From the NCBI GenBank assembly GCA_964434145.1, contig CAYSUG010000001.1, positions 22,933 through 86,932 of the forward strand: a DNA stretch of 64,000 nucleotides, read 5' to 3'. The notes under the pieces are model-generated. The model made no database searches. It saw nothing but the letters and a program-made list of their open reading frames with translations, and had not been told where the DNA came from. Each line of letters begins with the position of its first letter. Positions within the stretch are counted from its first letter, which is position 1. The stretch comes from an uncultured Christensenella sp. (GTDB lineage Bacteria > Bacillota > Clostridia > Christensenellales > UBA1242). Shown here piece after piece: positions 1 to 64,000 of this stretch. The position numbers were made by a program, and so were the translations under genes.

Positions 1-328
1 ATTGTGCATATCTTACAATATCAAAATGGTCTTCTTTTGTAAAAGTGTATTCCTCTTCAGATTCTTTAGGGTCGCATTTCATCATAACTTTTTGAAAATT
101 GTCATTTTCTGAAAAATTTTTCCAATATTCCATAATAAAACTGGCTTCATTAATGGCTTTGTCTCTTTTAAACTGGAAAAACAATGCAATTGCTCCAATA
201 ACTGCTGTTGCTACTGTTATAACTTCAAGCACTCTATTCCCTATATATTCATCAAAAAGTAATGTTAAAAACAAACTACCAATAAGTAAACAAATGGAAA
301 GAGTGGTTAAAACTTTATTTTTTTTCAT
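1..328 (-). CDS. hypothetical membrane-anchored protein, N-terminal part (gene runs off the left edge)
   Basis: Own minus-strand reading: ATG at 328-326 follows an AAAGGAA RBS. It translates MKKNKVLTTLSICLLIGSLFLTLLFDEYIGNRVLEVITVATAVIGAIALFFQFKRDK..., with two hydrophobic helices, and stays open to position 1. That is why it is absent from the ORF track. It replaces the antisense 99..335 ORF. Confidence 0.5.
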   Translation of the reverse strand, partial: MKKNKVLTTLSICLLIGSLFLTLLFDEYIGNRVLEVITVATAVIGAIALFFQFKRDKAINEASFIMEYWKNFSENDNFQKVMMKCDPKESEEEYTFTKEDHFDIVRYAQ

Positions 329-505
329 AGTATAATTTCCTTTTTACTTCTCACTTAGTATAGGTTAACAAAATATAATCAATTTTAAAAGCAATAAATA
401 CTATTTTAATGCACTATATTTTTTATACTAACATTATATCACCTTTAAATCTATTCTACAAATAAAAAAGGCAACTATAATTTATAGCCACCTTAACATC
501 TGTTA

Positions 506-1456
506 TTATTCAATCTCTGCTTGTTGCGGTTCTTTGACTGCTTTTAAATGTTGGATTTGTTCATATGATATTTGCATATCTACGTTATTATCTTTAAATA
601 TTTTAGAAATATCGTTATCTGCTAGAAGCTGTTCTCTAATATCTGCATACTTATGGTCGTAATAATTATCATAATGAGGTTCGTCATGACAGACATAACT
701 TATACTCCTATGTGGAGATATTGTTCGTGTAAAATATGTAATCAATTCTCCAATACTTGTATGCTCATAAGCCTTTACAACTAATTCTTTATTATCAATA
801 ATTTGCTCTGGTGACAAACCTTTTAATGCACCAAAACCACAACCTTCAATAGCAGCATCTACCAAAGTAACATAATCTACTCTTGTATTTGGTAAATTAT
901 TTAATATTTCTAAACCAAACGTCTGGACTTGCTGAACAAATTTTTCTGTCGAAATAGCATTAATTACTTCTTTTTTATCAGTTCCTTTAGATATACTATA
1001 GCCAGGAAAAACTTTGTCTAATACTGATACAATGTTCTTTTCTGGGAAAGTACTTATAAATTTTTCTACAAACTCAGGATTTTTAAATTCAGATTTTAAT
1101 TTACCATACTCAAAATAATCAAAAATATACTTATCAACTGAATCTTTCAATTTTAGATATTCTAACAAAAAATCTGTGTCCTTTTTTTTCTCATCATTAG
1201 GCACAAACATCTTGGTCAGCTCTGGATTTGCTCTATACAACGACATCATGTAACTATTGTCCGCCAATTGTTCTTCTGTTAAACGCAATATATACAGTCT
1301 GTCTGCATTATTATCATCTGATACAAAATTTATAATTGCGGAATTAACCTCTTCTGGCGAAGCATCTGGATTAACTCCTAGCGCCTTATAAAATCTATTT
1401 TTATCTTTTAATTTCGACTTTTTATCAAAAAAATTTTTTATAAAACTCATAACCAT
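506..1456 (-). CDS. hypothetical protein (no recognisable domain)
   Basis: 316-aa ORF with AAAGGA RBS. The N-terminus FYKALGVNPDASPEEV resembles J-domain helix I, but there is no HPD motif. Confidence 0.6.
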   Translation of the reverse strand: MVMSFIKNFFDKKSKLKDKNRFYKALGVNPDASPEEVNSAIINFVSDDNNADRLYILRLTEEQLADNSYMMSLYRANPELTKMFVPNDEKKKDTDFLLEYLKLKDSVDKYIFDYFEYGKLKSEFKNPEFVEKFISTFPEKNIVSVLDKVFPGYSISKGTDKKEVINAISTEKFVQQVQTFGLEILNNLPNTRVDYVTLVDAAIEGCGFGALKGLSPEQIIDNKELVVKAYEHTSIGELITYFTRTISPHRSISYVCHDEPHYDNYYDHKYADIREQLLADNDISKIFKDNNVDMQISYEQIQHLKAVKEPQQAEIE

Positions 1457-1651
1457 AATATCCTTTAAAGTTTTTAAAATAATACGCCAATATTATATAT
1501 CAGAATTTTAAAATGTCAAGACCTATTTTTAGTGACTTATTTCAGAATGATGAACTACAAAAAAATTGTGTATTGCATTATTATTTGTTTTATGATAACA
1601 TACTTATTAATACGAGATGCTAAAATACTATCATAATATGGAGAAATATAA

Positions 1652-2227
1652 ATGAATAATTTTGAAATAAGTATAAGAGACCTAATTGACTTTGAAGATG
1701 GTAAACATTTCAATGAGGATAAAATAAGAGCTGGAAAATATAAATTTATAAGAGATTTAGAAGACCAAAGTTTAGACATCCCAGTACATCTTACAGATGT
1801 TTATAATATAGCAGAAACAATCCACTTTCATTATTTCGATAGAGAATTATATGATAACGACAATTTTTGTGTTGGACTAACAAGTTTTGGTCGCCAACAA
1901 AACTGCACCCAAATAGACCCTTTTCTCTATGAAAAAGATATAGAATGGATACAATTCTTATTTTCTAGATATGGGGAAAAGTACGCTATAGCAAGTAGAC
2001 CATTAATCGAAGCTAAAATGAAACAAGCAAAAAACTACTTAAATCATATTAATTCTACTTTTGATACTTGTCACGAATACGACGAAAATGCATATAACTA
2101 CATATTTAGTAAGCAATATTATGAAAAAGAAATAAATAAATGCAACCATAAAATATCTATTTACTCTGAAATTTTATCAAGTATAGCCCAATCTTCAAAT
2201 CAAGAAGATGAAATGACAACTGTTTAG
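1652..2227 (+). CDS. hypothetical protein
   Basis: 191-aa ORF with a GGAGA RBS 7 nt upstream, followed by a hairpin terminator. No family recognised. Confidence 0.6.
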   Translation: MNNFEISIRDLIDFEDGKHFNEDKIRAGKYKFIRDLEDQSLDIPVHLTDVYNIAETIHFHYFDRELYDNDNFCVGLTSFGRQQNCTQIDPFLYEKDIEWIQFLFSRYGEKYAIASRPLIEAKMKQAKNYLNHINSTFDTCHEYDENAYNYIFSKQYYEKEINKCNHKISIYSEILSSIAQSSNQEDEMTTV

Positions 2228-2229
2228 TT

Positions 2230-2260
2230 AAAATCACCACTATATTGGTGATTTTTTATT
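2230..2260 (+). terminator. Rho-independent terminator
   Basis: AAATCACCA-n6-TGGTGATTT hairpin followed by a T-run. Confidence 0.7.
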
Positions 2261-2370
2261 TTAGAAAATTTTCATAGAGTTTATTGTTAATAAAAAAGCA
2301 GATAGCATATTGACAATTTGACAACCCATATTGTATAATCATGTTACAATTATATAGGAGTACCCATAGT

Positions 2371-3138
2371 ATGAACATCGTTAAAGCATTAGAGTCATTA
2401 GGAAAAAAAGTTAATAAATACAACACTTTAAGTAAGGAATATGCAGATTTAGAAGATAAGCATAGCAGCGAAGTAAAGAGAGTTAAAGTGATGTATAGTG
2501 CAAAAAAACGTGGAGAACTTGTTAGACACTTACTAGCCATGAAAAATATTGCCACAGAAGAAAAAGCGGCAATAGACAATATTCCTGAAAACAGCATTAA
2601 TTATGCTGAATTAAGAGATGCATACCAAGATGAAAAGTATTTCAGAAAAAAATTATTAGAAAATTTCATAATTGACCACAATTTAATGTGTCAATTACTA
2701 GAAAAGGAAACCAACTTGGCATGGACATTTAAAGAGATATGTGGTCGTCATCCATCTGATCCAGTATATAGATATGCTTATGCACATGGAATTGTTTTAG
2801 TTAATGAAAAAAAGCCAGAGTTCTATGTAGAAGGTAAAATATATTACAATGAATATCTGAAAAAATCCGAAAATATAATCCCATGCTGTTTAGGCTTAAC
2901 ATATCCACAAAGTTTTAGTGACGAATGTCAAATAGAGGCAAATAATTATAACTGGCTAGACTTTTATCTTCATAGTGTAGGTTTAGTGCCAGAATATGAG
3001 AATGAAGAAGAAACCAAAAAAGCTTTGCCAAAATGTGGAATATTTGAAGATGTTATAAAAGATGCGATAGCAAAACATATTCAATCTTTCTCACCTAGTA
3101 GCTTATCAGAAAATGATATAGAAGAACCTCAGGCGTAA
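2371..3138 (+). CDS. hypothetical protein
   Basis: The ORF opens at 2341. The ATG at 2371 (MNIVKALESLG...) has an AGGAG RBS about 10 nt upstream. No family recognised. Confidence 0.6.
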   Translation: MNIVKALESLGKKVNKYNTLSKEYADLEDKHSSEVKRVKVMYSAKKRGELVRHLLAMKNIATEEKAAIDNIPENSINYAELRDAYQDEKYFRKKLLENFIIDHNLMCQLLEKETNLAWTFKEICGRHPSDPVYRYAYAHGIVLVNEKKPEFYVEGKIYYNEYLKKSENIIPCCLGLTYPQSFSDECQIEANNYNWLDFYLHSVGLVPEYENEEETKKALPKCGIFEDVIKDAIAKHIQSFSPSSLSENDIEEPQA

Positions 3139-3230
3139 TATAAATACATATTACCAAAAGAAACAATTCGCACTTTGGGAGCGATGTCTAATTGGAGCGT
3201 ATGCGACAAATATAATTTGGCGACAGCCAC

Positions 3231-3327
3231 TATGTAATTTACTGAATATTATGCATAACGACTATCATCGCATTACATATCAACCTATGGTGGAATTACA
3301 TAACAACTTCGTTGTATTACATATCAA
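3231..3327. repeat. iteron-like array: three direct 12-mers ATTACATA(T/A)CAA plus one inverted copy
   Basis: Direct copies at 3272-3283, 3295-3306 and 3316-3327 (spacing 23 and 21 nt). An inverted core TATGTAAT sits at 3231-3238. Short hairpins lie between the copies. Confidence 0.5.
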
Positions 3328-3344
3328 TTTGACAAGCAAATTGA

Positions 3345-3383
3345 ATAAAAAAATCTCAAGTTAAACAACTCGAGATTTTTTTT
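3345..3383 (+). terminator. Rho-independent terminator
   Basis: AAAAATCTCAAGTT / AACTCGAGATTTTT hairpin with one mismatch, then a T-run. Confidence 0.7.
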
Positions 3384-3438
3384 GGTGCACCGTATGAAAA
3401 TAAACTTGAACCAGATTTTACAGAAATTATATAATAAT

Positions 3439-3476
3439 TAAAAAAATATTAGGAAGAAATAAACTTCCTAATATTT
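3439..3476 (-). terminator. Rho-independent terminator of the LRR lipoprotein gene
   Basis: AATATTAGGAAG-n7-CTTCCTAATATT hairpin with a T-run on the minus strand. Confidence 0.7.
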
Positions 3477-3484
3477 AAACACTT

Positions 3485-4924
3485 TTATTCTTCTATAGGT
3501 TCAAATTTGATTGTAATAGTTCCATCTAATAATTTAGTGTTAGACTCGTCGATATCTATAGATTCCCACTCTTCTTGAGTTCCTTTAAAGATAATTTCGG
3601 TTAATGAGTGTAAATTGCTTAATGCAGCCATTCCTATACTTGTCACACTATTTGGAATTGTTATTTTTTCAAGGTTCTCACAACTAGAAAATGCACGTTC
3701 TCCAATACTTAATACTCCATTAGACAATATTATACTTTCTAAATCCTTACAACAACTAAAAGCATACTCTCCAATATAATCAATATCTATCGCGATTATA
3801 TCACTATTTTTGCACGCAAGAATTAAAGTTTTTGTTTCTTTCTCTACTATTACATTATAGCAGATATCGTTACCAAATACCCCTTTTCTACAATCGGTAT
3901 ATATAGCATTTAATTGAGAGACTTCTATACTCTCCAAATTATAGCAGTTTTCAAAAGCATTACTCTTAATATCTACTACACTACTAGGTATATATATACT
4001 TTTCAAGCTTACACAATCTCTAAAAGCTAGATTACCAATTATTTCTACACTATTAGGAATATATATATTTACCAAACTACTACAATCGCTAAAGGCTGAA
4101 TTCCCAATTTCCTTCACAGTATTTGGAATATTTATACTTTTTAAAGATGTACATTGATAAAAGGCTCGATACCCAATTTTATTTATACCATAATTTAATT
4201 TTACACTTTCTAATGCAGTACAGAATTGAAAAGCAGAATCATATATTTCGGTTACCCTTGTTGGTAACTCAACACAATCCAATGTCTTATTTGTTAGTTC
4301 TTTGAATATAGTTCCTTCCAACACATAATCATCTGTCCATTTTGCATACAAGCATATAGTCTTGTTATCTTGAATATCTTCTGAACAAACACCATTGAAT
4401 ACTTCAGTATACGTCTCATCAGTATACCAATCTACAAATGAGTAACCAGACTTGGTCGGAATTGCTAAATCTAGCATATTAGAATTATCTAAATATTTAA
4501 CATTTGTATTTTCAACTGGATTAACACCACCATCAAGGTGATAACATAGATTTACAGCAATTTTATTTTCCTGTTTTACAGCAGAAACCTCTATCAGATT
4601 CTTCCATTCATCACTATTGTCTTCTGTTTTATATCTCCACTGAATATGTGTATCTGTTGTTTGGAATTCTACCTCTCTTCCATCCACACTAGGATTACCT
4701 GGATCACCTTTATAACCATCTCCAAGCAAAGTTTTCAACTCGTTAATACTAATAACATTATTCCACTCATCGCTACCTTCTACTTGCCATTGGAAGTAGT
4801 TGTCGGCAAATCTAACATTAATATCATCCTCCTTATCACAACCAACTAGTCCAAAGGGCATTGCAAGTGCGCAAAGTCCCATTGCTGTACCTGCTAAAAA
4901 TTTTTTTAATCTTCCTTTTTTCAT
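3485..4924 (-). CDS. surface lipoprotein with BspA-type leucine-rich repeats and a Listeria-Bacteroides (Flg_new-like) repeat
   Basis: Signal peptide with lipobox LVGC. Repeated ~23-aa units (IPNSV..IG..AF..C.SL) are typical of LRR_5/BspA. The segment GYSFVDWYTDETYTEVF is typical of the Flg_new repeat. Confidence 0.75.
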   Translation of the reverse strand: MKKGRLKKFLAGTAMGLCALAMPFGLVGCDKEDDINVRFADNYFQWQVEGSDEWNNVISINELKTLLGDGYKGDPGNPSVDGREVEFQTTDTHIQWRYKTEDNSDEWKNLIEVSAVKQENKIAVNLCYHLDGGVNPVENTNVKYLDNSNMLDLAIPTKSGYSFVDWYTDETYTEVFNGVCSEDIQDNKTICLYAKWTDDYVLEGTIFKELTNKTLDCVELPTRVTEIYDSAFQFCTALESVKLNYGINKIGYRAFYQCTSLKSINIPNTVKEIGNSAFSDCSSLVNIYIPNSVEIIGNLAFRDCVSLKSIYIPSSVVDIKSNAFENCYNLESIEVSQLNAIYTDCRKGVFGNDICYNVIVEKETKTLILACKNSDIIAIDIDYIGEYAFSCCKDLESIILSNGVLSIGERAFSSCENLEKITIPNSVTSIGMAALSNLHSLTEIIFKGTQEEWESIDIDESNTKLLDGTITIKFEPIEE

Positions 4925-5018
4925 TATTTTCTCCTTTTTGTATAAATTTTATTTTATTATACATCATAAAGTGATGTATGTCAACTATTTTACATCAGTT
5001 TGTGGTATATAATAACAT

Positions 5019-5231
5019 ATGGATATTGCAAAAATTGTTGGAGATAATATTAAAACAGCAAGAAAAATAAAAGGACTAACTCAAAGCGAGGTAGCCAAAG
5101 TTTTTCGAATGACACAACAACAATATAGCAGATTTGAAAATGGTGTTTTTGAACTTAATTATCAGCAAATATGCGATATTTGCAAATTTTTAGATACAAC
5201 ACCAAATGAATTATTTAATTTTGATATATAA
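5019..5231 (+). CDS. XRE-family helix-turn-helix transcriptional regulator
   Basis: 70 aa. The segment IKTARKIKGLTQSEVAKVFRMTQQQYSRFENG is a canonical HTH_3 pattern. Confidence 0.8.
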   Translation: MDIAKIVGDNIKTARKIKGLTQSEVAKVFRMTQQQYSRFENGVFELNYQQICDICKFLDTTPNELFNFDI

Positions 5232-5349
5232 AATTAAATAAAATCCGATATATTACAAAAAATACTTTTAACTCTTCACTTTTAGTTTTTCACTTAAAAA
5301 ATAATCCAAACTTTTAGTGAAGATTGAAAAATAAAAGTTAAAAGTACAA

Positions 5350-5389
5350 ACAAAACAATCCCTATCTTACGATAAGGATTGTTTTTGTT
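5350..5389. terminator. bidirectional Rho-independent terminator
   Basis: ACAATCCCTATC-TTAC-GATAAGGATTGT hairpin flanked by an A-run and a T-run. On the minus strand it directly follows the tRNA-Leu 3'-end fragment. Confidence 0.7.
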
Positions 5390-5407
5390 TGGTGCGGATG
5401 AGAGGAC
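5390..5407 (-). repeat. 18-nt direct repeat of the tRNA-Leu 3' end (att-like fragment)
   Basis: TGGTGCGGATGAGAGGAC at 5390-5407 is identical to 5575-5592, the 3' end of the intact tRNA-Leu. Confidence 0.85.
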
Positions 5408-5540
5408 AGTGTCTATTGGACAATAGTCCAATACTTCGGGTGGCACGCAGTGACGGGGTCCCGAATACAAGTGAAAGGCTTTTGCGTATACGCAAAAAGA
5501 GTTCTTAGTAATAAGAACTCTTACTCATCTAGCCAAAACG
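5408..5540 (-). ncRNA. unclassified conserved multi-hairpin module, copy 1 (tRNA-linked)
   Basis: It shares the blocks TGCGTATACGCA (5483-5494) and GAATACAAGTGAAA (5463-5476) with copy 2 at 59.9 kb. The stems flanking these blocks differ in sequence between copies but keep their pairing. Strand and RNA status are inferred. Confidence 0.4.
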
Positions 5541-5566
5541 AAAAAAGCCTCGGCATTGCCGGGCTT
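5541..5566 (-). terminator. terminator directly after tRNA-Leu
   Basis: Minus-strand GCCCGGCAATGCCGAGGC hairpin followed by TTTTTT. Confidence 0.6.
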
Positions 5567-5574
5567 ACTGTCGT

Positions 5575-5657
5575 TGGTGCGGATGAGAGGACTTGAACCC
5601 CCACTCTTTCGAACTAGATCCTAAGTCTAGCGCGTCTGCCAATTTCGCCACATCCGC
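5575..5657 (-). tRNA. tRNA-Leu (anticodon TAG)
   Basis: Hand-folded: GCGGATG acceptor, long variable arm, anticodon loop CTTAGGA, GGTTCAAGTCC T-arm, encoded CCA. Confidence 0.9.
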
Positions 5658-5660
5658 ATT

Positions 5661-5736
5661 TGGTGACCCATCCGCGATTCGAACGCGGGACACCATGATT
5701 AAAAGTCATGTGCTCTACCAGCTGAGCTAATGGATC
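5661..5736 (-). tRNA. tRNA-Lys (anticodon TTT)
   Basis: Hand-folded: GATCCAT/ATGGGTC acceptor, TAGCTCAGCTGGTAGAGCA D-arm, anticodon loop CTTTTAA, encoded CCA. Confidence 0.9.
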
Positions 5737-5741
5737 GCATT

Positions 5742-5816
5742 TGGCTGGGATGGCAGGATTTGAACCTACGAATGCGAGAGTCAAAGTCTCGTGCCTTACC
5801 GCTTGGCTACACCCCA
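5742..5816 (-). tRNA. tRNA-Gln (anticodon TTG)
   Basis: Hand-folded: TGGGGTG/CATCCCA acceptor, anticodon loop CTTTGAC, encoded CCA. Confidence 0.9.
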
Positions 5817-5905
5817 ATATTCGGTCTATCCTGACAACAATGACATTATACTACAGCAAAACTGTATTGTCAATAGAACTCAATTACTTTTTCAAAAAAA
5901 TAGTG

Positions 5906-5982
5906 TGGGGTGAATAGTGGGACTCGAACCCACGACTTCCAGAGCCACAATCTGGCGCTCTACCAGCTGAACTATATCCACC
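5906..5982 (-). tRNA. tRNA-His (anticodon GTG)
   Basis: Hand-folded: extra 5' G(-1), anticodon stem CCAGA/TCTGG with loop TTGTGGC, encoded CCA. Confidence 0.9.
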
Positions 5983-5998
5983 ATATTTTTTAAAAAAA

Positions 5999-6075
5999 TG
6001 GTGTGCCAGAAGGGATTCGAACCCCTGACCCTCGCCTTAGAAGGGCGATGCTCTATCCAGCTGAGCTACTGGCAC
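5999..6075 (-). tRNA. tRNA-Arg (anticodon TCT)
   Basis: Hand-folded: GTGCCAG/CTGGCAC acceptor, anticodon loop CTTCTAA, encoded CCA. Confidence 0.9.
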
Positions 6076-6094
6076 AAAATAAATACTTTTTGAA

Positions 6095-6168
6095 TGGAGC
6101 GGGTGATGGGAATCGAACCCACGCAGCCAGCTTGGAAGGCTGGAGTACTACCATTGTACTACACCCGC
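6095..6168 (-). tRNA. tRNA-Gly (anticodon TCC)
   Basis: Hand-folded: GCGGGTG/CACCCGC acceptor, anticodon loop CTTCCAA, encoded CCA. Confidence 0.9.
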
Positions 6169-6199
6169 AAAAATATGTTTGTATTCAAAAAGCATCATA

Positions 6200-6229
6200 A
6201 TAATAACAAATCTACTCCCCCATTGTCAA
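6200..6229 (-). promoter_or_regulatory. putative sigma-A promoter of the tRNA operon
   Basis: Minus strand reads TTGACA-18 nt-TATTAT, about 30 nt upstream of tRNA-Gly. Confidence 0.45.
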
Positions 6230-6267
6230 CAATTTTTGGAATATTTTTATTTTTTTATTTGTTTATT

Positions 6268-6304
6268 TAAAAAAAATAGGATATATAGCAGCTACATATC
6301 CTAT
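6268..6304 (-). terminator. Rho-independent terminator
   Basis: AATAGGATATGTAGCTGCTATATATCCTATT hairpin plus a T-run on the minus strand. Confidence 0.7.
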
Positions 6305-6308
6305 TCTA

Positions 6309-6779
6309 TTACAAACTAATATATTCGTGCTGTATCGTATCGCCATCAATTACGAGCTTAAGACAGACATCATTCTTTAGCGAGCCGGGGTTAAAATAAT
6401 GTACGCCATCCACAACCTCATGATATCTACTATGCGTGTGTCCAAATAACACAACATCTACCCCTATCATATTGGCATACTTCTGCAGTGACAGCATAGT
6501 CCTCTTTACCTCAAAGGTATTGCCATGAGTCACTAAGATATGCTTGCCAGCGACATTTATTACCTTTTCATAAGAAATACTGCTAAAAAAGTCGCAATTA
6601 CCCCTAACTGCGGTGACATTGGGTAAATTATCATACACGCCTAAATCGGTCAATCCATCGCCCAAATATACAAAGTGGTCGAAAGTAAAGTTATCAAAAA
6701 TTTTCTCAACATTATGTTTTGCTCCATGAGAATCGGATGCTACTATTATTGTGGCTTTATTACTCTTTGTTTGCATCAT
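6309..6779 (-). CDS. YfcE/MJ0936-family metallophosphoesterase (phosphodiesterase)
   Basis: Motifs DSHG, GDG, GNCD, THGN and GHTH appear in order. The start was moved to an internal Met (MMQTKSNKATIIV) to limit overlap with plsY. Confidence 0.75.
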   Translation of the reverse strand: MMQTKSNKATIIVASDSHGAKHNVEKIFDNFTFDHFVYLGDGLTDLGVYDNLPNVTAVRGNCDFFSSISYEKVINVAGKHILVTHGNTFEVKRTMLSLQKYANMIGVDVVLFGHTHSRYHEVVDGVHYFNPGSLKNDVCLKLVIDGDTIQHEYISL

Positions 6780-7695
6780 CGTTCTCTTTTGCTGCAATTC
6801 TTTCATTACGTTTGTCTATTCTTTCTTGCATATCTTCTATTATCTTATTAGACTCTGCCTTGATCTCTTGCATTCTTAGATTATAGTGTTGTTGTAATTT
6901 GATACGCTTTCTAGCCACCTTCTTAATAGATTTGGCTTGCTTAGACTTAATAGCCTGTTGTTTTTTCTCTAATTTTTCATCGTAATGTTCTTTTAATTCT
7001 TCTTCCTTTTCTTTCAAATCATCCAATTTTTCAAGTTTCTTATCTTCTACGCGTTCTAGGTCTTTCTTCACGCTCTCCTTGAAAGAGATTAAACGCTCTT
7101 CGTTGGCAAATAATCTAATAAAGTTAGTCCTATGTGCCACGACATCTATGACTACAGTGAACCACATCAGAATCATAGCAACAAAATTATATTGGATACC
7201 AGAAATAAATGTATGAATTATTGCAAAAATTATGATAAAAAACATACTAGCAAGGCTACCAATCTTAACCAAAAGGAAAAACACCAAGTCTACTAGCAAA
7301 ATCACCAAAGCCAGCAGCGGATTGGCAACTATGAACATACCTACGGTACAAGCTATTCCCTTGCCGCCACGAAAATCGTAGAAAACTGGATACATATGAC
7401 CAATAACAGCAGCAAAACCGCCCACAAATAGAGCAATTGTAGACATATATTCATCACCAGGAAATAACAAAAACCTACCAATAAGTGATGGAATCGCAGC
7501 TTTCAATGCGTCAAATACCAGTGTAACGACACCCATCTTTAACCCATAATTTCGCAGCATATTCATTGTGCCAGGGTTGCCACTACCTTCCTTGGTTATA
7601 TCCTTTTTCTTTTTTGCTGTAATCAATCTAGAAATACTAATATTGCCTAAGAAATATCCAATGATTACAAGTGCCGTCAATTTAATTATTTCCAT
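6760..7695 (-). CDS. plsY: glycerol-3-phosphate acyltransferase PlsY with a ~105-aa K/E-rich C-terminal extension
   Basis: N-terminal ~205 aa are polytopic with the SGNPG(T)MN motif and an HRTNFIRL end, typical of PlsY. A coiled-coil-like tail follows. Confidence 0.8.
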   Translation of the reverse strand: MEIIKLTALVIIGYFLGNISISRLITAKKKKDITKEGSGNPGTMNMLRNYGLKMGVVTLVFDALKAAIPSLIGRFLLFPGDEYMSTIALFVGGFAAVIGHMYPVFYDFRGGKGIACTVGMFIVANPLLALVILLVDLVFFLLVKIGSLASMFFIIIFAIIHTFISGIQYNFVAMILMWFTVVIDVVAHRTNFIRLFANEERLISFKESVKKDLERVEDKKLEKLDDLKEKEEELKEHYDEKLEKKQQAIKSKQAKSIKKVARKRIKLQQHYNLRMQEIKAESNKIIEDMQERIDKRNERIAAKENDDANKE

Positions 7696-9013
7696 CTTTC
7701 TCTGCCTTACTCTTAATTACTAATTTGATAGGTGTTCCACTATAATCTACGCTCTTTCTAATACAGTTCTCTAGATATCTAACATAAGAGAAATGCATCA
7801 ATTTGGCATCATTACAGAACACGATAAATGTAGGCGGTGCGACCTCTGCCTGGGTGATATAGTATATCTTGCACCTTCTTCCACTCCTAGCAGGAGGCTC
7901 ATTGACCAGTATTGCCGACTGTAATATTTCATTAAGAACACTAGTACCAATCCTATTATGGGCATTGTAATATACCTTCTCTACCATTTCCATTACTTTA
8001 TTTAATCTCTGCCCAGTCAGTGTAGAGGTGTATAGAGAAACATAATAATCCATAAATTTCAGATCTTCATCCAGCTTCTTATTGAACTCATTCATGGTCT
8101 GAGTGTCTTTCTCTATCAAGTCCCATTTATTCATAAGTATAATGCTAGGCTTGCCCTCTTCATGCACTATTCCTGCAATACGAACATCTTGCTCGGACAA
8201 CCCTTCGCTAGCGTCTACCACAATTATAACTACATCTGCACGCTTAATAGCCTCAAATGACCTAAGAATGCTATATAATTCTACGCTCTCTGGCTCAATT
8301 GCCCTCTTCCTTCTAATACCAGCAGTATCAATAAGAACAAAATCCTTGTTGTTATATCTGAATGGAGTGTCTATTGCATCTCTGGTGGTTCCAGCAACAT
8401 CGCTAACCATTACCCTATTCTCACCAACTAACTTATTAAGAAGGCTACTCTTGCCAGCATTTGGCTTGCCAACAATAGCTATCTTAATCTTCTCCTTGTC
8501 CTCGTCCACACTGACTTTGTGCTTGAATTTAGACACAATACTATCCAGAAGATCACCAATACCCATGCCTTGTACGCTAGATATGCCAATAGGCTCACCA
8601 ATGCCAAGGTTATAAAATTCGTACAATTTCTGTTCATCATAATTATCTAATTTATTAACTGCTAGCACGACTGGCACGTTATATTTTCTAAGGAAATTAA
8701 CAGCATCATAATCTGCCGGAACTAAACCTTCCTTGCCATCCACAACCATGACAACCACATCTGCCAGATCTACTGCAATGGCTGCTTGCTTAGTAATATT
8801 CTGCTGGAACTCAGACTTGTTAAGAACATCCAGACCACCAGTATCTACCAAAGAAAAAGCATAGTCACACCACGTGGCATCACCATATATTCTATCTCTT
8901 GTTACCCCTGGCAAATCCTCAACAATACTGATTCTCTTGCCACAGATTCTATTAAAAAGTGTACTCTTGCCTACATTAGGTCTACCTACTATTGCTACTA
9001 ATGGCTTTTCCAT
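7682..9013 (-). CDS. der: ribosome-associated GTPase Der (EngA)
   Basis: Two tandem G domains (GRPNVGKST and GKPNAGKSS; DTGG and DTAG; NKLD and NKWD) plus a KH-like C-terminus. Start assigned at MEKPLVAIVG. Confidence 0.9.
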   Translation of the reverse strand: MEKPLVAIVGRPNVGKSTLFNRICGKRISIVEDLPGVTRDRIYGDATWCDYAFSLVDTGGLDVLNKSEFQQNITKQAAIAVDLADVVVMVVDGKEGLVPADYDAVNFLRKYNVPVVLAVNKLDNYDEQKLYEFYNLGIGEPIGISSVQGMGIGDLLDSIVSKFKHKVSVDEDKEKIKIAIVGKPNAGKSSLLNKLVGENRVMVSDVAGTTRDAIDTPFRYNNKDFVLIDTAGIRRKRAIEPESVELYSILRSFEAIKRADVVIIVVDASEGLSEQDVRIAGIVHEEGKPSIILMNKWDLIEKDTQTMNEFNKKLDEDLKFMDYYVSLYTSTLTGQRLNKVMEMVEKVYYNAHNRIGTSVLNEILQSAILVNEPPARSGRRCKIYYITQAEVAPPTFIVFCNDAKLMHFSYVRYLENCIRKSVDYSGTPIKLVIKSKAEKDGNN

Positions 9014-9168
9014 AACAACCTCCAATGCGTTGTTAGATTAGTATATCACACCTTGTATACAAAAAGAAATATAATTTTGTAATTTACAAAAACATTTTTT
9101 GCCATTTACTACAAGAAATTAAGCCTTGTGATGGCAATTGCACCATCACAAGGCTTAAAAATAATCGA

Positions 9169-11748
9169 TTACTCCGTAACTTGGAACGGATATACATTAA
9201 CCACCTTAATAGGTTTATCTATCTTCAGCGATCTATCCAGCGGCTTTACAACTGGAATTTTACTTGCCTTGACTAGCTTTAATACACCCTTTTCTTTCTC
9301 TACCACAAAGTCTACATTCGGAGACAGCCTTCTGGCATAAACCAGCTGAGGCATATCATTCTTCACAGCAATAATCTTGCTACCTTTTTTGTTCCTTAGA
9401 GACTGAGGAATTTGCTTGTACTTAATAGTATGCATCAGACCGTTACTTGCAAAGATAGTAACGGCGTCATCAGCTGTTACCTGCATAGCTGCTACCACTT
9501 CGTCCTTAGCAGCCAGCTGAATACCCTTGACACCCACACTGACTCTACCACTAACAGCTATATCATCAATTGGAACAACCATACCTATACCTTGCTTGGT
9601 GAATAACGCCATCTGAGCACCCTTCTTAACTATCTCTACAGAGACAACCTCGTCACCTTCTTTTAACTTAATTCCAGCAACGACACTCTTAGCACAAAGA
9701 TATTCACTGGCCGGAGATTTCTTAATCATGCCTTGCTTTGTCACCATAACAATAACATCATTACCGCCGTCCTTGCCTAGGTCTAGCATATCTACGACTT
9801 GTTCCTTAGTTGTTACACCCTTGGCATAAGAGACCAAGTTGGCACCCTTGTCACGGAACTTACACTGATTGATATTAGATACACTTAGCTGCACAGAATT
9901 GCCCAGATTAGTGAATATATGAACCAAGTTTGCCACATTGAACATCTTGCTGACAATAGGTATCTCGTAGGTTGTAGCGTTTGCTCCCAGATCCTTTGTT
10001 GCCATATTATAACTCTTCTTATTCACAGCCTTAAGCGTAGCATTAGGCGTAGCTATAATATGCAATTCTTCATCTGCCACCTCGCCAGACTGAACTGTAG
10101 TCTCTACTATCTCAAACTCGTCTGGGTTAATGAATTCTGTCTTTCTATCACAGCCAAATTTCTTTGCAATATCACCCAACTCATGCTTAACTATCTTCAA
10201 CTGCATCTTCTCACTCTTTAGAATAGATGTATATCTAACTATCAGATCCTTCAATCTCTTCAGCTCTGTAACTAGCTTGTCCACCTCTAGGTTGGTCAAT
10301 CTAGCCAATCTCATATCTAGTATTGCTTGCGCTTGGACATCTGATAGTTTGAACTTCTCTATCAATCTTATTTTTGCATCAGTAACACTCTTGCTGGTCT
10401 TAATAATCTTGATAACCGCATCAATATTCTGAATAGCAATCAGTAGTCCCTCTAATATATGTTCCTTTTTCAAGCAAGCTTCTAGGTCAAATTTCGTCCT
10501 ATTATATATAACCTTCTTTTGATAATTAACATAATAGCCTAGATAATCTATTAGACTCAGTTGCTTTGGCTTGCCGTCAGCAATCGCCACCATATTGGCA
10601 TTAAACGCTGCTTGCAGATCTGTCTGCTTGAATAATATATTCAGAATATTCTGCACCTTTGCATCTTTCTTCAGCTTAATAACTGCGCGCGTACCTTGTC
10701 TATCAGACTCATCTACTATATCCAGAATATAACTCAGTTCCCCTTTGTCATCAGCCTCTTTTAAGGCAGCAATTTTCTGCAACAATGTAGCCTTATTAAC
10801 CTGATAAGGAATCTCAGTGAATACAATATTCTTCTTATCATTATCGGCATTCTCTATATGATACTTCGACCTAATAATAATCTTGCCCTTGCCAGTCTCA
10901 TATACTTTCGCCATATCCTCACTATTTATAATATAACCACCTGTAGGAAAGTCTGGGCCTGGCATAACCTTTAGCAGTTGCTTCAATGTAATATTAGGAT
11001 TGTCTATATATGCACATACTGCATTACAAGCCTCTCTTAGGTTATGTGTAGGAATATTAGTGGCCAGACCTACCGCAATACCCATGCTGCCATTAACCAA
11101 AAGGTTAGGAAAACGTCCTGGCAACATATCTGGTTCTTTACAAGAGTCGTCGAAGTTCAAACTCCAGGATACAGTGTTCTTCTCTATATCCCTTAGAAGT
11201 TCTAGTGACAATGGAGCTAGTCTAGCCTCTGTATAACGCATAGCAGCGGCTCCATCACCGTCCACGCTACCATAGTTACCATGTCCATCAACCAAGACCT
11301 CACCCATATTAAATGGCTGTGCCAATCTAACCATTGTATCGTATATACTTCTATCGCCATGAGGGTGATATTTTCCCATGCAATCACCGACTATACGAGC
11401 ACTTTTTCTGTATGGTCTATCTGGCATGACGCCTACCTCTAACATACTATATAGCACTCTTCTCTGCACTGGCTTTAATCCGTCTTCCACCCTTGGCAAC
11501 GCACGATCCAATATAACATATTCGCTATATGGCAGCATTGACTCGTGAATAACTACATCGACTGGCTTTGTTACATATGTCTCGCCCTCCAGCCTTTCTT
11601 TCATCTCTTCTGCTTTTTTGGATCTTCTAGGTTTCTTTACCTCTGCAGCCATTGTCTCTTCTACTATATTTTCAGTCACCTTAGTTTCTTTCTTAGAGAC
11701 AATGTATTTGGATATATCATCACTTGGTTTGTCTGTCTTCTTTGGCAT
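9169..11748 (-). CDS. type IIA DNA topoisomerase subunit A (GyrA/ParC family; probably topoisomerase IV-like)
   Basis: Motifs DGLKPVQRRVLY, YHPHGD and AAMRYTEARL are present. I saw no QRRGGKG GyrA box. A K-rich N-terminal extension of about 65 aa precedes the domain. The gene is adjacent to the B subunit and not in a dnaA context. Confidence 0.8.
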   Translation of the reverse strand: MPKKTDKPSDDISKYIVSKKETKVTENIVEETMAAEVKKPRRSKKAEEMKERLEGETYVTKPVDVVIHESMLPYSEYVILDRALPRVEDGLKPVQRRVLYSMLEVGVMPDRPYRKSARIVGDCMGKYHPHGDRSIYDTMVRLAQPFNMGEVLVDGHGNYGSVDGDGAAAMRYTEARLAPLSLELLRDIEKNTVSWSLNFDDSCKEPDMLPGRFPNLLVNGSMGIAVGLATNIPTHNLREACNAVCAYIDNPNITLKQLLKVMPGPDFPTGGYIINSEDMAKVYETGKGKIIIRSKYHIENADNDKKNIVFTEIPYQVNKATLLQKIAALKEADDKGELSYILDIVDESDRQGTRAVIKLKKDAKVQNILNILFKQTDLQAAFNANMVAIADGKPKQLSLIDYLGYYVNYQKKVIYNRTKFDLEACLKKEHILEGLLIAIQNIDAVIKIIKTSKSVTDAKIRLIEKFKLSDVQAQAILDMRLARLTNLEVDKLVTELKRLKDLIVRYTSILKSEKMQLKIVKHELGDIAKKFGCDRKTEFINPDEFEIVETTVQSGEVADEELHIIATPNATLKAVNKKSYNMATKDLGANATTYEIPIVSKMFNVANLVHIFTNLGNSVQLSVSNINQCKFRDKGANLVSYAKGVTTKEQVVDMLDLGKDGGNDVIVMVTKQGMIKKSPASEYLCAKSVVAGIKLKEGDEVVSVEIVKKGAQMALFTKQGIGMVVPIDDIAVSGRVSVGVKGIQLAAKDEVVAAMQVTADDAVTIFASNGLMHTIKYKQIPQSLRNKKGSKIIAVKNDMPQLVYARRLSPNVDFVVEKEKGVLKLVKASKIPVVKPLDRSLKIDKPIKVVNVYPFQVTE

Positions 11749-11750
11749 AA

Positions 11751-13706
11751 TTACTTCCTATCCTTTTCGAAATTAGATACTTTGTTAAAGTTAGCATTCT
11801 CTATAATATATTTCTTCCTTGCATCAATATCGTCACCCATTAGCGTATTGATCATCTTCTCTGCCTCGGCAACATCATCCAAGGTCACTTGTACTAGCAC
11901 CCGCTTATCAGGGTCCATAGTTGTCTTCCACAACTGTTCTGCAGTCATTTCACCTAGTCCCTTAAAACGCTGTACTGTATAACTAGTAGATCCCTTAGTC
12001 GCCTTGAGATAATCTTCGTCATTGTAGATATATGTTGTCTCATTACGCTTGGTAATCTTATATAGTGGCGCAATGCCTATAAATACATGTCCGTCTAGTA
12101 TCAATTCCTTCATATATCTATAGAAGAAAGTAACAAGAATAGACCTAATATGTGCACCATCTTGGTCGGCATCGGCAAGGATTATTACCTTGTTATACTT
12201 CAAATTATTTATATTAAATGTATCGCCAATACCAGTACCTAGGGCACTGATTATAGTCCTAATTTCCTCATTGTCAAGAATCTGCGCCAAACGTTTCTTC
12301 TCTACATTAAGCGGCTTGCCACGCAGAGGAAGGATTGCTTGGAAGCTACGGTCTCTGGCTTGCTTAGCACTACCGCCCGCACTATCACCCTCTACTATAA
12401 ACACCTCGTTAAGTAATGGATTACGACCAGAACAACTAGCTAACTTACCCACTAAGCTGAAGTTCTCTGCATTGTGAGCTTGCCTTGTCAAATCTTTTGC
12501 CTTTTTTGCAGCCTCTCTGGCTTTTTGTGCCAACCTACCTTTTGCAATTATTGCAGATATAACATCCTTGCTACCCTTCTGATCAGCAAACAGTATCAAG
12601 TTATTATATACTATTTGCTCAACTTCTGGTTTTGCCTCTGGGTTGCCCAATTTAGTCTTGGTCTGTCCTTCGAATTGAACATTTTTCATCTTAACAGAAA
12701 GCACAACCGACATACCTTCTTTGAAATCATCATTAGTAAGGTTACTGTCCTTCTCCTTAATAATGCCCAACTTTCTACCTGCTTCATTGATGGCTCTAGT
12801 AAATCCACTCTTGAATCCAGTCTCGTGCGTACCGCCTTCGCTAGTAGGAATGTTATTGACATACGAGAATACATTCTCTGCATATCCGTCTGTGTACTGA
12901 ATAGCACATTCCATTATTACTTTGTCACTGGATCCAGCAAAATATATAGGTTCTTTGTATGCCAGAGACCTCTCTTTGTTAAGATATTTCAATAAGTCAA
13001 TTAGGCCATCTTTGAACTGATATGTCACAGTCCTAACCTCTGGGACATCTCTATATGTATTGTCAACCAAAACTAATTCTATGCCCTTATTTAAGAATGC
13101 TAGTTCTTTTAATCTTTTGGCAATAGTGTCATATTCGAACTGTACCGTCTCAAATATCTTGGCATCAGGCTTGAATGTTACCTTGGTTCCTGTCTTCTTA
13201 GTAGCACAGACTTTCTTCAACGGTCCCTGCGGTACACCTCCAGCATACTTGCCATTAGACTTCTTGATAGTCTTGAAATCCATAGAGTACTCGAATCCAT
13301 CTTTGCTAACCACAACATTCAGCCATTCTGACAACGCATTTGTTACACTGGCACCTACGCCATGCAGACCACCCGAATACTTGTAATTGTCATTATTAAA
13401 CTTACCGCCAGCATGAAGTTGCGTAAAGACAACCTCTACACCACTTATATTCATAGTAGGATGCTTGTCCACAGGAATACCTCTACCATCATCCTCTACA
13501 GTAGCCGAGCCATCTACATTAAGGGTAACTACAATCTTATTACCATAGCCATTGGTAATCTCGTCAATGGAGTTATCTACAATCTCCCACAATATATGAT
13601 GCAGTCCCTTGCTACCAGTTGTACCTATGTACATACCTGGACGAAGTCTAACAGCATCCAACCCCTCTAACACCACAATATTGGCACTCTTATACGTACT
13701 AGCCAT
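11751..13706 (-). CDS. type IIA DNA topoisomerase subunit B (GyrB/ParE family)
   Basis: Motifs LEGLDAVRLRPGMYIG, HHILWEIVDNSIDE, EGDSAGGSAKQARDR and PLRGK are present. Confidence 0.85.
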   Translation of the reverse strand: MASTYKSANIVVLEGLDAVRLRPGMYIGTTGSKGLHHILWEIVDNSIDEITNGYGNKIVVTLNVDGSATVEDDGRGIPVDKHPTMNISGVEVVFTQLHAGGKFNNDNYKYSGGLHGVGASVTNALSEWLNVVVSKDGFEYSMDFKTIKKSNGKYAGGVPQGPLKKVCATKKTGTKVTFKPDAKIFETVQFEYDTIAKRLKELAFLNKGIELVLVDNTYRDVPEVRTVTYQFKDGLIDLLKYLNKERSLAYKEPIYFAGSSDKVIMECAIQYTDGYAENVFSYVNNIPTSEGGTHETGFKSGFTRAINEAGRKLGIIKEKDSNLTNDDFKEGMSVVLSVKMKNVQFEGQTKTKLGNPEAKPEVEQIVYNNLILFADQKGSKDVISAIIAKGRLAQKAREAAKKAKDLTRQAHNAENFSLVGKLASCSGRNPLLNEVFIVEGDSAGGSAKQARDRSFQAILPLRGKPLNVEKKRLAQILDNEEIRTIISALGTGIGDTFNINNLKYNKVIILADADQDGAHIRSILVTFFYRYMKELILDGHVFIGIAPLYKITKRNETTYIYNDEDYLKATKGSTSYTVQRFKGLGEMTAEQLWKTTMDPDKRVLVQVTLDDVAEAEKMINTLMGDDIDARKKYIIENANFNKVSNFEKDRK

Positions 13707-13969
13707 TGATACACCTCATAAATATATTATTAATCAACCTAGTGTAACACATTTGAAAAAATCTTCAAAATAAAAAACATTTAAATAACAAATTCTTAAA
13801 AAGTCCTATTTTTAGAACTTTTTTGATGCCACGACAAATTTGCATCTGTAATTAATTTGTACAATAATTCAAAAAATACAAGTCTCAAATACTATAAATA
13901 ACATATCTCACCAGTAAATAAAATCATACATTTTGCATACACTTTAAATAATATAAGGAGACTGAAGTT

Positions 13970-15037
13970 ATGTCAAAAGCAATTGTACTAACCGGGGGCG
14001 GAACTGCTGGTCATGTAATGCCAAATATTGCATTGCTGCCAGAGTTAGAAAAACATTTTGATAAAATCTATTACATTGGAAGCAAGAATGGAATAGAGCG
14101 AAGCATAATAAAAAAATATGAAAATATCAAATATTACCCTATTGATAGTGCAAAGCTAGCAAGAAAATTGACATTAAAAAACCTTGCAACTCCATTCATT
14201 GTAATAAAGTCTGTATATCAATGTATGAAAATTCTTAAAGAAATCAAGCCAAGTGTAGTATTCTCTAAAGGTGGATATGTGGCAGTACCAGTCGTGATTG
14301 CAGCCAAGATGCTAAAGATACCAATAATTGCGCATGAGAGCGACTCTACAATAGGCCTTGCCAATAAGATAATATACAAATTCTGCAACACAATGTTCTT
14401 CTCCTTCAGTGAGGCTATGAAAGGATATGAGAAAAAAGGCAAGCACAGCGGCTCTCCAATTAGAAGAGAATTCTTTCACCCAAGGCGTCACAAGATAGCA
14501 GATATAATAGACAAAAACAAGAAAACAATTGTCATAGTTGGCGGCAGCCTAGGCAGCAAAGCACTGAACAAAATAATAACCTCTGCTTTAACTAAACTAA
14601 CAGACTACAACATAGTCAATATAGTAGGCAATGGAAAAATTAATAAGGAAATAAAGTATCCCAACTATTATCAATATGAATTCATTGACGACATTGCGGA
14701 CGTATACAACCTGGCAGATGTAGTCATATCCAGAGCTGGCAGTAATACAATATTTGAACTACTAGCTATGAAAAAACCGATGATACTAATCCCTTTGCCA
14801 AAAGATGAATCTAGAGGCGACCAGATAATAAACGCTGAGATTTTTGAAAGAAACGGCTGGGCAAAGTGCTTGAATCAAAAAGAACTAACTGCAGACCAGT
14901 TAGTTCTAGAAATTCGCCAAACTATTCAGAACAAATCCGAATACATAAAGCAAATGAATACACAAAGTAAAGAAAATGCTGTACAAATAATAGCAAAAGA
15001 AATAGTCAAGATATCAAACAATCTTGACAAAAAGTAG
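13970..15037 (+). CDS. murG: undecaprenyldiphospho-muramoylpentapeptide beta-N-acetylglucosaminyltransferase
   Basis: N-terminal LTGGGTAGHVMP. The GT28 layout and length of 355 aa fit MurG. Confidence 0.85.
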   Translation: MSKAIVLTGGGTAGHVMPNIALLPELEKHFDKIYYIGSKNGIERSIIKKYENIKYYPIDSAKLARKLTLKNLATPFIVIKSVYQCMKILKEIKPSVVFSKGGYVAVPVVIAAKMLKIPIIAHESDSTIGLANKIIYKFCNTMFFSFSEAMKGYEKKGKHSGSPIRREFFHPRRHKIADIIDKNKKTIVIVGGSLGSKALNKIITSALTKLTDYNIVNIVGNGKINKEIKYPNYYQYEFIDDIADVYNLADVVISRAGSNTIFELLAMKKPMILIPLPKDESRGDQIINAEIFERNGWAKCLNQKELTADQLVLEIRQTIQNKSEYIKQMNTQSKENAVQIIAKEIVKISNNLDKK

Positions 15038-15084
15038 TATATTTGTGTCAAAAACATATAAAAAGATGTCAAAACGACATCTTT

Positions 15085-16308
15085 TTATATCTTATCTAAT
15101 TCACTCTTGATTGCAGTTTTGTCAAGATGTTGACCAATAAACACCAACCGAATCATCCTATCGCCATACTCATCATTCCAATCACGCCTAAACGCCTCAT
15201 CAGACTGTAACCAAGACTGTTTTTCTTCCTCTGACAATATCACGTCGTACCACTCGCCATTCTCTGTCAAAGACTTGCTGTAGCCAGCCTGCTCGTACAA
15301 ATATGACATATCTCTGTTGTCTGAGAAATACACCACACCCTTAGTTCTTATGATTTTTCTTCCAAAATCTTTGGCACAAAAATCTTCAAAACCTAATCTA
15401 TCAAATGGCTCTCTACGATAATATACATAAGTCCCTATACCATACTCTTCGCCATGTTCGTGGTCGTGATCATGGTGGCAATGTTCGTGGTGATGATGGT
15501 CGTGGTGTTCATCATTTTCATAATCATGGCAATGACACTCGTTATGAGAATGATGACACTCTTCACACTCGTCCTCATCCACTTCTTTTTCCAACTCTTG
15601 TATCCAACCAGCGGATGTAAGTGCGTGTTCAAAATCAAATAGATTAGTATCCAGTATCTCGCTTAGATCTACCTTGGAATAATTGGTCTCAATCAGCTTT
15701 GCACTAGGTTGCAATTTCTTAACCACAGCCCTAACCCTGCCAAGGTCTTCTGGCGAGACATCATCGATCTTGTTAAGAATTAATACATCACAGAATTCTA
15801 TCTGCTGTATAACCAGATTCTCTATATCCTCATCGCCTACTTTTTCTTTGTCCAGACTCTCACCACAGCCAAATTCTCTTGCTAGCCTAATAGCATCTAC
15901 TACTGCTACTACTGCATCCAATTTACATATCTCAAACCCAAACAATTGTATCAGGTTCTCTCTTAAGAACTCCAATGTCTGTGCAATAGGAATAGGCTCA
16001 CATATGCCGCTAGCCTCTATCACTATATGATCAAACTTCTGCTGTTTAATAATCTCAGCCACTTGTTCTATTAGATCTTGCTTCAATGTACAGCATATAC
16101 AGCCATTGGATAGAGCCACCAAGCTCTCTTCTTTCTTTCCTACAACGCCACCTTTTTCAATCAATTGAGCGTCTATATTGACTTCGCCTATATCATTGAC
16201 AATCACTGCAACCTTGTATCCAGCAGAATTGGCTAGAATGTTATTAAGCAGCGTTGTCTTGCCGCTACCAAGATAACCAGTAACTAGTGTAATTGGAACT
16301 GTTTTCAT
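15085..16308 (-). CDS. COG0523-family G3E GTPase (CobW/ZigA/YciC-like metallochaperone) with a His/Cys-rich insert
   Basis: Contains the GYLGSGKTTLLN P-loop and the CICCTL metal motif. The central stretch is CEECHHSHNECHCHDYENDEHHDHHHHEHCHHDHDHEH. Confidence 0.85.
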   Translation of the reverse strand: MKTVPITLVTGYLGSGKTTLLNNILANSAGYKVAVIVNDIGEVNIDAQLIEKGGVVGKKEESLVALSNGCICCTLKQDLIEQVAEIIKQQKFDHIVIEASGICEPIPIAQTLEFLRENLIQLFGFEICKLDAVVAVVDAIRLAREFGCGESLDKEKVGDEDIENLVIQQIEFCDVLILNKIDDVSPEDLGRVRAVVKKLQPSAKLIETNYSKVDLSEILDTNLFDFEHALTSAGWIQELEKEVDEDECEECHHSHNECHCHDYENDEHHDHHHHEHCHHDHDHEHGEEYGIGTYVYYRREPFDRLGFEDFCAKDFGRKIIRTKGVVYFSDNRDMSYLYEQAGYSKSLTENGEWYDVILSEEEKQSWLQSDEAFRRDWNDEYGDRMIRLVFIGQHLDKTAIKSELDKI

Positions 16309-16363
16309 ACTATTTACTCCTTCCTACAAAAACTAGGCTATAAATACAGCCAAGCTGACTATT

Positions 16364-17095
16364 TTATTCTTCGTAATTATCTACATTGTGATACACTTCT
16401 TGGACATCATCGCTCTCATTTAATGCATCCATCAATTTGACAAAGCTAGCCATTTTGTCCTCTGGAATAGAGACATAACTACTAGGAATCATCTCTACTG
16501 CAAAATGCTCTACCATAATACTATTGTTATCAAAGTATTCCTTGACAGAGTCTAGATTGTTAGGCTCTGTATATATTGTGAAGCACTCGTCATCTATCTC
16601 TACATCCTCTGCACCCGCTTCTAGTGCGTGCATCATCATATCATCATCGGATATTCCAGTACCCTTAGCCACAATTAGTATACCCTTACTATTAAACATA
16701 TATGATACACAACCAGTCGATCCTAGACTACCTCCAAATTTGTCAAAATAATGTCTTACATCTGACGCTGTCCTATTCTTGTTATCAGTCAAACAATATA
16801 CAATAACTGCACTGCCGGCTGGACCATATCCCTCGTATGTAATAGATTCATAATTGACGCCACCAGTCTCGCCAGACGCCTTCTTGATAACTCTCTGGAT
16901 ATTATCGTTTGGCATATTCACAGATTTTGCCTTCTGTATCAGATTCTTTAGCTTTGGATTACTGCTAGGGTCTGCGCCACCAGTTTTGACAGCCACAGCC
17001 AGCTCTCTGCCAATTTTTGTAAACACCTTAGCATTAGCGGCATCATTCTTTGCCTTGGTATGTTTGATTGTACTCCATTTATTATGTCCTGACAT
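16364..17095 (-). CDS. yebC: YebC/PmpR-family transcriptional regulator
   Basis: MSGHNKWSTIKHTKAKNDAANAKVFTKIGRE... is a canonical YebC N-terminus. Confidence 0.9.
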   Translation of the reverse strand: MSGHNKWSTIKHTKAKNDAANAKVFTKIGRELAVAVKTGGADPSSNPKLKNLIQKAKSVNMPNDNIQRVIKKASGETGGVNYESITYEGYGPAGSAVIVYCLTDNKNRTASDVRHYFDKFGGSLGSTGCVSYMFNSKGILIVAKGTGISDDDMMMHALEAGAEDVEIDDECFTIYTEPNNLDSVKEYFDNNSIMVEHFAVEMIPSSYVSIPEDKMASFVKLMDALNESDDVQEVYHNVDNYEE

Positions 17096-17110
17096 AAATA
17101 TATCTTCCCC

Positions 17111-17851
17111 TTATTTCAAATAAAACATTATTATCCCAGCAGACACACTGGCATTAAGACTCTCTACGCCATTGGTCATAGGGACAGATATCGTGGTTGT
17201 AGCAATGGATCGCATCCTAGCAGACACTCCACGACCTTCACTACCTATTATTATACCAAATTTACTACTCTTCGGTCTACTATTTTCGATACTAATTCCC
17301 GTCATATCACAACAAATTAATTCTATCTCATGCGATTTTGTATACATTTCTATATCGTCATATGACATATCTTCCACTATATTTAATCTAAATACAGTAC
17401 CCATACTGGTCCTTACAACTTTGGGCGAATATGCGTAGCAAGAATTAATTGCGACAATAGTATTGTAGCCAAATGCAGCAGCCGATCTACATATTGCACC
17501 AAAATTGCTAGGGTCTTGAATCCCGTCAAGAATAACAACTTTCTCGCCATATGCATCAGTATGTTGCGGCAGTCTTACTATTGCAAAAATACCTGTCGTG
17601 GTCTCCGTTTGAGCCAGATGCTTTGCCACGCTGTCAGATATCTCATACACATCGCACTGTGCCCTAGTCACTACATCCACAAATCTGTTCGCATCTGCTA
17701 TAAATATCGTCTCACATAGTCCCAACGACTGCATTTCGGCAATAATCTTCGGACTCTCTACCAGAGTCTTACCCTCTAACCTAGAGTATTTTGGCATAGT
17801 CAATTTGCTAGCGTATTTGATTAATTTATTGTCTTTACTACTAATTAACAT
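17111..17851 (-). CDS. TrmH/SpoU-family RNA 2'-O-methyltransferase
   Basis: SpoU motifs DPSNFGAICRSA, GSEGRGVS and IPM..ESLNASVSAGI are present. Confidence 0.8.
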   Translation of the reverse strand: MLISSKDNKLIKYASKLTMPKYSRLEGKTLVESPKIIAEMQSLGLCETIFIADANRFVDVVTRAQCDVYEISDSVAKHLAQTETTTGIFAIVRLPQHTDAYGEKVVILDGIQDPSNFGAICRSAAAFGYNTIVAINSCYAYSPKVVRTSMGTVFRLNIVEDMSYDDIEMYTKSHEIELICCDMTGISIENSRPKSSKFGIIIGSEGRGVSARMRSIATTTISVPMTNGVESLNASVSAGIIMFYLK

Positions 17852-17936
17852 CGTCCACCTCTACTACCTAGTGTACTACTATTACACACAAAAAACAACA
17901 TAACTAAGTATGTTGTTCGATTTTCTTATTACAGAC

Positions 17937-18296
17937 TTAAGCCTTAGCGATTGCTTTCTTAGCACTAGCTACTAATTCTGCAAAAGCCTTCTCATCATTA
18001 GCAGCAAGATCAGCAAGAACCTTTCTGTTAAGATTGATGTTAGCCAATTTTAAGCCGTGCATGAATACGCTATATGATATATCGTTCATTCTGCAACCAG
18101 CATTGATTCTAACAATCCATAGCTTTCTAAAGTCTCTTTTCTTCAATCTTCTACCAATATATGCATATTGGCCGCTCTTCATAACTGCTTGGTTAGCCAC
18201 TCTGTATTGCTTACTTCTAGCACCCCAATAACCCTTAGCAGCCTTCAATACCTTTCTTCTCTTCTTTAATGCATTAACAGCTCTCTTAATTCTCAT
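17937..18296 (-). CDS. rplT: 50S ribosomal protein L20
   Basis: [28 protein letters not shown]... is a full-length L20 pattern. Confidence 0.95.
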
Positions 18297-18321
18297 AATA
18301 TTCCTCCATATTAGTCAGTTT

Positions 18322-18516
18322 TTAGCCAACTAGTAGTCCTTTTACATTCTTTTGGTCTGCTTTGGATACATAAGTTGCTTTTCTCAGTCCTCTCTTTCTG
18401 TCCTGAGACTTCTTAGTCAAAATGTGTCTTCTATTCTGTTTATTTCTCTTGATTACTCCAGACTTCTTCAAAGAAAATCTCTTCTTTGCACCAGAGTGTG
18501 TTTTTTGCTTAGGCAT
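18322..18516 (-). CDS. rpmI: 50S ribosomal protein L35
   Basis: [14 protein letters not shown]..., 64 aa. Confidence 0.95.
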
Positions 18517-18541
18517 AATTTTTCTCCTTTAATATTAGTTG

Positions 18542-19057
18542 TTATTTCTTCGTATTTTTTGGTGAAAGTATCATTATGATTTGTCTGCCATTGATCTCTG
18601 GCTTGCTAGTCATATCACAGACATCTTGTAACAAATCATAGAACTTGTCCATGATAGGCATTCCCATTTGTGGATTGGCTAATTGCCTACCAAACATTCT
18701 AAGACTAACCTTTACCTTGTCACCAGCCTCCAAGAACTTTCTCACATTCTTGGCTTTGAATGCCAAATCATTGTCGGCGATATTCATAGACAGCTGCATT
18801 CCCTTAACCTCTGCAACCTTCTGCTTCTTTTTTGCCTCCTTCTCCCTCTTCATCATATCAAACTTATGTTTGCCATAATCCATGATACGACATACTGGCG
18901 GAGTGGCTGTGGCTGATATAAGTACTAGATCCAATCCCGCATCTTCTGCCTTGTCTATAGCCTCCTTTAATGATACAACACCATATTGTGTTCCGTCATC
19001 GCCAATCAATCTAACAGACTCAGCATTGATTTGCTCATTAATAAGTAAATCTTTAAT
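18542..19057 (-). CDS. infC: translation initiation factor IF-3 (ATT start)
   Basis: The IF-3 sequence begins at IKDLLINEQINAESVRLIGDDG. An in-frame ATT at 19057-19055 sits 8 nt after a GGAGGT RBS. The longer track ORF (to 19126) adds a non-homologous N-terminus. Confidence 0.85.
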   Translation of the reverse strand: MKDLLINEQINAESVRLIGDDGTQYGVVSLKEAIDKAEDAGLDLVLISATATPPVCRIMDYGKHKFDMMKREKEAKKKQKVAEVKGMQLSMNIADNDLAFKAKNVRKFLEAGDKVKVSLRMFGRQLANPQMGMPIMDKFYDLLQDVCDMTSKPEINGRQIIMILSPKNTKK

Positions 19058-19246
19058 AGTTCCATACCTCCATTCAATATTAAAAAAAGTGGACACAAAG
19101 CCCACTTCTTTTACTAAAAAAACCATGAAAATAAAACAAATTTTTTTAATAATACCTCGCTAGATGACCGCAGTCTCCGTCGGGTGAGAAGTGGAACTTC
19201 TACTTTTTAACGATGTGATTATAACAGATAAATGTCTCCTAGTCAA
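19058..19246 (-). promoter_or_regulatory. promoter plus structured leader upstream of infC-rpmI-rplT (L20-leader type)
   Basis: The minus strand reads TTGACT (19246-19241), 17 nt, TATAAT (19223-19218), followed by a ~150-nt GC-richer leader. Position matches the Firmicute L20 leader. The fold was not verified. Confidence 0.5.
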
Positions 19247-19364
19247 GGGTTTGGAGCAAAATTTTTAACAATTACATAGTTTTTTGTCCAATAACTCAAA
19301 ACAACTAACTTGTAACAATTATTTATCGTACAGACTATGATAACACAAAAACAGCAAATATGCC

Positions 19365-20570
19365 CTACATCATCCAATCAATATATAAGCCGAAACCTTT
19401 TGTCGCATCGTTTAGAAATACGTGTGTAACAGCACCCACTAGTTTGCCTCCTTGAATTATTGGACTACCACTCATACCTTGGACTATTCCTCCCGTCTCA
19501 TTTAGCAGGTCTGGGTCAACAATCCTAATAACCATACTCTTATCATTGCCACTGCTCTTGTAGTTAGTCTTGATAATCTCAATATCATATTCCTTGACAC
19601 CTCTGCCGCCAATACATGAGAGTATCTTCGCCTTGCCAGGTTTAGCAGTAGCCCTGCCACCCACTTCTATCATATCTAGGTCAGAGGAGTAATCCACCAG
19701 ATCATATATTTTGCCAAATGCACCATTATCGCTATTGACATCGAGAGACCCTATAGCATTATCGCCAGCATTAAATACTCCAAGCAACTGCCCTGCCTGC
19801 CCTTTGGCACCAATCTTGACCCCTACAATATTGCAGTCATACACATTGCCTCCAGTTATGTTAAGTGGCTTACCAGTACTATCCAGACTAATAGCATGGC
19901 CTAATGCTCCATAATTAGCTTCAGAATCTACGTAAGTTAATGTTCCTATCCCCATTGCATCTTCCTTCAACCACAGCCCCAATCGATAAGTGCCAGACTG
20001 TGCATCTAGTGCGGGATATATAGTTGTCGTGTAGTTATTACCCTCTCTAACATATCCCACGACAATCCCCCCACCTGCAGAATAGTCGTTCAATACATCA
20101 AGAATATCTGAAACTCCTATTACATCTACATTGTTAATGCTAGTTATAATATCGCCAACTTTGATGTCTGAGGATGCAATGGGAGAGACCTTGCCATTAG
20201 CAGTCAAGATATAGTTACTGCCGACCACAATTACACCCTTAGTATTGATGCTGAAGCCTAATGCCTTGCCGCCAACAAATACTTTGTCATCGACTACATT
20301 AACCTTTAGATTCTTGATGTTAAATATATTAAACAGGTTGTATTTAATAGAATATTCCTCTATAGTATGGTCAGAGTCATCGCTCAGACAAGGAGTAACT
20401 GCATCATCCATAACAAACGAGCTATATGATAATAATTTATCGAATTGACTCCTAGTCAGTGTTACCTCATCATCATACATTAGAATATCAAATGGAAGAA
20501 AATAAAGAATTATAGCGACAAAAATAGAGACAATAACAAATATAACACTTCTTCTACAACATCGCTTCAT
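19365..20570 (-). CDS. spoIVB: SpoIVB peptidase (S55 family, stage IV sporulation protein B)
   Basis: N-terminal TM, a PDZ-like region, GIGTLTYV...YGALGH and GMSGSPII motifs. Start assigned at MKRCCRR after an AGGAGAGG RBS. Confidence 0.85.
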   Translation of the reverse strand: MKRCCRRSVIFVIVSIFVAIILYFLPFDILMYDDEVTLTRSQFDKLLSYSSFVMDDAVTPCLSDDSDHTIEEYSIKYNLFNIFNIKNLKVNVVDDKVFVGGKALGFSINTKGVIVVGSNYILTANGKVSPIASSDIKVGDIITSINNVDVIGVSDILDVLNDYSAGGGIVVGYVREGNNYTTTIYPALDAQSGTYRLGLWLKEDAMGIGTLTYVDSEANYGALGHAISLDSTGKPLNITGGNVYDCNIVGVKIGAKGQAGQLLGVFNAGDNAIGSLDVNSDNGAFGKIYDLVDYSSDLDMIEVGGRATAKPGKAKILSCIGGRGVKEYDIEIIKTNYKSSGNDKSMVIRIVDPDLLNETGGIVQGMSGSPIIQGGKLVGAVTHVFLNDATKGFGLYIDWMM

Positions 20571-20707
20571 CCTATCCTCTCCTATACTCTTTGCTAAGTG
20601 TAGTGTATGCAAAAGATAGAAAAATATAAGCATGTAAAAATAAAAAAGCCCCTATGTCTCTCCATCTAGAAAAATCGATTACATAAGGGACACAAAACTA
20701 TTATGTA

Positions 20708-21874
20708 CTATTTCTTTTTCGATTTCTTTGCCTTGCTGGTGTCATGCACTTGCTTGACTGACTTGATATAGCATCTACGACGCTTGTGGAACTCTCTCTC
20801 AAAGCCATCAAACTGATTCTGAACAGCGATATTATCCTCTAACTGTAATAGAGACTCTGCATATTCTATCTTGTCTTCTATCAAATTATTAAGAATCTTG
20901 TTAAATATAAATGCTGTAACACCCTTCGTCCTATACGCCTCGTCTACCGCGAATAGTGCAAAATCAACAACCTTAGGATGTTTTAACTCTCTAAGTAATC
21001 CAAATATATGTGGACTAAACAACCTTCCCTTCATTTTCTTCATAGAATTGGCAAAATTAGGGAATGCTAAGCCAAATCCAATCAGCTTGTCCTCAGCATC
21101 AACTACAAGACACAGATATCTTAGATTTACCGCCAAGATGAACTGGCTGATAAACTGTTCTTCCAGTTTCTTTGTAATAGGTACGACCCCATACAGCGGT
21201 TCGTAGCAATCGTTAAGTAGCTTGAATATCTGGTCTTTGTATCTATTGACCAAGGTCTTCTTGCTCTTGATCTTCACTTCTCTGAACCCGTATCTGTCTG
21301 CAACCTTCTGAGCTAATCTGGTCGTTCTCTCGTCTATAGTATCTGGAATAAATATCTTGTATTCTATCCAGTCTACATCCTTGACATATCCTAATTTCTC
21401 CAAATGCTCCTTGTAATAAGGATAGTAGTAGTTCTCCTCATAGGTAGACATCTGGTCAAAGCCCTCTATAAGCAAACCTTCTCGCTCTAGGTCATTGAAT
21501 CCAAGGGGACCGTGCACTGCCTCCATATGCTTCTTCCTAGCCCATTTCTCTACCGCAGCAAATAGTGCCTTCGACACTTCCATATCGTCAACAAAATCGA
21601 CACGAGAGAATCTCACCATCTTTTTGCCAGTCTTCTTATTGCTAGCGCGCTGTAATATTCCTGCAATTCTGCCAGCTACCTTACCGTCCTTGTACGCCAG
21701 ATAATACACAGTCTCGCAATCGTCATAGTTTGCATTCTTCTTAGGACTGAATATACACATCTCGTCACTAATAATAGGTGGAACGAAATAAGAACAATCC
21801 TTATATAACTGCAGCTGGAAATTAACAAATATCTTCTGCTGTCTCTTAGTCTTAACTTCTACAATCTCTACCAT
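20708..21874 (-). CDS. putative GNAT-like N-acyltransferase family protein
   Basis: 388 aa. Segments such as YYLAYKDGKVAGRIAGIL and VDEAYRTKGVTAFIF resemble an acyl-CoA N-acyltransferase fold. The assignment is tentative. Confidence 0.4.
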   Translation of the reverse strand: MVEIVEVKTKRQQKIFVNFQLQLYKDCSYFVPPIISDEMCIFSPKKNANYDDCETVYYLAYKDGKVAGRIAGILQRASNKKTGKKMVRFSRVDFVDDMEVSKALFAAVEKWARKKHMEAVHGPLGFNDLEREGLLIEGFDQMSTYEENYYYPYYKEHLEKLGYVKDVDWIEYKIFIPDTIDERTTRLAQKVADRYGFREVKIKSKKTLVNRYKDQIFKLLNDCYEPLYGVVPITKKLEEQFISQFILAVNLRYLCLVVDAEDKLIGFGLAFPNFANSMKKMKGRLFSPHIFGLLRELKHPKVVDFALFAVDEAYRTKGVTAFIFNKILNNLIEDKIEYAESLLQLEDNIAVQNQFDGFEREFHKRRRCYIKSVKQVHDTSKAKKSKKK

Positions 21875-21920
21875 ATGTGGCCTCTAATCAAATTATAAAT
21901 ACAAGATATTTTATACTTAT

Positions 21921-22352
21921 TTAGCACTTATTGTCAATTAAATTATCCGATGAATTGATAAATAATCTCTGACCTACGAATAGTTTAGTCGATTTTAGAT
22001 GATTTAATTTAATTATTTCTGCCACTGTCACACCACACACCCGACTGACACGCTCTATAGTATCTAGGGGACGGACTGTGTATACCTTACCAATGAGATT
22101 CTTGGAAATAATAACATTGTTCTCATACAGCTCAGACGCGTCTACTACTATCCCCATAGCTGCCAGCGATTCTACCGTGTCATTGTTTTTAACTCTACAT
22201 ACAATATCCTTTGGAAAATTGTCTACATAATACACTCCGTCATCCGCACCCTTGGATATAATCTTGGCAGAATAATCGTTATAGAAATTAGTAATAACAT
22301 CACTAGAATCTATAGTATCATCACTGCCATATATAATTCTCACCTTATACAT
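21921..22352 (-). CDS. LysM domain protein
   Basis: C-terminal YTVRPLDTIERVSRVCGVTVAEIIKLNHLKSTKLFVGQRLFI is a LysM motif. Start assigned at MYKV after a GGAGGGG RBS. Confidence 0.7.
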   Translation of the reverse strand: MYKVRIIYGSDDTIDSSDVITNFYNDYSAKIISKGADDGVYYVDNFPKDIVCRVKNNDTVESLAAMGIVVDASELYENNVIISKNLIGKVYTVRPLDTIERVSRVCGVTVAEIIKLNHLKSTKLFVGQRLFINSSDNLIDNKC

Positions 22353-22480
22353 TATCCCCTCCATCACACTATAATCTACAACTATAATATGCTCCTATAT
22401 CACAAATAATGTTCTAATAGCACTTAGAAAGTGAGTATATTAGAAATATAGATTATCTATATCTTTGTAATGGAGGTGAT

Positions 22481-24010
22481 ATTATCAAATCAATAGTCAA
22501 ATCACTATTCACAATAACTATATTCAGCGTAGCCACTAGGGCTATGGGATTTCTATACAAGATCGCACTATCTAGAATAATGACTACAGAAGACTTAGGA
22601 ATATTCAATATATCACTCAGTCTCTTTGCTGTCCTTACCACTATTATATGCTCTGGCATATCTATCACTGTATCCAGGTATGTATCTATCAATCATTATA
22701 AGAAGGACAATAAGCAAAATAACGCATTGATGTTCTCTACGTTAGTCTTAACAACAATACTTGCAGTTAGCATCAGCATTTTGTTAATATTAGGTAAAAA
22801 AACTCTCATAGCATTGTTGTCCAACGAGGCTAGCTATGAGTTACTACTAGTCATGATTCCTTGCATAATTATATGTGCTATATACACTCCATACAAGTCA
22901 TATCTGCAAGGCAGAGAGTTATTCTTCCATAGCAGTATAGTAGAGCTAATAGAGCAAATCATTAGGATCGTAGCTTGCTTTGTTATTTATTTCTTGCTAA
23001 AAGATCTGCCAGTACTATACGCACCTACCATTGCCATGGGAATAGCCGCATTAATTAGCACGATCCTAGGGATGTATTATTACAAAAAGGCTGGCGGAAG
23101 ATTTGGCATTAGCAAACCAAAATTGAAAAATCTAATAAAAAAGAGTACACCTATAACGTTAGTCAAACTGCTATCTACAGTCATGATGCCAGTTATCACC
23201 ATAGTGATACCAATGCAAATGATGAATAGCGGATATAGTGCGGAGGAAACATTGTCGCTGCTAGGAATAGCCACTGGCATGACTCTGCCACTACTAAGTA
23301 TTCCTGGCACAATCATAGGATCTCTTGCTATGGCAATACTGCCACAAATAACGACTATGTACGAAGAGAAAGAGCACAATGCATTATCATCGCAGATATC
23401 CCAATCAATGAAATTTACTATCATTGTATCGTTCATAATAGTACCACTATTCATGGCATTGGGAGAGCCAATATGTGAGATAATATTTGCTAATACTCAG
23501 GCTGGAACGCTACTACAGAAAGCCGCATGGGTCATGGTGCCTATGGGGATATCTCAGATAACCAGCACTATCCTTAACTCTATGGGGAAAGAAAAGAACT
23601 CGTTCATCTATTACATAGTTAGTGGTGTGTTTTTGGCAATATGCATAGTCTTTTTGCCACAATATATAGGCATAGAGTCAGTAATATGGGGACTCGGTGC
23701 CAGCAGCATTGTAGTATCTATTCTCAATATCTGGAAGATAAAGAAGACTTTGGGTGGCAAATATCATATATTACCACTAGTCATTGGGTGCAGTATTATA
23801 ACTCTTGCTACAGCACTGCTAACTACATATGTGTATAATATAATTAACAGTATCCTTAGTATAACTATCATTAATATTGGGTTATCAGCAGTAGTCGGTC
23901 TGACAGCATTTATCTTGCTTGCATTCGCATTTGGACTAATAGATGCAAAAATCGTAAAAGATATAATGCACAAAATTTCTAGAAGAAAAAATAAATTAAA
24001 AAATTGTTAA
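22481..24010 (+). CDS. SpoVB-like / MOP-superfamily polysaccharide (lipid II-type) flippase
   Basis: About 14 predicted TM segments. The first ATG is at 22544, but the frame is open upstream and encodes IKSIVKSLFTITIFSVATRA. A GGAGGTG RBS lies at 22472-22478, so a non-ATG start near 22481 (ATT) is suggested. Confidence 0.6.
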   Translation: MIKSIVKSLFTITIFSVATRAMGFLYKIALSRIMTTEDLGIFNISLSLFAVLTTIICSGISITVSRYVSINHYKKDNKQNNALMFSTLVLTTILAVSISILLILGKKTLIALLSNEASYELLLVMIPCIIICAIYTPYKSYLQGRELFFHSSIVELIEQIIRIVACFVIYFLLKDLPVLYAPTIAMGIAALISTILGMYYYKKAGGRFGISKPKLKNLIKKSTPITLVKLLSTVMMPVITIVIPMQMMNSGYSAEETLSLLGIATGMTLPLLSIPGTIIGSLAMAILPQITTMYEEKEHNALSSQISQSMKFTIIVSFIIVPLFMALGEPICEIIFANTQAGTLLQKAAWVMVPMGISQITSTILNSMGKEKNSFIYYIVSGVFLAICIVFLPQYIGIESVIWGLGASSIVVSILNIWKIKKTLGGKYHILPLVIGCSIITLATALLTTYVYNIINSILSITIINIGLSAVVGLTAFILLAFAFGLIDAKIVKDIMHKISRRKNKLKNC

Positions 24011-24035
24011 AACTATTTGAATAAGTATTATTATA

Positions 24036-24773
24036 TTGGCAACAATACAATACATGACATTCACAATAATATTAAGAAGTATAATAATATACGTTTTGGT
24101 GCTATTCTTACTCAGAATAATGGGAAAGAGGCAGATAGGCCAGATGCAGCCATATGAGTTCGTGATCACTCTAATCATTGCAGATCTAGCGACAGTTCCA
24201 ATGAGCGACACTGCCCTACCATTACTGCACGGTGTTATTCCATTGCTTACTCTAGTATGCCTGCACTTTATCTTCACCTTCTTAGAGAAAAAATCTATCG
24301 GGGTAAGAAAATTATTGAACGGCAAACCGGTCATACTGATAGACCCAGATGGAATAAACTATGAGAATCTAAAATCATGCAACATGAACTTTAATGACCT
24401 GCAAGAGGGCTTGAGAACGGCAGGATATTTCAACCTAGAGGAGATCTTGTACGCAATAATACAGACAAATGGAACTATCACAGTGCTGCCTAAGGCAAAG
24501 TACGCACCTCTGACAGCAGACGCTGTAGATGTAATAATAGACGAGGCCAGCCTGCCTATTATCGTGGTTGCAGAAGGAAAGATTATAAAAGAAAATACAG
24601 AGCTAGCTAAGATAAGCAATGATTTCATACTAAATAATATAAAATCTTGTGGAATCAAGTCTATCAAGGACATATTGCTTATGACCATTAACAGCAATGG
24701 CAAAATATATGTCCAAAGCTATAGCGGCACCGCTACCAGTGTGAATGCAGTAGGATACAAGGGAGATTGGTAG
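24036..24773 (+). CDS. DUF421 (YetF-family) membrane protein
   Basis: The segment LRIMGKRQIGQMQPYEFVITLIIADLA is typical of YetF/DUF421. TTG start. Confidence 0.65.
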   Translation: MATIQYMTFTIILRSIIIYVLVLFLLRIMGKRQIGQMQPYEFVITLIIADLATVPMSDTALPLLHGVIPLLTLVCLHFIFTFLEKKSIGVRKLLNGKPVILIDPDGINYENLKSCNMNFNDLQEGLRTAGYFNLEEILYAIIQTNGTITVLPKAKYAPLTADAVDVIIDEASLPIIVVAEGKIIKENTELAKISNDFILNNIKSCGIKSIKDILLMTINSNGKIYVQSYSGTATSVNAVGYKGDW

Positions 24774-24774
24774 T

Positions 24775-25161
24775 ATGAAAAGAGCAATAACCATTATATC
24801 AATCACCACCATTCTTATCGCATTTGCTATAGCAGAACTAATATATGTGAACCAGATCGTAGACTATATGGAAGATAATATCAACGCTATTGCATCGCAA
24901 TACGAGGAGAACAAAGATGATATCACAATACTGGCTGACAAGATTGTAGATATAGACGAATATTGGGATAGCTATGAGAGCATCCTATGTCTAATATTCA
25001 GCCACAAAGACCTAAGTGTCACAACAGATTCCCTTAACAAGCTAATAGCCTATACCAGAAATAACGACTACGACAATGCAATAGCAGAGCTAGAAATGTT
25101 GAAGACATTGGTAGAGAAGAATCATCACATAATGGGATTCAATATACACAATGTTTTATGA
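24775..25161 (+). CDS. DUF4363-like small membrane-anchored protein
   Basis: 128 aa with an N-terminal TM, translationally coupled to the DUF421 gene. This pairing is common in Clostridia. Confidence 0.5.
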   Translation: MKRAITIISITTILIAFAIAELIYVNQIVDYMEDNINAIASQYEENKDDITILADKIVDIDEYWDSYESILCLIFSHKDLSVTTDSLNKLIAYTRNNDYDNAIAELEMLKTLVEKNHHIMGFNIHNVL

Positions 25162-25165
25162 TACT

Positions 25166-25219
25166 ACAAAAAAAATACTTGGTTTGATTATATTTTAATA
25201 ATCCCAAGTATTTTTTTTA
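25166..25219. terminator. bidirectional terminator
   Basis: AATACTTGG...CCAAGTATT hairpin flanked by an A-run and a T-run. Confidence 0.6.
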
Positions 25220-25240
25220 TGTTATATTGATTATATTATC

Positions 25241-25512
25241 GGAAGTTGTAGGAAAGCAGAGCGAAGCAATATTTTCATACAACTGATGTTTATTCAATCT
25301 ATGTATAGGCTGTTATAAAACAGCACTAGAACACGCAAGTGTACATTGTTCGACAGAACAACTTACATAGATTATAATCTAGGAAGTTTATACAAAGTAC
25401 CGAAGGGACCTTGATATAAACTGACGACGTTTTCAATCTATGTGTAGCCATTTCCAATGGCTGTAGTGCGTTAGCACTTTGCAACGCCAGTTGCAATAGC
25501 ACATAGATTATA
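25241..25512. repeat. tandem pair of ~140-nt composite structured elements (candidate ncRNA)
   Basis: Unit A spans 25241-25378 and unit B 25382-25512. Each has a GGAAGTT..AACTGA hairpin followed by a 10-bp closing stem, AATCTATGTR...YACATAGATT, enclosing three small hairpins. Details are in findings. Confidence 0.55.
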
Positions 25513-28131
25513 TTATTCACAAGAATAATACATCGTTGTCCAACCTACGCCGCTTTTGAAATTTCTTGCATTTGCTGCTGGATCAGACAAATCTACATCC
25601 TTGACAAATTTAGAATATTCAACATCGCTATATTGCTTCCACCCAGCAGTATTCTCAAATACTAACTCTGTCAAATAATTCATACCACCAAACGCATTAC
25701 GACCAATTCGCTTCAAACTAGCTGGCAGAGTTAACGAGATAAGGCTGGTATTTAAATTGATACAAAATCCATACTTTTCTATCTCTTCCAATTCAGAATT
25801 AGGTGCAAAAGTAATGGAGCGTGTATAACTATTATCATAGAATGCGTATTCACCAATTGTTTTTAATGAGACTGGCAGTACTAGATCTTGAGGTGTTATC
25901 TTGCCTCGGAAGGCATTTTTTTCCACCCTAGTAATACCTTCGACAATATTTGATTGCGGGCATCCTGCTATCAGAATATTGTCAGCTATTGTAACTATGC
26001 TATTACTACCCTCTGGGCAATAATATATAGTATTGGCAGAATCAACTGTTATAGATGACATATTAGTACAATAATTAGTAATTCCATATCCAATCGATGT
26101 GACTGTAGAAGGAATAGTCAAACTCACTAGAGTTGTTGAAGAAAAACAAGAATCACTAATAGTCACCAATGAACCATTATCTAGATCTAACTCTGTTATT
26201 GGCAAGCCGGTAAAAGCCTCATTATGTATGTATACAACGCCAGCACCCACAACCGTATTCTTGCATGCCGCAATTAACCAATTTTCTTGATTTGTTTTTT
26301 GATTAATAACCGCATTACAAGGAACCTCTACCTTGGTTTCTCCTTCATAATAATACGAGTTGGTAGAATAATATTTGTTGCTACTAGATATAATAATTTC
26401 CTCCAAATCATCACATCCTTGCGTAATCGATGTTCCAATTATCCTAGTCTTTGCTGGAATAGTCAGACTAGTTATCTTTGCATTATAAAACGCCCAGGAT
26501 GAGATATAAACCATACTCTCTGGAAGAACTAATTTAGGATCTTCTGGTTCATAGCCAGAACAAGCATAATTAGCTATCTTTTGCAAGCCTTCATACAAAA
26601 TGGTGCCAGAACAAGCAGCCACTAAAGAATAATAGCCATCAGAACTGTATGTAAATATTCCATTACATTCCTCTCCTGTCAGATGATTCTTACTAGTGTA
26701 TTTAGCATTGTTTTCATCAACGAACAGTGATTCTATATTGCTACAACCGACAAAGGCAGAACTGTTAATAGAATTAACACTTGCTGGGATATAAATGGAT
26801 TCAAGACTAGTACACCCATCGAATACATTACCACCTATTGTTGTCAATCCGGTACCCAAATCAATCGATTGCAGATTAGTACAATAATTAAATGCATAGC
26901 TATTGATCACTTCTACACTATCTGGCAGACTAATATGTTGTATTGCAGTACTAGCGAATACACTAGAACCAATAGTAGTAAGTTGAGAACCCTCTGCAAT
27001 AATTACATTTGTTACACAAAATCCACTTAGAGCATAAGAACCAAGAGTATGAATATTCTTGCCAATATATACTGTTGCTGTATTCTTACAATCAGATAGA
27101 AGGTTATTGCCTGACGACTCTGCATCGGAGATGTATGAGATAGGTTTCTTGCCATTAGTCCCGTTATCGTAATAGTCTGGAATAACCACCTCTGTAATAG
27201 TAGGATCTGCTACTGGCACATTCTTGACATAATAGCAGTCTGCCACCTTGTCATAAACAATATTTTCCGGAATATTACATGCCTTGTATACTGGATATAG
27301 CGCTACAGACTCTGCTGCCTTGTAAGGGAAGGTTATAGTCTCTGTAGCATTCTCGCCCACTCCCCAACCTACGAAGACCTCTGTATCACGAACTGGATAT
27401 ATCTTTGGTGCCTCTATAGCAGTCGCAGCTGGCAGTGTAGATGTAATGTATGCAGCATCTGCCTGCAGTCCACTATCATTGGCCATTGCGTTATATGTAA
27501 TGGTGACAGTAGTTATATCCTTTCGGGTCAACGACCAGTTGAAATTACCCGCGATATTGGCATCTGCCAGTATGTTATTAACATCTGCAACAATATAGAC
27601 ATACTTCACATTATATGTGTAGGCGTCACTCATAAGAATCTGTCTAGTATAACTATCTTCTAGAGTTAACGCTGTTCCATCTTGCAGCGTCATAGCGTCA
27701 TAGTCTACAACTGGCTCGTCTGAATATGCATATGATAGAGTGAAGTTATCCGTAATCGTCAACTCATTGGTGTGATCGATATATGCATTAATACTATGGC
27801 TAAGGTTAGTAAATATGTATTCGAACACGATTCTTGAATCTGATACTGCAAGCGTCGTGTCGCTATTAGGCTGAGACAGATTTCCTTCCATAATCTCTGC
27901 ATTTAGCTCTAGATATGTAGAGTCACCGTTTTTAAAAGGATATGTTGTATTATTGTCACGCAAGTTCGCCTCCATCTTAACAAACACATCTGTTGCCTCA
28001 TATTTCATCTTCACTTGCGTATTAGCCGACTGGTTGGACGCAACTAGCACAAGAATTAATCCTGTAATTACGCCAACAACGGCTATGCAGAGTGCAGCTA
28101 TTATTATAACAAGCTTTTTGTTAGAACTCAT
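25513..28131 (-). CDS. large cell-surface protein with BspA-type leucine-rich repeats
   Basis: N-terminal signal anchor (MSSNKKLVIIIAALCIAVVGVITGLILVLV). The C-terminal ~550 aa consist of LRR_5-like units (IP.SV..IG..AF..C..L). Start assigned at 28131 after an AGGAGA RBS. Confidence 0.75.
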   Translation of the reverse strand: MSSNKKLVIIIAALCIAVVGVITGLILVLVASNQSANTQVKMKYEATDVFVKMEANLRDNNTTYPFKNGDSTYLELNAEIMEGNLSQPNSDTTLAVSDSRIVFEYIFTNLSHSINAYIDHTNELTITDNFTLSYAYSDEPVVDYDAMTLQDGTALTLEDSYTRQILMSDAYTYNVKYVYIVADVNNILADANIAGNFNWSLTRKDITTVTITYNAMANDSGLQADAAYITSTLPAATAIEAPKIYPVRDTEVFVGWGVGENATETITFPYKAAESVALYPVYKACNIPENIVYDKVADCYYVKNVPVADPTITEVVIPDYYDNGTNGKKPISYISDAESSGNNLLSDCKNTATVYIGKNIHTLGSYALSGFCVTNVIIAEGSQLTTIGSSVFASTAIQHISLPDSVEVINSYAFNYCTNLQSIDLGTGLTTIGGNVFDGCTSLESIYIPASVNSINSSAFVGCSNIESLFVDENNAKYTSKNHLTGEECNGIFTYSSDGYYSLVAACSGTILYEGLQKIANYACSGYEPEDPKLVLPESMVYISSWAFYNAKITSLTIPAKTRIIGTSITQGCDDLEEIIISSSNKYYSTNSYYYEGETKVEVPCNAVINQKTNQENWLIAACKNTVVGAGVVYIHNEAFTGLPITELDLDNGSLVTISDSCFSSTTLVSLTIPSTVTSIGYGITNYCTNMSSITVDSANTIYYCPEGSNSIVTIADNILIAGCPQSNIVEGITRVEKNAFRGKITPQDLVLPVSLKTIGEYAFYDNSYTRSITFAPNSELEEIEKYGFCINLNTSLISLTLPASLKRIGRNAFGGMNYLTELVFENTAGWKQYSDVEYSKFVKDVDLSDPAANARNFKSGVGWTTMYYSCE

Positions 28132-28267
28132 TACATCTATTCTCCTATAATAATATTGTGCCACAATAAGACACAATTTAACATACATATTTTACATTTT
28201 CTAATACTATTTAGCAAACAAATACAGCAATATTAGAAATTTTGCAAACCTACCTACAACAAAGGCA

Positions 28268-28295
28268 AAAAAACCAGACGCATAGTCTGGCAGTA
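28268..28295 (-). terminator. Rho-independent terminator
   Basis: CCAGACTATGCGTCTGG hairpin plus TTTTTTT on the minus strand. Confidence 0.75.
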
Positions 28296-28303
28296 TAATC
28301 ATA

Positions 28304-28696
28304 CTATTTTTTTCCAATATTGACAGCGATCAATCCAGAGATAGCACCCAATACAGCACCAAATAGGATGTCTGTAATAGTCGTGATGCCAAAAGTTAGA
28401 GTGCCACTAAGAATAGAAAACACTATATAAGACAGTATTGCATACAATATCCCTATAATTAGCCCTTTTAAGAATCCCTTGGTAGAGCCACGCAATGCAA
28501 TAATAGTACCCACTAGTATACTAACCCCTTTGATTACTTGGTTAATAGGAATGATTGTACTATCTGGGATATTAACAAATCTAATAATAATAGCAAATAC
28601 GATAATTAGTATCATTGATATAATAAGGGAGAATATTGTACCCTTGGTTAATTCTAATGCTGTATTAGTATTATGTAGCTTTTTTACTCGTTCCAT
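28304..28696 (-). CDS. small polytopic membrane protein (TIGR04086-like)
   Basis: 130 aa from MERVKK, after a GGAGGAG RBS, with four hydrophobic helices. The family call is tentative. Confidence 0.45.
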   Translation of the reverse strand: MERVKKLHNTNTALELTKGTIFSLIISMILIIVFAIIIRFVNIPDSTIIPINQVIKGVSILVGTIIALRGSTKGFLKGLIIGILYAILSYIVFSILSGTLTFGITTITDILFGAVLGAISGLIAVNIGKK

Positions 28697-28832
28697 AATC
28701 TCCTCCAAAACATACTTAGTAGAGTATATGAAAACATGAAGCCAATATATGCCTTTAAATATGCGAGACTTTTGTCGAAAGAAATATCCACCAACTATCA
28801 TTGGTGGATACAGTTTGGATACAGTTTTGTAA

Positions 28833-30350
28833 TTAGATTATCTCTAGATTCTTAGCAAAAATCTTCTTGAATTCATTAGCAAGCAGCATAGAATATTTGA
28901 TCTCCAATCTTGCATCTGCGCCGCATACCGTCTTCAATATGACACTATCACCCAAGATATCACAATTGATATCTGTCACAGCAGCCTTGCCAGTAACATC
29001 TAGAGCCTCAGCCAACTTCACAATAATTGCCAATTTCTTAACAGCAGCTAAGTCGTCCTCAGATACCAAATCTTTGTATTTAACCCATTCTGCCAGATTG
29101 AAGTTGTCTGCATCACGCAACTTTGCAACAAAGCCCGCCAGAACAATCTCTGAATGAGAAAGGCCGAATAAATCACTATTGACAATAGTGTTAAATGAAG
29201 ACTTGATATGCTCGATTCCGTTAGTCCTCTTGCCACAATTAGCAAGGTAACTTGCTACACGCAGCACTCTAATATAATTTCTAGGCAATTTGTGGATAAC
29301 CTTCAATTGTTTGAAGAGAATAATGCTTAGATTGTACACCTGAGAGAAGACATCTTCCTTGCCATCATATGCCTCGGTAATAGCCTGCAAAGAGTAGCCA
29401 ATATTGTCTGCAATAGGCTTCTCGATAGTAAGAGGCAGCACATAGTTAAACAATATTCCGTACTCAAAGCCATACTTAGACACAGACACTCTGTCTTTGT
29501 TCACCCTCTCCATTATAGCCTCTATGATAGAGATTCCCGCCTTAATATACATAGTATCGCTGACAGATATACCCTTCAGCTTATTAGTAGAGCCATCGAC
29601 CGTTTTGATCGCATTGTACACCTTGTCTATATCTTCCTTCGACATCTGATAGTTATGCTCCAGATCCAGCGGATATTTCTTCGCTCTACGACTAACTACG
29701 CCCACATTTCTGAACACACTGCCAGCACCTATTATCTCCCATTCCTCTGGAAGCTCATTGTATTCCCAATTCTCCAGCATATCAATCTGCTCTGTGAAAA
29801 ATGCTCTCATTGCATCGCATTTCTCTTCCTCGGTTCCCGCAAAGTCCTTGAACTGATCATTAAGATTGATCTTGCCATAAGGTACAACTGTAGTCGATAG
29901 AACATTTCTACGATTGTAATACAATAGATTAGTAGAATAATCAGACACATCTATTACCAATCCCTTAGGCTTATTCATAGTATTGATAATGGCTGTATAT
30001 ATATTATTGATAGTAATCTCTGGGGTTAATATCTCGAATCTAAATGTAGAGATATTAGCGACCTCATTGATAAAGCCATTACAGTTCTTAGCATTCTTAA
30101 CAATGTCTGACACATAGCAGAAATTGTCCTTGATGCCATTACGATCTAAAATATCCTTGAAAATAGACAGAACTTCTGTCACCTCTGTAATCACAGAAGA
30201 TCTAATAATCTGTTCTTTCTCAAAATCTTTGGTTAGATTCAGTGGCACCTGCAAACACTCTCTGATAGTAAACGATTTGTTAGGAAAGACGTCTACTTGC
30301 TGCATCTGTATGTAATTAGTATTTAATTCAATTATTGCTATTTTTTCCAA
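28833..30350 (-). CDS. Ppx/GppA-family phosphatase-like protein with a C-terminal HD-like region
   Basis: 505 aa. It has an ASKHA-like N-terminus (degenerate AIIELNTNYIQM in place of DIGSNS) and a helical C-terminus typical of Ppx/GppA. Confidence 0.5.
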   Translation of the reverse strand: MEKIAIIELNTNYIQMQQVDVFPNKSFTIRECLQVPLNLTKDFEKEQIIRSSVITEVTEVLSIFKDILDRNGIKDNFCYVSDIVKNAKNCNGFINEVANISTFRFEILTPEITINNIYTAIINTMNKPKGLVIDVSDYSTNLLYYNRRNVLSTTVVPYGKINLNDQFKDFAGTEEEKCDAMRAFFTEQIDMLENWEYNELPEEWEIIGAGSVFRNVGVVSRRAKKYPLDLEHNYQMSKEDIDKVYNAIKTVDGSTNKLKGISVSDTMYIKAGISIIEAIMERVNKDRVSVSKYGFEYGILFNYVLPLTIEKPIADNIGYSLQAITEAYDGKEDVFSQVYNLSIILFKQLKVIHKLPRNYIRVLRVASYLANCGKRTNGIEHIKSSFNTIVNSDLFGLSHSEIVLAGFVAKLRDADNFNLAEWVKYKDLVSEDDLAAVKKLAIIVKLAEALDVTGKAAVTDINCDILGDSVILKTVCGADARLEIKYSMLLANEFKKIFAKNLEII

Positions 30351-30600
30351 AATTTATCTCCCTTCTCAAATTTTGTCGCATTTTACTATAATTGATTTAC
30401 ATTTTTATTCCAAAAATAAAATAATGCAAACTTCTCCATTTAACTGAGAAGATTATAGCATAGAAAAACAAATTTGTACACTATAAAAACACAATTTTCT
30501 AAAAATCTTGCAAATAAAAAAATCTTGCGATACATCTTGTCGCCCACTAAAAGAACAAAATGCATATATCGCAAGATATCAAACAATAACGCTAACGCTA

Positions 30601-30765
30601 TTATTCCTCTATAGCCTCTACAGGGCATACACCAACACAAGTACCGCACTTGATGCATTTGTCTTGGTCTATAATAGCCTTGCCAGTATCCATAGAAATA
30701 GCATCTACTGGACAAGCAGAAGCACAAGTGCCGCATCCGATACATTTCTCTTGATCTACTACCAT
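30601..30765 (-). CDS. 2x[4Fe-4S] ferredoxin
   Basis: Two CxxCxxCxxxCP motifs: CIGCGTCASACP and CIKCGTCVGVCP. Start assigned at MVVDQEKC after an AGGAGGAG RBS. Confidence 0.9.
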   Translation of the reverse strand: MVVDQEKCIGCGTCASACPVDAISMDTGKAIIDQDKCIKCGTCVGVCPVEAIEE

Positions 30766-30824
30766 GTCTCCTCCTAAATAACTTGAGTATACATAATAAT
30801 AGCAACTTTTGACAGATTTGGCAA

Positions 30825-31274
30825 TCACATTTTACCAAATTTATTTTTTTGCATTACAAAGCGATGAAAATTGGATTTTACTATCACATTCGTAGGCAAT
30901 TTGTCTTTGCTGGTCGCTTGCATCATTGCCTCGACAAACTGAAAAATGCCAATAAATATCAAAAAAACACCGAAATAAAGCCTTAGATTGTCATTAGATA
31001 AGCTACTGGCCAACCAAGCCCCAAGAAGTGACAGAATAACGCCAGTTATGATGATAATTAAGCCAACCTTGGTATCAACCAAATGATTCTTATAATGAAT
31101 AATTAGTGCCACTATCGCTGTAGGGATAAACACTATTAAGTTAATACTCTGCGAGACCTTCTGAGAGACGTTAAGCAGAAGTGTAAGGATAGGGATAAGT
31201 AGGGTTCCCCCACCCATACCCATACCAGCAACAACTCCGCTAACTAGTCCAGCTATTATAAACCATACAATCAT
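30825..31274 (-). CDS. TauE/SafE (TSUP) family half-size membrane protein
   Basis: 4-TM protein with GMGMGGGTLLIPIL. Confidence 0.7.
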   Translation of the reverse strand: MIVWFIIAGLVSGVVAGMGMGGGTLLIPILTLLLNVSQKVSQSINLIVFIPTAIVALIIHYKNHLVDTKVGLIIIITGVILSLLGAWLASSLSNDNLRLYFGVFLIFIGIFQFVEAMMQATSKDKLPTNVIVKSNFHRFVMQKNKFGKM

Positions 31275-31283
31275 AACATTCTC

Positions 31284-31703
31284 CTATAAAATCAGCCATA
31301 TTCCACCAGCAAGTATTATTAGGCTAAATACGAATTTGAGAAAAACATTGCTCATCCCTTTGAGTAAATAAGCACCGACAAGGCCACCTATGACAAATCC
31401 GATTCCTGTCGTCCAAATCTTGTCAAACTCGAAATATCCATTGATAGCATATATGACAAAACTGGCAATACATAGTGGGAGCATAATGAGGATAGTGGTC
31501 GCGTGGGACTTTTTCTCCTCTAGTCCTACAAAATATGTAAGTGACGGCACGCACAGCATTCCGCCGCCTCCACCCCAGAATCCATTAACAAAGCCAATAA
31601 ATGCTCCAATCAAGAGAAGAAACCACACGGGACGCTTACTTGACTGAAATATATTAGAATGCCTTGTAGAATATGAAATTAAATTAATATTGCTTTGTTC
31701 CAT
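31284..31703 (-). CDS. TauE/SafE (TSUP) family half-size membrane protein
   Basis: 4-TM protein with GFWGGGGGMLCVP. It is separated from the next half by 9 nt containing an own GGAGA RBS. Confidence 0.7.
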   Translation of the reverse strand: MEQSNINLISYSTRHSNIFQSSKRPVWFLLLIGAFIGFVNGFWGGGGGMLCVPSLTYFVGLEEKKSHATTILIMLPLCIASFVIYAINGYFEFDKIWTTGIGFVIGGLVGAYLLKGMSNVFLKFVFSLIILAGGIWLIL

Positions 31704-31964
31704 ACAGATATTTTGCGTCAAAAACTAATGAATATTCCAAAACAATATGAATAAAAGCAAATATATACAGCATAATAAAATTGGGAATTTTTTCCAATAT
31801 ACGCAAGAGAGAGGAGCGAATACTCTAAAATTATCCAAAAAATAGCATAATATTACAAAGTTAAAAAATTTGAACTAAATTAAAGTGAATTGCTTGTCTT
31901 ATATTTTAGATTATTATATAATAACCAAGTTAAGATATACTTATTAAATCAAAGGTGGGCTATT

Positions 31965-34900
31965 ATGTCAAAAACATTAACAAAAATAAAAAATATACTA
32001 TTGAAGATAGTTCTAGTGATAGGAGTGATTGCTCTGGCACTATGCAGCAGAGTGAGCATTAGCACAGCGAAGACTGTCCTAGCATTAAATAAGAAAGATG
32101 TCAGCGAAGACCTACTGACTGCGCCTAACTTCTACACCAGCAGCACTAGTTATATCTCATCTAACAGTCACTGGGATGCAACTATTCCGGACGATGAGAC
32201 TAATTCTGACTCATTTAAGAAAGGAATAGTCAATGTAGAGAAGATAGAGAGTGTGATAAAGGCAGACGAAGAGAGCACTGCTGCTAAGACCGACGGCACT
32301 ATAGTGAACAATCTATGGAAGAACTACGGATTATTCTCCAGCCCTGGCAAGATCAGCAACATATCTATAGACGAAGAGAATCTGGATGGAATTAATAATT
32401 ATCTAATGATCAACTCTACTGACATATCTGGCCATATGGGATACACTAGTGATTCATTCACGCTGGACAAAGGGTCATTCTACAAGATAGCTATAACGCT
32501 GAAGACAATTAATGACACTAAGGTTGTAGAGGTCAAGGATTCTGCTAGTGATGAACTGCAAGAGATAACAAGGACATCGGATGCTAAAGCGTCTATATAT
32601 CTAGGTGGAATGGACGAGGATTTAGACACTGATTTCGAGCTAATCAACACTAACAATCAGTGGCAGACATATTATTACTACATCAGCACCAGTTCATTTT
32701 CTAACAACCAAAATCTAACGCTAGGTCTATATCTGGGCAGCAAGACAGATTCTTGTCAAGGTGTAGTATTCTTCAACGATGTGAAGATAGAGAAGTACTC
32801 TGAGTCTGAATACATGAAGGAGACTAGCAATGTCATAACTGATGCTAGAACCAAGCTTATCAATCTAGACAACGAATATGTATACGATTTTATCCCTAAT
32901 GCCAGCTTCGAGGATAGCAGCCTAGGAACGTCATGGACAACTATTGGAGGCAACAACACTGGCGATGTATTCAACTATATAGTAGACACAACATCCAACG
33001 GATATATCAAGGGTGACAGCAAGTATCCAGCAATCCCACAGAACAACAACTCTAGCATGAACAATGTGGGTGCATTGGCACTATACAGCAACCCTATAGA
33101 GGGCAAATCTACCTACTATGGTGTAGAGAGTGCAATATTTGGTGTCAAGCAATATGGACTATACAGACTGAGCATATGGGCGTATTCTAATTCCAACGCT
33201 GCAAGTGGCGCATATATTACATTAAAAGATGTGGACAACGATGCTAATACTATTAGCCAGCAGATATCCACAACAGCTGAGACTGGTTCGTCACTAACCA
33301 ATAACTGGAAAGAATACGAATTCTATATCCAAGGCAATTCACTAAGGGATACTAATCTGAAATTGCAGCTAACTATAGGATCTGCAACCACTGGTGATGA
33401 CGAGGAAAACTATGCTATCTTCGACGACATCAGAGTGCAAGAAATAGACTATACACAATACACCTCTGGCAAGACTAGTGACAACACCCTATCTCTAACC
33501 CCTACTCAAGACAACTCTATGATAACCAACTATACTTTTGATTCTGTAGAGCAAGAATTGGGTGCTGGCAATGGTCCACTGAAGCCAACTGGCTGGACAT
33601 CTAGCAACCTAACATCATCTGTATACACTGGTGTAATTAACACCAGATCAGACCTATTTGATGCAAAGAAAGCAAGCTATAGCAATGTATCTAACCTAAT
33701 CAATCCTGGCAAGATAAACGCATCATCCCCTATCAATTCTAACAACGTATTGATGATGGGAACACCATATACTAATCAATCGCTATTATACAAGACAGAC
33801 AGCACATTCAGCCTAGAGGCATCATCGTATTATGAATTGTCATTTGATGTATATACTCAGAATTTTACTGCTAGCGACAAAGGTGCTAATCTGGAGATAG
33901 TAGATTCTAACAATATAGAATTGGTTAATATCACTAACATTCAGACCAACAACTCTTGGGCACACTACACATATTACATCTCTACTGGATTATCGGCAAA
34001 GACTTGTAACATGATTCTATCATTAATCAATGTAGACGCTTACGCATACTTTGATAACATTGAACTAAATAAGATAGAGAGTGCATTATTTGAAGAATAC
34101 AAAGAATCTAAGCCTAGTGATTCATTCGTTGATCTAACTAAGAATCTATTTGGCAGTGCTAATGGCTGGAAAACCAGCGGCAACACTGACAACGCTACTG
34201 TAGGGTTCTTGAAGGCAAATGAGCATATTGCATCTGTTAACAATGAGGCAATAGCATATATATTGTCTGACACTGCTGATGTAGAATATTACATCACTGG
34301 TGCGGAGAAATTATCTTTAGAGGCATCATCGTATTACAAAATATCCGCATATATTAATACTGCGGGCATTAGGAAGATAACAGCAGATGACAACGAGGAA
34401 TATGGCGCATCATTCCTAGTTAGTTACGAAGACAAACTACAAGGAATAAAGAATATAATAACAGATAGCAACGAGTTCGTACAATATATTCTATACATCC
34501 AGACATCAGAGGCAGACGAACTAGAGATCAAATTTGGTCTAGGCTCTGAGGACAACAAAGTATCTGGAACAGCTTACTTTACTAATCTGGAGATAACAAA
34601 GCTGGCTGACGAGGCAGCAATGAATGATGACATGGATGCCAACTCTGAAATTAAGTCTATAACAATCAAAGGAACTGTAACTGAGTCTGAGGGCGACAAT
34701 ACAGGGGCTGACGAGGAGACCCCTAGCACATATAGTGCTAACTGGTTAGCAATAAGTAGCCTAATTACAAGTGCGGCTATGATTATAGCTGTCGCTGCAT
34801 ACTTCATAAGGAAAATAGACTGGAAAAAGCGTAAGAAGAAGGTAACAACTGATTACGACAGAAGAACTACTCTGGACAAACGTTATGACATCAAGGAAAG

Positions 34901-35396
34901 AATAGAATACAGAGAGAAGTTAATCGTTGATCTAACAAATGAATTAGATACGTTAAAGGCTACAACCACAGCTGTAAAGGCAGAATCTGAGGCTAAACTA
35001 GAGGCATTGAAGACCACTGCAGATGATTCTAGTGAGAATCTAAAGAAGCAAATGAAAGAGTTATATAATAAGAAGCTAGAGATATCTAAGGAGCATAATG
35101 CTATTATTGCAAAAGATAAGCTAAATGCGTCTAAGGAGGAAGACCTAATATATAACGAGAAGATTGCACACATCGAAAAAGAAGAAAAGGCAATTGCTAA
35201 AAAAATAAAGAATATAGAGAAAACATATGACAGAGAAAAGGCAAAATACGAAGACCTATTAGATAGAGCAAAGACCAGACAAGAAGATATCAAGTCTGAG
35301 ATATACAAGATCAAGGAAGAGATCAAATCTATCAATGACGAGCTAATTAACCTAAACTCTGGCACAGATAAAAAGGATAAGCAATCTAAAAAATAG
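31965..35396 (+). CDS. large bitopic envelope protein: four jelly-roll/CBM-like repeats, C-terminal TM and a cytoplasmic K/E coiled coil
   Basis: Start assigned at MSKTLTKIKN after an AAAGGTGG RBS. The module end W..Y.YYI......L.L.LG......G.AYFDN..I.K recurs four times. A TM segment (NWLAISSLITSAAMIIAVAAYFI) is followed by a ~190-aa heptad-like tail. Confidence 0.6.
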   Translation: MSKTLTKIKNILLKIVLVIGVIALALCSRVSISTAKTVLALNKKDVSEDLLTAPNFYTSSTSYISSNSHWDATIPDDETNSDSFKKGIVNVEKIESVIKADEESTAAKTDGTIVNNLWKNYGLFSSPGKISNISIDEENLDGINNYLMINSTDISGHMGYTSDSFTLDKGSFYKIAITLKTINDTKVVEVKDSASDELQEITRTSDAKASIYLGGMDEDLDTDFELINTNNQWQTYYYYISTSSFSNNQNLTLGLYLGSKTDSCQGVVFFNDVKIEKYSESEYMKETSNVITDARTKLINLDNEYVYDFIPNASFEDSSLGTSWTTIGGNNTGDVFNYIVDTTSNGYIKGDSKYPAIPQNNNSSMNNVGALALYSNPIEGKSTYYGVESAIFGVKQYGLYRLSIWAYSNSNAASGAYITLKDVDNDANTISQQISTTAETGSSLTNNWKEYEFYIQGNSLRDTNLKLQLTIGSATTGDDEENYAIFDDIRVQEIDYTQYTSGKTSDNTLSLTPTQDNSMITNYTFDSVEQELGAGNGPLKPTGWTSSNLTSSVYTGVINTRSDLFDAKKASYSNVSNLINPGKINASSPINSNNVLMMGTPYTNQSLLYKTDSTFSLEASSYYELSFDVYTQNFTASDKGANLEIVDSNNIELVNITNIQTNNSWAHYTYYISTGLSAKTCNMILSLINVDAYAYFDNIELNKIESALFEEYKESKPSDSFVDLTKNLFGSANGWKTSGNTDNATVGFLKANEHIASVNNEAIAYILSDTADVEYYITGAEKLSLEASSYYKISAYINTAGIRKITADDNEEYGASFLVSYEDKLQGIKNIITDSNEFVQYILYIQTSEADELEIKFGLGSEDNKVSGTAYFTNLEITKLADEAAMNDDMDANSEIKSITIKGTVTESEGDNTGADEETPSTYSANWLAISSLITSAAMIIAVAAYFIRKIDWKKRKKKVTTDYDRRTTLDKRYDIKERIEYREKLIVDLTNELDTLKATTTAVKAESEAKLEALKTTADDSSENLKKQMKELYNKKLEISKEHNAIIAKDKLNASKEEDLIYNEKIAHIEKEEKAIAKKIKNIEKTYDREKAKYEDLLDRAKTRQEDIKSEIYKIKEEIKSINDELINLNSGTDKKDKQSKK

Positions 35397-35409
35397 ACCT
35401 GTAAAAGGT

Positions 35410-36552
35410 CTATTTTTTCTTAGTAAAAGCTATTACCGAGCGATAAATCATGATACTATCAAGCAAATAATATATCACTGGCAGCATTAGGATAATTATC
35501 ACCCATATAAGATTGATGAAAGTATAGTCATGTATATCTGATATATAGCCAACACTATAATCGCCATTAGCATCTGCCGCAATTACTATGTTGCCAGACT
35601 CCTTTGTAATAATGATATTATCAAACAGTTCTGTATTATTATTACTATCATACTCTTGGACATTATTGTACATCTCCTGGGAAGGATGTCCATAGCTATT
35701 GTCCCCTACAGAGACAATCAAAGATTCTGGAGTAGTCAGTTCTAGCAACTCTTGCGATGTGCTATATTTTGACCCATGATGCCCTGCATACAGCACATCT
35801 ACATCCAAATCAATCCCCGAAGATTCCGCAAAAGAGACAAATTCATTCTCCGTATTCACCCTATCGTCTATGCCAGTATTGTGCCCCGCGTCTGCAGTGA
35901 GAAGAATCTGGAACCGGCCATATTCTACAAGGAGCACAGCACTATAGTCGTTGGAAGTCTGATAATAATCTCTACTAGGAGCTAGCCAAGTAACACTGAC
36001 GCCAGCAACGACTAGTTTGAGACCAGCAACATTGATCTTAACCTCTGTATCTGACTGAAGCAGACTATCATAGAACGACAAGTATGCATCGTTAATATCG
36101 TCCGTCTGTGATATGTCTGGAACATAGGCATATCGTGGATCATATTTAGTCAATATATTGGCCGCAGAACCAGTATGGTCCGTATCTGTGTGAGATAATA
36201 TCAGATAGTCTAGTGTATTATCGTCGGGGCTAAGGACATTATCAATATATGTATTTACACTAGACCACTCTTCTTCTACCCCAGTATCATACACCATAGT
36301 GTCACCATTGGGAAATCTCATCATAACACACAGACCTTGACCAACATCGACTGTGTGTACGACTAGATCATTATCAGACACATACGACATATCTGGATAT
36401 AACCTAAGCAGATATGTCAGATTGTTATAGAATACTAAGAGCATCATTATGACTACCAAAAGGCAAGAGAAGAATATTATCCTTCTCTTGTAATTACCAC
36501 GCAAGTGTCCCACATTGCGCCTAGTTAATTTATAGTCTAATCTACCTAACAC
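35410..36552 (-). CDS. ComEC-type metallo-beta-lactamase-fold hydrolase, membrane anchored
   Basis: Motifs VDVGQG, LSHTDTDHTG and AGHHGS are present, with N- and C-terminal TM segments. Confidence 0.65.
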   Translation of the reverse strand: MLGRLDYKLTRRNVGHLRGNYKRRIIFFSCLLVVIMMLLVFYNNLTYLLRLYPDMSYVSDNDLVVHTVDVGQGLCVMMRFPNGDTMVYDTGVEEEWSSVNTYIDNVLSPDDNTLDYLILSHTDTDHTGSAANILTKYDPRYAYVPDISQTDDINDAYLSFYDSLLQSDTEVKINVAGLKLVVAGVSVTWLAPSRDYYQTSNDYSAVLLVEYGRFQILLTADAGHNTGIDDRVNTENEFVSFAESSGIDLDVDVLYAGHHGSKYSTSQELLELTTPESLIVSVGDNSYGHPSQEMYNNVQEYDSNNNTELFDNIIITKESGNIVIAADANGDYSVGYISDIHDYTFINLIWVIIILMLPVIYYLLDSIMIYRSVIAFTKKK

Positions 36553-36677
36553 TTATATCTTCCTATTATCGTACATCTAGAAATATAATAACATAGTTTG
36601 ACAAAAATTACAAAATATTTTCATTTTTTATATTATTGTGTTACAATATTGTAATTACATTATTAAAGAGGACTAAA

Positions 36678-37355
36678 ATGTTTCTAATCACAGAAAATTG
36701 GTACAATCTATTAAAAAACGAATTCGATACACCACAATACAAGAGTCTAGAGAGATTCTTGACCAACGAATACAATACCAAGACTATATATCCAGAGCCA
36801 AAGAAGGTCTTCAATGCACTAAATCTAGTAAAATACAATGATGTCAAGGTCGTGATAATAGGCCAAGACCCTTATCACAACCCAGACCAAGCACATGGAT
36901 TAAGTTTCTCTGTAGAAAAAGATATTAATTTGCCACCATCGCTAATTAATATCTACAAAGAATTACAAAGTGATCTAGGCTGCTATATGCCAAACAATGG
37001 CAACCTAACCAAGTGGGCAAGACAAGGAGTGCTGCTACTTAACTCTGTACTGACAGTACAGAAGAATATGGCGAATAGTCACAAGGGCAAAGGTTGGGAG
37101 AGAATAACGTCAAAAATAATTGAACTTTTGAATAACAGAGAGGATCCAGTAATATTCCTGCTATGGGGTGGCAGTGCCAAGCAAATAGGCAAGAATATTG
37201 ACACAACAAAACATTATGTGCTGACAGCCGTACACCCTAGCCCGCTAAGTGCTAACCAAGGTGGTTGGTTCGGTTGCAAGCATTTCAGCAAAACCAACGA
37301 AATATTGCAAAGCCTTGGCAAAAGTGAGATAGACTGGCAGATAGAAAATAATTAG
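36678..37355 (+). CDS. ung: uracil-DNA glycosylase
   Basis: GQDPYH, GLSF and HPSPLSA motifs are present. Start assigned at MFLITENWYNLL. Confidence 0.9.
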   Translation: MFLITENWYNLLKNEFDTPQYKSLERFLTNEYNTKTIYPEPKKVFNALNLVKYNDVKVVIIGQDPYHNPDQAHGLSFSVEKDINLPPSLINIYKELQSDLGCYMPNNGNLTKWARQGVLLLNSVLTVQKNMANSHKGKGWERITSKIIELLNNREDPVIFLLWGGSAKQIGKNIDTTKHYVLTAVHPSPLSANQGGWFGCKHFSKTNEILQSLGKSEIDWQIENN

Positions 37356-37366
37356 AGGAAAAAAAT

Positions 37367-37918
37367 ATGAACTTACTAGCAATGTCCCCTCTTGGGATAT
37401 CCCTATTAATGATAGCTGCAGCATTGGTTATATCATGTATTATTGTAGCTATACTAAAGAACAAAACCAAGAATATATCTGTAGTAAAACAAAAGACCAC
37501 ACTAAGTAGTGCTAGTGTCAAGCTGGTAAATGCATACTTTTCTCCAGCAGAAATGCACTTTTTGGAATGTATATACAAGTCACTACCAAAGGAATTTATT
37601 GCTTTTCCATACGTATCGCTAGAAAAAATAATGCAGCCCACTGACACCAAAGTAGACTTCAACATAGCCACAAGCAAAATAATAGATGTATGTATATTCT
37701 TGCAATCCACTATGGAGCCAGTACTAGCAATAGATCTGTATTCTCCTAGCCCGTTAAATAACAGCCTAAAGAAAATAGATCAAGATGTAATAACTCTACT
37801 AAAAAAAGTTGGACTGCCATTCATTCAAATAAGATTGGAAGATGAATACAACCTTACTATATTAAAAAACGACCTTCTTAACGCAATGAATGACAAGACC
37901 TTGGCAAAGTTAAAATAA
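37367..37918 (+). CDS. membrane-anchored DUF2726-like protein
   Basis: N-terminal TM, then FSPAEMHFLECIYKSLPKEFIAFPYVSLEKIM...DVCIF, resembling DUF2726. Tentative. Confidence 0.4.
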   Translation: MNLLAMSPLGISLLMIAAALVISCIIVAILKNKTKNISVVKQKTTLSSASVKLVNAYFSPAEMHFLECIYKSLPKEFIAFPYVSLEKIMQPTDTKVDFNIATSKIIDVCIFLQSTMEPVLAIDLYSPSPLNNSLKKIDQDVITLLKKVGLPFIQIRLEDEYNLTILKNDLLNAMNDKTLAKLK

Positions 37919-37962
37919 GTATCTAAGATATTAACTCTTAGATACTTATTTTTTATCAAAAG

Positions 37963-39867
37963 CTATGTTATAAGCACGACAACCGCCCTATTATACAGCA
38001 TATGTTTAGGATTAGGAGTCTGCGATAGGACAATATCACCAGAGCCAGCTATCTGGTATTGTAAATCCAATTCTATCAGTATGGCAATAGCTTGGCTTAA
38101 TGGCAAACCTACCATATTAGGCAGTTCTATATCCGCCTCCATTCTTTTCAATTCTGCCTCTACGTCTGCACTAGGCTGGGCGTTAGTTATCTCTATTATG
38201 TCTTCGAACACCAACTTAGCATAAGGCGTGGCAACGACACTACCATAGTAGCTATCGCCGCTAGGCTCGTCTGCCAGTATTAACACAACATACTCTGGAT
38301 CATCTGCAGGGAATCCGCCTACGAAGCTAGCGATATACTCCCCGCTGATGCCATTCTCATCATATTTCTGCGTAGTACCTGTCTTGCCACCGACTCTATA
38401 TCCAGGGATAAATGTACCAATGCCAGTATATTGCTTGACCACCGCCTCGAACATAACCTTGATCTTCTCGCTAGTATCCTCTGATACTGTCTTGTTCAGT
38501 ACGATTGGTTCTGTCTCCTTAATATTCCTACCGTCTTCTGTCGTTATACTTTTTAGAAAATATGGCTGCATCAGATTACCACCATTTAGCACGCTACATA
38601 TAGCAGTAATTAGCTGCAGAGGCGAGACCGCTATTGCTTGGCCAAATCCCATTCTGGCCAGATCCACCGTCTTGACATTGTCCTTATTCATAATAATGCC
38701 ACTAGCCTCGCCAAAGAAGTCTACGCCCAGAGTGTCGCCAAGGCCATATTTCTCGAAATATTTATAGAACTGATCCAGTCCCAATCTAAGTGCTAGGTCT
38801 GTAAATACAGCATTGCAGCTATTGCATAGCCCCTCGGTCAGAGTCTGACTGCCATGCCCAGTATGTTTCCAGCATTTGATCTTCTCGCCGTCTATAATAA
38901 CATAGCCTGGGTCATAGAAGGTATCAGACAGATCCGCCTTGCCCGCATCCAATGCTGCCGCCATTGTTAATACCTTGAATGTCGAGCCAGGCTCGTACAC
39001 ATCCACAATACTAACATTCTTCATAGCACTAAGAAGGCTAACCATATCGTCTCTATTAGGATTATTCAGGTCATAACTAGGCTTAGTACTCATAGCCAGT
39101 ATCTCGCCAGTATTAGGGTCCATTACTATACCAGTGGCAGTCTTTGGCTTCTGTTCTAACATCAGAGTCTCTAGTGCATTCTCCAGCGATGTTTGAATCT
39201 TAGCATCCAATGTTAACTGCAGATTAAGACCACTGACACTATCTGTATATGTATAGATGTAATCCTCTACCTCCACACCCTTAACATCGCTGACTATATT
39301 GTAGCTACCGTCCACCCCTACCAGATATTCGTCATAATACATTTCCAGCCCAGCTTGGCCGATATTGTCTATATTCGTGATGCCGATGACCTGACTAGCA
39401 AGGTCACCATAAGGATAATATCTAGTAGAATTCTCACTATAATATATGCCAGCAATATTGTATGCATTGATCCTGTTAACAGCCTCTATATCTACTTGCT
39501 TTTTGATCAAAACCTCACTGACTTTTTTGTTATATATCTTATCAAAAATAGTATCATAATCTATGCCTAGCGACTCTGATAAGGCAATTGCCACCTCCTC
39601 GAAGCGATCTACCATACTAGGTCTAACATATACATCGTATGAAGAATAACTAGTAGCCAGATTGACACCATTTCTATCTTGGATATTACCGCGTCGTGCC
39701 TCTATGGGCAGAGACCTTGTCCATTGATTAAGTGCCATATTATTAAGCCAACCACTCTTGATTAGCTGCAAGTATGCCAGCCTAATTGCTATTAAGATAA
39801 AAATAAAAGTTACTAGCAGAAAAATTCCTAGTAACTTCTTTCGTAATTGTTGTCTTGTATTATTCAA
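37963..39867 (-). CDS. class B penicillin-binding protein (FtsI/SpoVD-type) with a C-terminal PASTA domain
   Basis: STFK, SCN and KTGT motifs are present. It has an N-terminal TM and a PBP dimerisation region, and sits in the dcw cluster. Confidence 0.85.
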   Translation of the reverse strand: MNNTRQQLRKKLLGIFLLVTFIFILIAIRLAYLQLIKSGWLNNMALNQWTRSLPIEARRGNIQDRNGVNLATSYSSYDVYVRPSMVDRFEEVAIALSESLGIDYDTIFDKIYNKKVSEVLIKKQVDIEAVNRINAYNIAGIYYSENSTRYYPYGDLASQVIGITNIDNIGQAGLEMYYDEYLVGVDGSYNIVSDVKGVEVEDYIYTYTDSVSGLNLQLTLDAKIQTSLENALETLMLEQKPKTATGIVMDPNTGEILAMSTKPSYDLNNPNRDDMVSLLSAMKNVSIVDVYEPGSTFKVLTMAAALDAGKADLSDTFYDPGYVIIDGEKIKCWKHTGHGSQTLTEGLCNSCNAVFTDLALRLGLDQFYKYFEKYGLGDTLGVDFFGEASGIIMNKDNVKTVDLARMGFGQAIAVSPLQLITAICSVLNGGNLMQPYFLKSITTEDGRNIKETEPIVLNKTVSEDTSEKIKVMFEAVVKQYTGIGTFIPGYRVGGKTGTTQKYDENGISGEYIASFVGGFPADDPEYVVLILADEPSGDSYYGSVVATPYAKLVFEDIIEITNAQPSADVEAELKRMEADIELPNMVGLPLSQAIAILIELDLQYQIAGSGDIVLSQTPNPKHMLYNRAVVVLIT

Positions 39868-39870
39868 TTA

Positions 39871-40458
39871 TTATCCCCCAAATACTGAAGAAATAAAATT
39901 GCAAATAGAGTCAAACCAGTTCGTCGAACCCTCCAGCTCTACTACTGGAGTCTCTGCAGAGATATCAACTTGAATCATGTCGTCAGCCGACATCTCATAA
40001 TAACCCATATTATTTAACTCTGCATCAATGCCGGACATATCATTCATATTGTCCACTTCATTCTGCAATGAATTGAATATGCTGGTCTCTGTTGCAATGT
40101 TATTCTCTAATAATTGTATGTTGGATGACATTGCATTTATTCTAACAATATTAAAAATTGCTAAGAATAGTAGCAGTGCTGTCACAGTTATAGCAAAGCC
40201 CATATATAGTTTGGTCCTAAAAGATAATTTTTCCTCTGTAAGCACATTATCTTCTGTGATCGTGACAGATTTTAGAATCTCCTCATCTACAGTGATACTA
40301 TCGAATTCTTTTGTTAACTCTTTTATCTTCTCGTCGCTATAGTTATTGTCAAACTTCTCAATCTGGTCATTCAGAGGGTTATCAAAAGATCTGGTATCAA
40401 CGGACTGTGATATCATGTTTTCTTTTTCTAACGTCTTAATTGTTTGAAATGTTTCCAT
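39871..40458 (-). CDS. FtsL-like cell division protein
   Basis: Located between rsmH and the PBP gene. It has a single TM (LYMGFAITVTALLLFLAIFNIV) followed by a coiled coil. Start assigned at METFQT after an AAAGGAG RBS. Confidence 0.45.
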   Translation of the reverse strand: METFQTIKTLEKENMISQSVDTRSFDNPLNDQIEKFDNNYSDEKIKELTKEFDSITVDEEILKSVTITEDNVLTEEKLSFRTKLYMGFAITVTALLLFLAIFNIVRINAMSSNIQLLENNIATETSIFNSLQNEVDNMNDMSGIDAELNNMGYYEMSADDMIQVDISAETPVVELEGSTNWFDSICNFISSVFGG

Positions 40459-40472
40459 AACCTTCGCTCCTT

Positions 40473-41405
40473 TTATCTTATTTTTTCCGCTATCCTTAGC
40501 TTGGCACAAGTACTTCTAGTATTTTCTTTTCTCTCCGTATCGCTTGCTACCAACGGTTTCTTTGTAACAATATCTATATCTTTTTTGTGGCCACAGATAC
40601 ATACTGGGATAGATTTGTCACATATGCAATCAGTGCTACGTTCCTTAAATACATTCTTAACAACCCTATCTTCTAAGGAATGGAATGTAATTATTGCTAT
40701 CCTGCCGCCAATATTTAACCTATCTATCATAGAATTGATGGCTTTGTCCAATCTATCTAGCTCGCCATTAACCTCTATCCTTATCGCCTGAAATGTCTTG
40801 GTGCAAGGATTAGAGCCTTTTTTCTTATAAACAACCTTTTCTATAATAGATACTAGCTCGCCAGTAGTTTCAATTGGCTTCAATTTTCTAGCACCCACTA
40901 TCTCTCTGGCAATCTTTCTGGCAAACGGCTCCTCTCCATAACGAAATATTATATTACTGAGTTCCGCCTCGCTGTACGTATTTACTACATCATATGCACT
41001 GAAATTAGAGTCTCTGTCCATACGCATATCCAGTGGCGCATCAAATCTGTAAGAAAATCCTCTGCCTGCTGTATCCAATTGGTGACTACTAACACCTAGG
41101 TCCAACAGGATTCCGTCCACCTTCTCAATATTTAACTCATCAAATATCTCTACGATATTCTTAAAATCATTCTTGACCAAAGTTAAGTTAGGATTATCAC
41201 CAAAGTTCTCTTTTGCATTAATAATCGCAGTGGTGTCTTTATCTATTCCAATGAGCCTACCTGTGGAGAGTCTTTCCAATATCTTAGCAGAATGTCCACC
41301 ACCACCAAATGTTCCGTCTACATAGACACCATTTGGCTTGATATTCAGTCCCTCGATACACTCATTCAGCATGATAGGTGTGTGATTAAATATGATCTTT
41401 TCCAT
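40473..41405 (-). CDS. rsmH: 16S rRNA (cytosine1402-N4)-methyltransferase
   Basis: HTPIML.E, DGTFGGGGHS and DLGVSS motifs are present. Confidence 0.9.
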   Translation of the reverse strand: MEKIIFNHTPIMLNECIEGLNIKPNGVYVDGTFGGGGHSAKILERLSTGRLIGIDKDTTAIINAKENFGDNPNLTLVKNDFKNIVEIFDELNIEKVDGILLDLGVSSHQLDTAGRGFSYRFDAPLDMRMDRDSNFSAYDVVNTYSEAELSNIIFRYGEEPFARKIAREIVGARKLKPIETTGELVSIIEKVVYKKKGSNPCTKTFQAIRIEVNGELDRLDKAINSMIDRLNIGGRIAIITFHSLEDRVVKNVFKERSTDCICDKSIPVCICGHKKDIDIVTKKPLVASDTERKENTRSTCAKLRIAEKIR

Positions 41406-41417
41406 GTTTTTCCATTC

Positions 41418-41846
41418 TTAGACATTATATTTGACAAGTTCGCCTAATACTTCGTCAAATGTTTTGTCACCAGATTGATACTTTGACCAATTCTCTGCAC
41501 TCCATAACTCTAGCCTATGCCCCACACCTACAAAAACAATGTCCTTCGTTATGTTAGCAAATTCTCTAAGATTAGCAGGTATCACAAATCTACCCTGTTT
41601 GTCCTCTTCTACCTCGTACGATGAACTTAGCAATGCCCTAATAGGTCTCTGTGCCTCTACATCGAATGTAGGTACACTGTTCAATTTGTCAAGAAATTGT
41701 GTCTCGAAATAATCTTTGCTAAAGATAAACAACGCATTATTTAAACCCTTGGTTATCACATAGCCAGCAAGGCCATTTCTAATCTTGCTAGGAATTCTGG
41801 CACGATTCTTCTCGTCTAACTGATAGCTATACTGACCATAGAACAT
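41418..41846 (-). CDS. mraZ: transcriptional regulator MraZ
   Basis: MFYGQYSYQLDEKNRARIPSKIR, with two SpoVT/AbrB-like halves. Confidence 0.9.
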   Translation of the reverse strand: MFYGQYSYQLDEKNRARIPSKIRNGLAGYVITKGLNNALFIFSKDYFETQFLDKLNSVPTFDVEAQRPIRALLSSSYEVEEDKQGRFVIPANLREFANITKDIVFVGVGHRLELWSAENWSKYQSGDKTFDEVLGELVKYNV

Positions 41847-41893
41847 TGACTCTTCTCCTTTCTAATCTTCAGCATTAGTATACACCAAAAAGC

Positions 41894-41919
41894 AACCACT
41901 TCCAACCATTTTTAACCAC
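41894..41919 (-). promoter_or_regulatory. three MraZ-box direct repeats
   Basis: The minus strand reads GTGGTT-aaaa-ATGGTT-ggaa-GTGGTT with exact 10-nt periodicity, 48-73 nt upstream of mraZ. Confidence 0.6.
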
Positions 41920-41957
41920 TTTTCGTATTCCGCATTTTTTATAAAAAACAATAAAAT

Positions 41958-41984
41958 AAGAAAAACCCCTAAATATAGGGGTTA
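41958..41984 (-). terminator. Rho-independent terminator
   Basis: AACCCCTATATTTAGGGGTT plus a T-run on the minus strand. Confidence 0.75.
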
Positions 41985-42009
41985 ATTAAAAAATTGAGAA
42001 TTGTAGCCA

Positions 42010-42717
42010 CTAACAAATTTTTACTAATTTATGGTCTATTTGGTCGCAAGAGGTTAAATAATACTGGATTTTGTGCCTAACAAACTTCAACTTGTGCCTA
42101 TGGTCAGATGTATGCAAATGCCCATATACAACTTTGTTTACTGAATATTTCTCAAACAATTCTGTCATAGCATTAGTCTGGAACTTCGCATTATATGGAG
42201 GATAATGCGTCATAACAATGACGGTATCACCATTCTCTCGCAAATCATTTGCCATCTTCAACGACAACTCCATTCTAATAACTTCTCTCTTATACAATTT
42301 CTCATCTTCTTCGGTCTTAAACTTTCCATCATCCGGCACAACCCAGCCACGACTGCCACATATTATATATTTTCCAATCTTGATGGCATCGTTCTGCACG
42401 GCATAAAAATGGTCTGGCAGAATGCTACGCAATGCAGATACACTATGCCACCAGTAGTCATGATTTCCCTTGATTATGACCTTGTTCCCTTTGAGCTGAG
42501 ATATGAAGTCTATATCTAGCTGGGCATCCCTCAAATTCATTGCCCAAGATATATCGCCAGCAATAAGGACAATATCGTCGTCTTTTACTTTTCTATTCCA
42601 ACTTTTCACTATTCGCTCTACATAGTTATCCCAGTTCTCACCAAAAATATCCATTGGCTTCGGACTATTGATACTAAGATGTAAGTCACTGATAGCATAC
42701 ACTCTCACCTGTTCCAT
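42010..42717 (-). CDS. metallophosphoesterase (calcineurin-like)
   Basis: Motifs SDLHL, GDISW, GNHDYWW and GHLH are present. Start assigned at MEQVRVYAI. Confidence 0.75.
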   Translation of the reverse strand: MEQVRVYAISDLHLSINSPKPMDIFGENWDNYVERIVKSWNRKVKDDDIVLIAGDISWAMNLRDAQLDIDFISQLKGNKVIIKGNHDYWWHSVSALRSILPDHFYAVQNDAIKIGKYIICGSRGWVVPDDGKFKTEEDEKLYKREVIRMELSLKMANDLRENGDTVIVMTHYPPYNAKFQTNAMTELFEKYSVNKVVYGHLHTSDHRHKLKFVRHKIQYYLTSCDQIDHKLVKIC

Positions 42718-42883
42718 ACCTCCCCTCAAATAATCTATTATAGGATAACAGAAATTAGTAGAAAAATCAAATATAAAATAGTATCAAAATTTCATGCAAA
42801 TTGAACTACTTTAGCTACTAACAGTATAAATCATTGTATAAAAAAAAGAACGCTATACATAATCATCTAGCGTTCTATCAGTT

Positions 42884-43552
42884 CTATTGACCGTTACTAC
42901 TATTAGGACATACACTCTGTTGTGCTGGGAATAATGGCAAATCGAAGAATCCCGTACATACATCTTGGGTGAACTCTTGGCATGGCGGAATCTGTGCGTA
43001 ACCATATGTAGGGATAAGGATATCTGCATCTACTACTACTTTTAAAATAATAGTCACACATAGTGTTACAGTCAGCTCTCCTTCCGAGTCAAATGAGCCT
43101 GTAGAGCAAATGGCTGAACCAAACGCCTCTATCTGATATGGCACTATCGATGGCTGAGGAACATATAGCACTACGTCGTTGGATACAGTAAATGTAGCTG
43201 TAGCTGTGCCTGGCGTGCCATTAGCATCTGTATATGTAACTGTAATAGGAATAGTAACGTCTGCACTGACTCTGGCAAAGCAAGGTCTATCATCAAACCT
43301 ATCTACTGTAACATTACTGACAGTAGTATCCAATCCACTGCTCTGACATCCTGTAAATGTAAGTGGGAATACTGGATCTGCAGGAGTAAAATCTGTAACA
43401 GTTAATACCTCATCATTTAGTTGAATCTGTTTCATACAAGCATCGAAGACTTTTCTAGTCTGAATAACAGCCTTTTCGCACAATCCATTCAATGGATTCC
43501 CAACAATTGGTCCTGGAAAATTACCTTGTCTATTTCCTGAATAAAATGACAT
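42884..43552 (-). CDS. hypothetical Thr/Val/Cys-rich beta-type protein (possible spore-surface or structural protein)
   Basis: 222 aa from MSFYSG after an AAGGAGGT RBS, with 10 Cys. It contains a CEKAVIQTRKVFDAC segment and long alternating beta-like stretches (VTIPITVTYTDANGTPGTATATFTV). No TM or signal peptide. Confidence 0.5.
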   Translation of the reverse strand: MSFYSGNRQGNFPGPIVGNPLNGLCEKAVIQTRKVFDACMKQIQLNDEVLTVTDFTPADPVFPLTFTGCQSSGLDTTVSNVTVDRFDDRPCFARVSADVTIPITVTYTDANGTPGTATATFTVSNDVVLYVPQPSIVPYQIEAFGSAICSTGSFDSEGELTVTLCVTIILKVVVDADILIPTYGYAQIPPCQEFTQDVCTGFFDLPLFPAQQSVCPNSSNGQ

Positions 43553-43633
43553 AAAAAATTTCAAACCTCCTTTTGTTACTAATATGTATGACAAAAAGAA
43601 TGTTTTGGTGACGATTGGTTAAAAAAAAGAAAG

Positions 43634-44806
43634 TCATTTTTGTGGACTTTCTTCTCCTATCAAGTTTTCGTTGATACTAAAACTTTCGAATATATCGCCG
43701 ATATCCGATGTTTCTTTATCAAAAGAACTTATATATTTATCTATTTTTTCGTTTTCTATCTCTAACATAGATTGCATATATTCTTCACCAAAATGTCTAT
43801 ACATCACAGATCTCCAGAGTTGAACAATAGCTTCATTACATTTGTTATAGCAATTCTCATATCCAGACTTATTTATCACTAAGGTATAATCATCAAACCT
43901 ATATTCATTTTTTAAAACTTCATCATTTTTCTTGGGATACCTTAATTCAAACTGACCATTGATATATAAGGATTTTGGCATTCTTGCTTGATACTCTTCC
44001 ACCGCCGTTAATTCACCTCTATCAGCATTTATCTTTCTTCTAATCAAGATCGTCCTTTGGCAATGATCCTTCTTATCATCTGGAATATTTTCATTCTTCA
44101 GACATTGGAAATTAGTAACGTTAATAATGTTGTTGAACCGTGAATCATTCAAAGCAAAAAAATCTTCCACAATTGAGATATCTCCACTAGCAACATATGT
44201 ATCCTCAGTTTTATGCTTGTTATAAAAACTTCCAGCCGCATAATCTGTCATAGCATTAACACATGCTTTTATTTTTGCCTTTTCTTTTGCAATGTAATAA
44301 TCTCTATATATTTTTCTAGTATTGAACAAATCCTTCCTATAATCTTCTCCAAAATTGTTATACATATATCCTATCCACAGTGTATCTGTATTATCCCACA
44401 GACAGAAACCAAAATACATAGGTCTATTAATTGAAAAATCAGAAATCATATAACGATTACTATTCATATCCTCGTAATCCATGTAAAAGCCAACAAGATC
44501 AGATCCTTCTCTTCTTAATGGTATAGCGGCTTGTTCATGAGTAGTTATCTCTGGCAATTGATATTGCCATCCTCTTTTAATGTTTCTATCTATCCAATAG
44601 AAATCTCGCTTCTTATATATCAAACCGCTGTCAACTGATATAAAATTGCTGTCTTCATTAGGAAAAACTTCTATACTATCAGAACATAAAATTTCGTGTT
44701 TTTTTCTTAAAAAATCTATTATTCTATCATCAGATAGTTGTGCTACATATTTATTGTCATAGAAATCTATTAATTCCAAATCTTTATCCAAATCAAGAGT
44801 TTTCAT
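43634..44806 (-). CDS. hypothetical protein (390 aa, no recognisable domain)
   Basis: Has its own TTGACA-16-TATACT promoter and a GAGGTGA RBS. Aromatic-rich and soluble. Confidence 0.6.
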   Translation of the reverse strand: MKTLDLDKDLELIDFYDNKYVAQLSDDRIIDFLRKKHEILCSDSIEVFPNEDSNFISVDSGLIYKKRDFYWIDRNIKRGWQYQLPEITTHEQAAIPLRREGSDLVGFYMDYEDMNSNRYMISDFSINRPMYFGFCLWDNTDTLWIGYMYNNFGEDYRKDLFNTRKIYRDYYIAKEKAKIKACVNAMTDYAAGSFYNKHKTEDTYVASGDISIVEDFFALNDSRFNNIINVTNFQCLKNENIPDDKKDHCQRTILIRRKINADRGELTAVEEYQARMPKSLYINGQFELRYPKKNDEVLKNEYRFDDYTLVINKSGYENCYNKCNEAIVQLWRSVMYRHFGEEYMQSMLEIENEKIDKYISSFDKETSDIGDIFESFSINENLIGEESPQK

Positions 44807-44945
44807 AAAAATCACCTCATGTATCACGAGTATATCAAAAAAATGTCAATTGTCAAGATTAGATTTTAAAAAAAGACACACAATTAGGGTGCACCTTATA
44901 ATTGATATATAACATTAACGATATCGATCGAGTCATATATCTATT

Positions 44946-45209
44946 CTAGTCTAGCTGATTAAATTCGTTAATTACGAACAATTCATTGATATCTATACAC
45001 AGAATTTTTGCTATGACAAATATTTCTTTGTCTGTCGCAATCCTGACCTGCCCTTCTAGTTTGGAATAACTTGTAGGATTTATATCAATTCCCACTAATT
45101 GCATTTTTGCAATAAAGTCTTTTTGTTTAATATTTCGTTCTTTTCTAAGCCTCTCAATATTGGCACCTACAATATTTTCTTTACCATATGGATGTTTTCT
45201 TGTCTTCAT
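44946..45209 (-). CDS. XRE-family helix-turn-helix transcriptional regulator
   Basis: The segment IERLRKERNIKQKDFIAKMQLVGIDINPTSYSKLEG is an HTH_3 pattern. Confidence 0.8.
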   Translation of the reverse strand: MKTRKHPYGKENIVGANIERLRKERNIKQKDFIAKMQLVGIDINPTSYSKLEGQVRIATDKEIFVIAKILCIDINELFVINEFNQLD

Positions 45210-45309
45210 TTTTTAATTCCCCAAAAGAATTTTAATATAAAAAATGATTGACATAATTCCGTAAAAGAATTATACTATAGTTAGTAAAAATTTTTGGAGG
45301 AACATAAAA

Positions 45310-46122
45310 ATGAAAAACAAATGGAAAAAATTATTGGCTATTGGATGCTTAGGATTGGCAGGTACTGGAATGCTAACTGGCTGTTCGATGTCAGCTGACC
45401 AACAAGCCGCCCTAGATCTAGTTACAGAAAAGACCGATGATATAATAGAGTTACTAGAAGATAATATGAATTATACTAGAAACACCCTTAGCAAAGAAGA
45501 AGCTGCTGAAAAAATACTACTTGGTAGAAATTATTGGGCTTTGGGATCTTTTGATCAATTAGAATTTGCTACGACCGAAATTGACTACAATGGATGGTTT
45601 GATAAAGTGGTACAAACATTCCCTAAACAAACGATATTGTATAAAAAATCAAATAACTCAAAATTCATATCTACAATACGCGACAATACAGTTGAAGAAA
45701 TTAGAGCTTCCAATTTTACAACAAATAAAAATTATCAATACACTGATGGCAATTCTATTGCTTATGACACTACATATAATTCCAGCGATTTTATAATAAC
45801 CAACATAGACTTATTAACACACTTTAACCTAGAGATCATAACAGCCGATGATATTGTAGATATTGTAAGACTTAACAAAGGATATAGATTCAAAATAATA
45901 ACAAAAACCACAACATCAACCTCTTCACTTCACATAGAAATCACACTAGAAGTGCTAGATACGGGTTATATAACTTCAATTGAAGCAAAAGGACGACTAG
46001 AAATTGATAACAATGGTACAAAGGAATACAATTCAGCTATAGCTTCAGCCACCTATAAATACGACAACATTGATTTCTCTATTGTCGAAAACAAATTATC
46101 GGAATTAAATATTCAATTATAA
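45310..46122 (+). CDS. hypothetical lipoprotein
   Basis: Signal peptide with lipobox LTGC (MKNKWKKLLAIGCLGLAGTGMLTGCS). GGAGG RBS. Confidence 0.7.
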   Translation: MKNKWKKLLAIGCLGLAGTGMLTGCSMSADQQAALDLVTEKTDDIIELLEDNMNYTRNTLSKEEAAEKILLGRNYWALGSFDQLEFATTEIDYNGWFDKVVQTFPKQTILYKKSNNSKFISTIRDNTVEEIRASNFTTNKNYQYTDGNSIAYDTTYNSSDFIITNIDLLTHFNLEIITADDIVDIVRLNKGYRFKIITKTTTSTSSLHIEITLEVLDTGYITSIEAKGRLEIDNNGTKEYNSAIASATYKYDNIDFSIVENKLSELNIQL

Positions 46123-46265
46123 TATAGAAGAGAACAAATGTCCTCTGTACAGACAACAAAAAGACGCATTGAGTACAATTTCTTAATGTGTCTTTTTGTC
46201 CACTAAACCATTTTTGATCTACGGGGTAAAAAACAATGAATTAAACAAAAATTAAGCTCCCAGAA

Positions 46266-47084
46266 CTAAGTAAGTAGTACCTTGCCATCTAGATTACAGA
46301 TATAAGAATTTGGTAGCATCTCTTTGATATGCTTTAGTATTTTGCTATTTTTTTCAAACTTTCTTCCGACAAGGACTCCTTCTATCATACAAGCTGGAAT
46401 TCCAAATAAGACATATGCTGTTCTTTTAAAAAAACCCAAGTGCCTATTATTTTTTAATTCCTCTTTCTTCTTTTCGTCCTTCATACTAAAAAAACTAAGC
46501 AATGTGTCCCAAGATATTGTCTGATCGTTTAGTACATCATTGGCAAGCAATGGCTTGGTTAATCTATCTCTACCATTGATAATGAACGCTAACTGATTCT
46601 TGTCCCTTGCCAAACTAGGCATAAATCTGATCTCCATAGAGCTCTCTGCTTGCCAAAGAAAATGTGGAAAATATCGCATTTTTTCAACAAAGGCATCCAA
46701 TCCACGATATGGCACAAGGAAATGCTCACCTTCTACATCTACTTCCATTCCGCTATACAGAGTGATATAATCTCTCAAAGTAGTTGCCTTGTGTATCCGC
46801 CATAACGATACGCAATATCTAGCCATGTGCTTGCTTACACCAAACTCGAAATCCTTATTAATTAATCCGCCTTTGGCAAATAAATCCAACAACTTGATCT
46901 CACTGCCAAATCCGTGAAGATATGTATCTTTGGGCAATTTCACCACATCGCCAATTTTGTACTTAGGATGTTTGATTGTTTGGGAAGATAAATTGTAAAA
47001 ATGCTCAATTTGCTCTAGCATTATCCTCTTAGCATCGCCCTTCAGCACATCGTTGACAACGTCTATATATTGTTCTTTTTCCAT
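46266..47084 (-). CDS. hypothetical protein (272 aa)
   Basis: Uninterrupted ORF. No family recognised. Confidence 0.55.
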   Translation of the reverse strand: MEKEQYIDVVNDVLKGDAKRIMLEQIEHFYNLSSQTIKHPKYKIGDVVKLPKDTYLHGFGSEIKLLDLFAKGGLINKDFEFGVSKHMARYCVSLWRIHKATTLRDYITLYSGMEVDVEGEHFLVPYRGLDAFVEKMRYFPHFLWQAESSMEIRFMPSLARDKNQLAFIINGRDRLTKPLLANDVLNDQTISWDTLLSFFSMKDEKKKEELKNNRHLGFFKRTAYVLFGIPACMIEGVLVGRKFEKNSKILKHIKEMLPNSYICNLDGKVLLT

Positions 47085-47235
47085 TCTCTATATACCTCAC
47101 TAATCTTTTGTTCTTTTCTACTACACAAGACCTACTTGCGAATTTAGGTCTTTGCTACGCTTGGCACTAAGCAGTGCTATATCCATAAAGTATTCATTCC
47201 AACTAATATAATCTGTTCTCTTTGACATTCTTTTA

Positions 47236-47838
47236 TCACCTTTTTAACTCAAACATTTTATCATGTAGTACTTTCTTGCCAGCTTCTATCACTTCGTCTG
47301 TTATCTTTTCTCCTTTGGTATATCCAATCTCTGCAGCTAGATCAAATTCTTGTCCAATTATATATTTCCCCACCAAGAACGGAGTGGTCTTGTCCAAAAA
47401 CATTGATGGAACAATTGGTGCTCCCGTCTTAAGTGCAAATATTATAACGCCATTCTTCAGTTCATTGGTATCTGCTGTCTTCAGTCTAGTTCCCTCAGGA
47501 AATATGCACACAGCGTTCTCTTCCTTCAGATACCCCAGTGTCTTCTTGATCGCCTTGATATCCGTTGTACCTCTATCTACTGGATATGCACCAATAGAGC
47601 TAAATATAAATGCAGCAAATTTGTTCTTGAACAGACTCGCCTTCGCCATATATTTGAATCTTCGCCTAAATATCCTATGCCACATGATTATTGGATCCGA
47701 ATTGGTCTGGTGATTGCTAACCAAAATAACACGGCCTTTGCGTCTAATATTCTTTCTACCAACAATTTTGATAGGATACATTATGCGAAGAGGAATGTAC
47801 AGTAGCACTAGCAGTAAGAAGCTTACAATCCTCTTCAT
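47236..47838 (-). CDS. plsC: 1-acyl-sn-glycerol-3-phosphate acyltransferase
   Basis: NHQTNSD (HX4D) and FPEGTR motifs are present. Confidence 0.85.
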
Positions 47839-48507
47839 CTATTTTTCTCCTCTAACAACACTTACAATAACATCCGCTACTTCCTCTGCAGTAAGATCGT
47901 CAGAATTAATATACTTAGCATCAGGTACAATTATTAACGGCGAAATAGCTCTGGACTTGTCCCTATTATCCCGCTCATCTATTTCTCGTTTGATTCTGTC
48001 AAAATCTGCCATAGTTAAATTATCTTTATTCTTTGGATCATTGATACGCCTAATTGCTCTATTGTCCGAAGATGCATCCAGATAGAATTTGAATTCAGCA
48101 TCTGGCAAGACCTCGCTAGTAATATCTCTTCCTTCCATTATAACGCTATATTTCTTTGCAATATTACGCTGAATATCTATGATATGCTCCCTAACCTTAG
48201 GGTAAGCAGAGCTAACAGAAGACACATCGCTAACTGCCATGGTATATAGATCGTCTGTAACATCTACCTTATTCAGAATTACCCTCTGAACCCCTTCATC
48301 AAAGTCCAGATCTACATTGATGCCAGGTAAAGCAGCCACAACTGCAGCCTCGTTCTTAGCGTCAATATTATTTTGTATAAGGTATAGGCCAATAGCTCTA
48401 TACAGTGCACCAGTATTTAGGTGCAACAATCCTAATTTGTCTGCAACTATGTCGCTGACCGTACTCTTTCCTGCCCCACTAGGCCCATCTAATGCAATTG
48501 TTATCAT
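47839..48507 (-). CDS. cmk: cytidylate kinase
   Basis: IALDGPSGAGKST...LNTGALYRA. Confidence 0.9.
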   Translation of the reverse strand: MITIALDGPSGAGKSTVSDIVADKLGLLHLNTGALYRAIGLYLIQNNIDAKNEAAVVAALPGINVDLDFDEGVQRVILNKVDVTDDLYTMAVSDVSSVSSAYPKVREHIIDIQRNIAKKYSVIMEGRDITSEVLPDAEFKFYLDASSDNRAIRRINDPKNKDNLTMADFDRIKREIDERDNRDKSRAISPLIIVPDAKYINSDDLTAEEVADVIVSVVRGEK

Positions 48508-49214
48508 AACAACCCTCCCAAAAATATTTTTTCTAAATCTTTATTTGTTAACAATTTGTATTTTCCTATCTTTAGATCTCCCAACTTAAGATTCCCTATT
48601 GATATTCGCTTTAAAGCAACTACATTGTGACCAATAGAATCGAACATTTTTCTAATCTGCCTATTTCTTCCCTCGAATATAGTTATGGTGCGAAGGTATC
48701 CGCCCGCCACCTTGCCATCATCTCCAATCCTAGCCGGCAGAGTAGTAAAATCGCCTAAATTAACACCTTTTTCTAACTTTTTTTTATCATCCGCACTCAA
48801 TATCTTGTTCGTAATTATCTCATAAGTCTTAGCAATATGCTTGCTAGGATGAATGACACTATTTGCAAAATCTCCATCATTGGTTAGGATAATTAATCCT
48901 TCAGTTTCATAGTCCAGTCTACCTACTGGAAAAACCTTTGGTGTAGACGGAACATAATCTACAATTAATTTCCTGCCATGACCATCACTACAAGATGTAA
49001 GCACCCCCTTGGGTTTATTAAGAGCATAATATACTTTGCTTTCTGTTATGCGAACTTCCTTGTTAAGATATTCTACAACATCATTATCGGTTATATCAGT
49101 AGCCAGATCTCTAACAATACTACTGTTGACCTTAATAACGCCACTTGTAACCAATTCTTCTACTTTTCTTCTACTGCCCAAGCCTGCCGCAGCCAAAAAC
49201 TTATTAATTCTCAT
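48504..49214 (-). CDS. RsuA/RluB-family pseudouridine synthase
   Basis: S4 domain N-terminus (MRINKFLAAAGLGSRRKVEELV) and the catalytic GRLDYETEGL motif. Confidence 0.85.
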   Translation of the reverse strand: MRINKFLAAAGLGSRRKVEELVTSGVIKVNSSIVRDLATDITDNDVVEYLNKEVRITESKVYYALNKPKGVLTSCSDGHGRKLIVDYVPSTPKVFPVGRLDYETEGLIILTNDGDFANSVIHPSKHIAKTYEIITNKILSADDKKKLEKGVNLGDFTTLPARIGDDGKVAGGYLRTITIFEGRNRQIRKMFDSIGHNVVALKRISIGNLKLGDLKIGKYKLLTNKDLEKIFLGGLL

Positions 49215-49302
49215 ACTTATATATTACAATAAATGAAATTTTTCTCATAACAAATACGAGGTAAATTTTCTAAAAACAGCAAGAAAAAAGTGGTAAAGCA
49301 TT

Positions 49303-50433
49303 CTACCACTTCTCAATAATATCATTTAAAATATGCTTGATATCTATATTTCTTGTAGAATCAATTGCATATAAATTGTCTTCAAATACAACTTCGTCAC
49401 CATTGTACACATAGACTTTACCTAACACAGAATTAAGTTCGACCGGAGCCTCGACAGAAGCTGGGATATCATACTTGACACTATATGCGTCTCTATCAGA
49501 CTTTCTAATAGTGGCACTATATTCCTTGATCGTAACGATACTAATCTTGTTCTTCTCCCCGCCAGTCACATTGACATCACTGACATAAGAATATGGTGTT
49601 ACGAATTGGACAATCTCATATTCTTCTAATGCCATATTTGTTAGCCTCTTGCATTCATCAAACATTGGACCACAATTAAGTACAACACTAATAATCCTCA
49701 TTCCATTCTCTTCATGGGCATTGACTAGACATCTGCCAGCATTGTCTGTGAACCCAGTCTTGACCCCAACACAGCCATCCATACTAAATAGCAGTTTATT
49801 CTTATGCTTCAGATATCTCTCGTCGGACTTGTTTGTTGGCTCAAGTACAGCACGCTTAGTTCCAGCAATCTCTCTGAAGGTCTCATTGTCTAGAGCATAA
49901 TCAGTTATCATTGCTAGGTCATACGCAGAGGTGTAATGTGTATCACTGTCCAACCCATGAGGATTGTCAAAATGAGTGTTGCTAAGACCTAATCTATCTG
50001 GCAAGACATTCATCATGTTCATAAAATTATCATAGCCAAAATATTCTGCAATAGCTACAGCACAATCATTGCCGCTTGCCAGCATCAATCCTAGTAGCAG
50101 GTCACGCATAGACATCTCCTCACCAGATTGCAGATATATACTAGTGCCTTCAATTCCCACAGCCCGATCCGATACAACGAACTTAGTATCCAAATCCTCG
50201 CAATTCTCTATTGCAACAATAGCGGTAGCAATCTTCGTCGTGCTAGCCATAGGCAAGCGCATATCCGCATTGCAAGCGTATAGAACAGTATCGGTCATTC
50301 CGTCTATAGTCACCATTCCACTAGCACTACAACCAATCTCTGTATCCGCATAGACTGCATTGGTATTTGTCATAAACACTGTGATTATTGCCAGCAATAA
50401 TAATATAATTGGCATAAATTTACTTTTTGTCAT
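49303..50433 (-). CDS. D-alanyl-D-alanine carboxypeptidase (S11, DacB/DacF-like)
   Basis: Signal peptide plus STTK, SGND and KTGFT motifs. Start assigned at MTKSKF. Confidence 0.85.
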   Translation of the reverse strand: MTKSKFMPIILLLLAIITVFMTNTNAVYADTEIGCSASGMVTIDGMTDTVLYACNADMRLPMASTTKIATAIVAIENCEDLDTKFVVSDRAVGIEGTSIYLQSGEEMSMRDLLLGLMLASGNDCAVAIAEYFGYDNFMNMMNVLPDRLGLSNTHFDNPHGLDSDTHYTSAYDLAMITDYALDNETFREIAGTKRAVLEPTNKSDERYLKHKNKLLFSMDGCVGVKTGFTDNAGRCLVNAHEENGMRIISVVLNCGPMFDECKRLTNMALEEYEIVQFVTPYSYVSDVNVTGGEKNKISIVTIKEYSATIRKSDRDAYSVKYDIPASVEAPVELNSVLGKVYVYNGDEVVFEDNLYAIDSTRNIDIKHILNDIIEKW

Positions 50434-50803
50434 GTTTTCCCTCCGATCTTCCCATAGCATTAAGGACAATATTCTCTACCTTGTTAACGATATCATAATA
50501 TGGCACACTGTCGCCTAGCGGGATATATTTAACATCCTCAGCAACTACACTCAAGATTCCTATCGGTGTATAGCAAAGGCCTGTACCAGAGCCTCCAGCA
50601 TAGTTATCAATCTTGGCAGCTCTTATTTTGTCTTTGCCAACATCACATCCACCGGAAACAAGCCCCAAGGTCATCTTGCATATAGGAATGATTGTGACCA
50701 CGTCATTTATCTTCATTGGTGATCCAATAATTGTGTCAACATCAATTATATCTTTGATATTCTTAATAGTACTAGATATTAAATTGTCTAAATTTTTTTC
50801 CAT
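50420..50803 (-). CDS. ytfJ: GerW/YtfJ-family sporulation protein
   Basis: The segment DVDTIIGSPMKINDVVTIIPICKMTLGLVSGG is typical of YtfJ. Confidence 0.75.
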   Translation of the reverse strand: MEKNLDNLISSTIKNIKDIIDVDTIIGSPMKINDVVTIIPICKMTLGLVSGGCDVGKDKIRAAKIDNYAGGSGTGLCYTPIGILSVVAEDVKYIPLGDSVPYYDIVNKVENIVLNAMGRSEGKHDKK

Positions 50804-51344
50804 TCTTCTTCCTCTCAAAGATTGTTTTTACGACAGCCCAAGCAAGGTCTATAATACTAATCACAATTGTCGTATCTAGAAATACAACTATCTTACTTCC
50901 ATCAAATCCTGTCACTATATTACTTGTCACATCTATATCCCTCTGCCACCTACATAGTCTGAACCTCATGATAGATAAGATCAGTAATATTGTAGAACTA
51001 ACGAGGCTGGCTATTGCAGGGTTATCCAATATAATGATGCCATTGATATCCAGTTTGCTAATATACACCCTGTGCACCAAGTTATCTTTTAACACTTCTA
51101 GAAAGTGAATATTGGCTGCGTTAATCTCGAACTTCAGCGACTTTGCCTTTTTCTTGATTCTGGAGAAATTAAGTGCGTTACCTTCTATCTTCAGTTTTAC
51201 TCTAGCAATAGGCAACACCTTAAACAATCTAATGAATAGTATTCCATCATTAGCTGTTACGTCATATTGCAGATTGAAATCAAATAGGAATCCTATGACA
51301 CCTAAGTATATGAATATTCCAAGTATAATGAGAAACCAATCCAT
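50772..51344 (-). CDS. DUF2953 (YtfI-like) protein
   Basis: N-terminal TM. It lies directly upstream of ytfJ, as in the Bacillus ytfI-ytfJ arrangement. Confidence 0.5.
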   Translation of the reverse strand: MDWFLIILGIFIYLGVIGFLFDFNLQYDVTANDGILFIRLFKVLPIARVKLKIEGNALNFSRIKKKAKSLKFEINAANIHFLEVLKDNLVHRVYISKLDINGIIILDNPAIASLVSSTILLILSIMRFRLCRWQRDIDVTSNIVTGFDGSKIVVFLDTTIVISIIDLAWAVVKTIFERKKNGKKFRQFNI

Positions 51345-51479
51345 ACAATTATTTTTAGCAAAAATGATATAACTATGTAAAAAAAAATCTCTACCTAAAT
51401 AACTGGTAGAGAAATATATATAAAATGAGTTCAAAACTATTATATATCTATGTTAGCGATGTTGACATTATGCTATTTG

Positions 51480-52625
51480 TTACATATTATCTACATCTTT
51501 CAAATAATTCTTGTATCTAGTAAACGAGCTATCTTGCATTGACTTGATCAATGCATCCAGATTCTTTTTTTCCTCTTTTGTCATTGATTTTGGGCTTTCT
51601 GCTACTAGAGTAACTAAGATATCGCCGTATGCACTCCTATTTAGGTGTTTGATACCTTTACCTTTTAGCTTGAATATTGTACCGGATTGAGTCAGCTCTG
51701 GAATCTTCAGCGTGGTAGTTCCTTCTAACAGTGGCAATTCCAACTCACCACCCTTTAGCAAGATATAGAACGGAACATAGATCTTCAGCTTAATATCATA
51801 GCCGTCTCTCTCAAACAATTTGTGTTCTTTGATATTAACTATGATATGTAGGTCACCATTAGCACCACCCCGAGATCCTGCGTTACCGCTGCCTCTAACC
51901 GTGATAACTTGGTGATTCTCGATACCGGCAGGGATATTGATAGAAATAGTCTTATTAACCTTCTTCACACCACTGCCACCACAATCGGAGCACTTCGTTC
52001 TAATATTCTTGCCAGTACCATTACATTCCTTACATATCCCTTGTCTGACAACTCTGCCAAATAATGTCGTCTCTGTATAACTGACTACTCCGCTACCATT
52101 ACAGGTCGAGCATGTAGTATAGTCGCTGCCACCTTTTGCTCCAGTGCCTTTGCAAGACGAGCAAGTATCTACCCTAGTAATTCCAATGTCTTTCTTGCAG
52201 CCCAGTGCAGCCTCTACAAATGTAAGGTTAACTTGGACCTGGATATCTTGTCCCTTGATAGCTGTCTGAGTTCTACCAGACGACCTACCGCCACCAAAAC
52301 CACCGCCAAACATACTGAAGATATCATCGAAGTTAAATCCACCAAAATCCCCACTAGAGAATCCGCCAAAACCACCAGCATTGCCGCCACCACCAAAGAA
52401 ATTAGCACCATTAGGGTCGCCATATTGGTCATAATTACTTCGTTTAGTCTTGTCTGACAACACCTCATATGCCTCATTGACTTCTTTAAATTTCTCTGGG
52501 GCATCGGCATCTTTGTTGATATCTGGGTGATATTTCTTCGCCATTCTTCTATATGCGGACTTTATCTCATCATCGCTAGCGGTTTTGTCTACACCCAACG
52601 TCTCGTAATAATTCTTTTTTGCCAT
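51480..52625 (-). CDS. dnaJ: molecular chaperone DnaJ
   Basis: J domain with HPD, a G/F region, and four CxxCxGxG zinc-finger motifs. Confidence 0.95.
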
Positions 52626-52700
52626 TATTATTCCTTTATATCAAAAATTTGGTCAAGCATACCGCAAATTAATACAGTATGCTTGATTCAAAATATTAAA

Positions 52701-54527
52701 TTACTTAGTCTCTGGATCCTCTACGACAATGTCTTCTGGTTTTACTGTTTCTGTATCGCCATTATCACCAGTTTGCTTTGCAGCCTCCGCTGCTTGTTGA
52801 TACAACTTTGTTATAATAGGCTCGTTCTCCTTGGATAATGTATCTATAGCCTTTCTTATAACCTCTACATCATCAGACTTAAAGTCTTCTTTTGCCTTTT
52901 CAATTGCTTTTTCTAACTTTTCCTTGTCTGCGGCATCAATCTTGTCACCATTGTCTCTGATCATTTTCTCTAGAGCAAATACTAAGTTGTCTGCATCATT
53001 TCTGTGCTGAACCAATTCTTTTCTCTTCTTATCTTCCTCTGCATGAGCCTCAGCCTCTTTGACAGCCTTGTCTATATCTGCTTCATTTAGATTGGATGAT
53101 GCAGTAATTGTGATGCTCTGAGCCTTGTTAGTGCCTAGATCTTTTGCACTAACAGATACGATACCGTTGGCGTCAATATCGAATGTAACCTCTATCTGAG
53201 GGATGCCTCTAGGTGCTGGTGGGATATCGTTCAATTGGAATCTACCCAATGTCTTGTTATCAGCGGCAAATTCTCTCTCACCTTGTAATACATGGATATC
53301 TACACCTGGCTGATTGTCTACAGCTGTAGAGAATACTTGGGATTTCTTAGTAGGTATAGTAGTATTTCTCTCAATCAGTTTAGTAAATACTCCACCCAAT
53401 GTTTCTATTCCAAGAGATAGTGGTGTTACATCTAGCAGCAATACATCCTTAACATCTCCAGCTAGTACTCCGCCTTGGATAGCAGCACCCAATGCAACAC
53501 ACTCATCTGGGTTAATGCCCTTGAATGGCTCCTTACCAGTCTCTTTCTTCACAGCAGCTACAACAGCTGGAATTCTGGTAGATCCACCTACCAATAATAC
53601 TTTGTCTACGTTAGCATATGTTAACTTAGCATCCTTCATAGCAGTCTGCATCTTCTTGATAGTCTTCTGTACTAGATATTCTGTAATATCATCAAACTTA
53701 GCACGAGATAGATCGTACTCTAGGTGCTTTGGACCAGTAGCATCTGCTGTAATAAATGGCAGATTGATAGTAGTCTTGGTTGTAGCAGATAGATCTATTT
53801 TTGCCTTCTCTGCAGCTTCTTTTAATCTCTGCATTGCTAGTTTGTCACCAGCAAGATCTATGCCATTAGTCTTCTTGAAATCATCTAGAAGCAACTTCAT
53901 AATCTCGTTATCGAAGTCGTCACCACCTAGAAGATTGTCACCAGCTGTAGCAAGAACCTCGAACACGCCATCACCGATCTCAAGGATTGATACATCGAAT
54001 GTACCACCACCTAGGTCATATACAAGTATCTTCTGATTCTTGTTCTCGCCCTTGTCTAGTCCGTATGCCAGAGATGCAGCTGTAGGTTCGTTGATTATTC
54101 TTAATACCTCTAGTCCAGCTATCTTTCCAGCATCTTTTGTGGCTTGTCTCTGACTATCAGAGAAGTATGCAGGAACAGTAATTACTGCCTGAGTAACCTT
54201 TTCGCCAAGATATGCCTCAGCATCGTTTTTTAACTTGGTCAATATCATTGCAGATATCTCTTGAGGAGTATATGCCTTGTCACCGATAGTTACCTTTTTG
54301 CTAGTTCCCATATCTCTTTTGATAGATATGATTGTCTTGTCTGGATTAGCAACAGCTTGTCTCTTTGCAACCTGTCCCACCAATCTCTCACCGTCTTTGT
54401 TAAATCCTACTACGCTAGGTGTAGTTCTGTCGCCTTCTGCATTAGTTATAACTACTGGCTCTCCACCTTCCATTACTGCTACACAACTATTTGTTGTACC
54501 TAAATCAATTCCTATTATTTTACTCAT
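52701..54527 (-). CDS. dnaK: molecular chaperone DnaK
   Basis: [18 protein letters not shown] and other full-length Hsp70 motifs. Confidence 0.97.
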
Positions 54528-54572
54528 TATTTTATATCTCCTTTTTTTTAATTACCTTTTTCATTCTACCTA

Positions 54573-55142
54573 CTAGTCTAATTTGTTAACCTTAACAGTT
54601 GATGGTCTTATAACTTTACCATTCATTACAAAACCCGCTTGATATTCTTCTAGTATTGTATCATTAGGATACGACTCATCCTTACCTACTAGAACTGCAT
54701 TATGATAATTAGGATCAAATACCTTACCTAGACAATCTATCCTCTCTACATTTAGACTATTTAGTGCTGTCATTAATTGGTTATATATTAGATCCACACC
54801 GCTTAATACAGCAGCATCTGTTATATTTGCCTTTGCTTGATTAAAACTATCAATAACTGGCAGCAAAGTTGTTACTGCATTGACAACACCATTGTTATAA
54901 CTAGTGCTAGCCACATCTGCGTTTCGCCTCTTGTAGTTCTCGAATTCTGCCTTGATCCTCTGCGCTAATTCCAAGTATTCTGCGGCCTTATCTTCCTTGC
55001 ACCCACAGCTATTCTTATCTTCTGCACAGCTACACTCCATGCCTTCTTCCATACAACCACAATTATTCTCTGGCGTGCACTTGCATTCATCGCCACAATT
55101 GCATTTCTTCTTATCTTTTTCCTTTACTTCCTTTTCCTTCAT
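54573..55142 (-). CDS. grpE: nucleotide exchange factor GrpE with a Cys-rich N-terminal extension
   Basis: The GrpE core runs from LELAQRIKAEFENYKRR onward. The N-terminal ~45 aa contain 10 Cys in CxC/CxxxC arrays. Confidence 0.9.
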   Translation of the reverse strand: MKEKEVKEKDKKKCNCGDECKCTPENNCGCMEEGMECSCAEDKNSCGCKEDKAAEYLELAQRIKAEFENYKRRNADVASTSYNNGVVNAVTTLLPVIDSFNQAKANITDAAVLSGVDLIYNQLMTALNSLNVERIDCLGKVFDPNYHNAVLVGKDESYPNDTILEEYQAGFVMNGKVIRPSTVKVNKLD

Positions 55143-55145
55143 AGC

Positions 55146-56225
55146 CTAGCTATCGCCCCCTTTGTCATTATCTCTCATATCTTCATTGATCTCATCGGTA
55201 ATATATTTCAACACGGACGCTATCCTTGCATAATCCATTCGTTCTGGTCCTAATACTCCAATGCTGGCAACAATACCATCAGATAGGCTGTAATTTGCCT
55301 TGATTATACTGAATTCATTCAAATCCTCGCTATTGTTCTCATCACCTATCGAGAATACCACCTCACTATTATCTGTCGCATCGATATTATCCATTATCTT
55401 CACGATTTCGTCTTTGTTCTCGATCACATTCAATAACCTCTTTGCCGAGTCAATATCTTTGTATTCTGGTGTACCAAGCAGCTTCGTTGTATTACCCCTC
55501 TTGTAACTACTAGTCTTATTAAGAGCAAAATCCTTCAATATCTGAGTCAAACTAGTGAATAGATCCTGAAAATAGTCTAATTCTTTTTTAAACAATTCAC
55601 TAAAGTTAGAATAATTCTCTATTACATCCTTTATCTTCTTATTTGCCAGATGTGTAGTTAAGAACTTGCTAGCATCTTTGCAATTATCCTCTGTAATATC
55701 CGACTTCAGAGGAATAGTATTATTAATAATTCCCGCACTAGTCTTGATCAGCATCAGTGCCTCGCCAGTAATAATAGGGATAATGTTAATTGCATCTATT
55801 GTCAGAGACTTGTAATTGGTCAGCTGTACAAATGTAGGATACTCTACCATCTCGCTAACTCTCTCTGCAATGCCGTCCAAGAAATCCTTCAGATTGGATG
55901 TTCTTTTTAAGAACTTCTCCTCAACCTTAGCGATATTCTCTACATTCAGTGCATTGTTATTAAGAATTGTGTCTACATAGTATCTATATGCCTTAGTTGT
56001 AGGCACTCTGCCACCACTGACGTGCAACTGCCTAAGATATCCCATCTCCTCTAGTGCATTAAGCTCATTTCTTAATGTTGCACTAGACAGTGTCGAGAAT
56101 ATATTGGTCTGCACCTTCTCGCTAGTGATTGGCGATGCATTCTCTATGTAATTCTCTACAGCATTCAACAGCAATTGTTTCTTTCTATCATTTAGCTGGA
56201 ATCCTTGCAACTCTCTATCTTTCAC
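55146..56225 (-). CDS. hrcA: heat-inducible transcription repressor HrcA
   Basis: Winged-helix N-terminus (LNDRKKQLLLNAVENYIENASPITSEKV), first gene of the hrcA-grpE-dnaK-dnaJ operon. Confidence 0.9.
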   Translation of the reverse strand: MKDRELQGFQLNDRKKQLLLNAVENYIENASPITSEKVQTNIFSTLSSATLRNELNALEEMGYLRQLHVSGGRVPTTKAYRYYVDTILNNNALNVENIAKVEEKFLKRTSNLKDFLDGIAERVSEMVEYPTFVQLTNYKSLTIDAINIIPIITGEALMLIKTSAGIINNTIPLKSDITEDNCKDASKFLTTHLANKKIKDVIENYSNFSELFKKELDYFQDLFTSLTQILKDFALNKTSSYKRGNTTKLLGTPEYKDIDSAKRLLNVIENKDEIVKIMDNIDATDNSEVVFSIGDENNSEDLNEFSIIKANYSLSDGIVASIGVLGPERMDYARIASVLKYITDEINEDMRDNDKGGDS

Positions 56226-56260
56226 ATTACCACCTTTTTAGCAATAATATTTTTTATCTG

Positions 56261-56287
56261 TTAGCACTCTTTAACTTTCAGTGCTAA
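56261..56287 (-). promoter_or_regulatory. CIRCE operator (HrcA binding site)
   Basis: TTAGCACTC-n9-CAGTGCTAA, one mismatch to the consensus TTAGCACTC-N9-GAGTGCTAA, 36 nt upstream of hrcA. Confidence 0.9.
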
Positions 56288-56481
56288 ATAGATTATATGA
56301 TTATTCTAGCCATATGTCAACACATTTATGACAAATTTTAGTAAAAAGTTGAAAAAATTTTTGCAAACTAATTATATTAATAATAAATATATACAACAGA
56401 GATTTTCATTAGAAATGAGTCTAATTTTATACATTTTAAGACAAAAAAATAGACGCTACAAAGTAGCACCTATTTCTTATA

Positions 56482-57684
56482 TTACTTTTTCAAAACCTTT
56501 CTATACATTGATTCTAGTTCCACTGCATTCTTCAAGACTGGCACTGGGTACAGAGGATTGCCTTCGGCATCCGCCTTTGCTGCAAGAGAAGGAATATCTT
56601 CTTCTTTTAAATTTTCGACAACCTTCGGAATGTTCATCTCCTCATTTAACATTTTTACCCAGCCTATGAAGGCTTTTGCAGCGATCTCTCTATCCTCACC
56701 CATTTCACACAAATGCAGCATTTTAGCCAATTTCTCCAATTTTTTGTAGATAACCTTGCCATAATCCTCCAAGAAGTATGGTAGTAATATTGCATTTGCA
56801 AGACCATGCGGAACACCATACTTGCCACCAAGTGAATGTGCCACAGCGTGAACATAACCCACATACGACCTAGTGAATGCTATTCCAGCCATATACGACG
56901 CTCTTAACATATTAGCCCTAGCATCCTTATTCTTGCCGTCATTGTATGCTTTTAGCAGATTGCCATGAATCAGCTTGATACTCTCTTCTGCCTTTGACCT
57001 GGTATATCTGGTCGTACTGCGACCGATATATGCCTCTACTGCATGGGTCAGCGCATCTAGGCCAGTTGTTGAAGTTAGGTGTGGTGGCAACCCAATGGTT
57101 GTCTTATAGTCCAACACCGCATATCTAGGAATTAGGCTGAAGTCATTAATTGGATACTTGTGATGAGTCTTCTCATCCGTAATCACTGCAGCCAGAGTTA
57201 CCTCGCTACCAGTACCTGCTGTGGTAGGGACCGCTATAAGTAACGGCAATTTTTTACATATCTTCAAGAGTCCCTTCATCTTCTTCACACTTTTTCTTGG
57301 CTTTGCTACCCTAGCCCCAATAACCTTGGCACAATCCATGACCGAGCCACCGCCAAATGCAATAATCGCCTCGCAATTTTTTTCCCTATACTCCGCCAAT
57401 CCTTCTTCTATATTGGCAATAGTAGGATTAGGAATTACTCTATCAAAAACAGCCAAATTAAAGCCGTTTTTTATTAAATCATCTTCTAGCTCTTTTGTTA
57501 GTCCCAGACCCCTAACACCAGCGTCGGTCACCAGCATTACATTATGAATATTTTTCTCTCTTAGAATATCCTTGACATCAATGACAGACTCCAATATTTG
57601 GGGCTCTCTATATGGCATTAGTGGCAACACTAGTCTAAATACCCCTTGATACAGCCTACACCAGAATTTTTTAAATATATTCAT
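56482..57684 (-). CDS. iron-containing alcohol dehydrogenase
   Basis: GGGSVMDCAK plus the His cluster HAVAHSLGGKYGVPHG. Confidence 0.85.
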   Translation of the reverse strand: MNIFKKFWCRLYQGVFRLVLPLMPYREPQILESVIDVKDILREKNIHNVMLVTDAGVRGLGLTKELEDDLIKNGFNLAVFDRVIPNPTIANIEEGLAEYREKNCEAIIAFGGGSVMDCAKVIGARVAKPRKSVKKMKGLLKICKKLPLLIAVPTTAGTGSEVTLAAVITDEKTHHKYPINDFSLIPRYAVLDYKTTIGLPPHLTSTTGLDALTHAVEAYIGRSTTRYTRSKAEESIKLIHGNLLKAYNDGKNKDARANMLRASYMAGIAFTRSYVGYVHAVAHSLGGKYGVPHGLANAILLPYFLEDYGKVIYKKLEKLAKMLHLCEMGEDREIAAKAFIGWVKMLNEEMNIPKVVENLKEEDIPSLAAKADAEGNPLYPVPVLKNAVELESMYRKVLKK

Positions 57685-58388
57685 TATCTTTCCTCCGTCA
57701 TTCTAGATGAATAATATATGGATGATGCCAGCAAAACTTCTGCTGGATAATAAAATGCCAAACACAACATATCAAATATAATCCCTAATCCACCAAATAC
57801 ATTGAATAACAAGAACAGATCTGACAAGAAGAACATTAAACTGCCGACAAAAATAAGCCATTTTGCCAATCTTGACACATCTTTTCTCCACAGATTACTA
57901 ATACTTTTGCCAAGCATTAGGCTAATAATCAATGCATACACGATAACAACTATTTGCATTATCCCTTCGAAATGGAAATCATATAATAATATAACTAATA
58001 ACGAAATCAAGAATATTGCTGCCGCAATAACCAAATCACGCCAATTTAGCCTAGCAAGCTGCATATATGCCACAAAGAAGAATATGTGTCCTACAGCAAA
58101 CAACCCCGCTCCTACTATAAATAATTCTGGCGGAATAAGCAATATATCTCCTAACATTGCAAAAATAAGACCTATCATCATAAGAATCGAAAATCTCTTA
58201 TATTTAGGATCGGCAAAGCCCACCTTGTAAGCAAAAAACAGATTAATTGCACCACCTAGTACAAACAATGCACTAGTAATCGTCTTGAACACCCACGCAT
58301 TTCCAACAAGTGCATATACGACATCAAATGCAACCACCAATGCGGCAAATATAATATTAAATATTTGAATCTTTTTCTCTTTTGTCAT
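57684..58388 (-). CDS. YhhN-like (lysoplasmalogenase family) membrane protein
   Basis: 234 aa with about 8 TM segments. The family call is tentative. Confidence 0.45.
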   Translation of the reverse strand: MTKEKKIQIFNIIFAALVVAFDVVYALVGNAWVFKTITSALFVLGGAINLFFAYKVGFADPKYKRFSILMMIGLIFAMLGDILLIPPELFIVGAGLFAVGHIFFFVAYMQLARLNWRDLVIAAAIFLISLLVILLYDFHFEGIMQIVVIVYALIISLMLGKSISNLWRKDVSRLAKWLIFVGSLMFFLSDLFLLFNVFGGLGIIFDMLCLAFYYPAEVLLASSIYYSSRMTEER

Positions 58389-58584
58389 AATAATCCCCCT
58401 TCTGTATTACTACAATAATAACACAATATCGCAATATTATATAACAAAACTTGTTGATTTTTCAAAAACTAAAACACTCATTATTTTTTGTCAGTTAAAA
58501 ATATCAAATGTAATTTAATTGACAATAAAACAAGTTATGTTTTAAACTTATCACAAAGAGTTATTAAATTTTTCGAGGTGTATC

Positions 58585-59295
58585 ATGATCGGATTTGTTA
58601 TTGCTATGGAAAAAGAATGCAATGCCTTCTTAAATAAACTAAAAACAACTAAAGAATATGACTTCGCTGGTAAAAAATTCGTTAAGAGCGAGTTAGGTAG
58701 TAGCGAAATAATTGTAGGAATTGCAGGCATAGGCAAAGTTAATTCTGCAATGACAACCCAATTAATGATAGACAAATTTGCCCCAGAACTAATAATAAAT
58801 TTTGGCTTCGCTGGAGGCAAAGAAGGAAGTGGGTTAAAAGCTGGAGACATTGTGTTACTGGACAAAGTCTGTCAATACGATTTTGATTTAAGCGAAGTAG
58901 ATGATGTAAATATTGGATATATGCAAGACTATGACACCACATACTACAACACAGATTACTCGCTTTATAACGGAAATGCTTTTAAAATACGCACCGGTGC
59001 CACTGGCGACAGATTCACCAGCCAGAAATATTTTCTAGATATTATTCGGCAACTAAATGCACAAGTAGTAGATATGGAAGCTTGTGCAATTGCACAAGTA
59101 GTAGATATGGAAGCTTGTGCAATTGCACAAGTATGTCAAGCAAATGACATACCTGTTATAAGTATTAAATTAATCTCTGATGTAGATGGAATGGATGTAA
59201 ATATCTTTGAACAATACAAAGGCAACAGCAATGCAATAAACGATAAATTTGTACTCGCAATAACAGACCTAATGGACAACATAATAAACAATTAA
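58585..59295 (+). CDS. mtnN: 5'-methylthioadenosine/S-adenosylhomocysteine nucleosidase carrying an in-frame 33-bp tandem duplication
   Basis: Motifs GIGKVNSA, FGFAGG, GDRF and VDMEACAIAQV are present. The last motif is duplicated. Confidence 0.85.
   Translation: MIGFVIAMEKECNAFLNKLKTTKEYDFAGKKFVKSELGSSEIIVGIAGIGKVNSAMTTQLMIDKFAPELIINFGFAGGKEGSGLKAGDIVLLDKVCQYDFDLSEVDDVNIGYMQDYDTTYYNTDYSLYNGNAFKIRTGATGDRFTSQKYFLDIIRQLNAQVVDMEACAIAQVVDMEACAIAQVCQANDIPVISIKLISDVDGMDVNIFEQYKGNSNAINDKFVLAITDLMDNIINN
59065..59130 (+). repeat. perfect 33-bp tandem duplication inside mtnN
   Basis: GTAGTAGATATGGAAGCTTGTGCAATTGCACAA occurs at 59065-59097 and again at 59098-59130. Confidence 0.95.
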
Positions 59296-59304
59296 GCACA
59301 TTGA

Positions 59305-59368
59305 ATAAAAAAATTCAACAAGTATTACTTTGTTGAATTTTTTAAATAAACTGAGCAATGCCTCAGTT
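59305..59368. terminator. convergent terminator hairpins
   Basis: AAATTCAACA-n10-TGTTGAATTT plus a T-run, then an AACTGAG-n6-CTCAGTT hairpin. Confidence 0.6.
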
Positions 59369-59381
59369 AAATTATTTTATA

Positions 59382-59720
59382 TTAGTCTTCATCTCCTAAT
59401 TCAGCCGTACCTGTTAAATCATAATGGAAATGTTCTTCCTCAACTCTACCCCTTGTAATAGCTGATTTTGCATTTTTTAATGGTTCTATTGCTGCAGCTA
59501 CAACTGTCTTCTCTTGTAGTATCATACTTTTTGCAAAATCGCCATTCCTACTTCCTTTGTATTTTTCAACATCGTGAACTTCTCCGTTGTTTAATTTATC
59601 TAAATATATTTGAAGTTGGCTTATTGTGTTGGCTAGAGTTTCCACAATGTCTGGTTTTTTATCATTATTCTGATGCTTATCTTGAGATTTTCTAATCTCT
59701 ATATATCTTTTAACGTCCAT
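59382..59720 (-). CDS. hypothetical protein (112 aa)
   Basis: AAGGAGAAAT RBS. Charged and helical. No family recognised. Confidence 0.55.
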   Translation of the reverse strand: MDVKRYIEIRKSQDKHQNNDKKPDIVETLANTISQLQIYLDKLNNGEVHDVEKYKGSRNGDFAKSMILQEKTVVAAAIEPLKNAKSAITRGRVEEEHFHYDLTGTAELGDED

Positions 59721-59789
59721 GCATATTTCTCCTTAAATTTAATTAGTGAACTAAGTATATCATATTAAAATACATATTGCAATACCTAA

Positions 59790-59826
59790 AATAAAAAACT
59801 CAGTCAAACTATGTGTTCAACTGAGG
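59790..59826 (-). terminator. Rho-independent terminator closing the module copy 2 unit
   Basis: CTCAGT-n15-ACTGAG hairpin followed by TTTTTT on the minus strand. Confidence 0.6.
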
Positions 59827-59863
59827 ACCATTTTGCAGAAATGACAGAAAAAAATACAAACAA

Positions 59864-59975
59864 ACAGATGTGAGGCAATTTTCTGCACGGCAAGTTTACT
59901 TGCGGGAGTGCAGAATACAAGTGAAACTCCCCTGCGTATACGCAACGACAGCATGGAATGCTGTCTGTCATCTGT
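59864..59975 (-). ncRNA. unclassified conserved multi-hairpin module, copy 2 (tRNA-linked)
   Basis: Contains TGCGTATACGCA (59933-59944) and GAATACAAGTGAAA (59913-59926), identical to copy 1. Hairpins at 59947-59965 and 59881-59915 differ in sequence from copy 1 but occupy the same positions. Confidence 0.4.
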
Positions 59976-59980
59976 ACCAC

Positions 59981-60008
59981 AAAAAAATAAACTCTGCGAA
60001 CGCAGAGC
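59981..60008 (-). terminator. terminator directly after the tRNA/tmRNA 3'-end fragment
   Basis: CTCTGC-GTTC-GCAGAG hairpin followed by TTTATTTTTTT on the minus strand. Confidence 0.7.
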
Positions 60009-60018
60009 TTATTGGATG

Positions 60019-60040
60019 TGGTGGAGATGACGGGATTTTA
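60019..60040 (-). repeat. orphan 3'-end fragment of a tRNA or tmRNA (att-like junction)
   Basis: The minus strand reads TAAAATCCCGTCATCTCCACCA: half a T-loop, the 3' acceptor strand, A73 and CCA. The upstream DNA has no matching 5' half. Confidence 0.6.
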
Positions 60041-60187
60041 ATATTAGATTATTTAACGCATAAAACACAATATATAGTGGTCTTTAGTTTGCTATTATAC
60101 CAAATATTGTTATTTTATTTTCTATTTTTTTCTAATATTAAATTTTTGTGACCACTTATGTGACCATTTTTTTTAGAATACAACAGG

Positions 60188-60724
60188 TTATTTTTTGTAT
60201 TCTTTACATTTCTTCTCCAAAAGTTTAAAGTCCACAACACAATCTAAATATTTACTATGTTCCGATACTTTATATTTTCCTATCTTTTGATTATAAATAA
60301 TATTTGCTTTTCTTACTATTTCCTTTCTATTTTTAGTAATAAAATCTAATTCTTTTATCACAAGAGTTTTGTAATTTAAATCTTTTTCATTGTTTGGATT
60401 TACTTTAGTTAATGCAATATCATTTATAGGTATCATATTACCCAAAAGTATTTTTCCCTTCATTTCATCTATATTCTTATCATTCTTTACTACTATTCTT
60501 GTTAAAAATATTGGGTCCTTTCGAATTGAGCCATCAGCATTAAAGTCCTTTTGCTTAGGACTAGATAATGGAGCAAAAAATTTACAATCATTTACTTGTA
60601 TTACTGCACCAATATACTTTCTAGCATGTTTTCTTTTTCCAATTTTGTTATCACTTACATGAGAATCAAATTTTCTCAAATATTGAATATAGTCATCATC
60701 AACATTATATAAATATATTTTCAT
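60188..60724 (-). CDS. type III toxin-antitoxin system toxin, ToxN/AbiQ-family endoribonuclease
   Basis: 178 aa from MKIYLYNVDDDYIQYLRKFDSHV. It matches my recollection of AbiQ/ToxN: F..V...YI.YL..FD..V, YIG.V......FFAPLSSPK, and a C-terminal C.VDF..LEKK. Confidence 0.8.
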   Translation of the reverse strand: MKIYLYNVDDDYIQYLRKFDSHVSDNKIGKRKHARKYIGAVIQVNDCKFFAPLSSPKQKDFNADGSIRKDPIFLTRIVVKNDKNIDEMKGKILLGNMIPINDIALTKVNPNNEKDLNYKTLVIKELDFITKNRKEIVRKANIIYNQKIGKYKVSEHSKYLDCVVDFKLLEKKCKEYKK

Positions 60725-60740
60725 AAAATTCTTCCTTTGA

Positions 60741-60776
60741 ATAAAAATGAGCAAGGCGACTTTTGCCCTGCTCATT
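60741..60776 (-). terminator. terminator between antitoxin repeats and toxin gene
   Basis: AATGAGCAGGGC-AAAAGT-CGCCTTGCTCATT hairpin followed by TTTTAT on the minus strand. Confidence 0.75.
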
Positions 60777-60780
60777 ACTT

Positions 60781-60875
60781 CCTTCTGAGGAGAGGAATTC
60801 CACCTTTTACAGTTTCCCACTAAGGTAGGGTTCTCCAATCATACAGTTTCCCACTAAGGTAGGGTTCTCCGCCAA
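60781..60875 (-). ncRNA. ToxI/antiQ-like antitoxin RNA: 34-nt tandem repeats (2 perfect cores plus a degenerate partial unit)
   Basis: TACAGTTTCCCACTAAGGTAGGGTTCTCC occurs at 60808-60836 and 60842-60870, a 34-nt period. A degenerate partial unit lies at 60781-60807. The position relative to promoter, terminator and toxin matches type III TA loci. Confidence 0.75.
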
Positions 60876-60895
60876 TATCACTATTGGTTACAAGT

Positions 60896-60924
60896 ATGAT
60901 ACATTTTTTTTACTTTAAAGTCAA
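60896..60924 (-). promoter_or_regulatory. promoter of the type III TA operon
   Basis: The minus strand reads TTGACT (60924-60919), 17 nt, TATCAT (60901-60896). A 14-bp palindrome AGTTTTGCAAAACT (60926-60939) abuts the -35. Confidence 0.55.
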
Positions 60925-61015
60925 TAGTTTTGCAAAACTTTTTTGTATCACATAATTATTATATTCTACCAATTAAAAATAATTCAATTTTTACTGACAG
61001 AATTTAACAAATATA

Positions 61016-64000
61016 TTAATACCCACTCATCTCAAACAACTTTTCTTTCTGACTTTTTGTTAGTTTTAGTCTATTAATATAAGACTTAACCTGTGTTTCG
61101 CCATACTTGTTTGTGTAACCAAGATACCCCATAATCATATACTTCTGTACTGCTGTAAGACCTAGACTATTGATGTATGATTGTATCTTTGCTTTTCTTG
61201 ATCCTGATATAGCTACACCTTTTTTATCTGTATCTGCTGTGTATATCTGTGCCTGAGATATAGCCATAGCCAATTGCTCAATTGGAATAGCCTCAGCAAA
61301 TAGAATTGTCTTGCTCTCCAAATCTTCTCCCAGCATATCCTCAATAGCAAGATTGTAGTAATAATTATAGATAAAAGTCATAGCCTTCGCTTTTGCTTCA
61401 TCATCAATCTTAGCAAAAGCTTTCAAGTTTACCATCTTCTTTACAGATTCGTTGGCTTGAGAATATATCTTTGTGAATTGTTTATGTTGTTTATCTGTTA
61501 AGGTATATTCCACCCCTTCATAAGTAATAGATTTATTTACTACTCTAGGTAGCACATCATAACCCTGCTCAATCAAATCTCTAGTCACTTCCATGACTTT
61601 ATCATCTTTGATTTTTCCTGTCCTACTATCAAACATAATATTTATTATTCTGTCAGCATATTCTTCATCTCCATTAGCAAGTGCTTTTTCTACTTTATCC
61701 AAATATGTTTGAGTACTCTTTGTCTTAAATAATGCTTCGTATTCTTCTTTTGTTGCAGGAGATATTTTTCCTATAATACCTTTTGTGTAACTCTCTAAAT
61801 TTTGTAAAGGTATACCAAATAGTTTGCTGGCATTTAGTATAGATTTTCTAGCAGAAGCTCTTAATTTAGTATCATCTTGATATCCACCATTAGCAAAAGT
61901 GTCGATTGACTCAACTGTATCTTTAACAATATTAAAAGTATTACTTAATGAAGTGTAAGCCATATTTGTTGGCTCATAACCAAGCATTAAGTTTGCTAAA
62001 TCGCCACCAAATGGAAGTAAGCCAACCAGATTAGCCATTGCTTCATTCCTAGCAACTTCGCTCCACTCCTCATCATCATCTTTACCTTTTAGCCATTTGA
62101 AAGCCATTGCAATCGCTAGTAACATTACCTGATTAAGAATAAATGCACTCTCAGTTTTTGCTAATCCTTTTTTAGAAGATGGTAATTCTTTTTGTGCATA
62201 TTGTGCTAATTCTAAATTGTCACACTTGCTCACTTTTTTTAATATATGATGCTTTCTTATTGCACTGCATTTTCTTCCTGCTAATTGTATACCATCTCCC
62301 CCAAACATTCTAAGAAATTTTATAAATTCATTATCGCTTCGCATCCACTCACTTCGACCTAATGCATCACTTGTCTGTTGAGTTGTAAATACAACCTCTG
62401 TCAATCTCTTACCAGCTTCAACTTTGTTTGCATCTGTGCCAAATTCTAATCCTTTTGTCTCTGCAACCTCATATTGAGCAGCAAACCATAATGATTGAAT
62501 AACATTACTATCCATCCAGGATATAGGTGTAGTTGTTAGTTTATTTAAGCCATCAGTAGCCTTTGCAATTACTTTGTGAGATCTTCCACCAATTTCTTTT
62601 CCAATTTGCCTTATATCTTGTACATCTACACTACTTCCAACTAAATTTCTCTCCCACATAAGAGGTGCATATTTAGCCATCTCTATTTTTTCTTTTTCTC
62701 CAAAGAAATGCTTCATTCCTTTAACAATGTACTTAGGATTGAATTCTGTTTGTGCAGATGCAAGAGATAATGTCTGAGTTAATAATACTTTAGGATTTAA
62801 GCCTAATGCAGAATTGGCTGTAGCCCATCTAATTCTACTCATTAGTTTACCAAAAAACTTATCTACTGATTTAAGGTTTTTAGTATTAAGTCCTTGTACA
62901 TCTAGCCACAATTTATCCATATATCCTTTAAATCCAGAATCTATTTTGCCTGCAGCACTATGCATATTTATACCAGAACCATTTTCTAACACAACTTTTC
63001 TATTCATTATCTTGTTGTATGCATTTAATGGCAACGCATATCCTACATATAAGGACATTTTTCTTATATGTTCTGCAAGAATATTATCTACACCATCAAT
63101 AACAATCATATTGCTAGAATTAGGTTTTACAGTTTTATTAAATCCAAAATTTAAAACAGATTGGTTTATATTACCTTTATCTGTTGTCTCCTGAAAAAGT
63201 TCATCGCTAGATACTTCTAATGGGAAGTAATCTCTATCTTCTACATTAGAGACTCCATACAAAGCAATATCTACTTCTTGTTTTGCTTTTCGAGAATTCT
63301 CATTAAAGAAAGTTTTAACTAAATCTATATATTCTCTATCTGCCTGTGTAAATTGTTTTTCAATATTGCTTAACATTTCTTCGGTAACTTTAATTTCTAC
63401 ACCTTTATCAAGTGCTTTTTTCATCTTTCCACGAGTTGAAAATTTATTATCCAACAACTTAACAATGCCCTCATCACCATCAACACCAAATATATGACTT
63501 CTACCCTGAGGTCTTAGTGATGTTAAGTATAGAGATAATGCTTGTCTTTTATGAAGTGTAATATCTTCATATCCATTATTAATAACCATTTGTTCTTGTA
63601 GAACATTGTTATAATTCTTATTTCTTTTATAGAAGTCATCAAATAACATATTGGCTTCCATGACAAACTTGGCTCTTTTAGAATCTCCATTAACCATATC
63701 TCTATATATTTGCATCATTACAGAGTTTTCTCTGTACAATCCCATTTCAGCCATTCTATCTTTAGGATTAATAAATATATGCTTAATTCCTTTAATAATA
63801 TAGTTAAAAAACCTAACAAATATATTTGAGTCCGGACTCTTTAAGAATGGTTCAGCCTCAAGAGTTTCCTTAACACCTTGTTCAGCGATTTTATCTATCT
63901 CAACCTTTTCGCCATTAAAGCTAACTAAATTATAATTTTGTAAAACATGCATAAAGTTCCTAAGAACATTAGAGATATCAAGAATTTCTTCCGTTGTAAA
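61016..64000 (-). CDS. very large phage/mobile-element protein (partial; open beyond the window edge)
   Basis: The 978-aa track ORF stays open upstream of its first Met as far as position 64000. Composition and C-terminal segments (e.g. SGSRKAKIQSYINSLGLTAVQKYMIMGYLGY) resemble large virion/polyvalent proteins. The family was not verified. Confidence 0.5.
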   Translation of the reverse strand, partial: FTTEEILDISNVLRNFMHVLQNYNLVSFNGEKVEIDKIAEQGVKETLEAEPFLKSPDSNIFVRFFNYIIKGIKHIFINPKDRMAEMGLYRENSVMMQIYRDMVNGDSKRAKFVMEANMLFDDFYKRNKNYNNVLQEQMVINNGYEDITLHKRQALSLYLTSLRPQGRSHIFGVDGDEGIVKLLDNKFSTRGKMKKALDKGVEIKVTEEMLSNIEKQFTQADREYIDLVKTFFNENSRKAKQEVDIALYGVSNVEDRDYFPLEVSSDELFQETTDKGNINQSVLNFGFNKTVKPNSSNMIVIDGVDNILAEHIRKMSLYVGYALPLNAYNKIMNRKVVLENGSGINMHSAAGKIDSGFKGYMDKLWLDVQGLNTKNLKSVDKFFGKLMSRIRWATANSALGLNPKVLLTQTLSLASAQTEFNPKYIVKGMKHFFGEKEKIEMAKYAPLMWERNLVGSSVDVQDIRQIGKEIGGRSHKVIAKATDGLNKLTTTPISWMDSNVIQSLWFAAQYEVAETKGLEFGTDANKVEAGKRLTEVVFTTQQTSDALGRSEWMRSDNEFIKFLRMFGGDGIQLAGRKCSAIRKHHILKKVSKCDNLELAQYAQKELPSSKKGLAKTESAFILNQVMLLAIAMAFKWLKGKDDDEEWSEVARNEAMANLVGLLPFGGDLANLMLGYEPTNMAYTSLSNTFNIVKDTVESIDTFANGGYQDDTKLRASARKSILNASKLFGIPLQNLESYTKGIIGKISPATKEEYEALFKTKSTQTYLDKVEKALANGDEEYADRIINIMFDSRTGKIKDDKVMEVTRDLIEQGYDVLPRVVNKSITYEGVEYTLTDKQHKQFTKIYSQANESVKKMVNLKAFAKIDDEAKAKAMTFIYNYYYNLAIEDMLGEDLESKTILFAEAIPIEQLAMAISQAQIYTADTDKKGVAISGSRKAKIQSYINSLGLTAVQKYMIMGYLGYTNKYGETQVKSYINRLKLTKSQKEKLFEMSGY

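Follow-up and report, generated by a model that had tools for sequence, protein, structure and literature searches.

Gene-less units bounded by tRNA 3' ends at tRNA-Leu and tRNA-Ser loci of a narrow clade of gut Clostridia

Behind the tRNA-Leu(UAG) gene of the window (the whole 64-kb stretch of DNA that was analysed) lies a unit of ~185 bp, one repeat counted (5408-5592), which is bounded by two copies of the tRNA 3' end and encodes nothing. This unit, hereafter W1, belongs to a family of which eight copies were found, two of them within the window, with a unit size of ~150-190 bp. On balance, it is somewhat probable that 5408-5592 represents a miniature integrative element without genes and with flanking att sites, or else the smallest form in which one survives, at a tRNA integration hot spot. 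In such a model, site-specific recombination would have placed the ~185-bp element into the 3' end of tRNA-Leu(UAG). The element would supply a replacement tRNA 3' end and a fresh terminator beside the tRNA (attL side), and the original 3' end and the native terminator would have been pushed downstream (attR side). Because the units encode nothing, their movement would need a recombinase supplied in trans, the candidate being probably the tRNA-targeting tyrosine integrase of a prophage or an ICE. The recombinase, the mobilisation in trans and the origin of the family are inferred; the units may have arisen small or through recurrent decay of larger elements. W1 itself is old and mosaic, and probably no longer mobile.

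The insertion behind tRNA-Leu(UAG)

Six tRNA genes were identified with ARAGORN in the region, all on the minus strand and in the order Gly-Arg-His-Gln-Lys-Leu(UAG), from 6168 down to 5575. The insertion target, tRNA-Leu(UAG), is the last of this cluster (5575-5657, minus strand; Rfam tRNA, 56 bits). Two near-consensus sigma-70 promoters are seen on the minus strand, at 5845-5873 and 6200-6229, and one of them, located between tRNA-His and tRNA-Gln, is a perfect TTGACA-17-TATAAT. Hence, the cluster would form two transcription units, both stopping at the terminator of the insert. On the other side, the tRNA site is adjoined by the gene of a large surface-type protein (3485-4924, minus strand) with BspA-type leucine-rich repeats and a Listeria-Bacteroides repeat domain according to Pfam, which stands amid orphan genes without family assignment (506-3138). 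A second large surface-type protein (25513-28188, minus strand) resembles it by eye.

An earlier note on this DNA had pointed to an 18-nt perfect repeat of the tRNA-Leu 3' end. The corresponding 18-mer, TGGTGCGGATGAGAGGAC, has exactly two matches in the 64-kb window, even if three mismatches are allowed, and is not a random occurrence (mean of 0.01 matches in shuffled controls, two or more matches in 0 of 100 shuffles). By BLAST, the identity is in fact 19 nt long (5389-5407 and 5574-5592) and reads GTCCTCTCATCCGCACCA+A on the tRNA strand. It covers the last two bases of the T-loop, the 3' strand of the T-stem, the 3' strand of the acceptor stem, the discriminator base, CCA and one more base. 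Both copies were located by pattern search and BLAST on the minus strand: copy 1, which is attL-like, is the tRNA 3' end GTCCTCTCATCCGCACCA plus one base (5574-5592), and copy 2, which is attR-like, would be the displaced original tRNA 3' end (5389-5407).

The 167 bp between the two copies (5408-5574) form a non-coding insert containing a terminator for the tRNA and a conserved module, as had been noted, and a diverged second copy of the module is present at ~59830-59979. The first part of the insert is terminator A, an intrinsic terminator made of AGCCCGGCAATGCCGAGGC and T6 (5541-5565, minus strand). It is followed on the same strand by IR, a weak inverted copy of the tRNA 3' end (TGG..GATGAG, 5524-5535), which is predicted to pair with the direct repeat as P1, thereby closing the fold. 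P2, a 10-bp hairpin supported by folding and by hairpin alignment, occupies 5498-5521 (minus strand), and P3 is the perfect palindrome TTGCGTATACGCAA (5482-5495), of which GCGTATACGC is common to three other copies. The 14-nt conserved core TTTCACTTGTATTC (5463-5476, minus strand) is identical in the second window copy (W2) and in two copies from other genomes (L002 and L003B). It overlaps by 3 nt (TTC, 5463-5465) the P4 hairpin (5435-5465, minus strand), a "type 1" hairpin with TTCGGG...CCCGAA around ACCCCGTCA..TGCCA that is also found in L010 and L003A. A last hairpin, P5 (TGGACTATTGTCCA, 5417-5430, minus strand), is kept in L010 via a compensatory change, TGAAC..GTTCA. Past copy 2 stands terminator B (5347-5390, with a 15-pair terminator at 5352-5385), the native terminator of the tRNA cluster, with T-runs on both strands. 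W1 folds more stably than its shuffled versions, with z = -8.8 if the terminators are included and z = -5.1 for the body alone. The sole ORF of the insert, a 58-codon TTG frame, was judged spurious. No promoter-like site was found within the unit, and between terminator A and IR there is too little room for one; nor was any integrase or other mobility ORF found in the insert or in neighbouring genes.

Orthologous loci of relatives were retrieved via homologues of the neighbouring YfcE-like gene, and the protein identities given here refer to the YfcE-like protein. In a more distant relative (L020, GCA_964434265.1; 47% identity), the six-tRNA cluster is present beside YfcE, and tRNA-Leu(UAG) is joined directly to AACAAAATAAATCCTTCAAGAGAAGGATTTTTTTTTGTTTGTA and a T-rich flank, homologous to terminator B of the window and its flank. 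Thus, the set made of terminator A, module and repeat is an insertion in the window, and terminator B is the native terminator, which bears out the earlier impression that the second terminator is the original one. Comparison of the sequences therefore identifies W1 as an insertion at the 3' end of tRNA-Leu(UAG). The attL/element/attR geometry also holds as it had been proposed, the tRNA-adjacent terminator belonging to the insert.

In a closer relative (L010/L011; 72% identity), the orthologous site holds a related unit with a perfect repeat of 20-22 nt. In another (L014; 76% identity), terminator A itself and the first bases of the unit remain, and most of the rest is deleted, up to the promoter of the downstream gene; L002, L003 and L010 have analogous terminators. 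The presence/absence comparison of 5408-5592 that had been suggested thus gave an empty site in L020, and strain-level polymorphism was not seen: exact-protein look-ups returned only identical arrays or short contigs. Indeed, L010 and L011 are the same, and L035 and L036, which come from two samples of the SIG400 species, do not differ across the 760-nt tRNA-Ser(GGA) interval that carries the array described below. As a separate feature of L020, the native tRNA-Leu terminator sequence is duplicated ~240 bp downstream, around an apparent small-ORF tail (5075-5375, 5590-5631), and the contig terminates in a (GCAA)n run.

A family at tRNA-Leu and tRNA-Ser genes

A pattern scan of one genome per species led to two further loci, both in the related MAG Clostridiales bacterium SIG400, and reading of the loci together with an nhmmer search revealed additional units. 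The family is known from about eight copies in a few metagenome-derived genomes, and its host range is a narrow clade of gut Clostridia. In L002, tRNA-Leu(CAG) is followed by a terminator, a module and a 21-nt repeat. In L010/L011, tRNA-Leu(UAG) is followed by a terminator, a module and the perfect repeat mentioned above. L003 carries units at two tRNA-Ser genes, one of them on the minus strand, where tRNA-Ser(CGA) precedes a terminator, a module and a 17-nt repeat. The other L003 target, tRNA-Ser(GGA), heads an array consisting of a terminator, module A, a repeat, a terminator, module B, a repeat, a terminator and a truncated module. Finally, a decayed variant (L033) lies upstream of the orthologue of window gene 59382-59720, and the diverged W2 lies behind a tRNA fragment of the window.

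Wherever the far end of a unit can be read, the direct repeat reproduces 17-23 nt of the local tRNA 3' terminus, from the T-loop through CCA plus 1-3 nt; the exceptions are W2 and L033, both decayed. The four named targets all code for tRNA-Leu or tRNA-Ser, and each either closes its transcription unit or is the sole gene in it. The genes around the loci examined are housekeeping genes. No integrase or other mobility gene was found near any family locus, and no ORF or promoter in or near the units; W1 and the units of L002, L003 and L010 stand alone, without an adjacent integrated element. The tRNA-Ser(GGA) array comprises two full units and a truncated third, including two units of one lineage, and its order fits repeated integration at a regenerated tRNA end. 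In the same array, the terminator that follows the tRNA recurs identically behind the last direct repeat. A nucleotidyltransferase gene of SIG400 has unit-bearing tRNA-Ser genes on both sides (L003 6594-7110, 5135-5405); relatives of the tRNA-Ser neighbour gene show other synteny, without a tRNA at that place.

The units are also mosaic. The 3' halves of W1 and of the L010 unit (P4, P5 and the stretch before the repeat) are about 90% identical, with the compensatory change in P5, whereas their 5' halves (terminator, P2 and P3) are unrelated. The 5' half of W1 bears the GCGTATACGC palindrome and the core typical of "type 2" units; therefore, halves can apparently be swapped at the common TGTATTC core. 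In "type 2" units, CTGCACCAC directly precedes the repeat regardless of the local tRNA, and in sequence this ending resembles a relic of an end of Leu(CAG) type. When the spacers of the tRNA cluster are aligned, those of the window organism and L010 are, as judged by eye, roughly 75-80% identical. Given such divergence, the perfect repeats seen at both sites may be due to conservation, to conversion against the tRNA or to fresh insertions that renewed them. The loss in L014 and the exchange of halves between W1 and L010 indicate turnover, which counts for a mobile element. Likewise, the several tRNA targets, the arrays and the half-swapping together fit the behaviour of integrative elements.

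It could also be proposed that W1 is a one-off scar, i.e. that a larger island or prophage targeting tRNA-Leu lost its interior and left its two att-proximal ends. CIMEs and microCIMEs have been described as decayed derivatives of ICEs and IMEs in the account cited below (PMC7563491, in the passages used here), the two-half mosaic of W1 is as expected with separable left and right arms, and orphan genes, together with an XRE regulator lacking a Pfam assignment, are found to the left of the site (1-5231). However, eight units at no fewer than five tRNA sites (>=5) share the same part order and a similar length, on which random deletions would not converge, and two units of one lineage stand in tandem in L003. 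Moreover, no larger element with these ends appeared in exact-motif scans or in phage/plasmid BLAST. We consider such a scar rather unlikely.

W2 as a whole occupies ~59830-60010 (minus strand). Its terminator (59981-60010), IR (59967-59979), P2 (59947-59965) and P3 (59933-59944) are followed by the core (59913-59926), P4 (59881-59915), a tail (59848-59880) and a decayed direct repeat (59830-59847). The repeat has decayed mainly by C-to-T changes and the fold is the weakest of the copies. A terminator that is conserved in L033 comes after it (59788-59826, minus strand). On the minus strand, W2 is preceded by a 978-residue protein, a toxIN locus and the tRNA 3'-end fragment AAATCCCGTCATCTCCACCA (60019-60038, minus strand), which marks the end of a phage-like island; W2, beginning with its terminator and module, is distal to this island. 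The 978-residue ORF, the toxIN locus and the tRNA fragment point to a prophage or island running off the right end of the window, its tRNA and any integrase being off-window. The order at W2 is the one expected if the island entered an off-window tRNA and displaced an older mini-unit downstream.

The 978-residue ORF (61016-63952, minus strand) has no Pfam match; among the PHROGs, it matches three families, which consist of large phage proteins whose function is unknown (best E = 3e-35). The type III toxin-antitoxin locus (toxIN; 60188-60920, minus strand) is complete and has a promoter. It consists of two 28-nt ToxI-like repeats, GGAGAACCCTACCTTAGTGGGAAACTGT, at 60843-60870 and 60809-60836 (period 34), a terminator (60743-60776) and toxN (probable start 60724, stop 60188; Pfam ToxN_toxin, E = 3e-36). 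A functional link between toxIN and W2 was rejected, as toxIN has its own ToxI repeats and terminator and the tRNA fragment separates it from W2; we treat toxIN as cargo of a different island. On the far side of W2, a perfect 33-bp tandem repeat (59058-59133; 2.3 copies, 100% identical) lies inside ORF 58585-59295, which looks like an MTA/SAH nucleosidase. This repeat duplicates AQVVDMEACAI in frame and seems to be of recent origin.

A common fold closed by the tRNA end

All units follow one order: their own intrinsic terminator, IR, P2 and P3, a J/core segment, P4 with an inner hairpin, and the direct repeat, P5 being present additionally in "type 1" units. IR copies the 3' end of the local tRNA imperfectly and in inverted orientation, and J/core is partly complementary to the T-loop region. 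Separate minimum-free-energy folds of six copies agree in that IR(+J) pairs with the direct repeat to form a closing helix, inside which P2, P3 and P4 are located (z-scores from -2.9 to -5.9). RNAalifold, run on a MAFFT alignment, recovers the same helix with two covarying positions. The complementarity of IR to the cognate tRNA end exceeds that of shuffles in five of the seven copies (p = 0.001-0.04; Fisher combined 3e-6), and is weak in W1 (p about 0.27) and in the Ser(CGA) unit. A match of 8-10 nt between J and the complement of the T-loop is seen in L010, L003A and the Ser(CGA) unit. The idea that the whole module is a degenerate antisense tRNA was rejected, since its global similarity to a reverse-complemented tRNA is not significant (z <= 2.6); thus, only the IR and J segments would be tRNA-derived.

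In a hairpin-anchored alignment of seven copies (A3), four hairpins comprising 30 pairs are 98% paired, a percentage that is partly by construction since the alignment was built on hairpins. Both-sided changes occur in 24 of the 30 pairs, and such values were reached by none of 500 shuffles. At each homologous position, all seven copies have a hairpin, the stems being unrelated in sequence. One-sided changes are absent and none of the 160 paired cells is a G-U pair, which favours DNA palindromes over an RNA under structural selection. Indeed, the perfect Watson-Crick palindromes P2-P4 fit DNA hairpins or palindromes better than a structurally selected RNA.

These observations bear on the possibility of a functional RNA, derived from the 3' trailer by read-through of the tRNA operon, whose tail would copy the tRNA 3' end and be held in a helix by IR. 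The predicted structure is strong, the covariation of the four hairpins is complete, the unit is oriented like the tRNA operon, which is highly expressed and has consensus promoters, and it is kept with a perfect repeat at the orthologous site of the window organism and L010. But a strong terminator lies directly upstream of IR, leaving no room for a promoter, and terminator B bars entry from the other side. Together with the lack of G-U pairs and of any Rfam family, and with a unit that is deleted in L014, decayed in W2 and absent in L020, this makes such an RNA very unlikely. An independent small RNA gene is also unlikely, as there is no promoter-like site, a terminator stands directly upstream and no Rfam match was obtained (E <= 1 to 5).

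The same anatomy would suit an element acting as a folded single strand. There, IR and J would pair with the direct copy and rebuild the tRNA 3' end as an imperfect hairpin stem, a step that we regard as unlikely. A recombinase would then exchange this stem with the chromosomal tRNA gene, the element being the hairpin plus a terminator; this proposal, made by analogy, is likewise doubtful. By the same analogy, the units might be an undescribed minimal kind of mobile DNA, gene-less and ~150-190 nt long, integrating as folded single strands behind tRNA-Leu and tRNA-Ser genes, which also appears improbable. Such an element could re-tailor both copies of the tRNA end on changing target. The common closing helix with its covariation, the significant IR complementarity, the J matches and the avoidance of G-U pairs, which suits DNA hairpins, all count for it, and the tandem arrays look like cassette arrays. 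However, no unit is linked to a recombinase, IR is weak in two copies, nothing indicates a source for a ~185-nt single strand, and this intermediate is deduced from anatomy only. The geometry could also be a by-product of palindrome formation around a terminator.

The favoured miniature integrative element has its own difficulties. A plain integrase model does not explain the inverted copy of the local tRNA end nor the hairpins conserved in structure. Also, a double-stranded circle of 185 bp would be hard to form, and the lack, in the scans made, of an integrase-bearing relative and of strain-level polymorphism, as well as the count of only about eight copies, speak against it. Among the three options raised in the earlier note, a miniature non-autonomous element nevertheless fits best; the remnant of a single island leaves the convergent architecture unexplained and a functional RNA is disfavoured.

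Parent elements and related systems

Pattern scans of viral contigs, genomes and metagenomes, together with BLAST against phage and plasmid records, found no larger or integrase-bearing element with the module; the collection scans relied on exact motifs, which distant parent elements could escape. The module on larger integrase-bearing islands, for which the earlier note had proposed a search, was thus found neither by exact-motif scans nor by phage/plasmid BLAST. Phage and plasmid records gave no BLAST match to the units themselves. Viral contigs gave no family match, and nine matches in one pattern scan look like chance in GC-rich coding DNA. In one IMG/VR contig (L029, 900-960), GGACCCGTCAGTCGGTTGCCACCCGAGGTAT resembles the type 1 P4 hairpin, by chance or as a distant relative, and lies inside a non-coding, apparently structured stretch of ~700 nt. 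The matches of the JGI metagenome scan were discarded as five copies of one unrelated soil sequence, and a genome-scan match in a Saccharibacteria MAG (L004) as apparent chance. Permissive Rfam searches (E <= 1 to 5) of the window region and of L002, L003 and L010 returned tRNAs and noise only.

By analogy of size, content and geometry, the closest published kind to W1 is the microCIME of streptococci. According to the passages of Lao et al. (2020, Genes 11:999, PMC7563491) used here, microCIMEs are gene-less, att-flanked and 130-220 bp long. They adjoin ICEs or IMEs in tandem where a target gene ends (3' side) and rely on the recombinase of another element, and in their accretions the most decayed unit is furthest from the target gene (PMC7563491). 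The published targets are protein genes (rpmG, rpsI, fda and rplL) beside identifiable ICEs or IMEs, and the units are seen there as decay products (PMC7563491). Like the microCIMEs of these passages, W1 is gene-less, with repeats equal to the target 3' end and 167 bp between them, and its family forms tandem accretions; W2, decayed and beyond a phage-like island, recalls the decayed unit furthest from the target. In contrast, the present units have tRNA-Leu and tRNA-Ser genes as their targets and mostly stand alone, and a parent element was not found. Whereas microCIMEs are recognised by ends that match those of a full-length ICE or IME, exact-motif scans and phage/plasmid BLAST gave no such element here. 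The family also has a multi-hairpin architecture and an inverted copy of the local target, neither of which is mentioned in those passages of the microCIME account (PMC7563491).

Other systems share some of these features. With islands and prophages that enter tRNA genes by means of tyrosine integrases, the units share a repeat extending from the T-loop to CCA, a restored tRNA end, a terminator supplied by the element and reuse of the site, but W1 totals ~185 bp and has neither integrase nor cargo. An integrase-bearing tRNA genomic island was accordingly rejected, as no integrase ORF is present in the insert or its neighbours. Integron attC sites and the attP(+) of CTX phage also have a spaced imperfect inverted repeat, a stem mimicking the double-stranded target and arrays beside the target. 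However, the likeness is anatomical only: the family has no link to IntI or Xer and neither the R'/R'' (GTTRRRY) nor the dif consensus. An integron cassette was set aside, the inverted repeat having the sequence of the tRNA end and not the attC consensus, with no integrase nearby. Like MITEs and REPINs, the units are short multi-copy sequences, non-coding and rich in hairpins, that would rely on a protein provided in trans. Unlike them, they have no terminal inverted repeats, are found at tRNA 3' ends only, have a low copy number and are flanked by a 17-23-nt repeat that is the tRNA end. A MITE was rejected since the ends of the unit (CGACAGTAAGCC... / ...CCAATAGACACT) do not form inverted repeats and the flanking repeat is of variable length (17-23 nt). 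Finally, the plus strand carries an 18-nt complement of tRNA-Leu as a retroelement primer-binding site would, but there is no RT, LTR or ORF.

Gene-less, att-flanked mini-elements are nearly invisible to island and prophage finders, and yet they mark and sustain integration hot spots at tRNA genes. To the microCIME picture, the present family adds tRNA targets as well as a conserved folded architecture, in which the sequence of the local tRNA is used to rebuild the closing stem. If the units are only debris, their value lies in annotation, where duplicated tRNA ends of this kind should not be labelled as pseudo-tRNAs or small RNA genes. If the architecture is a recognition feature of a recombinase, the units would offer a very small and easily tested substrate for recombination at tRNA sites, and would give a handle on how integrative elements switch tRNA targets.

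Follow-up and report, generated by a model that had tools for sequence, protein, structure and literature searches.

The locus and its two units

The window analysed here is a stretch of 64,000 nucleotides in which two structured units, arranged head to tail (25241–25512), lie between a terminator-like hairpin and the end of a leucine-rich-repeat (LRR) protein gene. The hairpin (25166–25219) has a perfect long stem with A- and T-runs on both sides and resembles a bidirectional terminator, in agreement with the earlier note on this DNA; it is common to the DUF4363 gene on the plus strand and, through the inserted elements, to the LRR gene on the minus strand. The latter (25513–28188, minus strand; stop codon read as TTA on the plus strand, 25513–25515) encodes a BspA-type protein of 891 amino acids (LRR_5, E = 2.8e-76), for which a homologue search returned nothing above 38% identity. 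It is an accessory gene, missing at the syntenic locus of relatives according to synteny comparison, and in two relatives (L035 and L038) DUF4363 and DUF3792 are separated by a single terminator only. The composition of the inserted 25.2–28.3 kb segment is not atypical. The 3′ UTR of the LRR gene now holds both units, in antisense orientation.

Each unit is composed of a long hairpin, P1, and a 10-bp stem, P2, that closes three inner hairpins (P3–P5). Unit A (25241–25373, plus strand; covariance-model match of 72.3 bits, E = 1.6e-13) opens with GGAAGT (25241–25246), followed by P1 (25244–25284, apex GCGAAGC), the linker GATGTTTATTC (25285–25295) and P2 (25296–25305 paired with 25364–25373), which encloses P3 (about 25309–25325), P4 (25332–25343, loop GCAA) and P5 (25347–25362, loop GACA). 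Unit B (25382–25509, plus strand; 68.4 bits, E = 1.2e-12) repeats this order, with GGAAGT (25382–25387), P1 (25385–25422, apex CCGAAGG), the linker GACGACGTTTTC (25423–25434) and P2 (25435–25444 paired with 25500–25509) around P3 (about 25445–25463), P4 (about 25465–25478, loop GTTA) and P5 (about 25479–25496, loop GCCA). The sequence and the minimum-free-energy (MFE) folds, which recover this architecture for either strand, bear out the description of two units sharing one architecture given in the earlier note, as well as the compensatory change between their P2 stems (A–T to G–C). Its statement that the array ends 3 nt from the LRR stop is also correct, since 25509 is the last position of P2 in unit B and the stop codon occupies 25513–25515. 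The units lie where it placed them, but the array itself reaches further: when the flanking recombination-site-like sequences are included, the start of the first unit moves out by about 11 nt (to 25230) and the end of the array to about 25523.

The array folds far better than expected, with z-scores of −7.53 (plus strand) and −6.59 (minus strand) under RNA parameters, and of −10.56 and −8.63, respectively, under DNA parameters; none of 200 shuffled sequences folded equally well in either case. The pattern GGAAGTT..AACTGA occurs three times in the window versus 0.09 expected, and no further copies of the element were found there. Although the inner hairpins are indeed unrelated between units A and B, as previously remarked, each unit has relatives in another genome that are about 77% identical over the whole unit: those of unit A are L033:148-280 (the closest, 77% identity) and L013, and those of unit B are L019 (the closest, 77% identity) and L033:289-418.

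A fold conserved by covariation

Selection acts on one strand of each unit to keep a fold made of P1 and a four-way junction in which P2 closes P3–P5. In the covariation alignment, 91.5% of the cells are paired, versus 74.8% in shuffles and 34–43% when the pairing partner is slid; double-sided changes are found in 37 of 49 pairs, and the covariation score is 0.412 versus 0.133. The conserved pairing with diverged sequence that had been noticed in two units alone is hereby given statistical support from 45 homologues recovered by a covariance model, the check that had been suggested for it.

The plus strand was favoured from the outset on account of its GNRA-like loops, and it is indeed the more stable one: RNA parameters give this result for 43 of 46 units and DNA parameters for 41 of 46, while P4 loops of the G..A type are found on it in about 40 of 45 units. 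Counts of G–U and A–C combinations (78 versus 62) reveal no clear strand asymmetry, and the orientation of the units relative to GC skew displays a weak bias (25 of 36, the cases being non-independent). Base pairing between leader and linker, compared by hand, was inconsistent between subtypes and was discarded, as were K-turn motifs in P1, for which there was no consistent match.

A dispersed repeat family in uncultured gut Clostridia

Units A and B are members of a previously undescribed family of non-coding repeats, 140–150 bp in length, multi-hairpin and with 31–44% G+C, that is found in uncultured gut Clostridia. Scanning genomes returned 34 loci, of which about 30 are true, from nine species-level genomes of uncultured Clostridia/Christensenellales (one labelled Christensenellales), with 10 loci in a single metagenome-assembled genome (MAG). 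With a profile search (nhmmer) there were 58 hits, and 45 units passed E < 1e-10 with the covariance model; a scan of metagenomes with the junction pattern added two more arrays only. The phage and plasmid collections searched contained no BLAST match to the element or its surroundings, and pattern scans of viral contigs were likewise negative. The family is a clean structured repeat with covariation support, represented neither in Rfam nor in these collections.

All units are intergenic, and they are either solo, which is common, or assembled in strictly head-to-tail arrays of up to five. Their neighbours are unrelated housekeeping genes (e.g. rpsI, rny/thiI, der, dnaN and PFOR), and the downstream gene lies on the same strand as the unit in 18 cases and on the opposite strand in 14. 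The view of a lone structured RNA tied to the LRR gene is thus replaced by that of dispersed, multi-copy, array-forming repeats that sit beside such genes in either orientation. No linked protein emerged from the flanks of 30 loci, where all-against-all clustering of open reading frames (ORFs) gave only pairs from orthologous loci, and no transposase, integrase or recombinase gene recurs in the roughly 300 kb that these flanks represent. Likewise, no ORF lies between P1 and P2 in any of the 39 pattern hits or 58 profile hits.

For 22 of the 24 arrayed units, the closest relative is found at another locus, with an identity of 0.84 versus 0.60 to the neighbouring unit; arrays therefore grow by insertion and not by duplication. 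They also persist, since orthologous loci of different species carry them (L025/L029 and L004/L031). The spacer between thiI and rny holds two units in three cases (DOEE01, CAKVHV and L039), where the units are antisense in a 3′ UTR, and none in relatives with 84% and 76% ThiI identity. This presence or absence is between species with diverged flanks, and a base-precise empty site was not recovered.

dif-like sites at the unit junctions

Every unit junction carries a dif-like Xer site, made up of the conserved blocks GGAAGT and ACATAG with TATAWT in between. The site, whose minus strand reads ACTTCC(G/T)A(T/G)A(A/T)-TATAAT-CTATGTAA, is 25–28 bp long and consists of an 11-nt arm of XerC/CodV type (C-arm), a 6-bp AT-rich spacer and an arm of XerD/RipX type (D-arm). 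In the window, comparison with the consensus and with dif identifies one complete site, at the A/B junction (25363–25387), with D-arm TTACATAG (25363–25370), central ATTATA (25371–25376) and C-arm ATCTAGGAAGT (25377–25387); its minus strand, ACTTCCTAGAT-TATAAT-CTATGTAA, matches Bacillus subtilis dif, ACTTCCTAGAATATATATTATGTAAACT, at 22 of 28 positions. The two outer sites are hybrids. At the 5′ boundary (25222–25246; two mismatches to the junction consensus), a degenerate D-arm, TTATATTG (25222–25229), precedes the central ATTATA (25230–25235) and an intact C-arm, TTATCGGAAGT (25236–25246), the minus strand reading ACTTCCGATAA-TATAAT-CAATATAA. At the 3′ boundary (25499–25523), recognised from its sequence and by comparison of boundaries, an intact D-arm, GCACATAG (25499–25506), and the central ATTATA (25507–25512) are followed by a degenerate C-arm, TTATTCACAAG (25513–25523), made up of the final codons and the stop of the LRR gene in reverse reading. 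No second full dif-like site was found beyond the LRR gene (28189–28303).

The sites ACTTCCGATAA-TATAAT-CTATGTAAT and ACTTCCTAGAT-TATAAT-CTATGTAA agree at 21–22 of 28 positions with published dif sites of Firmicutes, from which the dif of the host may differ. For 28-mers drawn at random from the same loci, the mean agreement is 10.1 of 28, and a fraction of 5.5e-5 scores at least 20. The C-arm ACTTCCGATAA is identical at 11 of 11 positions to the dif arm of Desulforudis and Macrococcus, and ACTTCCTAGA matches the B. subtilis dif arm, with TATGTAA at the correct 6-bp spacing. With a position weight matrix built from 15 dif sites, unit junctions take five of the seven best positions among 712,000, although their scores (13–18 bits) are well below those of real dif sites (28–41 bits). 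The differences from dif lie in the innermost base of the D-arm and in half of the spacer.

A putative signature of recombination is seen at the array boundaries. At 5′ boundaries, the consensus is kept only from about position 9–12 of the site onward, and at 3′ boundaries only up to about position 15–17, so that the part shared by both is the spacer ATTATA(W); the similarity often reaches 3–5 nt past ATTATA into both arms. The direct repeat flanking the units does not vary: it is ATTATA at every locus, with extensions to as many as 11 nt (GATTATATTAT), which indicates a fixed core and not a variable target-site duplication. Since the blocks that are conserved independently of pairing correspond to the dif-like arms and spacer, they point to recombination at the DNA level rather than to RNA catalysis.

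The fold and the site are superimposed. The D-arm is perfectly paired (within P2), and the outer C-arm pairs through GGA–TTC and, at the base of P1, AGTT–AACT, while the spacer and the inner C-arm are left bulged. The second strand of the folded duplex is a degenerate inverted copy of the site, of the same length: the strand AACTGATGTTTATTCAATCTATGTAA is an inverted copy of the junction minus strand AACTTCCGATAATATAATCTATGTAA with 19 of 26 positions identical, the likeness being weaker in subtypes b and c. Because this layout resembles attP(+) of CTX phage or a branched attC site, a single-stranded form is the likely substrate.

A putative Xer-type mobile element and its alternatives

These features are brought together by a reading to which we give an even chance, namely that the units are miniature Xer-type integrative elements whose single-strand fold resembles CTX phage attP(+). 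An Xer-type tyrosine recombinase acting in the 6-bp spacer would move them, the recombining form being a single-site unit, probably circular or folded as a single strand. Recombination with the site beside an existing unit would give the mosaic arrays, and recombination with AT-rich intergenic pseudo-sites, typically between a stop codon and a terminator, would found new loci. The pair in the window would have been inserted at a pseudo-site TTATATTG-ATTATA-TTATTCACAAG between the stop of the strain-specific LRR gene and the terminator, and any effect on that gene, through 3′-UTR structure or the outward promoter TCGACA-17-TATAAT, would be a by-product. Several observations speak against this reading. 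The reconstructed pseudo-sites resemble the arms weakly, whereas Xer recombination normally requires both arms on both partners. To our knowledge, elements that exploit Xer use the one chromosomal dif for integration and not dozens of sites. Active sites in direct repeat 150 bp apart should delete units, yet arrays persist at orthologous loci, and the inner C-arm is unpaired in the fold, unlike in CTX attP(+).

The same boundary pattern could be produced by a transposase, and the units would then be non-autonomous transposons (MITEs or PATEs) mobilised by an enzyme encoded elsewhere, their likeness to dif being coincidental or a case of target mimicry. The enzyme could be an HUH single-strand transposase (IS200/IS605 or RAYT type), which recognises hairpins and would insert 3′ of ATTATA, or a target-specific DDE enzyme duplicating a strong ATTATA target, like the 5-bp repeats flanking bcr1. 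The strand-specific folding, the lack of terminal inverted repeats, the short AT-rich sequence that is conserved at both ends and precedes every unit, the orientation-specific head-to-tail arrays and the intergenic dispersal would fit single-strand ‘peel and paste’ elements of IS200/IS605 type. The bcr1 repeat gives a precedent of about 155 bp, with 5-bp flanking direct repeats and a two-hairpin fold kept by compensatory changes (PMC3184786). However, fixed transposon ends would not give similarity reaching 3–5 nt past ATTATA into both arms, and chance is very unlikely to produce agreement with dif at 21–22 of 28 positions in the correct 11-6-11 arrangement. Moreover, the units have P1 at one end and the P2 domain at the other, two dissimilar structures, whereas the hairpins at the two ends of IS200/IS605 elements resemble each other, and the flanks and unit interiors described above are devoid of any recurrent transposase-like family or ORF. 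A transposon origin is on these grounds unlikely. A classical MITE was rejected, the 5′ end ATATTATCGGAAGTT and the 3′ end ...TTACATAGATT(ATA) not being inverted copies of each other and the flanking repeat being the same at every locus. REP/BIME elements are palindromes of 20–40 bp, usually G+C-rich, with a GTAG or CGTC tag and often of alternating orientation, and were excluded by the size, base composition, multi-hairpin fold and constant head-to-tail order of the units. The earlier note had held that assignment to a known MITE or REP family, with terminal inverted repeats and target-site duplications, would count against a structured RNA; the units do form a repeat family, but the objection applies only in spirit, since this family is neither known nor endowed with MITE or REP features.

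In the other direction, the units could be structured RNA genes or cis-acting RNA modules that multiplied like a gene family. The TATAWT box just before GGAAG would be their promoter, P5 of the preceding unit supplying a −35-like hexamer, and the RNA would serve as small RNA, protein sponge, RNA stabiliser or processing signal. Strong covariation, the better folding of the plus strand and its GNNA or GNA loops argue for such a function. So do TCGACA-17-TATAAT across the A/B junction (a sigma-70-like promoter with 11 of 12 matches), TGAACA-18-TATAAT or TATATT recurring in the main subfamilies, and terminal units placed directly upstream of a ribosome-binding site and ATG at L001, L022, L002 and L020. 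In addition, bcr1 of the Bacillus cereus group is a transcribed repeat of about 155 bp with compensatory changes (PMC3184786). Against this, no unit contains an intrinsic terminator, solo units are without a conserved −35, the orientation of neighbouring genes is mixed, with antisense placement in a 3′ UTR both in the window and at thiI, and G–U pairs are not favoured over A–C mismatches. An RNA would also have no reason to mimic dif-like arms and spacer in its pairing-independent blocks. Rfam offers no relative: the window at the gathering threshold contains only six tRNAs, the interval 25100–25650 at E ≤ 10 gives only chance miRNA-like matches to the terminator hairpin, and the elements of three other loci (L005, L009 and L033) are without match at E ≤ 1, in keeping with the failure of the earlier note to see a known ribozyme or riboswitch core. 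An RNA function as the basis of the family thus appears improbable. What stands of the former contrast between a structured RNA and a repeat is the conserved pairing, but it belongs to a dispersed repeat family with a dif-like site, and the case is a cautionary one in that structure conservation and compensatory changes alone do not establish an RNA gene.

Tandem self-cleaving ribozymes (hammerhead-, hairpin- or twister-sister-like) that would process a multimeric transcript into unit-length or circular RNAs are very improbable. They would account for head-to-tail arrays with a four-way junction and for CUGAUG or CUGACGA after P1, and, as if the molecule were closed into a circle, UUCAAUCUAUGU would pair jointly with the 5′ GAA and the 3′ ACAUAGAUU of a unit. 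Yet the same Rfam scans found no ribozyme family, the junction nucleotides are few and not conserved, and solo units are common. By eye, CUGAUG lacks A9, GAAA and correctly placed stems of a hammerhead core, and ‘UAUAUUA’, although shared with loop B of the hairpin ribozyme, is without the opposing loop strand. Bounded as it is by look-alikes of dif, a unit is more likely a tiny hitch-hiker driven by a recombinase than a riboswitch or ribozyme.

Should the Xer reading prove correct, the universal machinery of chromosome-dimer resolution would be open to parasitism outside the terminus by elements of about 140 nt, and the principle of the folded single-strand substrate (integron attC, CTX attP) would extend to Gram-positive gut anaerobes. 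Dozens of potential recombination sites per genome would then exist in abundant uncultured Clostridia of the human and animal gut, with consequences for genome plasticity, breaks in MAG assembly and the mobility of surface-protein genes.

Relation to known systems

Among non-coding repeats, bcr1, BOX, REP/BIME and NIME-type elements resemble the units in being intergenic, multi-copy, lineage-restricted and about 150 bp long, and bcr1 and related repeats also have a two-domain fold kept by compensatory changes, short AT-rich end repeats and mosaic arrays (PMC3184786). The units qualify as bcr1-like interspersed structured repeats, a descriptive class and not a homologous family. They differ in the four-way junction, in the strictly head-to-tail arrays of dissimilar units and in the dif-like ends, and no similarity to bcr1 in sequence is claimed. 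We know of no report of a dif-like recombinase site at the ends of bcr1, BOX or REP.

Integron attC sites are imperfect inverted repeats acting as folded single strands, in which conserved boxes form the recombinase-binding stems; their spacer is unpaired, their terminal structure varies and is sometimes branched, they follow a stop codon, and they recombine with weak secondary sites. By analogy, the inverted-repeat fold, conserved blocks, unpaired spacer, variable terminal structure, placement after a stop codon and proposed use of weak secondary sites of the units may be likened to them. In contrast, the R/L box consensus RYYYAAC...GTTRRRY is absent from the units, whose arms resemble dif; the units are mostly without cassette ORFs, and no integron integrase or attI lies nearby. 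An attC identity was rejected, as agreement with the R″/R′ consensus is confined to the AAC/GTT triplets at the base of P1 and no recombinase gene recurs in the flanks.

The pdif/dif modules of Acinetobacter plasmids are alike in that many Xer-site look-alikes per replicon bound discrete modules that are shuffled between locations (e.g. PMC10132070, PMC13141974). Those modules carry genes, reside on plasmids and have sites in alternating orientation. The units, on the contrary, are non-coding and chromosomal, with directly repeated full sites and structurally constrained single strands.

The closest parallel is offered by CTX-type phages, which integrate as a folded single strand of about 150 nt formed from two inverted dif-like sites (PMC5357621). 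Like the units, attP(+) of the CTX phage of Vibrio cholerae, an integrative mobile element exploiting Xer (IMEX), has a dif-like site with XerC- and XerD-type arms; successive integrations give head-to-tail arrays, and the phage has no integrase of its own (PMC5357621). In attP(+), the two inverted dif-like sequences are separated by a few tens of nt and pair into this fold with an imperfect central region, an arrangement that the units may share in part. CTX differs in being a 7-kb single-stranded DNA phage for which chromosomal dif, in the terminus region, is the sole integration site, whereas the units occupy at least 30 unrelated intergenic loci. In the units, which belong to Clostridia, the whole element is a fold of about 140 nt that encodes nothing, the D-arm and not the C-arm is well paired, and a covarying three-hairpin junction and a second long hairpin are present. 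A bolder proposal, possible although somewhat more probably wrong than right, is that they are the smallest known Xer-exploiting elements, non-coding, self-folding single-stranded DNA mimics of dif of about 140 nt, made of little besides a D-arm duplex, a bulged spacer and a branched terminal structure, that colonise pseudo-dif sites genome-wide and stack in mosaic arrays via the chromosome-dimer-resolution recombinases of the host. If so, the units could supply recombination sites that help accessory genes to move, such as the adjacent LRR surface-protein gene, and would constitute a third kind of folded single-stranded substrate for tyrosine recombinases, besides integron attC and CTX attP(+).

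Two structured units beside an LRR gene

Re-reading of the sequence confirmed two units at window 25241-25512, as first described; they are adjacent and measure 133 and 128 nt (GGAAG to GATT). In both units the long hairpin P1 is bordered by GGAAGTT and AACTGA, and the 10-bp stem P2 (AATCTATGTR/YACATAGATT), which differs between them by a compensatory A-T to G-C pair, encloses three short hairpins (P3, P4 and P5) whose sequences are unrelated in units A and B. The fold of the 285-nt region is far more stable than that of shuffles on both strands, with RNA parameters (z = -7.5 on the plus and -6.6 on the minus strand) as well as with DNA parameters (z = -10.6 and -8.6). Upstream of the units (25166-25219) lies a bidirectional-terminator-like hairpin bordered on either side by A- and T-runs, and the minus-strand stop codon of an 891-aa BspA-type LRR gene lies at 25513-25515. 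A TCGACA-17-TATAAT promoter match (11/12) spans the A/B junction; promoter activity or a 3'-UTR effect, if any, would presumably be secondary.

The window is Clostridia-like chromosomal DNA (36% G+C), with genes for YetF/DUF421, DUF4363, DUF3792 and Ppx/GppA and a tRNA cluster (six genes, 5578-6168, minus strand). Where relatives of the window organism (DUF4363 identity 75-77%) were compared, the two genes DUF4363 and DUF3792 run towards each other into one terminator; in the window, the elements and the LRR gene stand between them. Compared with two syntenic loci in related genomes (L035 and L038), window 25166-28303 carries an insertion made up of the two units and the strain-specific LRR gene, which has a promoter region of its own and is accompanied by another terminator-like hairpin (CCAGACGCATAGTCTGG, ~28276-28292). 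The far end of this segment showed no dif-like site, no homologue of the LRR protein above 38% identity was found, and the LRR gene segment showed no odd base composition.

A dispersed family with a conserved fold

A species-level scan (one genome per species) with the pattern TTCAATCTATGT-N40-70-ACATAGATT returned 34 loci, ~30 of them with complete architecture, in nine uncultured Clostridia MAGs, one labelled Christensenellales, from Hadza and other human gut, yak caecum and other sources. The lone structured RNA of the earlier note thus gives way to a dispersed repeat family. A single MAG holds 10 loci. Profile search gave 58 unit matches, with one to five units per array, every array being intergenic and head-to-tail, and a metagenome scan added two further arrays. 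Orientation to the downstream gene is mixed (same strand 18, opposite strand 14), and the flanking genes are ordinary (rpsI, rplQ, der, dnaN, rny, thiI and PFOR, among others), with no recurring protein family. Neither viral contigs nor phage and plasmid collections yielded the element, the window holds no further copy, and Rfam gave no match for the window elements. The family is new, lineage-restricted, non-coding, array-forming and structurally constrained, with dif-like junctions (see below).

Each unit folds alone as P1 + P2[P3, P4, P5]. A covariance model was built from 12 units, with the structure set by hand, and 45 units were aligned to it. Standard pairs filled 91.5% of cells, vs 74.8% in column shuffles and 34-43% when the 3' partner was slid; the covariation score was 0.412, vs 0.133 and 0.04-0.08, respectively. 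Both sides changed in 37 of 49 pairs, and none of 500 shuffles reached any of the observed measures. An alignment fitted to the model leans towards structure; the conclusion that the fold is under selection is nonetheless robust, because the sequences of P1, P3, P4 and P5 are entirely different between subfamilies, as is P2 in divergent copies (for example TTGTGTC/GGCACAA at the divergent locus L005). The check proposed earlier thus yielded both further homologues and covariation over shuffles, and conserved pairing with divergent sequence is borne out across the 45 units.

Unit junctions resemble dif sites

Three blocks are conserved independently of subfamily: GGAAGT, the TATAWT that directly precedes it and, 3'-terminally, ACATAG(ATT). 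They abut at every unit-unit junction. The junction reads TTACATAG-ATTATA-(TTATC or ATCTA)GGAAGT on the plus strand and ACTTCCGATAA-TATAAT-CTATGTAA or ACTTCCTAGAT-TATAAT-CTATGTAA on the minus strand, which is the layout of dif: an 11-nt XerC-type arm (C-arm), a 6-bp AT-rich spacer and a XerD-type arm (D-arm). Known dif sites include those of B. subtilis (ACTTCCTAGAATATATATTATGTAAACT), Macrococcus (ACTTCCGATAATATATATTATGTAAACT), Desulforudis (ACTTCCGATAATAGATATTATGTTGCCT) and Desulfotomaculum (AGTTCCGATAATAAGTATTATGTAAACT) (PMC3025954 and its Table S1). Junction 28-mers share 21-22 of 28 positions with one of 15 Firmicutes dif sites, while random 28-mers from the same loci average 10.1/28 and reach at least 20 in 5.5e-5 of draws. 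With a PWM from the 15 sites, unit junctions take five of the seven top positions among 712,000. Real dif sites score 28-41 bits and the junctions 13-18 bits, a shortfall due to differences at the innermost base of the D-arm and in half of the spacer.

Array boundaries and growth

The 5' boundaries of arrays retain the consensus only from site position ~9-12 on (spacer and C-arm), the 3' boundaries only up to position ~15-17 (D-arm and spacer). Both ends thus share ATTATA(W), which in between one quarter and one third of arrays runs on by a few bases into one or other arm. Such a pattern would be expected if a circle with one site recombined, within its spacer, with a target of weak similarity. 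The window boundaries (TTATATTG-ATTATA-TTATCGGAAGT at the 5' side and GCACATAG-ATTATA-TTATTCACAAG at the 3' side) imply an ancestral target TTATATTG-ATTATA-TTATTCACAAG that separated the LRR stop codon from its terminator. Likewise, the thiI-rny spacer holds two units in two carrier genomes (DOEE01 and CAKVHV) and in a 98%-identical Logan contig, placed between the thiI stop codon and its terminator and antisense to thiI, and is without units in relatives at 84% and 76% ThiI identity.

For 22 of 24 arrayed units the nearest relative is found elsewhere, at a different locus or in a different genome (mean identity 0.84 to the closest relative vs 0.60 to the neighbour); it is therefore successive insertions next to a site already present, rather than tandem duplication, that build up the arrays. 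Window units A and B resemble the third and second units, respectively, of an array at another locus (L033), where the order is thus reversed. Arrays share the orientation of the contig majority in 20 of 22 cases (contig coordinates; for example DOEE01000003.1, SVIC01000004.1 and CAKVID010000004.1), a bias for which neither gene strand nor local GC skew, themselves following no simple replichore rule, accounts. In 25 of 36 arrays, a small and partly redundant sample, GC skew on the folding strand is negative.

Several loci show further arrangements. At L033:145-2585, two arrays in the same orientation, of three units (145-575) and one (2436-2585), bracket a 1.86-kb segment with a small HTH gene and a gene for a 512-aa membrane-anchored repeat protein, a layout that resembles a cassette between directly repeated sites; a further LRR-protein gene starts 220 nt beyond. 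The unit at L027:6914-7998 has a 5' boundary (ACTTCCGATAATATATTCTTAGTTAACA, 16.2 bits) that is the best pseudo-dif outside true junctions in the data set, and its neighbour is a gene that resembles the large terminase subunit of a phage, which may place the element at the end of a prophage. At L008:4797-4977, one unit lacks the 3' strand of P2 and instead has the direct repeat ACACATTCCTTAT twice, after which the next array opens with a fresh 5' boundary (TTGATTATATTATC); the arrangement has the look of a junction that has decayed or been rearranged. At L005, a divergent solo unit (590-724) is followed ~60 nt downstream by a tRNA gene (786-873).

Other repeats in the window

An exact 29-nt tandem pair (GGAGAACCCTACCTTAGTGGGAAACTGTA twice, 34-nt period) lies at 60808-60870 on the minus strand, with a promoter-like TTGACT...TATCAT on one side and the start of ORF 60188-60838 on the other. 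Both copies contain a small hairpin (CCCTACC..GTGGG), Rfam gave no match, and the pair could serve as binding sites for an RNA- or DNA-binding regulator. A 41-nt repeat (...GAATACAAGTGAAA...TGCGTATACGCAA, 80% identity) occurs at 5455-5495 and 59905-59945, one copy just downstream of the tRNA cluster and the other preceding two terminator-like hairpins. Rfam gave no match at E<=1; the copies may represent a pair of paralogous small RNAs or of leader elements. A 33-nt tandem duplication (59055-59120, 97% identity) in ORF 58585-59295 gives an in-frame 11-aa repeat.

Possible mechanisms

The fold maps onto the dif-like site. P2 is the D-arm and three spacer bases as a duplex (TTACATAGATT/AATCTATGTAA). 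The outer C-arm is paired as well: GGA pairs with the TTC that directly precedes P2, and AGTT and AACT form the base of P1, which covaries between subtypes (AGTT/AACT vs AGATT/AATCT, helices 1 and 2). A bulge takes up the remaining spacer bases together with the inner C-arm (ATATTATC). In our own comparison, the partner strand AACTGATGTTTATTCAATCTATGTAA and the junction minus strand AACTTCCGATAATATAATCTATGTAA are of equal length and identical at 19 of 26 positions, so that one unit contains two inverted dif-like sequences ~60 nt apart. The units might be moved by an Xer-type tyrosine recombinase acting in the spacer, with the folded single strand as substrate, a reading of the sequence to which we give roughly an even chance. 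Against it stand the insertion away from dif and into targets with poor arms, the stability of arrays across species and the unpaired inner C-arm; similar boundaries could also be produced by an HUH or target-specific transposase. Movement by a transposase, as in a MITE or PATE, appears unlikely. An RNA gene or cis-RNA is equally improbable, and a ribozyme very much more so.

By RNA parameters in 43 of 46 units, and by DNA parameters in 41 of 46, a set that is not independent, the strand GGAAG...ACATAGATT folds more stably than its complement; on it the P4 loop is G..A in ~40 of 45 units (GATA, GGTA, GTTA, GAAA and others), and the P1 apex is often C-GAA-G. The earlier preference for the plus strand holds as to stability and P4 loops, but pair types give no clear signal: with 78 G-U pairs to 62 A-C mismatches there is no clear excess of the former, so that RNA vs DNA is not settled in this way.

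Comparison with known systems

The units lack defining features of classical MITEs, being without terminal inverted repeats or variable target duplication, and likewise of REP elements, of integron attC sites, being without R/L boxes, and of IMEXs, since they are not at dif. Nothing comparable to dispersed dif-like structured repeats was found in the literature, which does not prove their absence. A conceptual likeness links the units to Acinetobacter pdif modules. By genomic appearance, they are closest to structured mosaic repeats of the bcr1, BOX or NIME type (PMC3184786). By working, they would be closest to integron attC and to the attP(+) of CTX-type IMEXs: in the CTX phage single strand, two inverted dif-like sequences fold into the ~150-nt attP(+) used by XerCD (PMC5357621), and the unit shares this arrangement of two inverted dif-like sequences in one strand, a likeness that is partial because subtypes b and c have a far weaker inverted copy.

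Follow-up and report, generated by a model that had tools for sequence, protein, structure and literature searches.

Short gene-less units at tRNA-Leu 3' ends of uncultured Clostridia look like stripped-down mobile elements

The stretch of DNA analysed here, 64,000 nucleotides from an uncultured Christensenella sp. (the window), carries two copies of a gene-less unit inserted at a tRNA-Leu-type 3' end; with the copies found in relatives, the units measure 169–186 bp. They have entered three independent tRNA-Leu targets with duplication of the target sequence, both filled and empty sites exist, no genes are present, one copy stands in tandem with a genomic island, and the hairpin architecture is conserved. 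A pared-down mobile element using the integration enzyme of another element seems to describe the module better than a new RNA gene does. An earlier note, made from the letters of the window alone, had described the module and offered three readings (an arm of tRNA-targeting integrative elements, a small RNA derived from a tRNA 3' trailer, or a guide-like RNA), and its interpretation is partly supported.

In each unit a terminator of its own is followed by the tRNA 3' end as an inverted repeat, by three to four hairpins and by a direct repeat of that end of 19–22 nt; the whole consists of an interior of 147–166 bp plus one such repeat. One partial and four full copies make up the known set, and the constraints claimed below rest on few independent lineages. 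The full copies are window copies 1 and 2 (c1 and c2), a copy in L002, another Clostridiales MAG (c3), and a copy in the relative L009 (c4). The full units have lengths of 185, 186, 185 and 169 bp. Three of them thus fall within 185–186 bp, and this near-equality despite differing hairpin sizes suggests a constraint on length or phasing.

Both window copies lie on the minus strand, as do all features whose coordinates are given below, and each stands downstream of a tRNA 3' end and a terminator-like hairpin, exactly where the earlier note had placed them. The 32-nt pattern TGCGTATACGCA-N6-TTTCACTTGTATTC has exactly two matches in the window (5463–5494 and 59913–59944), while none of 100 shuffled sequences matched it even with three mismatches allowed (chance expectation 0).

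Copy 1 follows a functional tRNA-Leu(TAG) gene (5575–5657), the 3' end of which forms the left direct repeat (GTCCTCTCATCCGCACCAA, 5574–5592). Next come the terminator-like hairpin T1 with its T-run (5541–5566), which is near-identical in L013 and forms the tip of a folded hairpin, and the inverted repeat of the tRNA end (TTTTGGCTAGATGAG, 5524–5538), in which GATGAG pairs with CTCATC and which is 71% complementary to the right-repeat region over 21 nt. Hairpin H1 (5497–5522) has a perfect 11-bp stem. Sequence matching placed hairpin H2, the palindrome TGCGTATACGCA, at 5483–5494 and the conserved block TTTCACTTGTATTC at 5463–5476. Hairpin H3 (5435–5465) consists of an outer stem TTCGGG/CCCGAA and an inner stem GTCAC/GTGCC with a conserved T-C mismatch, and the fold places H4 (TATTGGAC/GTCCAATA) with a junction at 5408–5434. 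Compared with copy 1, the orthologue in L009 shows compensatory changes in the inner stem of H3 (GTCAG/CTGCC) and in H4 (TATTGAAC/GTTCAATA). The right direct repeat (5389–5407) is followed by terminator T2 (5352–5385), the original tRNA-Leu terminator, which has its homologue at an empty site in L021.

Copy 2 begins at an orphan tRNA-Leu-like 3' fragment (TTAAAATCCCGTCATCTCCACCA(CA), 60017–60041), upstream of which the tRNA body is absent; neither ARAGORN nor Rfam found a tRNA at this left repeat, which agrees at 19 of 23 positions with the tRNA-Leu(CAG) 3' end of L002. T1 and its T-run (59982–60013) comprise a 12-pair stem (60013–59986) followed by TTTTTGTGGT. The inverted repeat TGTGGTACAGATGACAG (59965–59981) includes the heptamer AGATGAC and can fold with the left repeat, enclosing T1 (87% complementarity over 15 nt between 59967–59981 and 60017–60031). 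H1 (GACAGCAT-TCC-ATGCTGTC, 59947–59965) differs between copies and is unique in the window. It is followed by the palindrome TGCGTATACGCA (H2, 59933–59944), which is the same in c1, c2 and c3 and replaced by another small hairpin in L009, by the conserved block TTTCACTTGTATTC (59913–59926), whose final TTC is the base of H3, and by the two-part hairpin H3 itself (59881–59915) with outer stem TTCTGCAC/GTGCAGAA, an asymmetric internal loop and inner stem GCAAG/CTTGC. The 3' tail (59848–59880) leads to a degenerate right direct repeat (CTGTCATTTCTGCAAAA, 59831–59847), which gives the unit length of 186 bp and lies as far from H3 as does the perfect right repeat in L002. A terminator scan of the sequence located the flanking T2 at 59799–59825.

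In the two copies, hairpins of unrelated sequence occupy equivalent positions, as had been claimed; this was borne out for H1 (AAGAGTTCTTA/TAAGAACTCTT in copy 1 vs GACAGCAT/ATGCTGTC in copy 2) and for the outer stem of H3 (TTCGGG/CCCGAA vs TTCTGCAC/GTGCAGAA). The claimed invariance of the single-stranded blocks and the palindrome stood for c1, c2 and c3, where they are identical, but not for L009, where the palindrome reads AATGCtgtaGCATT and the 14-mer TGACTTGAACTGTATTC. The tRNA-end-like segments said to close the copies turned out to be two different things. That of copy 1 repeats 19 nt of the tRNA-Leu 3' end, CCA included, without a single change (5389–5407, equal to 5574–5592), whereas that of copy 2, TGCCTCACATCTG at 59865–59877 within the tail, is an internal segment that is able to pair with the inverted repeat and is also present in the third copy, as TGTCTCACTTCG; the degenerate direct repeat of copy 2 lies 18 nt beyond it.

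Comparison with relatives alters this view. The third copy lies at a tRNA-Leu(CAG), and L009 carries an orthologous copy at the same tRNA-Leu(TAG) as copy 1. In the more distant relative L021 the empty site is precise: the tRNA-Leu(TAG) runs straight into the terminator and flanking DNA that in the window stand behind the right repeat, the homology covering T2 of copy 1 and about 100 nt beyond it. The direct repeats are exact copies of the local tRNA-Leu 3' end (19 nt in window copy 1, 21 nt in L002 and 22 nt in L009), and they start in the T-loop and end 1–3 nt beyond CCA. Att cores at tRNA genes usually look like this, and phage A2 has a 19-bp core at tRNA-Leu. The right-repeat junction leads into different DNA in the window and in L009, though the tRNA spacers are 85–90% identical, as expected of an active att junction. 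Three targets are distinguished, namely tRNA-Leu(TAG), the tRNA-Leu-like orphan end and the tRNA-Leu(CAG) of the other MAG, and the genes neighbouring copy 2 and the L002 copy are unrelated, downstream genes included, so that the insertions are independent. For copy 2, homologues of a nucleosidase and of a NUDIX protein (61% identity) were tried as anchors of synteny and led to non-syntenic loci only. Since the window, L009 and L013 carry orthologous copies, the insertion at the tRNA-Leu(TAG) site is old and stably inherited, and recent mobility is therefore unproven.

The inverted repeat resembles the tRNA 3' end more closely than shuffled sequences do (P = 0.0004 for c2, 0.003 for c3 and 0.05 for c4), and its CCA-complementary end is its least conserved portion. 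The heptamer that had been described as complementary to the adjacent tRNA end is indeed so, being the best-kept part of this longer inverted repeat. Its supposed covariation with its own tRNA end comes down to a single G/C position, and the tRNA-Leu ends are too alike to distinguish cognate from non-cognate ones. A distance of 35–50 nt separates the inverted copy of the tRNA end from the direct one, and pairing of the two can produce a stem that has an unpaired bubble in its middle, the variable hairpin as its cap and CTCATC/GATGAG or GTCATC/GATGAC at its base.

A covariance-model search for homologues, which the earlier note had proposed, was carried out with a model built from c1–c3 (R1). 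This model scored its own three training copies at 86–116 bits (E 1e-16 to 1e-23) and recovered the independent c4 in L009 at 36 bits (E 1.6e-5), which implies that the interior is homologous between copies; no further copies were found in the window and about 300 kb of related loci. In the covariance-model alignment of the four copies, nine of 24 pairs change on both sides (five of seven in H1), a number reached by one of 500 shuffles, and pairing falls from 86% to 32–52% when the register is slid; the compensatory stem changes that had been claimed are thus confirmed. Minimum-free-energy folds of all four full copies show one architecture, in which the inverted repeat and the right repeat form a closing stem around H1, H2, the single-stranded block and H3 and, in two copies, H4.

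The genomic surroundings were also analysed. Copy 2 is in tandem with a low-GC ToxIN island carrying ToxN/AbiQ, which lies between a tRNA outside the window and the orphan repeat of copy 2, the tRNA-proximal end of the island being beyond the window. Low-GC islands border both window copies, and the 54 kb between them is core genome of normal GC with gyrA, gyrB, engA, plsY and further genes of this kind; on these grounds the idea that the two copies are the ends of one 54-kb element was rejected. There is no recombinase within 5 kb of any copy, no RNA-guided enzyme gene or transposase nearby, no conserved ORF in the 147–166-bp interior, and no downstream gene or partner protein gene common to the copies. 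Pattern scans of phages, plasmids and viral contigs gave chance matches only; the scan of the genome collection gave one true match (L002) and one chance match (L001), and that of the metagenome collection two chance matches, while missing the JGI contigs L022–L025, which do carry the pattern. No larger homologous element was encountered in the phage, plasmid, viral, genome and metagenome scans, which were exact-pattern scans and not exhaustive. The module is rare and occurs in a few uncultured Clostridia.

The explanation that we prefer, and to which we give about an even chance of being right, is that of a miniature non-autonomous integrative element, attP-sized and CIME-like, that is moved in trans by a tRNA-Leu-specific integrase. 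Such an element would enter the 3' end of a tRNA-Leu by site-specific recombination, duplicating the tRNA end as attL and attR. Having no recombinase of its own, it would be integrated by the tyrosine integrase of a larger island or prophage with the same tRNA-Leu attachment site, and the same foreign integrase may also excise it or carry it along in tandem. The element would then amount to a bare attachment site (attP). The terminator that it brings along stands immediately behind the rebuilt tRNA end and would keep the tRNA operon properly terminated, and the inverted tRNA-end copy and the hairpins would form the DNA-level architecture of the recombination site, perhaps as core-like binding sites or as bendable or extrudable palindromes. 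What we infer is the kind of recombinase, that it works in trans and that the hairpins act at the DNA level; a DNA-level role is favoured by the absence of G-T pairs and of a promoter, by the terminator-flanked position and by the length of 185–186 bp in three copies. What counts against this explanation is that no cognate integrase, parent element or excised circle was encountered, that some 185 bp of double-stranded circle would be very little DNA for a lambda-type intasome, and that structure is kept while sequence changes, which a simple attP model does not predict. Arm-type sites are bound as double-stranded DNA, for which conservation of sequence is expected.

Among known systems, two come close to a miniature integrative element. 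Cis-mobilizable elements (CIMEs; Pavlovic et al. [quoted passage not shown] The module retains both att repeats (exact in c1, c3 and c4, degenerate on the right in c2) and has neither kind of gene in its interior, and copy 2, in tandem with the gene-carrying ToxN/AbiQ island at the same att site, matches the accretion scheme of CIMEs (PMC5704250). However, the CIMEs described so far are decayed, kilobase-sized and of arbitrary content, whereas the module is of 169–186 bp with a conserved architecture at independent loci, contains an inverted att-core copy and hairpins evolving by compensatory change, and has no known parent ICE or IME. The closest of the three earlier readings, that of an arm of a tRNA-targeting integrative element, agrees with the direct repeats, the filled and empty sites and the tandem with the island, but the module, a self-contained unit of 169–186 bp, is complete in itself and no part of something larger. 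In size the module resembles the attP sites of heterobivalent tyrosine integrases aimed at tRNA 3' ends (minimal attP of about 240 bp in lambda and 215 bp in mv4, a phage integrating at tRNA-Ser), of which phage A2 is a further example; these sites share about 17–22 nt with the tRNA 3' end and have an element-supplied terminator after the tRNA part. Known attP arms have sequence-conserved direct-repeat arm sites next to an int gene, whereas the module lacks int, shows little conservation of arm sequence and is dominated by palindromes. A literature search for an already described equivalent found only general CIME and attP papers.

The conservation of structure but not of sequence would be accounted for if the module were a mobile hairpin element whose recombination site works single-stranded or extruded, a variant that we consider improbable. 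Together, the copy of the tRNA end, its inverted counterpart and the "terminator" hairpin would then form a forked stem with a central bubble, in imitation of the double-stranded 3' end of the tRNA-Leu gene, and a tyrosine recombinase would join this fold to the chromosomal tRNA gene, as happens with integron attC or CTX-phi attP(+). Stems that are perfect on both strands and the stable, seemingly irreversible inheritance would also be explained. The likeness to attC and attP(+) is a resemblance only: an inverted target-like copy near a direct copy, a foldable stem with a bubble and a variable hairpin, and structure kept where sequence is not. The module differs from them in having no R or L boxes, dif-like XerC/D sites, integron integrase or filamentous-phage genes, and in its target, a tRNA gene; at the base of the stem neither R''/R' boxes (RYYYAAC/GTTRRRY) nor XerC/D arms can be read.

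The readings that place the function in RNA are weak. We judge it unlikely that the module is a gene for a small structured RNA, or an antisense or guide-like RNA, which a mobile element brought in a single time and which is now retained for its function; the 5' segment would pair with the tRNA-Leu 3' end or with the downstream copy of this end and close the multi-hairpin fold. The common fold of all four full copies (z-scores of −4.1 and −2.8) and the significant compensatory changes would fit such an RNA, as would the two blocks that are identical in three copies while the intervening 6 nt differ, a pattern that indicates selection and not gene conversion. Also in favour, the single-stranded block of L009 that is equivalent to TTTCACTTGTATTC contains GACTTGAAC, complementary over 9 nt to the T-loop region GTTCAAGTC; at the same time, the loss of the conserved blocks in an orthologue speaks against an RNA. 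So do the nearly equal folding of both strands, the loops without GNRA or UNCG motifs, the lack of a common downstream or partner gene, and the stem pairs, all 116 of which are Watson-Crick, with two mismatches and not one G-T (G-U) pair, compared with seven G-T among 78 stem positions in the flanking terminators (74 of them standard or G-T; Fisher p = 0.001). T1 starts about 5–11 nt past CCA and the module follows its T-run and is situated between two terminators. No sigma-70-like promoter was found inside the four modules on either strand, which is weak evidence; the sole promoter-like match touching a module, a weak 9/12 match, spans the 3' end of the L009 module and its right repeat and is not conserved in copy 1. 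The position past the terminator, the missing promoter and the stems without G-U argue against a tRNA 3'-trailer RNA. The 3'ETS-leuZ-type sRNAs of E. coli come from tRNA trailers between the tRNA and the terminator and are released by processing; like them, the module comes after a tRNA-Leu gene where the tRNA operon ends, but it lies beyond T1 and is an insertion missing from a relative. As to a guide-like RNA, the module does have complementarity to the tRNA end, but an inverted att-core repeat explains this equally well, and no gene for an RNA-guided enzyme accompanies it. In agreement with the earlier note, the module matches no Rfam family: only tRNAs scored at or above the gathering threshold of Rfam 15, and even at E <= 10 nothing covered the module consistently in three copies. 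Several other candidates were rejected, namely a retron (no reverse transcriptase after the module), a T-box (the module stands behind a terminator, and neither an aminoacyl-tRNA synthetase gene nor a transporter gene lies downstream), a retroelement primer-binding site (within the inverted repeat, conservation is lowest at the CCA-complementary end), a tRNA-like or tmRNA-like fold (ARAGORN was negative and the CCA would be paired) and a group II intron fragment (Rfam was negative).

Improbable, too, is that the copies are inert scars, that is, remnants of one family of larger tRNA-Leu islands reduced to the DNA beside attL and attR, their similarity reflecting common descent only and their hairpins being relic terminators. 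Decay of ICEs and IMEs to CIMEs has been described as common (PMC5704250), and the low-GC islands beside both window copies, the degenerate right repeat of copy 2 and the conserved blocks lost in L009 would fit it. However, independent random deletions would not leave three unrelated loci with identically ordered parts and with lengths of 185, 186 and 185 bp, nor with blocks that stay identical next to a differing spacer; moreover, the stems remain perfect through compensatory change, and in three lineages the right repeats still match the tRNA end exactly. We find it very improbable that the module is a MITE or IS-derived element moved by a transposase, be it a hairpin element of the IS200/IS605 type or an IS110-type element with a guide. 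It is small, non-coding and hairpin-rich, and its internal segment complementary to the target recalls the guide sequences at IS200/IS605 ends and the IS110 bridge RNAs. But MITEs have terminal inverted repeats and a short target-site duplication, whereas here the borders match at 5–7 of 25 positions, which is chance level, and the flanking repeat is 19–22 nt of one specific target; PATEs derived from IS200/IS605 have similar subterminal hairpins and no flanking repeat, whereas the hairpins of one unit are mutually unrelated and the direct repeat is long; and an IS110 bridge or seek RNA would come with a DEDD/Tnp recombinase gene and without a long duplication, whereas no such gene lies within 5 kb and the duplication is 19–22 nt. 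The missing transposase and the low number of copies (two in 64 kb, none elsewhere in about 300 kb of related DNA) point in the same direction. A casposon was also rejected, because terminal inverted repeats are absent.

If the module is a miniature integrative element moved in trans, it would be about the smallest imaginable integrative element, an att site with its own terminator that parasitises the integrases of tRNA-Leu islands, and CIME-like elements could be streamlined propagating entities and not random wreckage. In gut or rumen Clostridia, a class of cryptic insertions would then add att sites, or landing pads, beside tRNA genes. Textbook attP models do not provide for the inverted core copy, the compensatory hairpins or the fixed 185-bp length, which could mean structure-dependent recombination. 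Should the site indeed work as a fold, it would be the first such site aimed at a tRNA gene, and the minimal element would be a folded att site only; should the module be an RNA instead, it would represent a new structured RNA class tied to tRNA-Leu.

The minus-strand Gly-Arg-His-Gln-Lys-Leu tRNA cluster ends with tRNA-Leu(TAG) (5657-5575), which in copy 1 is followed by T1 (a terminator-like hairpin and its T-run), TTTTGGCTAGATGAG, H1 (a hairpin of 11 perfect base pairs), H2 (the palindrome TGCGTATACGCA), a variable stretch of six bases, the conserved block TTTCACTTGTATTC, the two-part hairpin H3 and one more hairpin, H4. The same parts stand in the same order in copy 2 (60041-59864, minus strand), where an orphan fragment of a tRNA 3' end and a terminator precede them. 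Within the window the composite 32-nt pattern has exactly two occurrences, against none in 100 shuffles; thus the module, which the earlier note had reported as present twice, is real and not a product of chance. The hairpin sequences of both copies are unique within the window. A tRNA-end-like segment does close copy 1, but "related", as it had been called, is too weak a word: it is an exact 19-nt duplicate of the tRNA-Leu 3' end including CCA (5389-5407 = 5574-5592), after which comes a second terminator, T2. A perfect consensus promoter (TTGACA-17-TATAAT, 12/12; 5845-5873, minus) lies between tRNA-His and tRNA-Gln and is kept in the related locus L009, which makes an internal promoter of the cluster probable.

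The sample comprises four full copies and a partial one, drawn from two or three lineages. A single scan of 185,579 species genomes for the exact pattern added the third copy, which lies in a Clostridiales MAG (L002, SVIC01000004.1); there, tRNA-Leu(CAG) is followed by a terminator, the inverted repeat GGTGC-GATGAC, H1, H2, the 14-mer as in the window, H3, a tail, an exact 21-nt copy of the tRNA end and a weak terminator. This copy is flanked by genes with no relation to those beside copy 2, and its sequence was found base for base in four JGI metagenome samples. The collection scans require exact patterns and are incomplete: four JGI contigs (L022-L025) contain the exact pattern yet were missed by the metagenome-contig scan, so that absence from that scan is not evidence of absence.

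The copy 1 locus in relatives was reached via homologues of the YfcE-like gene adjoining the tRNA cluster. L009/L010 (72% amino-acid identity) share the six-tRNA cluster and carry an orthologous copy with 22-nt exact repeats, while L013 (76%) has T1 as in copy 1 and GATGAGTAA, then a different hairpin up to the contig end. In L021 (47%) tRNA-Leu(TAG) abuts a T2-like terminator, and the next ~100 nt align with the window after the right repeat. Read from this alignment, L021 is a precise empty site, which makes T1, the module and one repeat together an insertion, bounded by the tRNA-end duplication. The terminator and GTTTGTA flank after tRNA-Leu in L021 recur ~260 bp downstream (6067-6115 versus 6330-6375, with 6588-6631 noted too; a (GCAA)n microsatellite closes the contig); this ~45-nt direct repeat around a non-coding segment may mark one more small insertion, unlike the module in kind.

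Measured repeat to repeat, the unit spans 185, 186 and 185 bp in copies 1 and 2 and the L002 copy (loci: window 5408-5592, window 59831-60036 and L002 2737-2942) despite unequal hairpin lengths, and 169 bp in the orthologous L009 copy. This near-constant length suggests a length or helical-phasing constraint. A covariance model built from three copies recovered the L009 copy (36 bits, E 1.6e-5) and, in about 300 kb of sequence, nothing beyond it and the training copies. In the model alignment 86% of cells pair, compared with 70% in shuffles; in nine pairs both partners have changed, a count that 1 of 500 shuffles attained, and pairing falls to 32-52% when the register is slid. Between the orthologues, copy 1 and L009, H4 changes from GGAC/GTCC to GAAC/GTTC and the uppermost pair in the inner stem of H3 from C-G to G-C. 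Conservation of the hairpins through compensatory stem changes, as claimed earlier, is therefore supported, though from just four sequences. Divergence between the window and L009 is uneven: the tRNA spacers are 85-90% identical and the 3' half of the module (H3, H4, right repeat) about 90%, whereas T1, the inverted repeat, H1 and H2 are unalignable and the DNA past the right repeat is wholly different.

The leading segment AGATGAG/AGATGAC had been described as complementary to the adjacent tRNA end and covarying with it. The complementarity is real and extends further, since the segment belongs to a longer stretch that repeats the tRNA 3' end in inverted form. In copy 2 this inverted repeat matches the orphan fragment over 15 nt at 87% and a tRNA-Leu(CAG)-type end at 15 of 16 positions. 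Compared with shuffles, the complementarity has P = 0.0004 in copy 2, 0.003 in L002, 0.05 in L009, 0.013 in the partial copy and 0.24 in copy 1. The covariation comes down to one G/C position and carries little weight because tRNA-Leu ends are too alike; cognate and non-cognate ends score alike. In all five copies the left repeat, T1 and the inverted repeat fold as a single long hairpin that opens into a bubble at its center; in the other pairing, the right repeat is the partner of the inverted repeat and the whole module is enclosed. The second block of L009 carries GACTTGAAC instead, the complement of the T-loop region in the neighboring tRNA, so that GATGAGA, H1-H2 and GACTTGAAC make up a nearly complete inverted att core, split by two hairpins.

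The 54 kb between the window copies hold core genes (gyrA, gyrB, engA, plsY, a murG-like gene and others; 36-42% GC), which rules out the two copies as ends of one element. Both border low-GC DNA. The block after T2 of copy 1 (1-5350, 28-29% GC) encodes a BspA-type LRR/Listeria-Bacteroides-repeat protein (3485-4924) and a small HTH protein (5019-5231), besides several ORFs that match no family, and may be a further island at this tRNA-Leu site, its far end beyond the window. At copy 2 the tRNA body is absent and a ToxIN island (60.04-64 kb, 30-32% GC) takes its place. Its type III toxin-antitoxin locus (60188-60870, minus) encodes a ToxN/AbiQ-family protein (Pfam E 3e-36, PADLOC AbiQ E 2e-39) preceded by two tandem ~34-nt repeats beginning GGAGAACCCTACCTTAGTGGGAAACTGTA (about 60803-60870), likely the antitoxin RNA; the listed TTG start at 60838 falls inside these repeats, and the true start probably lies downstream of it. 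The neighboring 978-aa ORF (61016-63952, minus) has no Pfam, NCBIfam or PADLOC match and matches only three PHROG families, all of giant proteins without an assigned function (best E 3e-35, against a 3513-position profile). A perfect 12-nt inverted repeat, TTTAATATTAGA/TCTAATATTAAA (60037-60048 and 60131-60142, 82 nt between arms), abuts the orphan fragment on the island side and may be end architecture of this island. On the other side of copy 2, a MTA/SAH-nucleosidase-like gene (58585-59295, plus) contains a perfect 33-nt tandem repeat (59058-59133, 2.3 copies), in frame at 11 codons per unit, and its protein is ~12 aa longer than homologues (236 versus 222-225 aa). In a distant relative (L005) a reverse-transcriptase gene (6902-8119, RVT_1, 405 aa) comes immediately after the nucleosidase homologue and adjoins a gene for a 1559-aa helicase-like protein with DUF4011; it has no relation to the module.

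Being gene-less and comparable in length to a minimal attP (215-240 bp), the unit is read, with moderate confidence, as a miniature non-autonomous integrative element, CIME-like but streamlined, that would need a tRNA-Leu-specific integrase in trans. Like CIMEs, it retains att repeats and lacks integration and transfer genes. It would enter the tRNA 3' end by site-specific integration, its own terminator then standing right after the rebuilt end. The repeats are exact, 19-22 nt long, start in the T-loop and end just past CCA; filled and empty sites occur in relatives, and the DNA adjoining the right repeat varies from genome to genome, which also fits integration there. The layout of copy 2 is that expected if an incoming island had integrated into a tRNA end already bearing the mini element, an arrangement described as tandem accretion (PMC5704250).

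Other readings were weighed against this one. That the module is an sRNA or guide RNA is unlikely: its stems contain, besides 116 Watson-Crick pairs, two mismatches (each time the same conserved T-C) and not one G-T pair, versus seven G-T pairs in 78 stem positions of eight flanking terminators (74 of 78 being standard or G-T pairs; Fisher p = 0.001, or 0.004 with unique stems only). The module sits between two terminators, no sigma-70-like site lies inside any module, and the sole promoter match touching one, a weak 9/12, spans the 3' end/right repeat of the L009 module and is not kept in copy 1. The absence of G-T pairs, the terminators without a promoter and the unit length argue, none of them decisively, for constraint on DNA rather than RNA. 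An inert scar is a rather improbable reading: in copies 1 and 2 and L002 two blocks are identical around six bases differing at five positions, a pattern that indicates selection on the blocks, not gene conversion. By analogy with attC or CTX-phi attP(+), the unit might be a folded single-stranded att site, the most novel of the readings, which we consider quite doubtful. Movement by a transposase, as a MITE or IS derivative, is highly improbable; within 5 kb of each copy, neither a recombinase nor a transposase domain turned up.

Compared with known systems, the unit did not qualify as a MITE, an IS200/IS605 derivative, an attC/CTX-type site, a 3'ETS sRNA or an IS110 bridge RNA, and every Rfam family fails, in keeping with the earlier note, which had recognised none. 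A literature search returned no account of a conserved, attP-sized, gene-less tRNA-Leu insertion bearing an inverted core copy.

Follow-up and report, generated by a model that had tools for sequence, protein, structure and literature searches.

An approximately 800-bp cassette on the minus strand (60999..60188) of the window, by which we mean the whole 64,000-nucleotide stretch of DNA that was analysed, is in our judgement a self-contained type III toxin-antitoxin cassette of the toxIN family, in which the antitoxin is the repeat RNA, and we put the probability of this reading at roughly 0.88. The cassette carries, in this order, a promoter, a 5' hairpin, repeats, a terminator, a ribosome-binding site and an ORF of 178 amino acids (Table 1). 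A full type III layout had been claimed in a first-pass annotation of this DNA, and all the claimed features were found on the minus strand, either where they had been placed or a few bases off. The succession of repeats, terminator and toxin fits the published locus criteria, which include a Rho-independent terminator between the repeats and the toxin gene, an upstream promoter being preferred and not strictly required (PMC3401426); arrays of the toxIN family range over repeats of 31-62 nt in 1.9-5.6 copies (PMC3401426 Table 2). Homology of the cassette to other loci starts at about 60999-60966 and ends at the toxN stop codon (60188). The repeats upstream of toxN most likely encode the RNA antidote of the toxin. 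The locus is an ordinary member of the ToxIN/AbiQ family, genuine but of a known type, and leaves the knowledge of type III systems unchanged. Its anatomy, the family and fold of the toxin, the conservation and covariation of the RNA, leader hairpin and terminator, and the occurrence of the cassette in unrelated contexts were all computed here.

Table 1. Features of the toxIN locus, with positions in the window
Feature	Position	Strand	Remarks
P1, promoter-like site TTGAAT-18-TATAAT	60958..60987	-	consensus matches 10/12
TGATAC box	60950..60945	-	with P1, conserved 5' edge of the cassette
14-bp perfect palindrome AGTTTTGCAAAACT	60939..60926	none	one base upstream of the -35; A-run alongside
P2, predicted toxIN promoter TTGACT-17-TATCAT	60924..60896	-	consensus matches 10/12
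5' leader hairpin CCAATAGTGATATTGG, CCAATA-GTGA-TATTGG	60887..60872	-	-5.4 kcal/mol, z -4.3
toxI unit 1, 34 nt, GGAGAACCCUACCUUAGUGGGAAACUGUAUGAUU	60837..60870	-	H-type pseudoknot predicted, stem 1 GG(A)/(A)CC, stem 2 CCC/GGG
toxI unit 2, 35 nt	60802..60836	-	29-nt core same as unit 1, then AAAAGGU
toxI unit 3, divergent, GGA-A-UUCCU-C-UCC-UCAGA-AGGAA	60774..60801	-	continues directly into the terminator stem
Intrinsic terminator, toxI/toxN boundary	60776..60741	-	stem 60776..60746, 12 pairs and T-run; -19 kcal/mol, z -5.7
RBS AAGGAAG	60737..60731	-	6 nt ahead of the ATG
toxN, 178-aa ToxN/AbiQ-family endoribonuclease toxin	60724..60188, stop codon included	-	Pfam, PADLOC, predicted fold
216-aa ORF	60838..60188	-	begins at TTG within repeat unit 2
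Strong intrinsic terminator downstream of toxN	59986..60013	-	-15.4 kcal/mol, z -6.8

The ToxN/AbiQ identity of the 178-aa protein, for which an HMM search had been proposed as the check, was confirmed by profile searches. The protein matched the Pfam model PF13958 (ToxN_toxin) with an E-value of 1.8e-36 and 126.2 bits against a cutoff of 25, over residues 5-176 of 178, and AbiQ gave the strongest match among the defence-system models of PADLOC (E 9.6e-40), while no NCBIfam model matched the toxin. Solved structures matched by sequence were 4ATO (5.1e-16), 4GLK (1.4e-14), 2XD0 (1e-12) and 7D8O (3e-12), and the same four headed the Foldseek results for an AlphaFold2 model of the toxin (pLDDT 89.3, pTM 0.84), with TM values of 0.73-0.82 and a probability of 1.00. 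The best of these was 4ATO, the B. thuringiensis ToxN (TM 0.78/0.82). The model suggests that the toxin has the ToxN fold. CptIN (PDB 4RMO) and TenpIN work on the same type III principle, and their likeness in fold is distant (TM 0.52-0.59, with CptN at 0.52); they have other toxin families and repeats of 40-57 nt (PMC3401426), and the CptIN complex is a heterotetramer (PMC5086642). With ToxN_toxin as the sole Pfam match and a repeat of 34 nt, the locus falls outside the cptIN and tenpIN families.

The active-site residues of ToxN_Pa are Y29, K33, T52, S53 and K55 (PMC5086642), and the residues aligned to them in the window, R31, R35, S54, S55 and K57, are invariant in 24 of 24 homologs. Compared with ToxN_Pa, three of the five residues are identical or conservatively replaced, the change of K33 to R is also conservative and that of Y29 to R is not, and ToxN_Bt also differs at the Y29 position. 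The motif S54-S55-P56-K57 and R35, which line up with T52, S53, K55 and K33 of ToxN_Pa, are likewise invariant in the 24 homologs. The dN/dS of toxN is 0.045-0.07. Truncated copies do occur elsewhere, such as L002, which has only toxin residues 104-177 and lacks toxI, and one might consider from this that the locus in the window is a decaying, non-functional remnant. We regard this as very unlikely, given that every part is intact in the window, with perfect repeat cores, an invariant active-site motif and dN/dS values of 0.05-0.07.

A longer form of the toxin gene is suggested by the 216-aa ORF, and if this were a true gene the repeats would be coding for an N-terminal extension (LENPTLVGNCKRW...). 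In the window the reading frame is in fact open from the TTG at 60838, and homologous locus L043 has a corresponding open frame. However, an in-frame stop lies 2-27 codons before the ATG in 8 of the 10 homologous loci, all 24 homologs (24/24) begin with MK(I/L), the Pfam match opens at residue 5 of the 178-aa form, and the supposed extension contains the 12-pair terminator and the RBS. The form on record in NCBI-derived data is also an identical protein of 178 residues. We therefore give the longer gene almost no credence, and the earlier description of this ORF as an artefact is upheld by the in-frame stops. It had also been said that an annotation based only on ORFs would miss the antitoxin, and this holds, the RNA being either overlooked or absorbed into the false 216-aa ORF.

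Using a direct-repeat search, we found two 29-nt cores (60870-60842 and 60836-60808) that are 100% identical and spaced 34 nt apart, in agreement with the two perfect repeats at a 34-nt period that had been described. The core pattern was never matched in 100 shuffles and has no additional copy in the 64-kb window. A covariance model trained on the window's units and on related units had unit 3 as its sole further match in the window (60771-60801, E 0.055), which is partly by construction; the same model recovers toxI arrays in loci left out of training. The third unit had been described as degenerate and partial. A divergent unit is indeed present, but the pairing of the pseudoknot is compensated, which makes it by prediction a structurally compensated pseudoknot unit and not a relic: across nine loci its stem 2 reads UUCCU/AGGAA, CUCC/GGAG, GCCC/GGGC, UCCCU/AGGGA or AUCCU/AGGAU.

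Units 1 and 2 are 92-100% identical to the units of eight homologous loci with the same two-plus-one layout, although in those loci the DNA identity of toxN is only 72-79% and synonymous sites are saturated (dS>2). For three loci at a greater distance, identity is 79-89% in the units as against 64-70% in toxN. By these comparisons the repeats are constrained more strongly than the toxin gene. The number of full units differs between near-identical contigs (2 in L043 and 1 in L044), and units within one locus usually carry the same variant, which fits a tandem array. The repeats had no match to any Rfam 15 family at E<=10, a null result that weighs little because ToxI sequences diverge strongly between loci, and the repeat sequence was not found in the papers searched. 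Matches in Rfam at a relaxed threshold (uup, SNORA71, ES239, STnc250) were at chance level and overlapped the terminators, and were discarded.

The repeat unit is predicted to form an H-type pseudoknot on the ToxI template, for which stems of 3-4 nt and loops of 3-4, 1-2 and at most 7 nt were taken; the loops predicted for the unit, of 3, 1 and 5 nt, agree with the Group I ToxI template as published. Because MAFFT misregistered the stems when applied to the raw units, an N-padded alignment (A3) was fitted to the structure by hand and then cross-checked with the covariance model. In the hand alignment 83.6% of cells were paired compared with 73.0% in shuffled alignments, where no shuffle out of 500 was as high, and with 42-57% in slid controls; 7 of the 8 pseudoknot pairs were changed on both sides. 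The outcome was the same (83.1% versus 73.1%) when the alignment came from the covariance model, which had been built with stem 1 left unpaired. Stem 2 is in this way well supported by covariation. Two of the stem 1 pairs are invariant G-C; the third is A.A in units 1 and 2 of the window and standard in only 15 of 34 distinct units, and the case for this putative stem rests mostly on those invariant pairs and on homology to ToxI_Bt. A nested-fold energy model found no excess stability in a single unit (z -0.27).

The repeats lie in the 5' leader, immediately ahead of a terminator, and nested folding predicts alternative pairings between units. Perhaps their role is confined to cis, as a leader or attenuator tuning the transcription of toxN, with no antitoxin acting in trans and any neutralisation coming from elsewhere. 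The inter-unit pairings given by RNAalifold, which cannot represent pseudoknots, were set aside as uninformative, since these pairs never vary and so lend no support to such a leader. Covariation instead backs the stems internal to the pseudoknot units, the sequence and period of the repeats are common to ToxI_Bt, whose complex with ToxN is solved, and a leader would need neither identical tandem units nor variation in copy number. A purely cis-acting leader thus seems highly improbable to us, and we retain the RNA antitoxin as our reading of the repeats.

Consensus promoter matches are not unusual in this AT-rich region (10 observed versus 8.5 expected). The predicted promoter P2 upstream of the repeats, which the first-pass annotation had proposed, is nevertheless credible because the -35 with its exact 17-nt spacer recurs in the homologous loci: TTGAC[A/T], the spacer and a -10 of the TAnnAT type were present in 11 of 11, including those with toxins only 56-60% identical. 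Upstream of it, the sequence ATATAATA...TGATAC is kept in at least 9 of the 12 aligned loci. A sigma-54 site upstream of P1 was considered and dropped, as the TGGCA-N-TTGCA motif matches the sigma-54 consensus in L001 only and the window has TGTCAG...TTGAAT. The palindrome reported to abut the -35 is present, but it is conserved only in part, being exact or near-exact in L001, L037, L043 and L004 and reduced to a T-run/A-run character in L039, L042, L045, L047 and L050; it looks more like an A-tract/T-tract/A-tract UP-like element than an operator.

The small hairpin that had been noted after the promoter was also found, right where the predicted transcript begins. Across nine loci each of its six pairs varies on both sides while pairing is kept in 100% of cells, compared with 15-56% in slid controls; it is missing from L048, L005 and ToxI_Bt. 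Between the repeats and the toxin gene, the strong terminator that had been described proved to be conserved in structure, with a hairpin and T-run at the same position in every homologous locus and a different sequence each time. It presumably sets the ratio of RNA to toxin via partial read-through. GGAG or AGGA motifs occur in the homologs at the position of the RBS. The downstream terminator lies 175 nt past the toxN stop codon, outside the conserved cassette, and is where the operon transcript probably ends.

Of the characterised systems, the one closest to the window's locus in protein as well as RNA is ToxIN_Bt of the Bacillus thuringiensis plasmid pAW63 (34 nt x 2.9), and not antiQ, to which the array had earlier been likened. 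The ToxN of this system (PDB 4ATO) was the best match to the window toxin both in sequence among solved structures and in fold, the order of promoter, repeats, terminator and toxin is the same, and the 34-nt period is shared, with about 2.9 copies in ToxIN_Bt and two plus one divergent in the window (PMC5086642). From the pAW63 record, the ToxI_Bt unit AAAUU-GGUGUAA-CUC-UACC-GUAGU-GAG-UACCAAA aligns with UGAUU-GGAGAA-CCC-UACC-UUAGU-GGG-AAACUGUA of the window, the two having in common the RNA core GGWG-AA-YYY-UACC-KUAGU-RRR, of which the flanking triplets covary within one array. However, the toxin is only 28% identical to ToxN_Bt, loop 1a-2a is 1 nt shorter in the window, and the unit tails are AAACUGUA/UGAUU in place of UACCAAA/AAAUU, so that the AAA^AA cut site is absent between units 1 and 2. 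Neither the 5' leader hairpin nor the conserved upstream box of the window's clade is present in pAW63, the third unit in the window abuts the terminator, and the locus is chromosomal whereas a conjugative plasmid carries ToxIN_Bt.

AbiQ/antiQ of Lactococcus lactis pSRQ900 (PDB 4GLK) also has a Firmicute host, the same layout and a short array of 2.8 x 35 nt (PMC5086642), but its matches are weaker than those of ToxN_Bt (slightly so in sequence, 1.4e-14 versus 5.1e-16; Foldseek E 2.8e-09 versus 1.2e-12), the comparison with antiQ being by array figures only. ToxIN_Pa of Pectobacterium atrosepticum pECA1039 (2XD0/2XDD) and ToxIN_Ec (7D8O) share the fold (TM 0.73-0.82), the (T/S)-S-P-K motif and the pseudoknot loop pattern with AGU before stem 2b, and differ in having 36-nt units x 5.5, toxins about 24% identical to that of the window, Gram-negative hosts and plasmid loci. 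In the phage collection, the nearest of the annotated relatives comes from Fusobacterium phage phiFN37 (OR492271.1). This ToxN, 44% identical and labelled a type III ToxN/AbiQ family toxin, adjoins head and neck genes in a bona fide phage and has repeats upstream of the gene that differ from those of the window in sequence and length.

The locus had been taken as cargo of a phage-like element, and this could not be established. Its sole neighbour on the side of the phage block is a 978-aa ORF, the C-terminal portion of a giant hypothetical protein that is itself rare. This ORF had no Pfam domain, only weak PHROG matches of unknown function, no resemblance to the minor head protein of phiFN37, and a single match, 24% identical, to an unannotated 'Bacteriophage sp.' contig. 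Its homologs are hypothetical proteins of 835-1683 aa, one of which lies between core metabolic genes and a group made up of rve integrase, helicase and HNH genes; these neighbours suggest a mobile element, without proving a phage. The same cassette occurs elsewhere in unrelated contexts. At the DNA level the locus had no match in the phage and plasmid collections, and protein-pattern and toxI-pattern scans of the IMG/VR viral contigs found nothing, whether a copy or a mimic of the toxI unit. Close homologs came from exact-protein look-ups; a scan of genome contigs gave two loci only, and a metagenome scan mostly distant relatives of at most 56% identity.

From what is known of the family, the cassette would work as follows. 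Transcription would begin at the conserved TTGACT-17-TATCAT promoter and yield an RNA of about 150 nt, with the 5' hairpin first, then two identical pseudoknot units and a divergent third, and last the terminator hairpin. Most transcripts would stop at this terminator, and a minority would read through to give the 178-aa ToxN endoribonuclease. The toxin would then cut the repeat RNA between units, and the pseudoknot units would keep it bound in a closed ribonucleoprotein without activity, whose stoichiometry is probably the 3:3 of ToxIN_Bt. If the supply of toxI dropped, because a phage shut down host transcription or because the element was lost, free ToxN would cleave cellular and phage RNAs and the cell would arrest. 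Processing, stoichiometry, toxicity, neutralisation and any role in phage defence by abortive infection or in addiction are all read across from relatives. In the register of ToxI_Bt the cuts would fall after a conserved CUGUA (60842/60841 and 60808/60807), with GGGAA^AC (60848/60847 and 60814/60813) as an alternative. Characterised ToxN enzymes cut A-runs (AA^AU, GAA^AU, AAA^AA; PMC8860590), those of ToxIN_Pa and ToxIN_Ec at AA^AU or GAA^AU (PMC8860590), and because the interunit CUGUA/UGAUU is no A-run, the exact site is uncertain and CUGUA^W may be offered only from the register.

A role in abortive infection is suggested by the family, since relatives of the cassette are Abi systems (PMC5086642, PMC5772629). 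It is also possible, though we think it somewhat unlikely, that this genuine type III system serves mainly in addiction, stabilising a mobile element by post-segregational killing, over phage defence. ToxIN_Pa and ToxIN_Bt stabilise plasmids (PMC5772629, PMC5086642), homologous cassettes lie beside TraG/FtsK-like conjugation genes (L004) and an integrase (L048), the cassette edges are sharp with flanks unrelated among loci, and the IMG/VR scans gave no toxI unit copy or mimic. However, the family was first discovered as abortive-infection systems, and a ToxN of 44% identity is carried by phiFN37. The two roles are compatible rather than exclusive, and the sequence favours neither.

More speculatively, the Clostridia toxIN clade might be a regulatory variant, in which exactly three non-equivalent ToxN-binding units on each transcript would allow a closed 3:3 complex to assemble in cis. 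This doubtful idea builds on three additions absent from ToxIN_Bt, namely the covarying 5' hairpin, the P1/TGATAC box with its A/T tracts and the third unit fused to the terminator. Were it true, unit 1 would be capped by the 5' hairpin, unit 2 freely released and unit 3 tethered to the terminator, and the stability or triggering of the complex would be unlike that of known ToxIN systems.

The antitoxin is an unannotated RNA of a kind overlooked by protein-only gene finders, and even a repeat search may pass over it. Tandem Repeats Finder, the tool of the reference type III survey (PMC3401426), did not report the array when applied to 60000-61200 with a minimum score of 30, and since it missed this array of two copies, toxIN loci with short arrays have probably been under-counted in gut Clostridia. 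The present locus adds a well-supported ToxI clade of about 12 loci with natural covariation, and the compensated units within its arrays could guide mutagenesis of ToxI-ToxN specificity.

All parts of the type III toxin-antitoxin layout claimed by the first-pass annotation were found on the minus strand. The 178-aa protein, which had been assigned to ToxN/AbiQ, was searched by HMM and matched Pfam ToxN_toxin along its full length (E 1.8e-36; 126 bits versus a cutoff of 25) and the PADLOC AbiQ model (E 9.6e-40), confirming its membership, with no matching model in the NCBIfam profile search. Among solved structures, its sequence matched ToxN_Bt from Bacillus thuringiensis (4ATO, 5e-16), AbiQ from Lactococcus lactis (4GLK, 1e-14), ToxN_Pa from Pectobacterium atrosepticum (2XD0, 1e-12) and ToxN_Ec (7D8O, 3e-12). 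An AlphaFold2 model with 24 homologs as input (pLDDT 89.3) superposed best on 4ATO (TM 0.78/0.82), followed by 2XD0, 7D8O and 4GLK, and CptN was a much weaker fold match. The active-site residues Y29, K33, T52, S53 and K55 of ToxN_Pa (PMC5086642) align with R31, R35, S54, S55 and K57, which are invariant across the 24 homologs. Compared with three equal-length homologs, toxN has a dN/dS of 0.045-0.07 with dS saturated (>2), and NCBI-derived data hold the identical 178-aa sequence. The locus is a toxIN-family type III toxin-antitoxin cassette, as had been correctly identified; it belongs to an already known family, and its nearest known system is ToxIN_Bt of plasmid pAW63.

Features of the toxIN cassette and the adjoining giant ORF, in window positions
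Feature	Position	Strand	Remarks
Giant ORF, C-terminal 978 aa	61016-64000	-	frame open up to window edge
P1-like TTGAAT-18-TATAAT and TGATAC box	P1 60987..60958; conserved 5' edge of cassette 60944-60999	-	at least 9 of 12 homologous loci
14-bp palindrome AGTTTTGCAAAACT	60939..60926		
P2, promoter-like TTGACT-17-TATCAT	60924..60896	-	consensus match
5' hairpin CCAATAGTGATATTGG	60887..60872	-	-5.4 kcal/mol, z -4.3
Repeat units 1 and 2	60870-60842, 60836-60808	-	two 29-nt copies, 100% identical, 34 nt apart
Unit 3, divergent	60801..60774	-	
Terminator	60776..60746	-	12 pairs, then T-run; -19 kcal/mol, z -5.7
toxN, 178-aa ORF preceded by RBS	60724..60188	-	

A 216-aa ORF extending toxN across the terminator and repeats had been regarded as an artefact, and the homologs agree: the extension is open in the window and locus L043 only, 8 of 10 homologous loci have a stop 2-27 codons before the toxN ATG, and all toxN homologs start at MK(I/L).

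The repeat core has no further copies in the window and none in 100 shuffles, the array went unreported by Tandem Repeats Finder, and no Rfam family matches the repeats. Upstream DNA was taken from loci whose toxins are 56-87% identical, in one Clostridia MAG and metagenome contigs, and all of these share the layout and the unit GGWGAACCCUACCUNAGUGGGAAACUKUA. Between the window and eight loci of the two-plus-one unit layout, units 1-2 (63-nt span) are 92-100% identical versus 72-79% for toxN DNA; for three more distant loci the values are 79-89% and 64-70%. With toxN synonymous sites saturated, such identity in non-coding DNA indicates strong purifying selection. Full units 1 and 2 usually carry one variant per locus (CCUCAG in L037, GGUG in L039, CCUAAG in L050), and the near-identical contigs L043 (1823-2020) and L044 (1745-1942), from two samples, are exactly one 34-nt unit apart (two versus one full), so the antitoxin array varies naturally in copy number. 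Both observations are typical of concerted evolution in a tandem array.

The toxI_Bt sequence was read from pAW63. One unit is AAAUU-GGUGUAA-CUC-UACC-GUAGU-GAG-UACCAAA, its other two units carrying CCU/AGG, and the window unit is UGAUU-GGAGAA-CCC-UACC-UUAGU-GGG-AAACUGUA; common to both are the 34-nt period, the UACC-KUAGU core and covarying flanking triplets. The window unit can be parsed as an H-type pseudoknot with predicted stems GG(A)/(A)CC and CCC/GGG, loop lengths of 3, 1 and 5 nt and an AGU ahead of stem 2b, in agreement with the Group I ToxI template (Blower et al. 2012, PMC3401426). In a hand alignment of 19 distinct units from the window clade and Bt, 83.6% of cells were paired, compared with 73.0% after shuffling (0 of 500 shuffles reached the observed value) and 42-57% when slid; both-sided change occurred in 7 of 8 pairs, with a covariation score of 0.357 versus 0.169. 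Since this alignment had been fitted to the proposed structure, a covariance model encoding stem 2 alone was built and 171 kb were searched. The model found exactly three units and nothing else in the window, also recovered the toxI arrays of L006, L008, L011, L021, L023-L025, L027 and L028, loci outside its training set, and aligned 35 distinct units with 83.1% of cells paired (shuffled 73.1%, reached by 0 of 500; slid 37-60%). Stem 2 of the predicted pseudoknot is well supported, its innermost pair being CG in 20 units and UA in 11, and stem 1 is based on two invariant G-C pairs, with A.A as the third pair in the window's own full units. A nested energy model gave no excess stability for a single unit, which is unsurprising for a small protein-stabilised pseudoknot.

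Units 1 and 2 had been described as followed by a degenerate partial unit. The divergent unit is there, GGA-A-UUCCU-C-UCC-UCAGA-AGGAA, and its stem 1 has three Watson-Crick pairs, its stem 2 five; in other loci stem 2 is CUCC/GGAG, GCCC/GGGC, UCCCU/AGGGA or AUCCU/AGGAU. It is not a decaying copy, and ToxI_Bt has the same within-array compensation. For these reasons the array is best described as three putative pseudoknot units, the final one abutting the terminator. More distant toxins (35-46% identical; L007, L009, L010, L019, L026, L027) come with repeats of 35-39 nt built on this pseudoknot template, in which both stems have been exchanged in full (for example GGGA/UCCC versus GGGG/CCCC and CUCC/GGAG versus UUCC/GGAA), sometimes between units of a single array. 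These loci would be well suited to building a broad ToxI covariance model. The locus is of value for annotation and for a well-populated ToxI clade that shows natural covariation, rather than for new biology.

The terminator keeps its structure in every homologous locus while its sequence differs. All six pairs of the 5' hairpin change on both sides across nine loci, with 100% of cells paired, and the hairpin is absent in L048, L005 and pAW63; a reasonable guess is that such a 5'-terminal stem would shield the RNA, in Firmicutes, from 5'-end-dependent decay. In DNA this rich in AT, consensus promoter matches are frequent (10 found versus 8.5 expected in the region), so P2 is a credible promoter only because its -35 TTGAC[A/T] and exact 17-nt spacer are conserved in 11 of 11 loci. 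The exact palindrome upstream of P2 is retained in some loci only, and the part that is kept, a succession of A-run, T-run and A-run, resembles an UP element, going by the UP consensus, more than an operator. P1 with the TGATAC box may represent a tandem promoter or the site of a regulator.

If the locus works as ToxIN_Pa, ToxIN_Bt and ToxIN_Ec do (PMC3401426, PMC5086642, PMC5772629, PMC8860590), P2 would likely drive a leader-toxI transcript, most copies of which stop at the terminator, and read-through would yield ToxN. The toxin would then probably cut the precursor between units and stay bound to the products as a closed inactive complex, the RNase being set free when fresh toxI is lost. 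Characterised ToxN enzymes cut between adenines, at AA^AU, GAA^AU and AAA^AA (PMC8860590). The ToxI_Bt register (5-nt 5' tail, 7-8-nt 3' tail) would place the cut after the conserved CUGUA, giving CUGUA^UGAUU at the end of unit 1 and CUGUA^AAAGGU at the end of unit 2; the alternative predicted site is the conserved GGGAA^AC.

Homology to other loci begins at about 60999-60966 and stops precisely at the toxN stop codon (60188), and this confinement points to a cassette of ~800 bp as the unit of inheritance. Its flanks are unrelated among loci and include TraG/FtsK-like and AAA_14 genes in L004, an ABC transporter in L042, DUF1538 in L043, and integrase and HTH genes in L048. In the window the cassette sits between housekeeping genes (dnaK, grpE, hrcA, Fe-ADH, YhhN and a PNP-family gene) and the giant ORF, whose protein has no Pfam domain, PHROG matches of unknown function (including PHROG 22978) and one 24%-identical match on an unannotated phage contig. 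Its few homologs are hypothetical proteins of 835-1683 aa with no Pfam domain, in only 6 clusters at 90% identity among about 5.8 billion; one, at a site lacking toxIN, has an rve integrase, a helicase and an HNH gene as neighbours. Because the flanks are unrelated and the giant ORF lacks a clear phage identity, the earlier view of the cassette as cargo of a phage-like element is possible and not established. Fusobacterium phage phiFN37 carries a 44%-identical ToxN, and family members occur on hundreds of plasmids.

A truncated toxN in a Clostridia MAG (L002, 6001-6222; residues 104-177 only, 72% identical, no toxI, beside a Spo0A-like gene) is a decayed cassette copy. Outside the conserved cassette, the stretch of 200 nt that separates the toxN stop codon from a strong terminator at 60013..59986 (59986-60187, minus strand) holds TGGTCAC as a direct repeat and, near 60100, an extended -10-like TTTGGTATAAT, which could drive an RNA of roughly 100 nt ending at that terminator. 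Positions 1-20 of L050 are a Nextera adapter, AGATGTGTATAAGAGACAG, left untrimmed in the public assembly. The PNP/MTA-nucleosidase-like ORF 58585..59295 contains a 33-nt tandem duplication, perfect and in frame (59058-59133, plus strand; 2.3 copies, TRF score 152), which repeats the peptide AQVVDMEACAI and could be a real recent event or an assembly artefact.
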